Below, in pieces: positions 1 through 35,217 of a stretch of 35,217 bases of DNA (position 1 is its first letter; each line of letters opens with the position of its first letter). The notes beneath the pieces are model-generated. The model was not told where the DNA came from, made no database searches, and worked only from the letters and a program-made list of their open reading frames with translations. This DNA comes from Asterionella formosa (lineage: Eukaryota). The DNA lies in the NCBI GenBank assembly GCA_002256025.1, contig NKIB01000108.1, forward strand, positions 1-35,217, in the 5' to 3' direction. The position numbers and the translations under genes are program-made.

Positions 1-461
1 TTGGGAAATCTGCGTGTTTTGGTGAAGAAAACAGGCGAACAAAAGTGACCATCTACAGATTTTAGGTATATTTCAATATATACAATATGAAAGTGTGATT
101 ATGTATGTTTATATGTTATCCATATATGAATTATTTAGAAAAGAGGCATACCAATTGTATAGAGGAGACTTAGTATGTATTTAGATTAAGTTACAGACGA
201 CGTGCAATTTTTCGCCAAAAAGCATATATTTGGAATGAATGTGTACCATTGTATCACAAAAGACGCTCAGCCATCGCTAAAAAGTGAGGATGCTGAATAC
301 CATCAGCATTAGGTCGATACAGCATGAGGCAAGTACTAGGTACTCCCTCCAACCTCCGACTAAAGCTGGACAACCAAAAAAGCGATAGATGTTCTCACAA
401 TCAAGTTGTGGGAACAAGTGCTATTTCACATGCCGACTAAAGGTTATCGTTACTTATTAAA

Positions 462-1148
462 ATGAGACAACAACCATTCCGACTTAGATGCTGGAAACGA
501 GAGGAGGAGTACGATGAAGTGTTTTCAAAGGCTGGCAGCTTTATTGCTTTTGAGCGTGGAAACCCTTTGTGTGCTGAAAATGTCTCGTTGGCTTCCTCAG
601 CTTCGTTTTTTGGATCGATTTCCTCCAACGATGATTTTGTTGAGGGCCGTACCTCTGTGGATCTCTTGGAGTTGTCTATCGCAATGAAAGCCAAGCGTCA
701 ATCGAGGATGAAGAATATTTCTGATCGATCTTTGAGTCTTTCAGTTTCGATCCCAGAGCAATCACCACTTCAGTACTCCAAACGGCCCAATAGGAACAAA
801 TCACCGTTCGGAGTTGGGAGTCGAAACAAAGGATGGCATGTGCCCATTGCTGAAGTCTTTGAAGATGACATGTCCATCGAACCCTCGTTATCCTCCTTTT
901 CTGAAAATGTTCTCTCAATGCAGGTTTCATCGGGGAAAGATATGATGAACAAGAGTTCTAACTCTCTCTTGGGTATCTCAGGTCGTGTCAAGCACCTGAT
1001 CATGAGAAAAAATAAACCATTCTTAGTATTGACCGACGAGAAAGGGCTGCTCATGTCTATCGATGATGATCCTTCTGATCATCCACCTTTGAGGTTTGGT
1101 GTTGAGAGCAGAACTGCTGGTTATTCATTTGGCAGCAATCAATCCTGA
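462..1148 (+). CDS. Hypothetical Ser-rich, low-complexity protein (228 aa)
   Basis: Uninterrupted 228-codon ORF with gene-like composition and short Pro/Arg/Ser motifs (SKRPNRNKSP, PSDHPPLR). No recognisable domain, and the start is uncertain. Confidence 0.45.
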   Translation: MRQQPFRLRCWKREEEYDEVFSKAGSFIAFERGNPLCAENVSLASSASFFGSISSNDDFVEGRTSVDLLELSIAMKAKRQSRMKNISDRSLSLSVSIPEQSPLQYSKRPNRNKSPFGVGSRNKGWHVPIAEVFEDDMSIEPSLSSFSENVLSMQVSSGKDMMNKSSNSLLGISGRVKHLIMRKNKPFLVLTDEKGLLMSIDDDPSDHPPLRFGVESRTAGYSFGSNQS

Positions 1149-2519
1149 TTACTGCACTTTTAATCTATTATACCCTCTGCTATCTACTAGAGGCACTTCT
1201 GGTCCTGATGCATTATTCCCAAAAAAGTTGAACTAGCCTGTTATCTTGAGCAGCTGTGGTATACCTTTTTCATGATGCAAATGGGATCGGGTCTGAGGGG
1301 GGATCACAGTTGCAGTATCTACTAAATAACGCGTATAAGCAACAAATGCTTGCCAACACTATTTGCACCTTGGCTGTAGAAAGAATGTATTTTGCCTTGG
1401 AGTGATTGGTGCAAGAAGTTGAACTGTTCCAGGGAAGGATTGGTATACTTGATAAAAGTTGTACCTCAGATATTGGTGGCAAGCACCAGTGTTTTGCTCA
1501 TATTATCCTGTGTAAGTCTTCTAATTCTCGCTGGACTGCAAATAATATTCCCTGTGGATCAGTTCTGAGCAATCTGGCTCTTGATCATATCTACTCACCT
1601 GGTACCACTACTTTGTTTAAGCCCTTAGTATATCAAGGCTATAGTGTGTGCCATGTTTGTTGAAAAGAAACTGGTACCTACTGGATCAGGTAACAAAAGG
1701 GAAATAGATATGGAGCTCCAGATACCTGTTATACGCATATGAGGGAATTGTGATGTGCTACCACTTGAATAATCGAAAGGCGTAACTCGAGGTTTATGCA
1801 TTAAAAAATGCGCTCTAAAATAGAATGCTTTCTTGTTGATTATACTTGTGAGCTAATTTAAAGATAAGCAATGACTACAAGGACGACCATTACTCCAATG
1901 GAACATTGTGTATCATTATAGTCCATCACATCGGGCAAGACCTTGCTTGCTTGATGAATGCATATATGTTTCCATTTTCCAGCAAACTGTGGGTGAACCG
2001 CTTGAAGGCCAAAGAAATGAAATGAAACTACAAAGAGTCAACCATTTGGAGCGGTATTGTGTTGGATTTGCATACAATTATGTTTATTCATACTTCCTGT
2101 ACATGGTTTACCGGCGTGCACAATACATACCGGGATGTCATACATACTAAATATAACTAATACGTGGGGAGTAAAGTACAGTGAGCATTCAGCTGCCGGT
2201 ACCTAGTACTGGTAGTCTAGCGGTAATTGTATAAGTATATGTACATATCCTGGTATGTATACCGGTGGTCTAAAAGGCTACCAACCACCATTCATAAAAT
2301 GGCTGTGCTGCAGGTAGGTACTTGTACCGGTACCCCTCTCGAGTCCTCATCACTAAATTTTCTTTGTGTTAGGGGTAATAGAGGCGGAACGGTATCGGTA
2401 CCGGTAGTCCTTTTCAGCCTCTTCCGGGTTCGTAAATATTTCAGAACGGTTCTTGTTTGATGGCGGTGATTGAACTTTCTGTTATTTTGAAATCTACACT
2501 TTGCTTGTTGCTGCTACCC

Positions 2520-2602
2520 GCAAGTTGCGTAGCTGAAACTAAATATGTACCTATCTTTATCCCGAATTAAAATGTCTTTTAAGCAAAATGACCGCAACTT
2601 GC
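2520..2602. mobile_element. MITE copy 1 (~83 bp, left TIR partly deleted)
   Basis: GCAAGTTGCG...GCAAAATGACCGCAACTTGC termini. The interior (GCTGAAACTAAA, CTATCTTTATCCC, TTAAAATG) matches the copies at 17128, 17232 and 30330. Confidence 0.75.
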
Positions 2603-3083
2603 CGGTATTTTCGATACAAATACACGCTGGTCGCTTCCGCCGCCTCTCCTCAGGTTTCCTTCAAGAAAAGAATTCTTCACATGGTCAACTAGAAAGAAAG
2701 AAAAATGTTTTATACGTGACTGTTAGATGTATATGACACCTACCAAATGGCTGTTAGTATTTCAGTAGAAATCAACGACAAACTCTTACGATTCACCCAC
2801 GGTAGGTGCGGTACCTGGTGTACCTGGTACCAGGTACCGTATTTACACTCCTCACCCTTCTTCGAATTTGCCTCCTTTGCTCGTCCGTCGAACTCGCTCT
2901 CCCTTCTCGAGTACCGGTATAGCCGCGCACGCTGGCACGTAGTTTAGAATTATGTAACGGCAATCGAGCCAAATCGTTCTGCTCTGGAAAGGTCTATCGT
3001 TCTATTGTGTGGTCCATAGACATCTATTTCTTTTGGTTGGGTCTTCTTGCAACTCTCCCTCGCACCCTTGCTATATATTTACC

Positions 3084-3514
3084 ATGCTGGAGGTCCCGCT
3101 TACCATGGTTGCATGGATGAGCGTTGTCTTATTTCAAGCGATTGTTCACTTTGGACTAATTGGACCACGCCGTATGAGGCGTACAGAATCGTTTTCACTA
3201 CCGGTAGACGGCTCGACAGAAGATGAGACAGCTCATTTACTAGATGGTAACGGTCTTCTAGCACACAATGAATCGGAAGAAGATGATGAACCCGAGAACT
3301 TTCGGCGACTGCTCTCTCAAACAGGTTCCGAGCTTGTCAATGTAAGTCCTAGGGAGTATTCCCTTAGTGGAAAGCCACTACAGAACAGCGTGACAGTTTT
3401 GTCATTTTTTCTACTGTGATTCTGACACCTCCTCCATCCAACGTCGACCAATAGGATTGTCAATCGGAAGGATTTATTGAACGACGAGCAAAGGAACAAC
3501 TGCGAGCGAAATGA
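3084..3514 (+). CDS. Small putative single-pass membrane protein (~105 aa); exons 3084-3341 and 3455-3514
   Basis: ACCATG start, hydrophobic N-terminus (VPLTMVAWMSVVLFQAIVHFGLI), acidic middle. GTAAGT donor at 3342, CTGAC branch-like motif, AG acceptor at 3454. Splicing gives an in-frame DCQSEGFIERRAKEQLRAK*. Confidence 0.6.
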
Positions 3515-3868
3515 AGCCTCCTTGGATGCAGGCATTGCTCTGTAATGTCATGTGACTAATGGTTGGTTGTCTTTTCCCCAGACAACTCTTTATTTGTTAT
3601 GTACTCCTATATGTTGCTATTTCCGATTAATGACAGCATTCACTACATCGGACGCACAAGCGCTACATGCTCAGTTGACACACCGAAACCAATTACGCAG
3701 CTTGAGGAAACTGAGCCCAGTATGTTTATGAGAGAATATATGTGATACCGCCCTTGGGTATGCTAGCCTTTGGCACTACAAAGATTGCTATGCACAACGT
3801 GACTGCATGACCGCGACGCCTAATGGAATGCGCATCAATTCCTGTAATATTAGAACCCATTTAGGATA

Positions 3869-4731
3869 TCATCTTGTTACTCTGTAAATGACAGCTCTAA
3901 CTATATCTCCTTTGGGGCAGTCAGCAACGTCCATGGTCTCAGTCATGTGAGATTGGACTTGAAAACCACAGTCCTTGGCAGCTTGAACAACAACAGAATG
4001 AGTAACGGTAGATCTCGGAACATGACAAAGCCACAAGACGCCAGTTTCGCTCAAAAGAGTGTCCACTGTTTCAAAAAAAATCTTCGGAAGATTCGTTTTA
4101 TACATGACATCGCCTGCAACAATAATATCAAACGTTACATTGTCCGCGAACTCGATTGGCCATGATTGTTGACACCACTCTCGAAATGCGGCAATCTCTT
4201 CACTCCACCATAGAAACTTGGACTTGGCTACACTGGAGTCAATACAATTGAAGGGATTTTGAACGTTTTCCGCCAACAAAGCCATGGCTTGGTCGTCGCC
4301 ATCCGTCAGTGCGACGCAGGCTGGAGGCCCAAGTTTTGAGGCTAGCATGCCAACTAGGCCAGTTCCACTACCGAGTTCCAGAATTCTGTAAGTCGAGATA
4401 TGTTACTAAGATGTCGCTGAAACATACAAGTCTAGGTATAGGACTGTATCCGATATTATTTGACTGGAACTTTGCACGTACGAAAAGCATAACTTTCTCA
4501 CCTCTTGCTGCGAAAGTAACTCATATCATCGCGATGCACCTTCACTAGTATATGAGCTAGAAGCAGTGACCCACACCAAACTTGACGACCACTTATTTCT
4601 TGTTGACTTGAGTGCAAGGTCGACATGAATTCGATTGGCGGCGGAACCACAGCCAAGACTTCCAGTTCGTACTCCCCGGCCACTGTAAACCGCTCCGGTT
4701 CATACTCTGGTTCGTATTCCTCGTCCGACAT
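3869..4731 (-). CDS. Seven-beta-strand protein-lysine methyltransferase, METTL21/Methyltransf_16 family; exons 4731-4502 and 4385-3869
   Basis: SGRQVWCGS pre-motif. Splicing the GT(4501)-AG(4386) intron restores motif I, ILELGSGTG. Also LTD post-I and DIIVAGDVMY (DxxY) motifs. Confidence 0.85.
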
Positions 4732-4824
4732 GGCGGCTATCTAATAGTGTGCTATTTCCTTTCACTGATGGCTGGGCGAGGTTCAATATACGTGGCTGCA
4801 CTTGAACTTGTTGAGAATCTCAAT

Positions 4825-4866
4825 ATCATCAATATCATCATCATCATCATCATCATCATGATCATG
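4825..4866. repeat. (ATC)n microsatellite in the short divergent intergenic region
   Basis: Eight perfect ATC units at 4834-4857 with degenerate flanks. It lies between the head-to-head methyltransferase and TRM6 starts, about 325 bp apart. Confidence 0.9.
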
Positions 4867-5056
4867 GTGATTTCAATTGATAGTTGATGACAATTTACCG
4901 TAATGGCGGCATTTTGTGTCACTTGCGGTCCACCCATTTTTCTGAATCCAACGACGCCAAATCGTCGTCACGCCAAAAAAATGATGCTGCAATTTGCAAG
5001 CTGCAAACTCTAGCACCCCCGCCCCCGTTCTTTGCCAGAAACCCACTCGAGGAAGC

Positions 5057-6634
5057 ATGAGTGTGGCTACTACTGAACAAAGTACGAATGGAGGAGTAGC
5101 AATGCCAGAGACTAGGGATATATATAGCAACGACCGACCTGCCGATGATCCACTTCTGACGGAGCCATCACAGTTGGTACGTGAGGGCGACTGGGTCATC
5201 CTTGCATTTGCTGATGGTCGTAGAATCTTTGCTCAATGTCTCAGAAATCCCCGAGGCAAGTCACCCTCTGTCAGAATTCAAAAACGATGTTACCCTACAC
5301 ACAACATAATTGGCTTGTCCTACGGGACTGTACTCGAGCAAGGCAAGTCAAAACTAATACCACTCGGACATGAGGAGGACCTAATGCCAGAGCTACCTAC
5401 CCCATTTTCTGCCGAAGAGCAAGATACAACACCAACGTCCATAGCTTTGGTTCAAACCAACGACAATCGACACTTGGTCGATACCAACTCGTCGCAATCT
5501 ATGAACCAAGACGCCATTTCCAAGTTGCGATCAGAAGGGACGGAAGGATCAGCCATTGTTGCTGCCTTGATTGAGAATTCAGCGACATTCGATCAAAAAA
5601 CAGAGTTTAGCAAGGCTAAGTATATTGCTCGAAAGCAAAAAAAGTACCAACCGCGTTGTCGTGTGGAGAGGTGTACTGGGTTGACCATTTGTGAAGCTCT
5701 GTATATCAAAGATGCAAAGAAGATTATGAATCTGCGAGAAGATACTCTTGGGCAGATCTTGTCATATGCGAATGTATCTGCTGGTTGTCAGGCTCTGGTA
5801 TTTGAGACTTGTTTGGGGATTATAACGGGAGCGTTGGCCCAACGAATGGGAGGGTACGGGAAGATTTTGTCGGTCTACACTGGACAACAGCCAGCTTGGA
5901 TAGATCAACTCGATCGTTTCAATTTATCTTTTACCGAACAGCATTCCATAAAATGGGTACATGGCGAAGACGTATTTGGTACAGAAAAAGATAAAGAAGT
6001 TGCGGACGACGATCCAGAAGCAACCGACAGAGATTTGCTTGAATGGCCTTGTCCACTACAAGATCATACTCGTAGTTTCTTAGACAAAGTCACAGATCCA
6101 CTTGAAATCAAGGAACTTTTGGCGAAACGATGTGATAGGTTCGCAAGAAAGTTAACTCGAACATCCCCAGGAGAAGCCAAAGCCATGTTGAACAAGAGGC
6201 CTTCTGACTGTGTCATTATCGCTTCAAAAAGTGACCCAACAGAAACATTGCTTGGCATGATGCCATTCCTTGGTACATCTTGCCCTTTCGTTGTATTTTG
6301 TGAATTTATGGAACCTCTATCAGAATGTTTTATGGAGCTTCAGAAGCAAAATCTAGCTATCAACCTTCGACTCAGTGATACTTGGTTCCGAGAATATCAA
6401 GTGTTGCCTGGAAGGACTCATCCAAACATGACTATGAGCCAGAACGGCGGTTTCATTCTCACTGGAATAAAACTAGATCCTGTTCTCGGTGTAAATGATA
6501 TGGACGAAGATGAGAGAAAAAAAATCCGTGATCAGATGGGAGGCAGACGCGGAAAGAGTAAGTCTCAACGAAAGAATGAGAAACAGTCTGAGGAAGGTGA
6601 TCGTGGACGAAATAAGAAAGCGCGGATAGAGTAG
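5057..6634 (+). CDS. TRM6: tRNA (adenine-58-N1)-methyltransferase non-catalytic subunit TRM6/Gcd10
   Basis: Diagnostic motifs DNRHLVDTNSSQ, LIENSATFDQKTEFSKAKY..RKQKKY, LREDTLGQILSYANV and WFREYQVLPGRTHPNM. Single exon, first ATG at 5057. Confidence 0.93.
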   Translation: MSVATTEQSTNGGVAMPETRDIYSNDRPADDPLLTEPSQLVREGDWVILAFADGRRIFAQCLRNPRGKSPSVRIQKRCYPTHNIIGLSYGTVLEQGKSKLIPLGHEEDLMPELPTPFSAEEQDTTPTSIALVQTNDNRHLVDTNSSQSMNQDAISKLRSEGTEGSAIVAALIENSATFDQKTEFSKAKYIARKQKKYQPRCRVERCTGLTICEALYIKDAKKIMNLREDTLGQILSYANVSAGCQALVFETCLGIITGALAQRMGGYGKILSVYTGQQPAWIDQLDRFNLSFTEQHSIKWVHGEDVFGTEKDKEVADDDPEATDRDLLEWPCPLQDHTRSFLDKVTDPLEIKELLAKRCDRFARKLTRTSPGEAKAMLNKRPSDCVIIASKSDPTETLLGMMPFLGTSCPFVVFCEFMEPLSECFMELQKQNLAINLRLSDTWFREYQVLPGRTHPNMTMSQNGGFILTGIKLDPVLGVNDMDEDERKKIRDQMGGRRGKSKSQRKNEKQSEEGDRGRNKKARIE

Positions 6635-6833
6635 GTCCTAATCAAACTATTAATTGAATGACATTGGGCAACATGTCTTTCCACGTTTGAACTTGAGAAA
6701 CATTGCTCACTCTGTTTCATGTACTTGAACATGAAAGGACTGATGCTAGGCTTTTGATAGATGATCATCTTTGATGCATATAGAAAATGACGAATGAAAA
6801 TATATATTGCACTTACTATGGCTGTGATTACCA

Positions 6834-7052
6834 GGGGAATAGCTTAGTTGGTTAGCTCACCTTCCGAGGTGGCGGGTTCGATTCCCGCATTCTCCACCTG
6901 CTTTGTTTATGTAGTCCCTTGGGTTCCGGGTGGTGAGGAAGACGACAAGCAGGTCTAAGGCCCTCTGGGGGACCAAGTGCGACTTCCCAACCTCCACAAT
7001 TGTCGAGTTCTTTAATAATAGCGTACTATAAAATTTACTTAATGATTTATTA
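6834..7052 (+). mobile_element. tRNA-Ala-derived SINE (~219 bp) with 11-bp TSD
   Basis: Head 6834-6896 has a GGGGAAT/ATTCTCC acceptor stem, A box TAGCTTAGTTGG, T arm GCGGG-TTCGATT-CCCGC (B box) and a shortened anticodon arm. It is followed by a GC-rich body and an AT-rich tail. TGTGATTACCA is repeated directly at 6823-6833 and 7053-7063. Confidence 0.8.
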
Positions 7053-7149
7053 TGTGATTACCAAGGCCAGTAGGTCCTATACAATATAAGCTTGTAACAA
7101 ACACATTGTAAGGCATGACTGTTCCTTGTGGTGTGGAACATCTAATCGA

Positions 7150-8370
7150 GCTGGAGCTGCATCACATTAATGGGATGTGAATGTGACCTGGGCTGGGCTG
7201 GAAAGAATAGGGGCTTATTTAAAGAAATTTCGAAGCAAACGACAAAGAGGCACATACAAATGCTTTGTGTCTCAGTGAATAGTATCTTAAAGGGTAAAGA
7301 AAATTCGAATGTATCTAAGGGCCAATATAGCCAATAATCAGCGCCCTCGTATATTGTGGAGGACCACAATGGTACACTGAACATCCTCCTAGAAGTATTC
7401 TTGTTGTCAAAGCCTTTTAATGAGACACAAGGCATAGTTAGATTGGCACCTATAAGTTCCAAACTACAGGGCCTGGCACTAGTTTACATGCTTGCTTATG
7501 CAGCACCCTTTCACTGGATATTATGTATTTCATGTTGCTTTCTGCACTCCAAGGAAGGCATCTTTTGTCAGGTTATTATTTCTTTCAGTTCTTGGTCATT
7601 GAAACTCAGACTATAGATTTGATAACTCTTAATGGGACCACCATTTGGAAACAGCTATAATAGTAGAATCATCATCACAGATGATTGAAGAGTAGATAGT
7701 ATTGTACTTAGTAACTGCATCAATCATCATTTCCACTCCAGCATCTGTTTCCATTGCCTTTGAACTACCAGTTATGTGATTCTTGGGGCAAAGATGCTCC
7801 TTGATTGTTTTCTTGTACTGGGTAGCTCTGAAGCACATACTACAGACCTTAGATTTCATTCAAGACAAGTCTATTACCTTTCTGTGTACTAGCCAACAAT
7901 AAAAGATCATGTGCACATACAGAGCTGTACTTATAACTCTTCCATAGCAAGGGCTGTTGTTTCTAGTTGTTCCTTTCCAAGAAGCTCCTCAACAACACAG
8001 ACATTTCTTGGGTTGACCTATACCCAACTGGAATCAGTAAGTTCATTACAGAACAAATGATTTCTGCATTGCCAGATCCCATTTCTGCTTTGTGACCACC
8101 CAAAATCAACTGTTTGTTGATTGAATAGTATTTTGCTTCTATTTCCACATTTTTATCTCACCGTTGTTTTTGGTGTTCTTGTTTCTTGCAGATTCGAGTT
8201 TAGCAATCATTTTCTGACAGCTCAAACAGCAGATTTTTATCTCGCTAGCAAACCTGAAGTTCTCCAAGGACAGAACAATAAACAGTTCTGGTATACATGG
8301 GATTGCGGTGTCTAGCATTGCCTGTTCCAAAAAGGATGCCCTACGGTTGTCAGCATTTAACAAGTAGGTT
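7150..8370 (-). pseudogene. Decayed Mutator-like (MULE/Phantom-type) transposase fragments
   Basis: The ORF piece 7629-7859 reads KVCSMC...HLCPKNH.GSSKAMETD...IICDDDST, the CxxC..HxC.KN..GSSKAME..DDDST signature of Mutator-like transposases. Neighbouring pieces are broken by stops and frameshifts and the region is CpG-poor. Boundaries are approximate. Confidence 0.7.
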
Positions 8371-9888
8371 CTGGGTAATTATGAGCTTAATGATTAGTGT
8401 ATCTATATTAGCTCATAGTTAAGGGGACTCACAAGGGCCTTAATGAGAAGGGTACATACTAGGCGTCAAGAGTCCATATTACTAGGTGTCATGTTAGCCT
8501 AGCATTGTTACGTGTGTCTATTCTAGTGGTACATATATACCAATAGTTATCACGTAGCATGTATAGCTGCGGGTACATAATGCAATATGTACTACGAGCT
8601 AGTATATAGCATCACGAACTAATCATGATCAATCCCGTGTACATGTATATGTACTACATATGGGTACCAGGTACCATCGTAGTCATGTGCGCAATATGAA
8701 AGGGTACACCTTTCATTAGGGTTGACGTGGTATACATACACAGTTTGTACTGTGTAAATCTCTACGGTGAGAGTAAACAAGTATATGGTCTGTATAGAGG
8801 AGCCTATAAGCAAGGTTAACATTATATAGGACTTATACCATCTAATATAGTATATCTAGCGCGGTACATACTGTACCATAGGTCAAAGGATTCACATTTC
8901 TGTTCTGTGCTAATGAGATAGTAGGCACTATTGCTGTTAAGGTAAGTTACAAAGTCATGAACAGTTTTTTTAATATTCATTGGCAAAGTATGTATTAAAA
9001 AACTCTTGCAGAACCTATCTTCATTTGCTCAGCAACTTGGCAAATTCTTTACAGTCAAGAAAGTGGGTCCTGCTTTGTTGTGCAGGTGGTGGTGGTTGCT
9101 GTTTTTGTTCTTCTTCTTCTTATCCCTTCACTTCTGACTCTACCATTAACCAATCTTGACATGTTGGACATGTATCATGACTGTAGTTGAATTGGCCTTT
9201 GCCATTGTCATCATGATGTGTAATATCTGTCAAATATCGCTCATGCTTGATTGTTGCGATTTTAGGTTATTTAGCTACTGGTTGAGTGATCGAACTGGTA
9301 AACAGTAAAAAAGTATACCGTAGACCGCCCATTACCTGGTACCTGGTAAGAGGCACCTGGTAAATTGTATCGTAGACTAACTAACAATACCACCAGCATA
9401 TTTGCTAATACCGGTACGTTGCATCCATGTAAAATCTATTCCGAGTAGCTATGCATGTACCGTATGCAGCTGGTGACGATGGATATATATTGTTTTACGT
9501 ACGTGCAAGGACTCAAGATTGCTGTCATCTCAGAGTAGCCCCCTGAGAATGAAGAGACTATAGCTATTCGTGCCTCGTATAGATGGATGTAACAATCACA
9601 TGAATTATGTTATCTAAAACCACAGGGTGTATACAAACAATCTTTTCTGGTCTCATTTCGCATCATACCGATATTTCCGGTACCAGTACCAGGGGTCCCA
9701 GTTGAGTACTGGCATATGTGGTACGAATACCGTATAACAACAGTATCATCAATTTATCTTACCTCAACAAAAACTCATCTCAGAAATTTGCTTTTCTTGT
9801 TGCCATCGTCCCCACTAGCACGAGACCGACGAGCGAATATATAGCACCTCCGTAAGAATATCTTGCACCAGCAATTTAAGATTTGACG

Positions 9889-10453
9889 ATGAAGGTTTCC
9901 ATCCTCCTCTGTTTTGTTTCCCTTTCTCCCTTTCTTTTCGCTTCGGCTTTCGTCAGCTCGAATTCTCGTCCCACGTTGGCGCCACAGACGTCGACGTCGC
10001 TATTTATTGGTGGACCAATCAACAAGTTGACACGAGGAAAAGACTACGAGAAGACAGTTGAGGGATTGATGAAGACCAAGGGGTACTCTCGTGAAAAAGC
10101 CGAGAAAGAATATAGCAGCTATCTCGATGACCCCAACAATTACGCCCTCCAGAAGGTAAGTGTTTCCAATCAACTGCATATTTCCATGGCGAGGCGTTAC
10201 TAAACCTTTGGACGAAACTCAGGGTGAAGAGTATTACAAGGGTCTGGGATATAAGAGTTTGATGGATGGTGTTGTCGGAGAAGCTGAAAAGAACGGAAGG
10301 GGCGAGGAAGTCAAGGCTCGTATTGCTGATTTCAAGAAGAAAAGTCAAATGAAGGCTTTTAGTGTAATTTCTGTCGCCTTGACCGCGCTTGTCTATTCTA
10401 AGGTCACTTTCGATATGGACCCAGCCAACCATATTGGAAATCTCCCAATGTAA
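9889..10453 (+). CDS. Plastid-targeted protein of unknown function (~165 aa) with C-terminal hydrophobic helix; exons 9889-10155 and 10223-10453
   Basis: Signal peptide ending in ASA|F followed by a Ser/Thr/Pro-rich transit peptide (diatom bipartite presequence). A GTAAGT...CAG phase-0 intron joins YALQK to GEEYYKG. Confidence 0.85.
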
Positions 10454-10488
10454 AGTTATTTGGGTTCTATATTTGTAGTTTTTCAGAT

Positions 10489-12816
10489 CTATCCGCAATT
10501 CGCATTTTCGTTGAATAAAATGTCGCGTATGCAACGTGCACTGGTTTCGACTTCTGTAATAGTGCTGTATCTCTTTGAGTCAAAAAACATATACAGCTCT
10601 CTATCGCCACTGGCGCAAGCCCACATCCACCCTTGAGCTATGTATGTGCACATTTCAAGCCCGTTTCCGTGACTGAACTCGTTAAAAGCATTGAACTCAT
10701 CGTTGATGCCTCTCGCCTCTTGAACGGAGCTCATCATATCATCAAAAGCCAAAACCACATCTTCTGACAAATGACTCGCCAGATTGTGCCTACAGTCCAC
10801 TTCAGGTGTACCAATATCGATGTTGCTGCGTAGAAAAGTATCATCTTCGTGGGCATTTTTGGTCCCTTGCCTTTTTCGAACCGACGTTCCACCCTTTGTG
10901 CCATCGCTTAGCGCACAGCAGCTCGTGAACAACACTAACTTCTCCATCGATCGGTCCACATAGACCACATGTTGCCCTTCTATCTCACTAAATGACAGGA
11001 CCGAGCCAGTGTGACCCGAATCTGCACTAATTTCCTTCACACACGCTGAAATCTCGTTGGCGAAATGCTCTAATAACACAGCTAAGGAGGACAGATTCGC
11101 GTTGGGATGAGACAAACCAAGCCCGGGCTCCATGTCAGGGGCCTTTGGAACATCCGACGTACCGCCCAGCCGATTGAAGGATAATTTCAGTCTGCCAGGG
11201 TCAATATAGAGTAAAAAGCTGTAGTCTCCATCATCGTATAGCACCACATTGACTTGTACAAAATTTCGGTCGCTCTGGTCGTCAAGGGGGATGTGTACTA
11301 CGGGAGTCCAAACATTTCCAAACAGTCCAGCATGTACCTCTTGGACGTCATCTGACACGTACAACATGGAAAGAGGTGGCGAGGTCAAGAAACGTCCCAA
11401 ATTTTTTGCTTGTTGATCTGTGTCTATTTCTAGGACGGATGCTTCATCCTTTGTTGGTCTAATGTACATTCTAGATAACCTGACGTTGAGAAAGGCAGCT
11501 TGCTGATCGTGAAGTAAGTTTCTGGTAGAAGATTGAACCGCATTCTCAATCTTTTGCCGAAACGAAGCCATGTATCCCATTAATAATGTTGCTGTCTTTT
11601 TCGATAAGCTCAGACGCGGTCCAAACTGATCGGTGGATCCTTCAAACTCCTGAATAGAAGACATTGTATGTGTATATAGGAGCTGACCCTTGAAAAATGA
11701 GCTGCTTCCGATTAAGTGCGGTGATTCCTGAGAATAGTGCTTAGCAGCAGCATCAAGAAGCGCCTGCATTGATCGGCCCAAATGAATCGATGAGAAAATG
11801 TTTGGTATTGGGGACAGATGCTGATCACTCACGCCATCGACGTGGTCAGGAATTGGTCTTGGAACAGACTCAATGAGACATCGGAAGGCGACTCCAGAAA
11901 ATGCGGACGTTCCAACGAATTCGTTGTAGTGCTCCACCAAATGTTTTCTGAGCTTGGGGATTGGTAAATCCTCTAGCATCTGTTGTATGCCGATTTCCAA
12001 TTCCATAAGTTCCTGTTGCAGCGAATGTCGCTTGACAGTCAAGAGCTCAGATGTTTTGTTTAACGTTTCACGAAGTTTCCTCGCTTCCTTTCGTCGTGTG
12101 TATAATTGTTTCATACCAGGATAGAGGAAATAATCCTCTCCATCTTCAAATTCTTTCATTTCCGGTACCATGGACGGTTGCGATCGCACCCCTTGTTGAT
12201 CAACGTCGGCAGCAAGTGAAAGTTCAGGAGGTGGGTCGTCGGTGCAATTGTCAACAATGCCCATAAACGACGTGGAATCTTGTTCCTTATGATTCCCGGT
12301 GGATTGAAAATAATTGTTACATGACATTCTATGGTGAATTCCACCACAGCGGAGTATACAGAATAGGTCGTGACATCGTTTGACAGCTGAACGAATTGCC
12401 AACGGACTGGCAGTGGCTGAGCCCAACGCCCTTGCAACTTGCACCACTGCCATAACTTTTCGACTGAAAGCCTCTTCCAGCGACACAAAGATGAGCGTTG
12501 CGTTACAAAGTTGCATTTCTTCGGTGCAATCATTCGAATCGCCCATGGCAGATGGCAGCGATCGCAACGCGGACGACAGTCCAGCGAAATGAACCGCTTC
12601 GTGTGTATTGTGGCTGGACTCGTCAGCGCCATTGAGGAAGTGAAGATTCGCATCGTAGTAGTACAGAATATGCTCACTGAGCTCTTCTATCGAAGCTCCT
12701 TCGTCTAACCCTCCGCAAATCTCAGGAAGACCTTCATGAACAATCAATAGGCGTTGTACCGGATTCGCACCATGTTCCATTCTCCGCTTCCGTGGGGCTC
12801 GCTTCGGTGACTTCAT
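10489..12816 (-). CDS. CCZ1-like tri-longin protein (Mon1-Ccz1 Rab7 GEF / HPS4-INTU family)
   Basis: N-terminal longin pattern (EHILYYY...AVHFAGLSSAL) and C-terminal third-longin pattern (EMCTYIAQGWMWACASGDRELYMFFD...ITEVE). 775-aa single-exon ORF. Confidence 0.7.
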   Translation of the reverse strand: MKSPKRAPRKRRMEHGANPVQRLLIVHEGLPEICGGLDEGASIEELSEHILYYYDANLHFLNGADESSHNTHEAVHFAGLSSALRSLPSAMGDSNDCTEEMQLCNATLIFVSLEEAFSRKVMAVVQVARALGSATASPLAIRSAVKRCHDLFCILRCGGIHHRMSCNNYFQSTGNHKEQDSTSFMGIVDNCTDDPPPELSLAADVDQQGVRSQPSMVPEMKEFEDGEDYFLYPGMKQLYTRRKEARKLRETLNKTSELLTVKRHSLQQELMELEIGIQQMLEDLPIPKLRKHLVEHYNEFVGTSAFSGVAFRCLIESVPRPIPDHVDGVSDQHLSPIPNIFSSIHLGRSMQALLDAAAKHYSQESPHLIGSSSFFKGQLLYTHTMSSIQEFEGSTDQFGPRLSLSKKTATLLMGYMASFRQKIENAVQSSTRNLLHDQQAAFLNVRLSRMYIRPTKDEASVLEIDTDQQAKNLGRFLTSPPLSMLYVSDDVQEVHAGLFGNVWTPVVHIPLDDQSDRNFVQVNVVLYDDGDYSFLLYIDPGRLKLSFNRLGGTSDVPKAPDMEPGLGLSHPNANLSSLAVLLEHFANEISACVKEISADSGHTGSVLSFSEIEGQHVVYVDRSMEKLVLFTSCCALSDGTKGGTSVRKRQGTKNAHEDDTFLRSNIDIGTPEVDCRHNLASHLSEDVVLAFDDMMSSVQEARGINDEFNAFNEFSHGNGLEMCTYIAQGWMWACASGDRELYMFFDSKRYSTITEVETSARCIRDILFNENANCG

Positions 12817-13391
12817 GTTGATTTATTGTTTTATTGGTGAACTACGAAACCATTGTCATCTTGGCAAGTTTAAATGTGGCCCTATGATATGTAAAGAGGA
12901 AAAATGCGTCGTCTGCCTTGTTCACGACTTCAACGACCTGGCATCGAGTAAGGGAAATGTCCCCGTAACAAGGACGAAGATAATTTCGAGGGCGTATACT
13001 GGTAATACATGTAAACGGTATGTACTGGTATAAAAGAAATCTTACGATATAAAACTCAAATGCTGTTCAATATACCTTTTTGCTGCACGAGAGGCTTGGC
13101 CTATAGTACACAGAAAGAAGAACAACACCACAAGTGTCACCAGGGGACTACCAGTGTCGGTGAACTAATGACTTTTTGCGTGAAATGGGTATAAGAAACG
13201 TTATGGTTGACGAAAAAAGTTTTGGGCGCTTTAAGCAAATTGGATTGATTAAACCTTGCTTTTGTGTGTACGAGAATTGAAATAATATATGAGAATAAAG
13301 CACATAAAACGCCATCCCCCGACATTTCCACCCAAAGGAAGTCGAACAACGCGTTGAAGCCAATGACGAGAAAACAAAAGAGACCGCTGTC

Positions 13392-14525
13392 CTACTGGCC
13401 GCCCCAAGCACTTGGGTCTCCACCACCGTAACCTTGTGCGGCATACATCTGTTCCGCAGTGGGGTAACCTCCTTGCTGAGCTCCCTGCTGAGCTGCCGCG
13501 GCCGCAAACGCAGCAGCATCAGGACCACTGTGAAAAACAATCGACAAGCGAAAATCGAAGGAAGTTAGTAAAAGGAAAAGTACAGAAACAGAATGAATTT
13601 AAATGAACCAAACTCACCCATAACCCATGAGCTGTTGTCCGTATCCTCCTGCTGCCATAATCTGTCCATACATGGCAGCTTGAGCAGCACTAGGAGCACC
13701 TGCACGTGACCCACTCATTCCCGCACCACCGCCCGCTCCACCACTTCCAGCCATATCACCACCCATTCCCCCCATACCACCCATGCCGTATCCTCCGTAG
13801 CCACCATACATGGCTTGCATGGCCATGGGCTGCATGGCATAGGCTTGAGCGAGATCAATACCACCATAACCGCCATAAGGTCCTCCATAGCCCCCTCCGT
13901 AAGCTCCCATCTGGAGAGCGGCTGCACTAGGATCTGCAAAGGCTGATCCAGTTCCTCCGGCCATGGCAGCAGCAGCACCAGGATAGGCTGGGGCGTTAGA
14001 CTTAGAACCGTCCGCAGCGGAGACATTTCCCGGAGCAGCAGGTGGTTTCAAAGCTGCGTCTTTGCTGTTCCAAGCAGGAGGCTTGAGAGCTTCGCTGCGC
14101 ATCTTTGCTTCTTGGCGTCCGTTGTAGGACTGCATTTCCTTCTTGTATCGTTCGGTATCTTCAGCGGCCATCTCAGAATACTTCGAGAGACGATCAGGGT
14201 CAATGTTTTTCCACCGCTGACCAATCAGCTTGCCCATCTCTTCGAAGCTGACCTTTCCACCTTCCTTCTTGAGACGAGACATCATCTCTGCCGAGATATA
14301 GTCTTCCGATTCAGGATCGCTGTTAAGTTCGGGAGGCTTAGGTTCATCGCCAAGGACGACCTTGAGAATCTTCTCACGTTCTTCCTTGAAGAAAAAGTTG
14401 TAGGCCGACAAGGGACGCTTTGGCTTGTCCTTAGGCTTCTTGCGAGTTGGACGCTTCAAGGCAGCTGCTGGAGTTTTGGACGACGACTTGGTCATTTCGG
14501 ATCCTTCTTCCTTTACCATGTTTCT
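13392..14525 (-). CDS. HMG-box protein with Gly/Tyr/Met/Ala-rich tail; exons 14525-13618 and 13527-13392, with a possible micro-exon at 15081-15073
   Basis: KPKDKPKRPLSAYNFFFKEER...SFEEMGKLIGQRWK...AAEDTERYKKEM HMG box. A GTGAGT(13617)..CAG(13528) intron continues to GGPDAAAF...AWGGQ*. Acceptor TTCCAG at 14526. The start may be the ATG at 14519 or an upstream exon. Confidence 0.9.
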
Positions 14526-17127
14526 CTGGAATTTCAAGACTTGTCAGGGTGAGTGTGGAAGTCGGGAAACATTCAGTTTACAATTTACGATTGAAAATGA
14601 ACAAATGAAGGACGCAGGTCACATGGCCTTCGCCTCTCCCAATTGCGGATCACAGTCGCCCAATCGTTGTCGCAGCGATAACACACCTCTCAATGCGCTG
14701 CAGCCGAGTCGTATGTCCGATGATGGTTCAAGGGTGATAATAAATGACAATTAGAAAATCAAACACAGTGCATTTCGAGTTACTTAGATTCAAATTTGCC
14801 AAACCGTTCGACACATATAGATTTAAATCTGCGCGTACCGTTATCCCTGTATGTATGGATGTGTATTTTTTTGTAGAAACAAGGAATTTTTTGTAGAAAC
14901 AAGCGGTTGGATACGAACTGTATTCCATCATACATACATGTTGATACACATAAAATATATACAATATGAATATGTATATATTCAAGTAGAAATAACAAGT
15001 TGAATCGAACAAGTCGAAGAAAAGAAAGCTTTGGTTGTATTTCGAACGTTTTGTTGAGCAGCGAAGGCTGACACCAGCCATGGTGATACTTTCTGCCGCT
15101 CGTTTCGATGATCGCTCACGATCGTTGCAAGTTGAGAGAATTGCGAAAGTGTTTCGTTCTTACCAATTATGTGAACCGGTTATTGATTATGGATTGATTA
15201 CTTAGATGGAGACGCGACGAGGTTCCCAGATTAGTAGGAACGATGATACTGCTTTTTGTTTAAGAAGAAATATGATGCATTTTGTGTCCTCTATCTGGTG
15301 TAGGGTCACTGTAGGTTTTGTACCAGAACATAACCAGTAAATACACCAACGATTTCTAAGAAGAAAACAGACACACGGCAAATGAGCTAAATAATCTTCT
15401 AAATGCTTCCTGTGATGTAAATTAAACGATGCTGAAAAAGTGTCAACAGTATGCGATCGATATATGCATTTTAAATAAATAAATTCTACTCGGATTATAT
15501 TTTACATGGACTGGTATGATCATGAGGAGATACCGACAAAATCGTTGGTCGTTTTATGTGTACTCCAGCATAAATAATTCAGGTCTATGGGAGACCTACT
15601 GTACATTATACACGCATACATAATGATCACAACTACCGGTAGAAATGTTTTGTCACTTAAATAACATTAGCACTATCAATTTGCAAAGGTTTACACGTTC
15701 AATCCATCCCATCCACTGATTCCTGCCCCATACATATGTAGTCTGCCTTGAATGAGTTGCAGATATCAGTACTACCAGGTACCATGTACTCCTAGCTGGT
15801 CCGTTCTGTAGTTTATTATTGCAACACCACGTCCATTTTTGATGACATGAGACTGAGAAAAGCACAAAATGAACGAGCAGTAAAGGGAAATCATTGGACT
15901 GCGTGCTGCCCGCCTCAACCACCATTTGTTTGCAGCTAGAACCTTGTCGGTTTGTCTAATGCTACAATGACCAACCTACAGCAGATTTCATTTTGTCTAT
16001 AAGTAGACTACTGGTACTTATCCCTATAGGACATGTATGGTCATTATGTTCCTCATTACTAACAGCTCAGTCCAACCCAATTGCAAAGAGTCCATGTTGT
16101 TACTGAGCAAGTAGATAATGAATTGACCCTCTTTCTCTCTATAATGTATTATAAAGCAACATGCACCACCAGTGCTGGCTTGCAGAACAAAAAGTAGATG
16201 CTAATTTTGAAATATACATAGCTAGCACTATCTATGCTTGAGATAGAAGGGGCAACTGGCTATGAGGGAATTTGGCTTGAAATGATGTCAAAGATCTTGT
16301 GTTGGTCCTTGTTCACCAGTATGATTGAACAGAGTACAATACTGAGTGTGTTGTGCTACCAGGGTACAGGGGTTCTGGCCTATTGTTATGGATAGATGCT
16401 GACACGGATAAGGGATGAACTGTAGAGCCACCTCATTGCTTCTCATTTCGCCCATGACAATAGTAACATGACCTTGCTTGGTGTGCAAAGCATGATTTCA
16501 TGTTGTCTTATGATCTTGTTTTATACCATGCTGGAATATCATACCAGGCTATAATACTAGGTAACTTGGTAGACCTATGTAGCATTAAGCTACCCGATAT
16601 CTCAGCTGGGCTGATAATTCATGTCGAATACTGGTATTTAGACTGCCTATGATGGTGTCTTTAGGACTAGTATCACCAGGTACCAGGTACCAGGTACCCG
16701 GTATGTGCATTCATGCATTGTATGATGTACAATGCAGGTCTAAATGTAGACTACCTGGTACCTCCTGGTTCACCGGACACCTGATCAGTAATCGATGATG
16801 GGGTGCCTCAAAAACATTCCTGAGTACGTGAACTGGTGGAAGGAGTTCGAATCCAAGCACCCCCCACATTGATGGGGCAGGGGGGGGCAAAGCGGCCAGA
16901 TAGGTTTTCTCCTGGTGCCTTGGAAAAGCCAGAAAAAACCCTCCTGGTACCTGGGGAGTTGCGCGTTAAAAGAAAGTTATACTTCAAGGAATACATAGCT
17001 CCGGTAGCTAAATGTCTCATCTACCGCAACTTGCTCTGATGGCTGGTTGGAGTACCACGTGCAGGTTGCCAGTACAACGGGTAATGCGACCTAGTACCAT
17101 GTAGTGTTTATGCATACCCAGGTACCT

Positions 17128-17216
17128 GCAAGTTGCGGTAATTTGCTCAGACTAAAGATTTAGCTATCTTTATCCCAGATGAACATGTTAGTTTAAGCAA
17201 AATGACCGCAACTTGC
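17128..17216. mobile_element. MITE copy 2
   Basis: TIRs GCAAGTTGCGGTAATTTGC / GCAAAATGACCGCAACTTGC and a shared AT-rich interior. Confidence 0.85.
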
Positions 17217-17231
17217 TGGTAACGGTAACCA

Positions 17232-17321
17232 GCAAGTTGCGGTAATTTTGGTGAAACTAAAGATTTAGCTACCTTTCTTTCAGATTGAAATGTTAGTTCA
17301 AGCAAAATGACCGCAACTTGC
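17232..17321. mobile_element. MITE copy 3 (tandem with copy 2, same orientation)
   Basis: TIRs GCAAGTTGCGGTAATTTTG / CAAAATGACCGCAACTTGC. A 15-bp spacer TGGTAACGGTAACCA separates it from copy 2. Confidence 0.85.
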
Positions 17322-17679
17322 AGGTACCCTGGTACCTGGTACCAGAAACTGTTACCAGACAGAGGGAGGGAGGTACCTGGTACCAGGTACCCTGGTAGCA
17401 GGTAAACCACTCTACCAGTACCAGGTACTTACTATAGCTCTATGTACCGGTATTGCATCTCCTATGAAAAGTCGATCCAAGTTCGTGTGACAAGTTCGTT
17501 TCCTTCAAAAACTGTATGTAGTATGAATGAAAGATACTCCGTGCAAAATTACAAAGAATTCATCTATAGTATTGGTATTCACGATTTCTTTTACAGGGTC
17601 TGGGCCAGTCTTCAACATCCCATTGTGCCCATTTCTCCTTCTCGGTTCTTGTCCGTTCCATTCCATTCCAATCTACAAC

Positions 17680-19510
17680 ATGATTGAGCTATCTCAATTC
17701 AAGACAACTCGCATCAGTGACAAATGTGACATCGAAGCCATAAACAGCCACGTTATCGTCGAAGCGGGCAGCCATCAGCATTCTGAATCAAATTGGCCTC
17801 TCCCTGCCATCCGCAACCAAAATCGATGTTTCGGGTTCGCCGTGACTCTTCTCCTACTGGGAGCCGCTGTCTACGTTGTCGCATTAAACTATTCACAACC
17901 GGGCCAATACGAAGTTGCAGGAGAGTATAATTCGCAGTATGGAGCAGTCTCTGATCAAGCCAACAACGCCAAGACAGAAGAAGCTCTGGAGAATAATCAG
18001 AGTGCGCAGGGGGGAGCCAGATCGCCATCAGACCATTTTCATGGCGACTCAAAGATTCCATGGCAGCATTTTCATCAAGGTGAACACGGCAGGGTACCAC
18101 CCCTCAACGGTGACAACCGAACTGCCATAAAGTGGGCTGCACAAGAAGAGCGGTGGAATCGGACGCATCCAGGACAGCCCTATCCGTATAAGCATGGGTC
18201 AGGACACTTTAATCGAACTGGCTTTAAAGGAAATCATGGCGGAAGACCAAATCATCCGGGGAAAGGTGGACATTGGGGCGACCGACCCAGTGGAATGGGG
18301 CCGGACAAGTCCCACACTGATGGCAACCATGGAATGGATTCACATGCTAGTACTCCTATTGTCGACCCTCCGACAGAGGCCCCAATGCAGACAACTTCTG
18401 TTCCAAGCAAAGCAACTCCTGCTCCAAGCAAAGCAACTGCTGCTCCAAGCAAAGCAAANNNNNNNNNNNNNNNNNNNNNNNNNNNNNNNNNNNNNNNNNN
18501 NNNNNNNNNNNNNNNNNNNNNNNNNNNNNNNNNNNNNNNNNNNNNNNNNNNNNNNNNNNNNNNNNNNNNNNNNNNNNNNNNNNNNTCCTGCTCCAAGCAA
18601 AGCAATGCTTGCCCCAGTTGAAGTGACACCGACGACAAATGGGGGACAAAAAGATTACTCTGCGTGGCATGCTGCAACTGTCAAATTGTCAGATGGTATC
18701 AAATATGAAATTCTTGAAACTATTCCGCATGATGGGGCCTCGTTTACGTAAGTTGTACGGGTATTTGGATTTGAGTCACTGCAGCGGACTGGTGTTTAAG
18801 TATACCCTGTTTTCCTAACCATTCTTCGTCGCACGTACAGTCAAGGATTAACATTCAACAATGGTACATTATATGAGTCCAGAGGTTTGTTCCAATCTTC
18901 CTCGGTTCGAATATTGAACCCAATCACTGGAGAGGTAACCAAGGAAGTGATGATCCCAGGTTCTGAGTTTGGCGAAGGCATGACTTACTATGACGGACAC
19001 TTGGTGCAAATCACCTGGAAGTCGAAAAACGGACATGTCTACTCGGCCATCGATCTAGGAAAGGAACTTGATTTTACGTATACTACGACAAAATTCAATG
19101 AGGGATGGGGTATCACACATGACACAGAGCGTAATGAATTGATAGTGACTGACGGGTCAAACAATTTGGTAATTTGGGAGCCTACATGTTGGAAAACTGG
19201 TGTCTGTACTCCGATCCGAACGATATCATGCTTTCGACAAAATGGGAGCCCTGCTACGAACTTAAATGAAATTGAGTTCTGGCGAGGAAGGGTTTTGGCA
19301 AATGTTTGGTACCAAGATGTTTTGCTGGTGATTCATCCGGAGACTGGAGTGGTGGAAAAGGAATATGATATGTCACAGCTTTGGCCCGCAGCAATGCGAA
19401 ATGCGGGTGCTGATGTTTTCAACGGAATCTCCATCAGTGATGATCCTGATGTTTTGTACGTGACTGGGAAGCAATGGGCAAAAATGTTCAGGATAAAATT
19501 ATTGATATAA
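17680..19510 (+). CDS. Type II membrane-anchored glutaminyl cyclase (glutamine cyclotransferase, plant/bacterial beta-propeller type); exons 17680-18747 (contains N gap) and 18841-19510
   Basis: Splicing GT(18748)-AG(18840) gives HDGASFTQGL...LYES. Further motifs are FGEG, EGWGITHD, TDGS, LNEIE, ANVW, NGI and VTGKQW. The N-terminal TM segment is FGFAVTLLLLGAAVYVVAL. Confidence 0.88.
18402..18604 (+). repeat. 21-bp coding tandem repeat (APSKAT[P/A]) spanning an assembly gap
   Basis: Units of (G)CTCCAAGCAAAGCAACT(C/G)CT occur on both sides of the N run 18459-18585. Copy number is unknown. Confidence 0.85.
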
Positions 19511-19763
19511 TCATGTATTGATTTTTTTCATTTTGTTTTCAACCCGGCAACGTTGCTCGCAAACGAAGTATAGATCTATTCTGTTGTATTAAATATTAAT
19601 CACTCTAAGTTCGAAACTTATTTTATTCAACACAATAGCTTTTATAAATATACTGCACAAAGATCTTGTACTAAACGTACGCAGATTCATCGGCGAGCCC
19701 GGATTTCGTGCAATTTAGCTTGACAACATCTGCCCATGCAAGGCAATCATTGAGATCATTACA

Positions 19764-21955
19764 CTATGGATCGACGAGTCGTCCATCAATCACACAATAT
19801 GTGACAACCTTCTGGTCTGTGGGAAGTGCATAGTCTACTGCATTCTGGTAGGTTCCACCGCTATAACTTCCAATCCGGTAATTATCGTCTGCGACAGTCG
19901 CCAACTTCTGGTATGCGGCTTCGTTTCGGGTGTTCCGTATGATATAGCAAAATGAAACAACAAATGTTGCAAACAAGATCGCCACAATGGTCTTCAGACT
20001 TTGTGGAACATAAATCCAGTCCACTGAAGAAAAGTGAGACGACGACGCATGCAAAACGTCAATGTATGCATCATTTCAAAAATCTTACATTTTAGAGCGA
20101 TCGTAGGTTCCGAGAAATTGTCAAAGCCAGAATGAGATAAACATCGTGGACCAGTGAACCCATCATTACACTTGCATTCTTTGTTTACACAGTGGCCGCG
20201 CTTGCGGCTTCCACATGCGGTATCGTTGTAACATGGTCCTCCTCCAGTTGCAACCGGCAAGAGTGGACGCTTCTGGTCTCCTTCCATGTACCGCTTAGCA
20301 TGTCCCTGGATGAACAAAGATGATGGTCTTTCCTCCGTCGAGCACCCAAGCATATGCTTGGAATCGTTGACAGCCTGCCAAACTCGAACATAATCGATTT
20401 CAAAGCTGGCCGGGAAGTTTTCACAGTATCCATCGGGCATCCCACATGCACACTTGGGGTTGCCACATTCAAAGCATTCGCAGCTGCAACCCTCAGGACA
20501 TGGAGCTGGGAAGCCCCAATGACTTGAAACGGCAGTGTTCATGAGCAAATACATCGGTTCACTAGGAATTTCTGTTTCCATTAAACCCAAACTGTCTCCA
20601 AGGACACCGTACACAAGCTCATTGTCATTGTACCACTTGATGTAGCCTCCAGTTCCGTCGCTTTCGGGGGGCTCCCACTCAATTCGATAGATGTGTTGAT
20701 CACTATAGTGAGACTTGTCCAAATGCATGTTGGCAGAAAGAGCATCAGCCTGGTAGGTGTATACTTCGGGCTCATGAACAAGTGTTACTCCATAAAAGAA
20801 AGGATTTAATTCAGCTTCCGTCGTATTTCCGTATTCCAAATCTGTGTACCAGTGGTCTTCATGGGGAAGCGACCCAAGAACAGGTCGATCTTCCTTGAAT
20901 CCCGGAGCAATCTATGGATCGTTTTAAATGAAAGGGTGAGATGCCAACGCTTGAAAATTTTAAATTATCAACTATCAACTCACCTGTAGTGAGCAAGAGA
21001 GGTATGGTCTGCTAACATTCGTATTTGGGAGCTTCTCCGAAGGATCCCCTTGCATCGCCTCGAGAATGTCGATTTCCGGGGCACCTCGCCCTCGCCCCGC
21101 TTGCATCCCGTAATGATTAACTTTCGAGCAAGCGTTTATTTCTTGACTCATTCTTCCTTTTTCGCTGCACTTGCTATAACTATAGGGCCACATGTAATCC
21201 GATGAACCAACATACGTTGCTCTAGCTAGGTTTCCAAGAAGCCATACTGACGAAGCAAAACTGAAGGTGTGAATTAAAAATGCACAGGAAGGCCTCCTAA
21301 GATCTTTGATCAGTACTTACGAGCAGGCCAGAGTCCCCCAGTCGTTGGTTTTCCCGGTAGCTTAGCAGAAAACTCAACGATCCCTCCAGTTACACAGAAT
21401 TTGTTCCATCCTTGAACCATGGCAGATTGCACGTGCTTCGTGTCTGCATAGAACTTCTTTGTCTTCTCATCGAACGCTTTATATAAGTTTTCTTTCAACT
21501 CTGTGGTGATGTTCAACACGCCGCTTTCTGTTTTTACATTTTCATCACTGTAGTAGTGGAGGGCGGAATTGGTATCTGTTGACAGACGAATTAGACTAAA
21601 TGCCAAGCTTTCAGGACGACCAAAAACGCGACACTCTAAACTTACAATCATTCTTATTGATGGCAGTCCATCTAGGATCCTCTCCGTCCTTGAATGTACG
21701 GCCTTGTGTCTCAAATTCATCAGAAAAAACCTGAAACAAACACAAAATTCAGTTCCAGCATCTATAATTGACGAGCGCACTGGCGGAAATATGACTTACC
21801 AGTTCATATCGTCGACCATCTCCAGGCGTCAGAGGCTTTGTCATCTGAACGTCCTTCGGGGAATCAGGATCTACCCATCCGGCTTCGACTCTTCCAAACA
21901 CAAAACACAAAGCAACAATAACAGAAAATAAAAAGGTATTTCTTGACACTTTCAT
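19764..21955 (-). CDS. KRE6/SKN1-type GH16 beta-1,6-transglycosylase (diatom TGS-like, chrysolaminarin branching); exons 21955-21800, 21730-21646, 21575-21321, 21246-20984, 20911-20089, 20023-19764
   Basis: Signal peptide, then GWVDPD, LVFSDEF, QSAMVQGWNKFC, GLWPALWLLGNLARA, catalytic GRGAPEIDILE, IPSEPMYLLMN and FEIDYVRVWQ, followed by an EGF-like Cys module, a TM helix and a tail containing YQKL. All five introns are GT-AG and frame-restoring. Confidence 0.9.
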
Positions 21956-23073
21956 AGTCGACGGAACGATTCTCACTCACTCCGTGCACGTTTTCTAATC
22001 ACTTGCGTCGCCAATCGAACCAGCAATGGGATCTATCGTTCCACTGCAGGTATTTAGATGATGGGGTGATCGCCCACCAGGGTACTCGCTGAATCAGTCC
22101 AAGGCGAGATAGCAAATGCAACACACGGTCGACATGGATCATTAATTCAATACTCCGGTACCAGGGTACATGAAATAACACAAACGCATACGTAATATCA
22201 AGGAGTGCTGTGCGTCCTGTCTACACTATGCATACACATCGGGTATCATAGGAATACTATCGTATGTTGTACGATGTCTTACATAAGAGTTAAAATTTTA
22301 ATACCGTATGTAGCTATCATTACATAATCATTACTGGTAAATATTTCGTGCTCCGTCGAATGTGAAGCGAACTCCTCCTGCCAACATAGCACACCATGAA
22401 CCCATTGTTTCGATTTGTNNNNNNNNNNNNNNNNNNNNNNNNNNNNNNNNNNNNNNNNNNNNNNNNNNNNNNNNNNNNNNNNNNNNNNNNNNNNNNNNNN
22501 NNNNNNNNNNNNNNNNNNNNNNNNNNNNNNNNNNNNNNNNNNNNNNNNNNNNNNNNNNNNNNNNNNNNNNNNNNNNNNNNNNNNNNNNNNNNNNNNNNNN
22601 NNNNNNNNNNNNNNNNNNNNNNNNNNNNNNNNNNNNNNNNNNNNNNNNNNNNNNNNNNNNNNNNNNNNNNNNNNNNNNNNNNNNNNNNNNNNNNNNNNNN
22701 NNNNNNNNNNNNNNNNNNNNNNNNNNNNNNNNNNNNNNNNNNNNNNNNNNNNNNNNNNNNNNNNNNNNNNNNNNNNNNNNNNNNNNNNNNNNNNNNNNNN
22801 NNNNNNNNNNNNNNNNNNNNNNNNNNNNNNNNNNNNNNNNNNNNNNNNNNNNNNNNNNNNNNNNNNNNNNNNNNNNNNNNNNNNNNNNNNNNNNNNNNNN
22901 NNNNNNNNNNNNNNNNNNNNNNNNNNNNNNNNNNNNNNNNNNNNNNNNNNNNNNNNNNNNNNNNNNNNNNNNNNNNNNNNNNNNNNNNNNNNNNNNNNNN
23001 NNNNNNNNNNNNNNNNNNNNNNNNNNNNNNNNNNNNNNNNNNNCTTCCAATCCAAGTTTAACGACTTTATGCC

Positions 23074-23975
23074 ATGAATTGCAAAGAACATCACCTTCCA
23101 GAGCTGGAATTGGCAACTGGGCAAGTCCGCGAAGCGCTCCAGTGCATCCTCCATACAATATTGTTGTACGTAAAGTAGTTTCACATGGTGCTCATTGGTT
23201 GACAGCTTATAAATCCTTGTTCTGACTTCAATTCTCTGTAGCATTCGATCCCCTGGATCAGTAGCACCACGAGATGTGGATTGCGAAGGCTTCGATTTGA
23301 CCTACACACGAATTGCCAGTGACAAGTCATCATCTCTGGGAAACATTCCTTCCGTCTTGGAGAACGACGTCGATAAGAAGGTTGATGGTGCAATTGAAGC
23401 CTTTTTGAGAAGCTTGTCTCAAATTGGTCCAGAGCTCATGAGTGTACGTAGGCGGCTTGAGTTCTTGAAAAACTGTCCTGTCGCTAAGAACATTTTTGTT
23501 CCTCACATCACTATTCTTTCCCATGCTTCTCGTATAGGGTTCAATAACGTTGAGCTTTTTTGAACGAAGAGCAACGCGGCAGCTCTTTGGGCTCGTGTCG
23601 CATGAAGAACGAATTGTGTAAGTTTTATTTTCTGCTATCAATGTAGTTGTTCCGAGCTGAAATGGCGGAACTGATTTCTAACTGTATAATTGCAGTTGGG
23701 AACAATGGATTATGCGTGTTGTAGTCAACAACACTCCGCGACCCATAAGTGATGACTCGGCGGCAGTGATTGAACGCCAACGAATACAAGATACAGCTCA
23801 GGGAATGTTGTCCTCTGTCTTATTCAGGGTCATGGAGATTGCTGGTGGACCCATCGATCACGTGCCTCCCGTTATTTACGAGTTTGAGATTAATTGCGCT
23901 AAGCGACCCGATGATAGAGAGAATGTGTACTCGCGAGTGGCTAACATGCCCTCATTGATCAATCTGAGCAACTAG
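23074..23975 (+). CDS. ATG101: Autophagy-related protein 101; exons 23074-23165, 23242-23443, 23538-23617, 23696-23975
   Basis: The spliced product reads MNCKEHHLPELEL...VREALQCILHTILFIRSPG...DVDCEGFDLTY...TLSFFERR...VWEQWIMRV...DHVPP, matching the ATG101 HORMA pattern. Three GT-AG introns restore the frame. Confidence 0.88.
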
Positions 23976-24070
23976 GAATTTTGCATTTTGATGGCGAGAA
24001 TAGGACAAGCCTTGAAAAGCCATGTAAATATATTGATATAATCGAATTGTATGATTCATTTCATTTTTAT

Positions 24071-27002
24071 CTAATCTTCTCGTCGGAAAAGGGACTGATG
24101 TACGTGGTTAAATATTCTCCCTGTGTCATGGACGTACAAATTGTAGGTTTCGTCGTCGTTGGTTGATTCTACCCTGGCGTTTCTATACTCCTGCCCGAGT
24201 AAAAATTGGAGTTCTTCGCCAATCTCGACCGGACGATGCCGACGAACATCTCCGACTCCCATTGTGTCGAAAGTTCCGTCCTGGAATGATATGGAGAACA
24301 AACCCTGACTAGCGATCTTGGTGACGGTTCCCATGTACCAATGTGCTACTTTTCTTGATTCCTTGTAGTAAGCTTCAACGATATCGCCTGACTTGATCCA
24401 AGCACCAGCTCCTGGCTCCTCAGGGAGGTCACCAGGATGGAGGGCGACTGGACGACGAACATGTTTGGCACTGCTTACCGGTCTCTCAAGTGTAAACAAG
24501 GAAGGGAATGGAGTAGCGGCACCAATCTTACCGCTATCGCCGAATCGAACCATAGACTTAGTATACTTGAGCTCCAAGGATTCGCCGAGAATTTTCTTCT
24601 TCATTTCTTCAAGGAACGGCTTTGTTTCAACCTGGGCCATGGCTGTCTCGCGAAGGTAGCCGTATTTTGACTCGGAAATCAAATGGTCGATCTTGGAAAC
24701 AATTGCCTTGATGACAGGGTTCGAATTGATTTTCAGTTGAAGTGTCGCATGTTTTACGGAATCTTTTGCTGAAATCCAAACCCAATGTGAATCTGGACTT
24801 TGATACAAGAAGCGTCGGGACTCGGCAAGCATGGTACTGACAGCGAATTCGGCGACAGCGTTTCGGAACAGATCGTCCGAATAACCTTTATAGATGGGAA
24901 TCACGGCATCTAAAACGTCCTTCCATACGAGGTTTCCTGGATGACCAATATTGATATAGTCCCTGTACATGGCCAAATAATCGGAGTTGTATCGCGTATC
25001 AAGGAGAATATCAGTGCGGTGTGGGAATGTAGTAGGACCCCCGTAATCACTGTCCTCGACTCCAAATGGCGATGTGTACAAGCGTCCAGCGTTCAAGTCT
25101 TTGGCCCACTGAGTGTTGTCGACATGGTTGTTGGCAGCCTTGTAAAGTCCATAAACCAGAGCATGACTAATAAACACTCTAATCATTGCCCAAAAGAAGC
25201 GCCCGAATGAAGTGCGCTTGTTATCACTGAGAATGAGAGAAAAGATCATGACGATAACCTGAATAATAATATAACCAGCAATGATGCCTCGATGTACAGA
25301 TTTGGCAAAGTTCTCGCAGTTGATAAGCGTGTACAGGTAATATTCATGCCAGCCCTCGTCCCCAGAAATATTGCCATGTAAAAATTTTGGGATCTCCTTG
25401 AATCCACCCTTCTCAATCAACTCTTCAAGCTGATCATCTCTGTATCCATGGTCTCCGTTCGCGATTCTGTGAGTTGATCCAGTAACAAAATCAATACCCC
25501 AATCCGCATTCTTGGGTTTGTACAGGCCAAGGGCACGAAGTGTCGCCCAGGGTTGCGTCATGGCTGTGTCTGCGTTGGCCAAATCACCCAGGGTGTGGCC
25601 CCACATATCCCAGCGGAGTGAAAATGTAATTCCTTGGGACAACTGACGACTTTCCGCCCGAGTCCTAGGTTTAGGAACGAATGTCATTATCATCATAACG
25701 CGGTCAGGGGCATTGGGATCGGTGTGACCAGCCCCACGATGCCAAGTATTCATATTCATCAACATGGCGTCTCCAAGTCTCCAGTATTCATCTTTGTTGA
25801 CTACTTGAAATCCATCGCTATCGCAATATGTGTCCATCGTTCCATCTGCGCACATTTGTGATCCCGGACAGGCCGACGTTGCACCCATTTCCTTCGTTGT
25901 GTTTTGAAGTTGAATGAAGATAGAGTAGGAGGGGCCGAAAGCACGTCCAAACTGCAGGGCTGATGCTCGAGAAACTACATCGTCGTGCCAGTACTGATCA
26001 ACAGCTCCGTAAGCAGCAGTGATAGCAGTCATTTCGATTAAGGCAGGATTAGGACCGAGAATCTTTTCCAATGCTGGCTTCAACCGAGCATGCCTAGCGA
26101 GCTCCTTGACAGCACTGACCAGTGATGGCTCTTCTGTTCCCAATCCAAAGGAATATCGATTCTGATTATTGATAACATAGATAGCTTCATCGTCAGTCAA
26201 ATTACGATTCCTTGACACGATGTAGTCGCGAAGATTGGTTGCCGTCTGCTCGGACAAGACGTTGGGGAATACAGTCATACCATGCTTCAACTGATGCGCA
26301 TACGCTTCGTCGGGCGTTGCGTCTTCCGGCAAGAACAAGTCGGCTGGATGACGTGTCGTCAAATCTTGAGAATCACAGTAGCGTTTGTAATAAGTCGTTT
26401 CATGATATGCTCGTTCCTTTGTCCACTCAAGATTTTCAAATTGTTTTTGAAAGTACAAGTCGTTGAGGCGGTGTGTCCAAACAAGGCCGAGGTAAATGGC
26501 AAAAACCATGGCCAAAGGTGTGTCCAAAATAATGGTACGAAAGAGAATCAAAATGATGTTTACGACGCTGTGCCTTTGGACGGGTTTGCGAACTGCATTG
26601 GGGACAATAACAGATTTCGTGCTGCAATTCTCGGAATCCTTTGTTGGGACCTGCCTCGAGGAGTGCACATCTTGAGGTTTCGCCTCCATCCCGACATTAG
26701 AATTATTTTGCAAAGCATTCAATGCAGCCTGAATGGATGGACTTTCTGCGGAAACAAAGGGGCACATTTGAATGTACTGCTTCAAAATGTCTACATCATC
26801 CAAATGTTCGCTTTCCATTTGAAGCTGTGAAAAGGCTGTCATGGCAATGCGCATTGCGACCCGAGTTACCTCTCCGTCAGTGATCTCCTTAGTCATCCTG
26901 TAGATATTGAAGATTGAAAATGAGTATGAAGAGCGTTCACGGCAGCATTCCAAATTCTTCGACTTGAAATGGAACAGATGGAACTTACGGTGCAGTCTCC
27001 AT
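24071..27002 (-). CDS. Multi-pass membrane protein with PhyH-type 2OG-Fe(II) dioxygenase domain, DUF6824-like segment and C-terminal Tudor/Agenet-like repeats; exons 27002-26989 and 26897-24071
   Basis: QYWHDD (HxD), SIFIQLQNTTKEMGATSACPGS and WHRGAGH..R motifs, hydrophobic spans, TDILL...HPGN...RFL motif, and GDIVEAYY...WYMGTV...FQDG. A 14-nt first exon (METAP) is joined via a GTAAGT..CAG intron. Confidence 0.8.
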
Positions 27003-27893
27003 TTTCTGACCTTGTTCTTTGGTTCGCTTTGGGAAATAACAAAAAGAAATCCTAGGAGAGCTAAACTCTATGTTAGCTTAGATATGTCAATTGCTTCTTT
27101 CAAACGGTGCTATGGTCTCGTTCTGATCCTCGTCTTTGCCTTCTGTCGCCCTCAAATGTGCAAAATGAGAACAATTGCAATGATGTGCAGCTGGGGTCCA
27201 AAGATTCGTTTATGCCACGGGCGCAAGTACCGGTAGACTGACTACCTGGTACCAAGGACCCGTTGAATAAAATTATGTATTGTACATTCGTAAAAATATA
27301 CGTACATATTCATAAATAAATTTTGAGATATATAGATTTCCTGATAATTGGTGTCTAAATATTGCGGTCTATGTACACCATTTAAATGGATATGAATATA
27401 TCCATCTACCGTAGATGATTTATATCCACAAATGTATAAATTGAATTTCGTATCTGTTCATATTATATACTGGTAGTTATCATGCAGGACGTCCATTGAA
27501 TAATTGATTCCCACTCTCGTCATTTGTTGCCGTGAAACAGAAATGACGATTCCGCAATATGAAATTTAGCTGGTGCTTGGAATCTGGTCCTGGTACCTTG
27601 GTACCTGGTACCAGGTACTAGTACTTACTATGGAGTGGCGAAATACTTTGATCAATCAGATTGCCCGGTGTCTTGTACCCCTCAATGTGCACAGCCACGA
27701 TTGATTTTATTTAGAGAGCGATACAACACACCGGGCCGTTTTTGATCGCCAAACATTATGAAAAAACCAACTTCACCACCGTTACCTCCATAGTCCAAAA
27801 CGTTAACAGCAACATTAAAAATACATATTGTTCTAGGTTCAAATGGTTTCCATGACCAATAGAATTTCTATTTTTCATGCACTGGTCTGCCCC

Positions 27894-28142
27894 AATTAAA
27901 GTGACATGTTCCCACTAGATAGTACTGGAAATTCAATAACTTTACAACTGTGAGACCTTTCCATGATGTTGAACAGCTCAATTGACTGGGAATTAGTATA
28001 GAATTAGATACTATCCATATCACATTCTGGGAACAATGACAAACAACATGGAATGGTTACCATGTCATGTTTTAGGAAAACACACAAAATTGAAGTGACA
28101 TGTTCCCACTAGTGGAAATTCAATAACTTTACAACTGTGAGA
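27894..28142. repeat. ~55-bp direct repeat pair (27894-27955 and 28088-28142)
   Basis: AATT(A/G)AAGTGACATGTTCCCACTAG-TGGAAATTCAATAACTTTACAACTGTGAGA occurs twice. The first copy carries an extra 7 bp (ATAGTAC). Confidence 0.9.
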
Positions 28143-28966
28143 AAATGGCTTTGTGGAGGTGCGTTTGTCCTTCTTGAGAATGTATTTCTCTTGCTCCACC
28201 TATCCCCTATGATACTGGTACCCTGGTAGCATTGTGCAATTTGTATGCTGTTAGGTTATCTCATAAGCTGCCAAAAACCATAGGATCATCCAATTTCCTT
28301 TAACAAAGTACCAGTACCCTGGTACCTGTACTCATGTTGCAAAATAGGGTATGTACCAGCATGTAGGGGTGGTGATCAGCTGGTAAATCAGAATGTAGGG
28401 TTATTATTATACATTCGGTATTGCTTCTCCTCTTGCCGTGACGACGGAACAGTGCCGTGCGTGTTTTATTTTTAACACATCTTTACATGGATGGAGCGCT
28501 GGTATACTTCTCCTGGACCAAGAAATAGACCTACGTATGTAACACATGTATGGAGTAGCATCATAAGCAACTCGACGATTCTATTTTATACACCTTACCG
28601 GTATTACCGTATATTCATTTGCTAATATTACCGATTACAGTAGACCGATTGCACCGTTATTTGCCGGTATCATGAACGTGCCGGTATTCGTTTTTATGGC
28701 TGAACATGAGATCACGGGAGATTTCGTCTAAAATACTGGTACCGATAGTCAAAGAACAGCTGCAACGATAAACCATTCCTGAGCGTGGTTGCATGTTGAG
28801 GGGAAAGCCTTGCGCATTGACAGTTCCTATCGATCTCCTCTAGCGCTTCAGAATCAATCAACAAGGTCAATTAGTCGAGTCAAACTCTGAAATCGGAACG
28901 ACATTAATTTGTCATTGGAACGTCGCGAAACATAACGGATACTACAGTAGCTAGTGTATCGTAAAT

Positions 28967-30076
28967 ATGGCAAGTGTTTGGACTCGATTCCTTGTTGTTG
29001 CACTGACCTGTGCAGCTGCCGTAACAGCCTCTCAGAGGTCAATCACTTCCCGATCTTTGGAAGATAGCAATTACGACTTTCAGTACGCTTTGGCTGATTT
29101 CGGTGTTAAATTCACAAAGTGTCAGTATGTCAAGATGTATGACGATAATCTGGCAGCTGCGTACTCCGACACGGTTCTGGCTCGCAAGCACTTCGTTGTG
29201 TTTAAAATGTGTCCCTCTGATGAATGTAGCAAGTGTAATTCAGTGCATGGAGAATACGTATTGGATATTGACGATTATTTGAGTCCTACTGTGGATTTTC
29301 TGGAGCAACAACTGGCAAACATGTGTGCGAATTGCAACGACGATGAGTGCGGCGAATTCTGTTACATGGTGGAGAACTTGGCAACGAACGGCTATGTGGA
29401 TGCTGCGACATATGCTCAATGTCAAAAGTTGAAAAATCGAAATGGTGCCACCGACGACGGCGAGCCGGATCAACTTTACATTGGCCCTCAATGCAGCAGT
29501 GACAGTAAGAACATTACCATTGGCTTGTTTTCGGACCAATACTGTGTCGTGCCATTTAACGGCAAGAGTGTCGAAGATGTTTTGGGTGCCAAGCTGTCGT
29601 ACCATCTGCTTGAAAAAGCCTATTCCAGAAGTGCCAGCGGCTGCATTTCTTGCATGGAAGATAATAGCAATGGCAACGCCAAAGACAATGCAGATGGTGA
29701 CAATGTGAATGAAATGTGCGAAGAAATTTATACTGCGTCGGCCAAGTGCGAGTCCGCGTATGGTCTAACCAGTGGCTTGGTGCAAAACAAGCGGAAAGAT
29801 GGTGAATATGATAATCAAGTGGAGAATGAATTCTTGGTGTGCAACTTTATCAACTCCCTCGTCTGGAACTCATACACAGAAACTGGAGAAATCAACTACA
29901 TGGCTGTGCAAGACGTAATTATTCGTGAGGCCACTACAGTTCAAAAGGTCGTGCTATCATTATTGACTTGTTCTTTGGTTGGTCTGTTGTGTTACGCTTT
30001 TGTCTTGCATCGTCATATTGATAAGCGACTCTTACCCTCACCCACGATGTTACAAGGGGAGGGCCAGATCTCTTAA
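28967..30076 (+). CDS. Silicanin-1 (Sin1/SiMat7)-family type I membrane protein
   Basis: Signal peptide, RxL (RSL) processing motif, VKFTKCQ...FVVFKMCP..C..C...GEYVLDIDDYL, YIGPQC...GLFSD..C, CISC and CEEIY..SAKCE. It has 16 lumenal Cys, a C-terminal TM helix and a short cytosolic tail. Confidence 0.8.
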   Translation: MASVWTRFLVVALTCAAAVTASQRSITSRSLEDSNYDFQYALADFGVKFTKCQYVKMYDDNLAAAYSDTVLARKHFVVFKMCPSDECSKCNSVHGEYVLDIDDYLSPTVDFLEQQLANMCANCNDDECGEFCYMVENLATNGYVDAATYAQCQKLKNRNGATDDGEPDQLYIGPQCSSDSKNITIGLFSDQYCVVPFNGKSVEDVLGAKLSYHLLEKAYSRSASGCISCMEDNSNGNAKDNADGDNVNEMCEEIYTASAKCESAYGLTSGLVQNKRKDGEYDNQVENEFLVCNFINSLVWNSYTETGEINYMAVQDVIIREATTVQKVVLSLLTCSLVGLLCYAFVLHRHIDKRLLPSPTMLQGEGQIS

Positions 30077-30329
30077 GGTGTTTGAAAGGAAGGTTGCTAG
30101 AACCTTGATCATTACTGTTGACTGACTACACCAGGTACTGGTATCTATCGCCATCAGGTTGTCATTTAGAAATGAACCCGCAAAGATCGGCTTCCTCGCT
30201 TTAAAATGGTATACAAGTAACACATGTGTAATAATTTACTCAAATCATGAATGACAAGCAACAGTGAGATGCATGACACATGCCGTTGTATAATTCAGAT
30301 CTGGTGTGTGTGTGGTCGACCGTATCTGT

Positions 30330-30419
30330 GCAAGTTGCGGTAATTTTGCTTTAACTAACATTTTAATCTGGGATAAAGATAGCTAATTCTTTAGTTTCAG
30401 CATAATTACCGCAACTTGC
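30330..30419. mobile_element. MITE copy 4 (inverted relative to copies 1-3)
   Basis: Near-perfect TIRs GCAAGTTGCGGTAATTTTGCT / AGCATAATTACCGCAACTTGC. The interior is the reverse complement of copy 2, and the right flank is TGTA. Confidence 0.85.
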
Positions 30420-31031
30420 TGTATGATATCACTGATTGCACAGTAGATAACGAAAAGCAATATACCCGGTACCTGGTTAGTAAATTGTTTTATTTGAAGC
30501 AGACGTATTCATGGGTGTCGTATATATTTGTACCATTAATGCATAGTAAGTAACAAAAATGTTTATTTACCATTTTTCAAGTATGGGGTATGGTACCGGT
30601 ACCTGGGTGGAGCACAGAGTATCAGAGGTACTGGGACCACCATACTGTGCCAGGTACCGGTACAAGGTGGTACCAGGTGTCTACGACCGGTATTGGATTG
30701 AACGAAAGAGGAAGGGAAGAATGAGACGAACAAAAATCACCTCTTTACTGATACCACCTGGTAGAGTCTACTGTACCTGCTACTGATACTCCCATGAGGA
30801 CAACTCATAGTAATTATAAATTACAGGTGTACTGGTAGAATACTGGCATGTAGACGACTATCAGTAGAATACCATGTATTGATTGCTTTCTCATCGATGT
30901 AGCTCATGCTGGTGCTGGTGGCCCTCAAAAGCAACGATATTCCACCAAGCAGGGGAGGGGCATCAACATCCTCCGTCCTGTTCCCACGTCGCCGCCAATA
31001 ATCATCACGGCATTATTGTTCAGGGCGAAGC

Positions 31032-32186
31032 ATGCATACTTTAGGATTGATTTTTCTGCTTTGTTCAGCGGCATCGTCCTTGCGTTCGACCAAGATTACC
31101 ACCAAGAAGATTGACACGCATAGCTTGTCTAGTAGAGATTTGATGGTGCAGAATTTCCACGTTTGCAAACAATGTGGTTCTAAATTCAACTCGAGGAATG
31201 CACTGTTCCGACACGTGAGGAGTGAACATGTTTCCTGGGGACGCAAAGAACAAGCAGAAATTGATGGACAATTGCCACCTCGAAAAGTTGCTATCTATCT
31301 CGGGTACATGAACAATGTGACCGAGGCGATTGAGTGGTTGAAATATTCCTTCATATCTGCGATTCCTGATGTCAATGATGTTGACGCTAGCCATGCAACT
31401 GGGAAGGTCATGGACGAAGACTTCGGTGCGATTGTTGAAATGGTTACCTTTTCTTACAACAGTCGATATCAAATATCGCCTAACTTTACTGATGTAATCA
31501 ACGAGAGCCTACCTGAATTTGTAAAAGCATTGCAAGTCACTGAGCTTTCGCCAAAATCTAGACTTGACCCCGAAACCAGTTGCACTCAATTCATATACCA
31601 CTATCTCTTGCCTTTATCGTGGCTAACTCTTGGGCAAGAAACAGCTTCGTGGTGGCTTCAAAAAGAACGAAGTGAAAGCAATATTAGGGGTCACGTATCA
31701 AGAGCCAATGCGAAGCCACCTCTTTTGAAAAGATTGAAAAAGGTCCTCTCGTCGCTGGAGGCCAAAGGCAATCGGACTTCAAAACCGGCAAAATCAGGAA
31801 GGTTTGGAGCGCTAGTCAACATTCCGCGCTTCTCGTTTCATAATTACGAATCAAGTGGTACTAACGTTTGGAAGTCAATCGATAGGCTTCAAGTTGTCGA
31901 TTTCATCTCGTCTGGGGATCGTGTGTCCGTGGTAATTGAGTTGAGGGGTGACTCACCGCTTCCTGTTCGCCGCATAATTGGGTCGGTTGTGGCAATTGTG
32001 CAAGAATGGCTACCAGAAAACTTTTGGGAATTATCAACCCAGCCTGGTATACCTGTAGATGTGCCGCTGGCACCACCTTTTCAATTTATGGCAGGTTGCC
32101 GATATGATTTCGAAGAAGTTAGACGGGGTCAAAAAATGTTTAATGAAACTGAAAGGATGATTCGTTGGACGAAATTACTTCACGAG
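31032..32186 (+). CDS. N-terminal part: signal/transit peptide, C2H2 zinc finger and TruA-like pseudouridine synthase fold (runs into N gap)
   Basis: CKQCGSKFNSRNALFRHVRSEH zinc finger. TruA-like motifs KVAIYLGY, CTQFIYHYLLP, FHNY, IELRGD, VRRIIGSVV and PLAP. No canonical RTD catalytic motif is visible. Confidence 0.72.
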
Positions 32187-32701
32187 NNNNNNNNNNNNNN
32201 NNNNNNNNNNNNNNNNNNNNNNNNNNNNNNNNNNNNNNNNNNNNNNNNNNNNNNNNNNNNNNNNNNNNNNNNNNNNNNNNNNNNNNNNNNNNNNNNNNNN
32301 NNNNNNNNNNNNNNNNNNNNNNNNNNNNNNNNNNNNNNNNNNNNNNNNNNNNNNNNNNNNNNNNNNNNNNNNNNNNNNNNNNNNNNNNNNNNNNNNNNNN
32401 NNNNNNNNNNNNNNNNNNNNNNNNNNNNNNNNNNNNNNNNNNNNNNNNNNNNNNNNNNNNNNNNNNNNNNNNNNNNNNNNNNNNNNNNNNNNNNNNNNNN
32501 NNNNNNNNNNNNNNNNNNNNNNNNNNNNNNNNNNNNNNNNNNNNNNNNNNNNNNNNNNNNNNNNNNNNNNNNNNNNNNNNNNNNNNNNNNNNNNNNNNNN
32601 NNNNNNNNNNNNNNNNNNNNNNNNNNNNNNNNNNNNNNNNNNNNNNNNNNNNNNNNNNNNNNNNNNNNNNNNNNNNNNNNNNNNNNNNNNNNNNNNNNNN
32701 N

Positions 32702-33820
32702 GTGTCGCATCGCGTTCCTTCTACCCATTGTGCAATTAACTTAAATGCTGAATTCACTCCACATCTTGACAGTGGTAGTCGAGGTGGAAATGACGTTTCC
32801 TTGATTGTCGGGATTGGCAACTTTGAGGGTGGAAATTTCGTCGTTGACGGTACATCCCAAAACATTAAGCATCGCCCGCTGGAATTTGACGGATGGAAAC
32901 AATGGCATTGGACTGAGTCGTTTCAAGGTGATCGAATTACCCTTGTATTCTTCACGCCAGAGTTGCGAAATAAGTACAGTCATCGAGATTCAAGCAGTGT
33001 GACCGCGTACTCCCAACATTTGATCCAAACCTTTGCGGACCAAAGGAGAATGCCAACTATTCAATTTCGAAGTGATAGTACAGACACTCTCGTAATTCAG
33101 GAAATTCTGGAAGGACTGTGCGTCTACAACAGCTGCCCCCAATTGGGTCCCAATCGAGCAGATTTTTCTCCTCAGGGTCATGTTGTTTTGGATATTGGTG
33201 CGCATATTGGTGTGTTTTCATGGTACGCTCTGGGTGAAGGATGCAAACAAATCATTGCGTTTGAGCCTGAAGAGCATAACTTTGATCTCCTTACCAAGAA
33301 CATGCTAAGCTTTGAAAGCAAGGTTTTAGTTCGCCAGGCAGCCGTCGCCCATGGGGGCTTGGGAACACGAGTATTCGTCCTGGGAAGCAACAATCAACGG
33401 GCTGGCACCATGAACACTTGGCGGCACTCGCTTTTAGAGTATTCGACGTACAGCGACGCTGGAGAGCATTTCGTTGTAGACTGTGTCCCTTTCTTTGGCC
33501 CATATGGGGTGTTGACCGACAAAGTCACGTTTGTAAAACTTGATTGTGAAGGGGCGGAGATGGATATTCTTGTTGCGGACGAATGTTGCGATGGAAGGAA
33601 TTGGGCGAATGTAACACGACTCGTGGTCGAATGGTCCTTCACGAAGAATCGAAGCACAACCATGTTTCATCGGGCAATCCAAAATTTGCGACAAGCTGGG
33701 TTTGATGTGCGCTACGAAGGGCAGGGAGCATGGTGGGATACATCATTGACAGGGAGCTGGCCGTATCACAACGATTTATTGGTGTTTGCGCTTCGCAAGT
33801 CACCATTCGGCTTAGAGTGA
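32702..33820 (+). CDS. C-terminal part: 2OG-Fe(II) dioxygenase domain directly fused to an FkbM-family methyltransferase (probably the same gene as 31032-32186)
   Basis: A single open frame from the gap to TGA at 33820. It contains CAIN.N..FTPHLDSG (HxD)...FDGW..WHWT..F.GDR.TLVFF (H, R), then VLDIGAHIG, AFEPE..NF and VKLDCEGAE. Confidence 0.8.
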   Translation: MSHRVPSTHCAINLNAEFTPHLDSGSRGGNDVSLIVGIGNFEGGNFVVDGTSQNIKHRPLEFDGWKQWHWTESFQGDRITLVFFTPELRNKYSHRDSSSVTAYSQHLIQTFADQRRMPTIQFRSDSTDTLVIQEILEGLCVYNSCPQLGPNRADFSPQGHVVLDIGAHIGVFSWYALGEGCKQIIAFEPEEHNFDLLTKNMLSFESKVLVRQAAVAHGGLGTRVFVLGSNNQRAGTMNTWRHSLLEYSTYSDAGEHFVVDCVPFFGPYGVLTDKVTFVKLDCEGAEMDILVADECCDGRNWANVTRLVVEWSFTKNRSTTMFHRAIQNLRQAGFDVRYEGQGAWWDTSLTGSWPYHNDLLVFALRKSPFGLE

Positions 33821-33961
33821 TGATACATTATTGCATATTGTCTAAAACTGTAGATAGAAGTAGTCTACTAAAATGTTGTGGGCGGGTGATAGTGCGTGTG
33901 GGTGCTAGAGTAAAATAAAATTGCAAGAAAAATCGTCGAGACTCTCTCCCTTTTAACAGTT

Positions 33962-35034
33962 TTACATGGTGATTCCAACACCGTACATGAAATCAGTCAT
34001 ATCGGATGCAACAATGGATCCTGAGAGAGTCAAGGTAACCTTAGGAGCAATGTCTTTGACAAGACACGCAGAAACAACTCCACCTGAGGCAAACTTCGCC
34101 TTGACCAAACCAATTGGTGCCTTGTAGGCCGCTCCAACTCCCAAGCAGTCGCATACCTTGGAGGATGAGTGAGTGGTCTGGGAGGCCAGAGTCAAGTCAT
34201 TGTTCACCTTGTAGAGGACACCAAGATTGAATTGTGCAAACTTGGAGGAAGTAGTAACTGACGCGAACACAGGTCCTTTAGCGTAGCTCGCCCCAAGGTT
34301 CATGGCGGTAATGCCAGTCTTTCCCGCGAGTGCGTAGGTGGCATCTCCTCCCAGTGTGACGCCGCTAGCAAGTCCGAAGCAAGCAGACGTGCTAAACTTG
34401 GACATGTCCTTGACATCGAGGACGCCGGTAGCGAAGAGAGTTCCCTTGGTGTAGTCGATTCCTAGATCAGCGCCTTTGTTTCCCTTGAAGGTAAGTGCGA
34501 CTCCAGGAGCCGCCTTGTAGGACGTCTCCAAGACGTGTCCACCGTCAGCGGCTGCTTGAAACTTATCGAAGGAAAGGCCAGAGTACGCAAACTTCGTTCC
34601 AACCTTAGAGGAAAGTGCTCCCTTCGATCCTCGTTCAGTCTCTATGGTGACAGCAACTGGGCCAGCGTCCTTCTTGCACTTGAGGCTGATTTTGTTGGTG
34701 TAGTCATCGCTCAAGAGGTCTGTATCGTTGAGTTAGTGCAGGAATGTGAGTTAAGTGAGCTGAGGCGAAGGTTCCGTCGGGCGAGGTGCTTGGATAAACG
34801 GGGGACGGATATGAGTCACAAAACTGGCAGCCTCGAAAACTTAGTGTCGTATAGTTTTAGCTGTCTCTACGCATACGTGCAGTGCAGCATTGCTCCCTCC
34901 TGATACAACCACTACCGGCATATTCATTCCGCTGCTTCACTTGCAAATTGCACCCCTTCCCATCCACCCTCTCTCTCCTATTTGTTGTACGCACCCTTGG
35001 GGCCCTTGGCAATGTCAGCGAACTTGGTGGCCAT
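33962..35034 (-). CDS. VDAC: Mitochondrial porin / voltage-dependent anion channel; exons 35034-34995 and 34719-33962
   Basis: Spliced N-terminal helix MATKFADIAKGPKDLLSDDY, alternating amphipathic beta strands, VKAK motif and terminal beta-signal MYGVGITM. One 275-bp GT-AG intron. Confidence 0.92.
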
Positions 35035-35217
35035 GGCTACAGTAATTAATGTGATGTTTGTTCAGCAACAACGGTGAATCTATGATCAAAACCGTAAATC
35101 TGGTGATATTCTGGTTGACACCAAAAAAACACAAAGGACAGGGGGTCAGGCGAACGAAACACGTACACACGTCAGCTCCGAGTATTTTGATTTTACCATA
35201 TTCATATTCAAGTATAT

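Follow-up and report, generated by a model that had tools for sequence, protein, structure and literature searches.

The window analyzed here is a 35,217-nucleotide stretch of Asterionella formosa DNA (contig NKIB01000108.1), and an open reading frame at 31032..33820 on its forward (+) strand, to which all gene features below refer, is interrupted by a run of Ns. Do the two flanking halves form one gene, and what would a protein with such an array of domains do? The sequence-only reading of this locus had proposed an organelle-targeted enzyme joining a zinc finger, a TruA-like fold, a 2-oxoglutarate (2OG)-Fe(II) dioxygenase and an FkbM methyltransferase. Every element that it described lies where it had been placed, and all four domain calls proved correct in Pfam/NCBIfam, profile and structure comparisons.

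One gene across an assembly gap

ORF analysis of the window places an ATG at 31032 with an open frame to 32186, and a second open frame from 32702 to a stop codon at 33818-33820. The 515 Ns between them (32187..32701) are replaced by 388-389 letters in two RNA-library contigs and one DNA contig from public data, assembled from runs X2 (RNA library), X7 (polyA RNA library) and X4 (DNA). The true content is 388 bases, which supply codons 386-514 plus the opening base of codon 515, and the frame is kept across the filled gap (1155 + 388 + 1115 = 2658 bases, or 886 codons). Nine 886-residue database proteins from independent assemblies are nearly identical to the window gene, with 1-3 differences over the 385 residues of the first half and 1-4 over the 372 of the second. 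Base 32702 seems to be an artefact of the gap edge, residue 515 being Leu, not Val, in all nine proteins of this cluster. The halves flanking the gap belong to one diatom gene, an intron-free CDS of 886 codons (31032..33820) broken in the window solely by the assembly gap.

The proposed single polypeptide is thus borne out, the bridging contigs and the nine proteins containing neither a stop nor a new start in the gap; the closing of the gap, suggested earlier as a check, came from public RNA-library and DNA contigs with 388 in-frame bases. Two alternatives for the gap were rejected: two genes, or a stop inside it, by the in-frame bridging contigs of X2, X7 and X4, and an intron by the equal length of the DNA and RNA-library contigs there, with no other joint along the gene. 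Near-identical gap DNA was not found among JGI metagenome contigs (six loci, best 48% identity). The stretch is present in eight rows recorded as RNA from five studies; such RNA-library contigs indicate presence, not proof of transcription, and the gene is apparently expressed. The gene belongs to a large diatom and pelagophyte family of finger-Pus1-dioxygenase proteins, of which 57 relatives were aligned.

Presequence, zinc finger and Pus1-like domain

The protein begins with a signal-peptide-like hydrophobic N-terminus (residues 1-17, MHTLGLIFLLCSAASSL; 31032..31082), modeled as a helix at residues 3-15 followed by disorder, with pLDDT below 50 at residues 15-38. A Ser/Thr-rich, also Lys-rich and net basic stretch follows (residues 18-42; 31083..31157) and may function as a transit peptide. 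In diatoms, the bipartite plastid presequence consists of a signal peptide, a Phe, Trp, Tyr or Leu at +1 and a transit-peptide-like stretch, and the pattern [AGSCT]-F represents the ASAFAP plastid motif. According to a crude home-made and uncalibrated rule, the hydrophobic region starts at residue 1 and the predicted site reads AASS|L, with Leu at +1; the corresponding sites of the closest orthologues are AASC|F and AASS|F. Among 41 N-complete relatives, a crude, uncalibrated rule (not ASAFind) detects a hydrophobic N-terminal region in 30 and [AGSCT]-F shortly after it in 23, suggesting that many family members carry an ASAFAP-like plastid presequence. Given the signal-peptide-like N-terminus, the Leu at the predicted +1 and the F-type sites of the orthologues, the organelle presequence proposed at the outset is plausible, and the protein is probably chloroplast-bound.

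Residues 43-66 (31158..31229) form a C2H2 zinc finger (C45/C48/H61/H66) of the pattern C-x2-C-x12-H-x4-H, matching Pfam zf-C2H2_4 at E 0.0019. Its Pfam C2H2 score of 19.2 bits lies under the 27-bit cut-off, and the AlphaFold model has the beta-beta-alpha arrangement (strands 43-44 and 51-52, helix 55-65). At E<=0.1, zf-C2H2_4 matches 47 of the 57 relatives and the zf-met model matches 7.

A Pus1-type pseudouridine-synthase-like domain, identified by structure comparison, Foldseek and profile, occupies residues 80-385 (31269..32186) and extends to about residue 417 within the gap. The structure comparison used a model of P0003, a full-length protein 99% identical to the window protein, whose residues 81-417 superimpose on human Pus1 (4iqm) with a Z of 26.5 and an rmsd of 3.0 over 280 aligned residues. 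Yeast Pus1 scores Z 25.1, and the human Pus1 value is well over those of E. coli TruA (18.6) and PUS3 (16.9). Foldseek gives E 1e-15 for this domain, and the family profile, searched against PDB sequences, matches Pus1 at E 2.5e-15. Pus-like proteins of a trypanosome mitoribosome assembly intermediate (6sga and 9hny, Z ~17) are also among the structural matches. PF01416 is matched neither by the window protein itself (P0001, E<=1) nor by P0003 (E<=5); at E<=0.1 it matches 41 of the 57 relatives, with scores such as 27.9-30.2 bits against a cut-off of 23.3. The diatom protein therefore shares with Pus1 a common fold over ~280 residues, the active-site motifs described below and an acidic residue at the aligned catalytic position, whereas it differs in its lack of a PF01416 match, in the replacement of RTD by x-Q/M/L-[D/E] and in its fusion to two further enzymes.

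In the sequence-only reading, the TruA-like module is catalytically dead and does no more than hold out a plastid tRNA base for hydroxylation and subsequent O-methylation, giving a methoxy-type nucleoside. As that reading stated, the literal RTD motif is absent, its Arg and Thr not being conserved. However, Asp128 (codon 31413..31415) aligns with the catalytic position: HMMER pairs its column, with high posterior probability, with the catalytic Asp in Pus1 from human and yeast and, in the D-to-A mutant entry 4nz7, with the Ala that replaces it, so that, judged by sequence alignment, the catalytic Asp appears intact. An hhalign comparison of the family with E. coli TruA aligned the C-terminal 63 columns only (probability 8%), leaving the catalytic loop uncovered, and we therefore relied on these three Pus1 alignments. 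All five members of the orthologue clade have Asp at 128 amid variable neighboring residues, and the same column in the 57 relatives holds Asp in 16, Glu in 37 and another residue in 4, being acidic in 53. To our knowledge, no characterized pseudouridine synthase has Glu at this position. The remaining active-site residues are also kept, namely Y189 and Y191 (54/57), H270 (52/57), N271 (54/57), R313 (46/57) and R314 (50/57), and the Tyr (x-Y-x-Y-LLP), HNF and Q-V/I-R-R/K-x-V-G motifs align with Pus1 in HMMER. A dead pocket is unlikely to conserve them, and we consider a purely presenting module unlikely, even though the window protein's own sequence has no PF01416 score at all, the branch leading to its clade in the tree is long (1.42), Pus-like proteins do appear in a trypanosome mitoribosome assembly intermediate and FkbM enzymes are O-methyltransferases. 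Because Asp128 and the other active-site motifs are kept, the Pus1-like domain may retain the ability to flip out a uridine, and perhaps to isomerize it.

Dioxygenase and FkbM domains and their distribution

Residues 515-605 (32702..32974) are the C-terminal half of the 2OG-Fe(II) dioxygenase, the domain starting near residue 423, in the gap. Its iron-binding residues are H535 and D537 of an H-x-D motif (32762-32770) and H583 (32906-32908), and R592 (32933-32935) is the 2OG-binding Arg. H535 is kept in all 57 relatives, and D537, H583 and R592 in 56 each, the sole exception at each being P0063. The domain is modeled with a pLDDT of 92.2, and its double-stranded beta-helix is confirmed by 50 chains at Z>=8, of which ranks 1-32 are all 2OG oxygenases, bare cupin-fold proteins appearing among ranks 33-50. 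NgTET1 is the top structure (Z 11.9), counted as tied with FTO (11.3), AlkB (11.0) and prolyl hydroxylases (10.7-10.8); CcTet occupies Foldseek ranks 1-10, and phage and giant-virus JBP1/TET oxygenase domain proteins lead the BFVD matches (E 1.8e-7). All three structure searches thus place nucleic-acid oxygenases first. With TET/JBP enzymes the domain shares a compact double-stranded beta-helix, the HxD...H motif and the Arg on the last strand, whereas identity is 13-19% and no Pfam 2OG family, Tet_JBP (PF12851) included, is matched by P0003 (E<=5) or by the shared domain of the 57 relatives (E<=0.1). Since it lacks a Tet_JBP match, the domain is called TET/JBP-like here and is not counted among the family's members. 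The only Pfam 2OG match among the relatives is to a separate, AlkB-type domain of P0063. In the ESM Atlas, residues 400-610 score best (0.83) with unnamed phage clusters and 0.76-0.79 with Tet_JBP and 2OG-FeII_Oxy_3 clusters, values to be read as leads only. A word-based search, which bacterial and phage relatives may escape, found no short stand-alone relatives of the domain, its 10 matches all being fragments of the same family.

The FkbM core spans residues 678-849 by its Pfam match (33191..33706), within a structural domain of about residues 604-886 that reaches 33817. Its scores are far over the family cut-offs, both for PF05050 (E 3.7e-14, 53.7 bits versus 22.7) and for TIGR01444 (E 8.5e-15, 55.5 bits versus 37.7). 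The FkbM structure 2py6 is matched with a Foldseek E of 1.4e-6 and a Z of 11.6 over 163 aligned residues; other class-I methyltransferases score equally or higher (Z 11.3-13.4), so that the fold alone is not FkbM-specific. Stretches of the form D-x-G-A-x-x-G, FEP and K-L/I-D-x-E-G-x-E, which we take to be FkbM family motifs, are legible in the sequence, and the SAM-binding residues are conserved. Known FkbM enzymes are stand-alone proteins that O-methylate small molecules, polyketides and sugars, whereas the domain here is a C-terminal module beside RNA-enzyme domains; we know of no FkbM enzyme that acts on RNA or methylates carbon 5 of pyrimidines.

The same architecture, which the sequence-only reading suggested looking for in other diatoms, does recur: FkbM is present on 19 of the 57 aligned relatives, and the other 38 have the Pus-dioxygenase pair without it. 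A named orthologue exists in Thalassiosira pseudonana (XP_002288342.1), and others exist in pelagophytes. In P0063, the dioxygenase-FkbM pair stands behind an AlkB-type domain in place of the Pus module, and the TET-like catalytic residues are lost; in P0044, the pair is accompanied by an additional N-terminal class-I methyltransferase. Diatoms and pelagophytes alike retain the fusion to a Pus1-like or an AlkB-like module. The tree was built by a quick search, with SH-aLRT as its sole support measure, and includes P0063, with its non-homologous N-terminal half and long branch. On it, the FkbM label requires six changes, at least three of them forced by starred branches, and truncation may explain the missing FkbM in some rows; shuffled labels require a mean of 16.1 changes, with none of 500 shuffles as low as six. 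The tree does not demonstrate a single origin of the fusion.

An algal dioxygenase family is reported by Iyer, Tahiliani, Rao and Aravind (Cell Cycle 2009) to have strikingly diverse fusions and was predicted there, without experiment, to modify RNA; such varied fusions match the architectures seen here. Consistent with the novelty claimed at first, our literature search found no characterized enzyme with the finger-Pus1-dioxygenase-FkbM architecture. It likewise found no paper on the T. pseudonana accessions or on the combination of pseudouridine synthase, dioxygenase and FkbM, and none linking any family member to an RNA, nucleoside or compartment. The family was not found in the accessible portions of the literature on stramenopile 2OG-Fe(II) dioxygenases and RNA, nor, by title or abstract, among the papers listed as citing Iyer et al. 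2009 in a title-phrase search. The accessible part of PMC2938197, on algal 2OG-Fe(II) dioxygenases and pseudouridine synthase, deals with a different family.

Proposed function and its alternatives

One gene encodes four folds with conserved metal-, 2OG- and SAM-binding residues and belongs to a diatom and pelagophyte family, and from this we infer a plastid location, an RNA substrate, an order of steps and a chemistry. Our overall explanation, to which we assign a probability of about 0.55, is a nuclear, intron-free diatom gene for an 886-residue multi-enzyme of plastid RNA hydroxylation and methylation. The bipartite-looking presequence would most likely send the protein into the complex plastid, where the C2H2 finger and the Pus1-like domain would bind a structured RNA (tRNA or rRNA), the latter flipping out a uridine and possibly isomerizing it. 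The TET/JBP-like dioxygenase would hydroxylate the base or a methyl group on it, and the C-terminal FkbM-type SAM methyltransferase would then methylate the same or a neighboring nucleotide, most simply at the new hydroxyl. A nucleic-acid and probably RNA substrate, also favored in the earlier reading, is consistent with the domain context; plastid RNA hydroxylation coupled to methylation is the most likely function, and the enzyme is of an uncharacterized type that probably makes an RNA modification not yet identified. Weighing against this explanation are the predicted +1 residue, which is Leu, not Phe, the Glu of 37 of the 57 paralogues at the catalytic position, the tie of TET/JBP structures with AlkB, FTO and prolyl hydroxylases, the missing Pfam 2OG match of the shared domain, the small-molecule and sugar substrates of known FkbM enzymes and the literature search that yielded no RNA, nucleoside or compartment for any member.

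The closest known parallel in architecture may be ALKBH8, the animal tRNA wobble-uridine enzyme, in which an RRM, an AlkB-type dioxygenase and a Trm9-type methyltransferase act sequentially on one nucleotide. In both proteins one polypeptide combines an RNA-binding part with a 2OG-Fe(II) dioxygenase and a SAM methyltransferase in the same domain order, following the logic of two consecutive modifications of one nucleotide, and 3thp, the RRM/AlkB structure of ALKBH8, matches the dioxygenase domain at Z 8.6. However, the diatom protein has a Pus1-like domain for the RRM, a TET/JBP-like domain for AlkB and FkbM for Trm9, is not homologous overall and has a presequence and a C2H2 finger in addition. 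RRM, AlkB and Trm9-type Pfam families were not found on P0003, and the likeness extends only to architecture and logic. We offer only tentatively the fullest form of the proposal, in which all three catalytic modules act in sequence on one plastid tRNA or rRNA site, Asp128 serving to flip out or isomerize the uridine, the dioxygenase hydroxylating it and FkbM capping it.

The two later steps might instead run in reverse, the methyltransferase adding a methyl or methyl-ester group to an RNA base and the dioxygenase oxidizing it to a hydroxymethyl, formyl or hydroxylated side chain. TET/JBP enzymes, the nearest structures, oxidize 5-methyl groups of pyrimidines, the ALKBH8 methyltransferase precedes its oxygenase and P0044 has a second, class-I methyltransferase; yet the 38 relatives without FkbM imply that an oxygenase substrate exists without a fused methyltransferase, and with no FkbM enzyme known to us to methylate pyrimidine carbon 5, this order is improbable. 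It is very unlikely that the protein is a TET/JBP-like base oxidase guided to plastid or nuclear DNA by its finger: C2H2 fingers often bind DNA, and NgTET1, CcTet, TET2, CMD1 and the phage JBP1/TET proteins that top the structure searches are DNA enzymes, but among the partner domains the largest and most conserved is the Pus1-type RNA enzyme, there is one finger only, zf-met (matched in seven relatives) is an RNA-binding finger type, and the AlkB-type partner in P0063 belongs to a family acting on both RNA and DNA, the overall context suggesting RNA. Least probable is a dioxygenase acting on a protein (e.g., by prolyl hydroxylation) or a small molecule, with Pus-like and FkbM parts unrelated in role, since the closeness of the prolyl hydroxylases (at most 1.2 Z units below the top match) and the small-molecule substrates of FkbM enzymes are outweighed by the conserved fusion to Pus1-like or AlkB-like modules and the lead of nucleic-acid oxygenases in every structure search.

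Diatoms possess a large family of proteins, conserved and apparently expressed, in which a Pus1-type RNA module is joined to a TET-like oxygenase. The T. pseudonana and pelagophyte orthologues make this family experimentally accessible, and since named orthologues exist, knockout combined with nucleoside mass spectrometry is directly feasible. In the FkbM branch, the ALKBH8 principle of an oxygenase and a methyltransferase on one RNA-directed polypeptide would have been assembled independently a second time. If all three modules do act in sequence, they would yield a nucleoside of methoxy or hydroxylated-pseudouridine type that is so far undescribed in any organelle, and the many diatom paralogues would constitute a site-specific toolkit of plastid RNA hydroxylases. 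If the family acts in the plastid, major marine and freshwater primary producers would possess an RNA hydroxylation chemistry that is missing from current RNA modification maps.

Gene structure across the assembly gap

The gene opens with an ATG at 31032 on the forward strand and stays open to 32186 (385 residues, the 5' translation P0001), is interrupted by a gap of 515 N within the gene at 32187-32701, and continues on the same strand from 32702 to a stop codon at 33818-33820 (372 residues, the 3' translation P0002). The sequence-only reading had treated both parts as one polypeptide, and this is borne out by a full-length database protein, by near-identical proteins of the same length and by contigs that bridge the gap in frame. 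The database protein, P0003, was found as a longer relative of the N-terminal half; it has 886 residues, matches at 99% identity over 100% of the query and includes the FkbM domain. Its 90% cluster holds 11 members, of which nine with 886 residues (P0003 and eight others), found on contigs of 2.7 to 25.6 kb in JGI, ENA and Logan assemblies, were compared with the window; mismatches number 1-3 over the 385 residues of the first half and 1-4 over the 372 of the second.

Contigs from public sequencing runs were placed on window positions 30900-33950. The gap is spanned by an RNA-seq metatranscriptome contig (X2, 3530 nt), a polyA RNA-seq contig (X7, 2473 nt) and a contig from a DNA run (X4, 5162 nt), in which 388-389 letters replace the N run. 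Closure of the gap, suggested earlier from the sequence alone, yields 388 in-frame bases with the frame open, giving a coding sequence of 1155 + 388 + 1115 = 2658 bases, or 886 codons; the stated gap length of 515 exceeds the true one. Another contig, X5, carries a 30-letter loose end at 32186 whose translation reads as the next ten residues of the cluster members. Because the gap region is equally long in DNA and RNA-library contigs, and no joint elsewhere along the gene is listed, the coding sequence is intron-free. Residue 515 is Val in the window versus Leu in all nine compared cluster members, and since the bridging contigs rejoin at 32703, base 32702 is probably a gap-edge assembly artefact.

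Whole or part of the stretch is carried by 20 public-run rows, eight of which, from five studies, are recorded as RNA, mostly lake or freshwater metatranscriptomes. This suggests that the gene is expressed, RNA-library contigs falling short of proof. Single-base differences separate the window from the lake and freshwater contigs at 31188, 31259, 31775, 33097, 33907 and other positions, and the near-identical proteins vary at positions such as N53D, V546I and G652R; they look like differences between alleles or strains within natural populations.

Domain architecture and the Pus1-like pocket

The encoded protein begins with a presequence (residues 1-42), a hydrophobic helix at 1-17 followed by a disordered Ser/Thr/Lys-rich stretch. 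A C2H2 finger follows at residues 43-66 (C-x2-C-x12-H-x4-H), forming a beta-beta-alpha unit in the model; it scores under the Pfam cut-off in the window protein (E 0.0019), and 47 of 57 relatives also have the finger (E<=0.1). Structure matches and the family profile place a Pus1-type domain at residues about 80-417. In an AlphaFold2 model built from the 57-sequence family alignment A1 (mean pLDDT 86.5), VIA-align superposes this domain on human Pus1 with Z 26.5 (rmsd 3.0, 280 aligned), followed by yeast Pus1 (Z 25.1), E. coli TruA (Z 18.6) and PUS3 (Z 16.9). Foldseek likewise gives a match at E 1e-15, and the family profile retrieves Pus1 among PDB sequences at E 2.5e-15. PF01416 has no match on the window protein's own sequence and is matched by 41 of the 57 relatives (E<=0.1). 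Pus-like proteins of a trypanosome mitoribosomal small-subunit assembly intermediate (6sga_FB/FC and 9hny_FB/FC) also match the domain, at Z about 17; Pus-fold proteins can serve ribosome assembly, and rRNA is a possible target here.

It had been proposed, from the missing RTD motif, that this domain is a catalytically dead TruA scaffold. The motif is indeed missing; the dead scaffold is not supported, as D128 aligns with the catalytic Asp of Pus1 and the pocket motifs are kept. When the family profile was compared by HMMER with human Pus1, the D-to-A mutant entry 4nz7 and yeast Pus1, the catalytic position fell in one column with high posterior probability, which in A1 is D128 of the window protein. 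Across the 57 sequences this column holds Asp in 16, Glu in 37 and another residue in four (P0026, P0035, P0040 and P0063); all five members of the orthologue clade have Asp there, and the adjoining residues are variable. A Tyr pair is kept in 54 of 57 sequences, the His and Asn of the HNF motif in 52 and 54, and the Arg-Arg of the helix after HNF in 46 and 50. Because the acidic column and these motifs are conserved, the Pus pocket looks maintained at the sequence level.

A domain model and structure searches assign residues about 423-608 to a 2OG-Fe(II) dioxygenase, a domain that no Pfam model covers in the window protein or the 57 relatives. The domain model is of high quality (pLDDT 92.2, pTM 0.89), and in a wide structure search ranks 1-32 are all 2OG oxygenases, bare cupin-fold proteins appearing among ranks 33-50. 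The top match is NgTET1 (Z 11.9, rmsd 2.9, 147 aligned, 19% identity), with FTO, PiuC, TET2, AlkB homologues and prolyl hydroxylases within about 1 Z. Foldseek ranks CcTet at 1-10 (E 6e-6), then ABH2, NgTET1 and CMD1, and in a viral library the best matches, at E 1.8e-7, come from phages and giant viruses and bear the name "JBP1/TET oxygenase domain". H535 is invariant in the 57 sequences, and D537, H583 and R592 are each present in 56, P0063 being the sole exception. The FkbM methyltransferase at residues 678-849 is recognised by PF05050 (E 3.7e-14) and TIGR01444 (E 8.5e-15), both far over their cut-offs, and matches the FkbM structure 2py6 at E 1.4e-6.

Family members and domain variants

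A search of the C-terminal half against 1.84 billion representatives matched 427 proteins at E<=1e-10. Among the 150 of these that were listed, a single match runs through both dioxygenase and FkbM in 23 (query start <=7, end >=300). Most other listed matches cover only the last ~85 dioxygenase residues, at their own C-terminus, and belong to proteins about 700-800 aa long that have the finger, the Pus1-like domain and the dioxygenase and lack FkbM. Members occur in diatoms, including Thalassiosira pseudonana (XP_002288342.1, "predicted protein"), Conticribra weissflogii, Cylindrotheca closterium, Attheya sp. and a record with an organism name beginning "Aulac", and in the pelagophytes Pelagophyceae sp. 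CCMP2097 and Chrysophaeum taylorii. In a quick maximum-likelihood analysis of the shared region, the rows that carry FkbM (19) cluster on the tree (6 label changes versus a shuffled mean of 16.1, with 0 of 500 shuffles as low); because the starred branches force at least three changes, the tree does not resolve a single origin of the fusion. Five sequences, the window protein among them, form a clade with 100% support whose stem is long (1.42).

Two relatives depart from the common order. In P0063 (952 aa), an AlkB-type domain (PF13532, E 8.6e-16, residues 205-388) replaces the Pus1-like module and is followed by a TET-like domain without D537, H583 and R592, and then by FkbM, as if one nucleic-acid oxygenase had stepped in for another. 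At the N-terminus of P0044 (1058 aa, Chrysophaeum taylorii KAJ8600017.1), ahead of the Pus1-like, dioxygenase and FkbM modules, stands a further class-I methyltransferase (Methyltransf_16/25, residues about 61-207), so that this protein has two methyltransferases. The oxygenase-for-oxygenase swap, together with the replacement of the Pus module by AlkB, favours a nucleic-acid substrate.

Targeting, genomic setting and proposed reaction

A crude, uncalibrated presequence rule (ten residues, at least seven strongly hydrophobic, none charged) was applied to those of the 57 relatives whose N-terminus is complete, 41 in all. Such a region is found in 30 of the 41, and [AGSCT]-Phe no more than 25 residues on in 23 of the 41 (for example AASS|F, PIYS|F, TISA|F and YATA|F), some possibly inside the hydrophobic region. 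This pattern resembles the ASAFAP motif of diatom plastid presequences. The window protein has AASS|L at the predicted site, and Leu is tolerated at +1 under published presequence rules. An RNA-type enzyme with a signal peptide is sensible in a complex plastid and hardly elsewhere in the secretory route; a plastid location of the window protein is somewhat more likely than not.

The gene lies in a eukaryotic nuclear scaffold. Its tail-to-tail neighbour is a VDAC-type eukaryotic porin (33962-34714, reverse strand; PF01459 E 8.1e-19), and upstream of this porin a short reverse-strand ORF piece at about 35000-35040, read by eye, may be its first exon, with an intron between. A Gcd10p/TRM6-type protein is encoded at 5057-6634 on the forward strand (PF04189 E 1.4e-59); this family provides the tRNA m1A58 methyltransferase with its non-catalytic subunit, and the gene is an RNA-modification gene on the same scaffold that is unrelated to the fusion gene. 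A 941-aa ORF at 24071-26896 on the reverse strand matches phytanoyl-CoA dioxygenase (PhyH) weakly (E 1.7e-4; 22.3 bits, cut-off 22) and may encode another 2OG oxygenase. Other neighbours include an HMG-box protein, a glutamine cyclotransferase and a SKN1/KRE6-type protein. Further N runs, visible as X runs once translated, break ORFs at about 18.6 kb and at 22.4-23.1 kb, among several unclosed gaps on the scaffold.

Most likely, the finger and Pus1-like domain would pick out a structured plastid RNA and open it, the TET-like oxygenase would hydroxylate a base or base methyl group, and the FkbM domain would methylate the oxygenase product as a later step. The oxygenase substrate appears independent of the fused methyltransferase, because 38 of the 57 aligned relatives do without FkbM. 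FkbM enzymes are O-methyltransferases, and together with the FkbM-less relatives this favours hydroxylation before methylation. The reverse order, with the methyltransferase acting before the oxygenase, is possible, as in ALKBH8, the closest characterised analogue in logic, which likewise combines an RNA-binding module, a 2OG oxygenase and a methyltransferase; however, each module of the window protein comes from another family.

Iyer et al. (Cell Cycle 2009) reportedly predicted that a family of algal dioxygenases, occurring in diverse fusions, modifies RNA; the window protein probably belongs to that family. No literature on the finger-Pus1-dioxygenase-FkbM architecture was found. The gene thus encodes a real, conserved and uncharacterised enzyme of a kind anticipated by bioinformatics.
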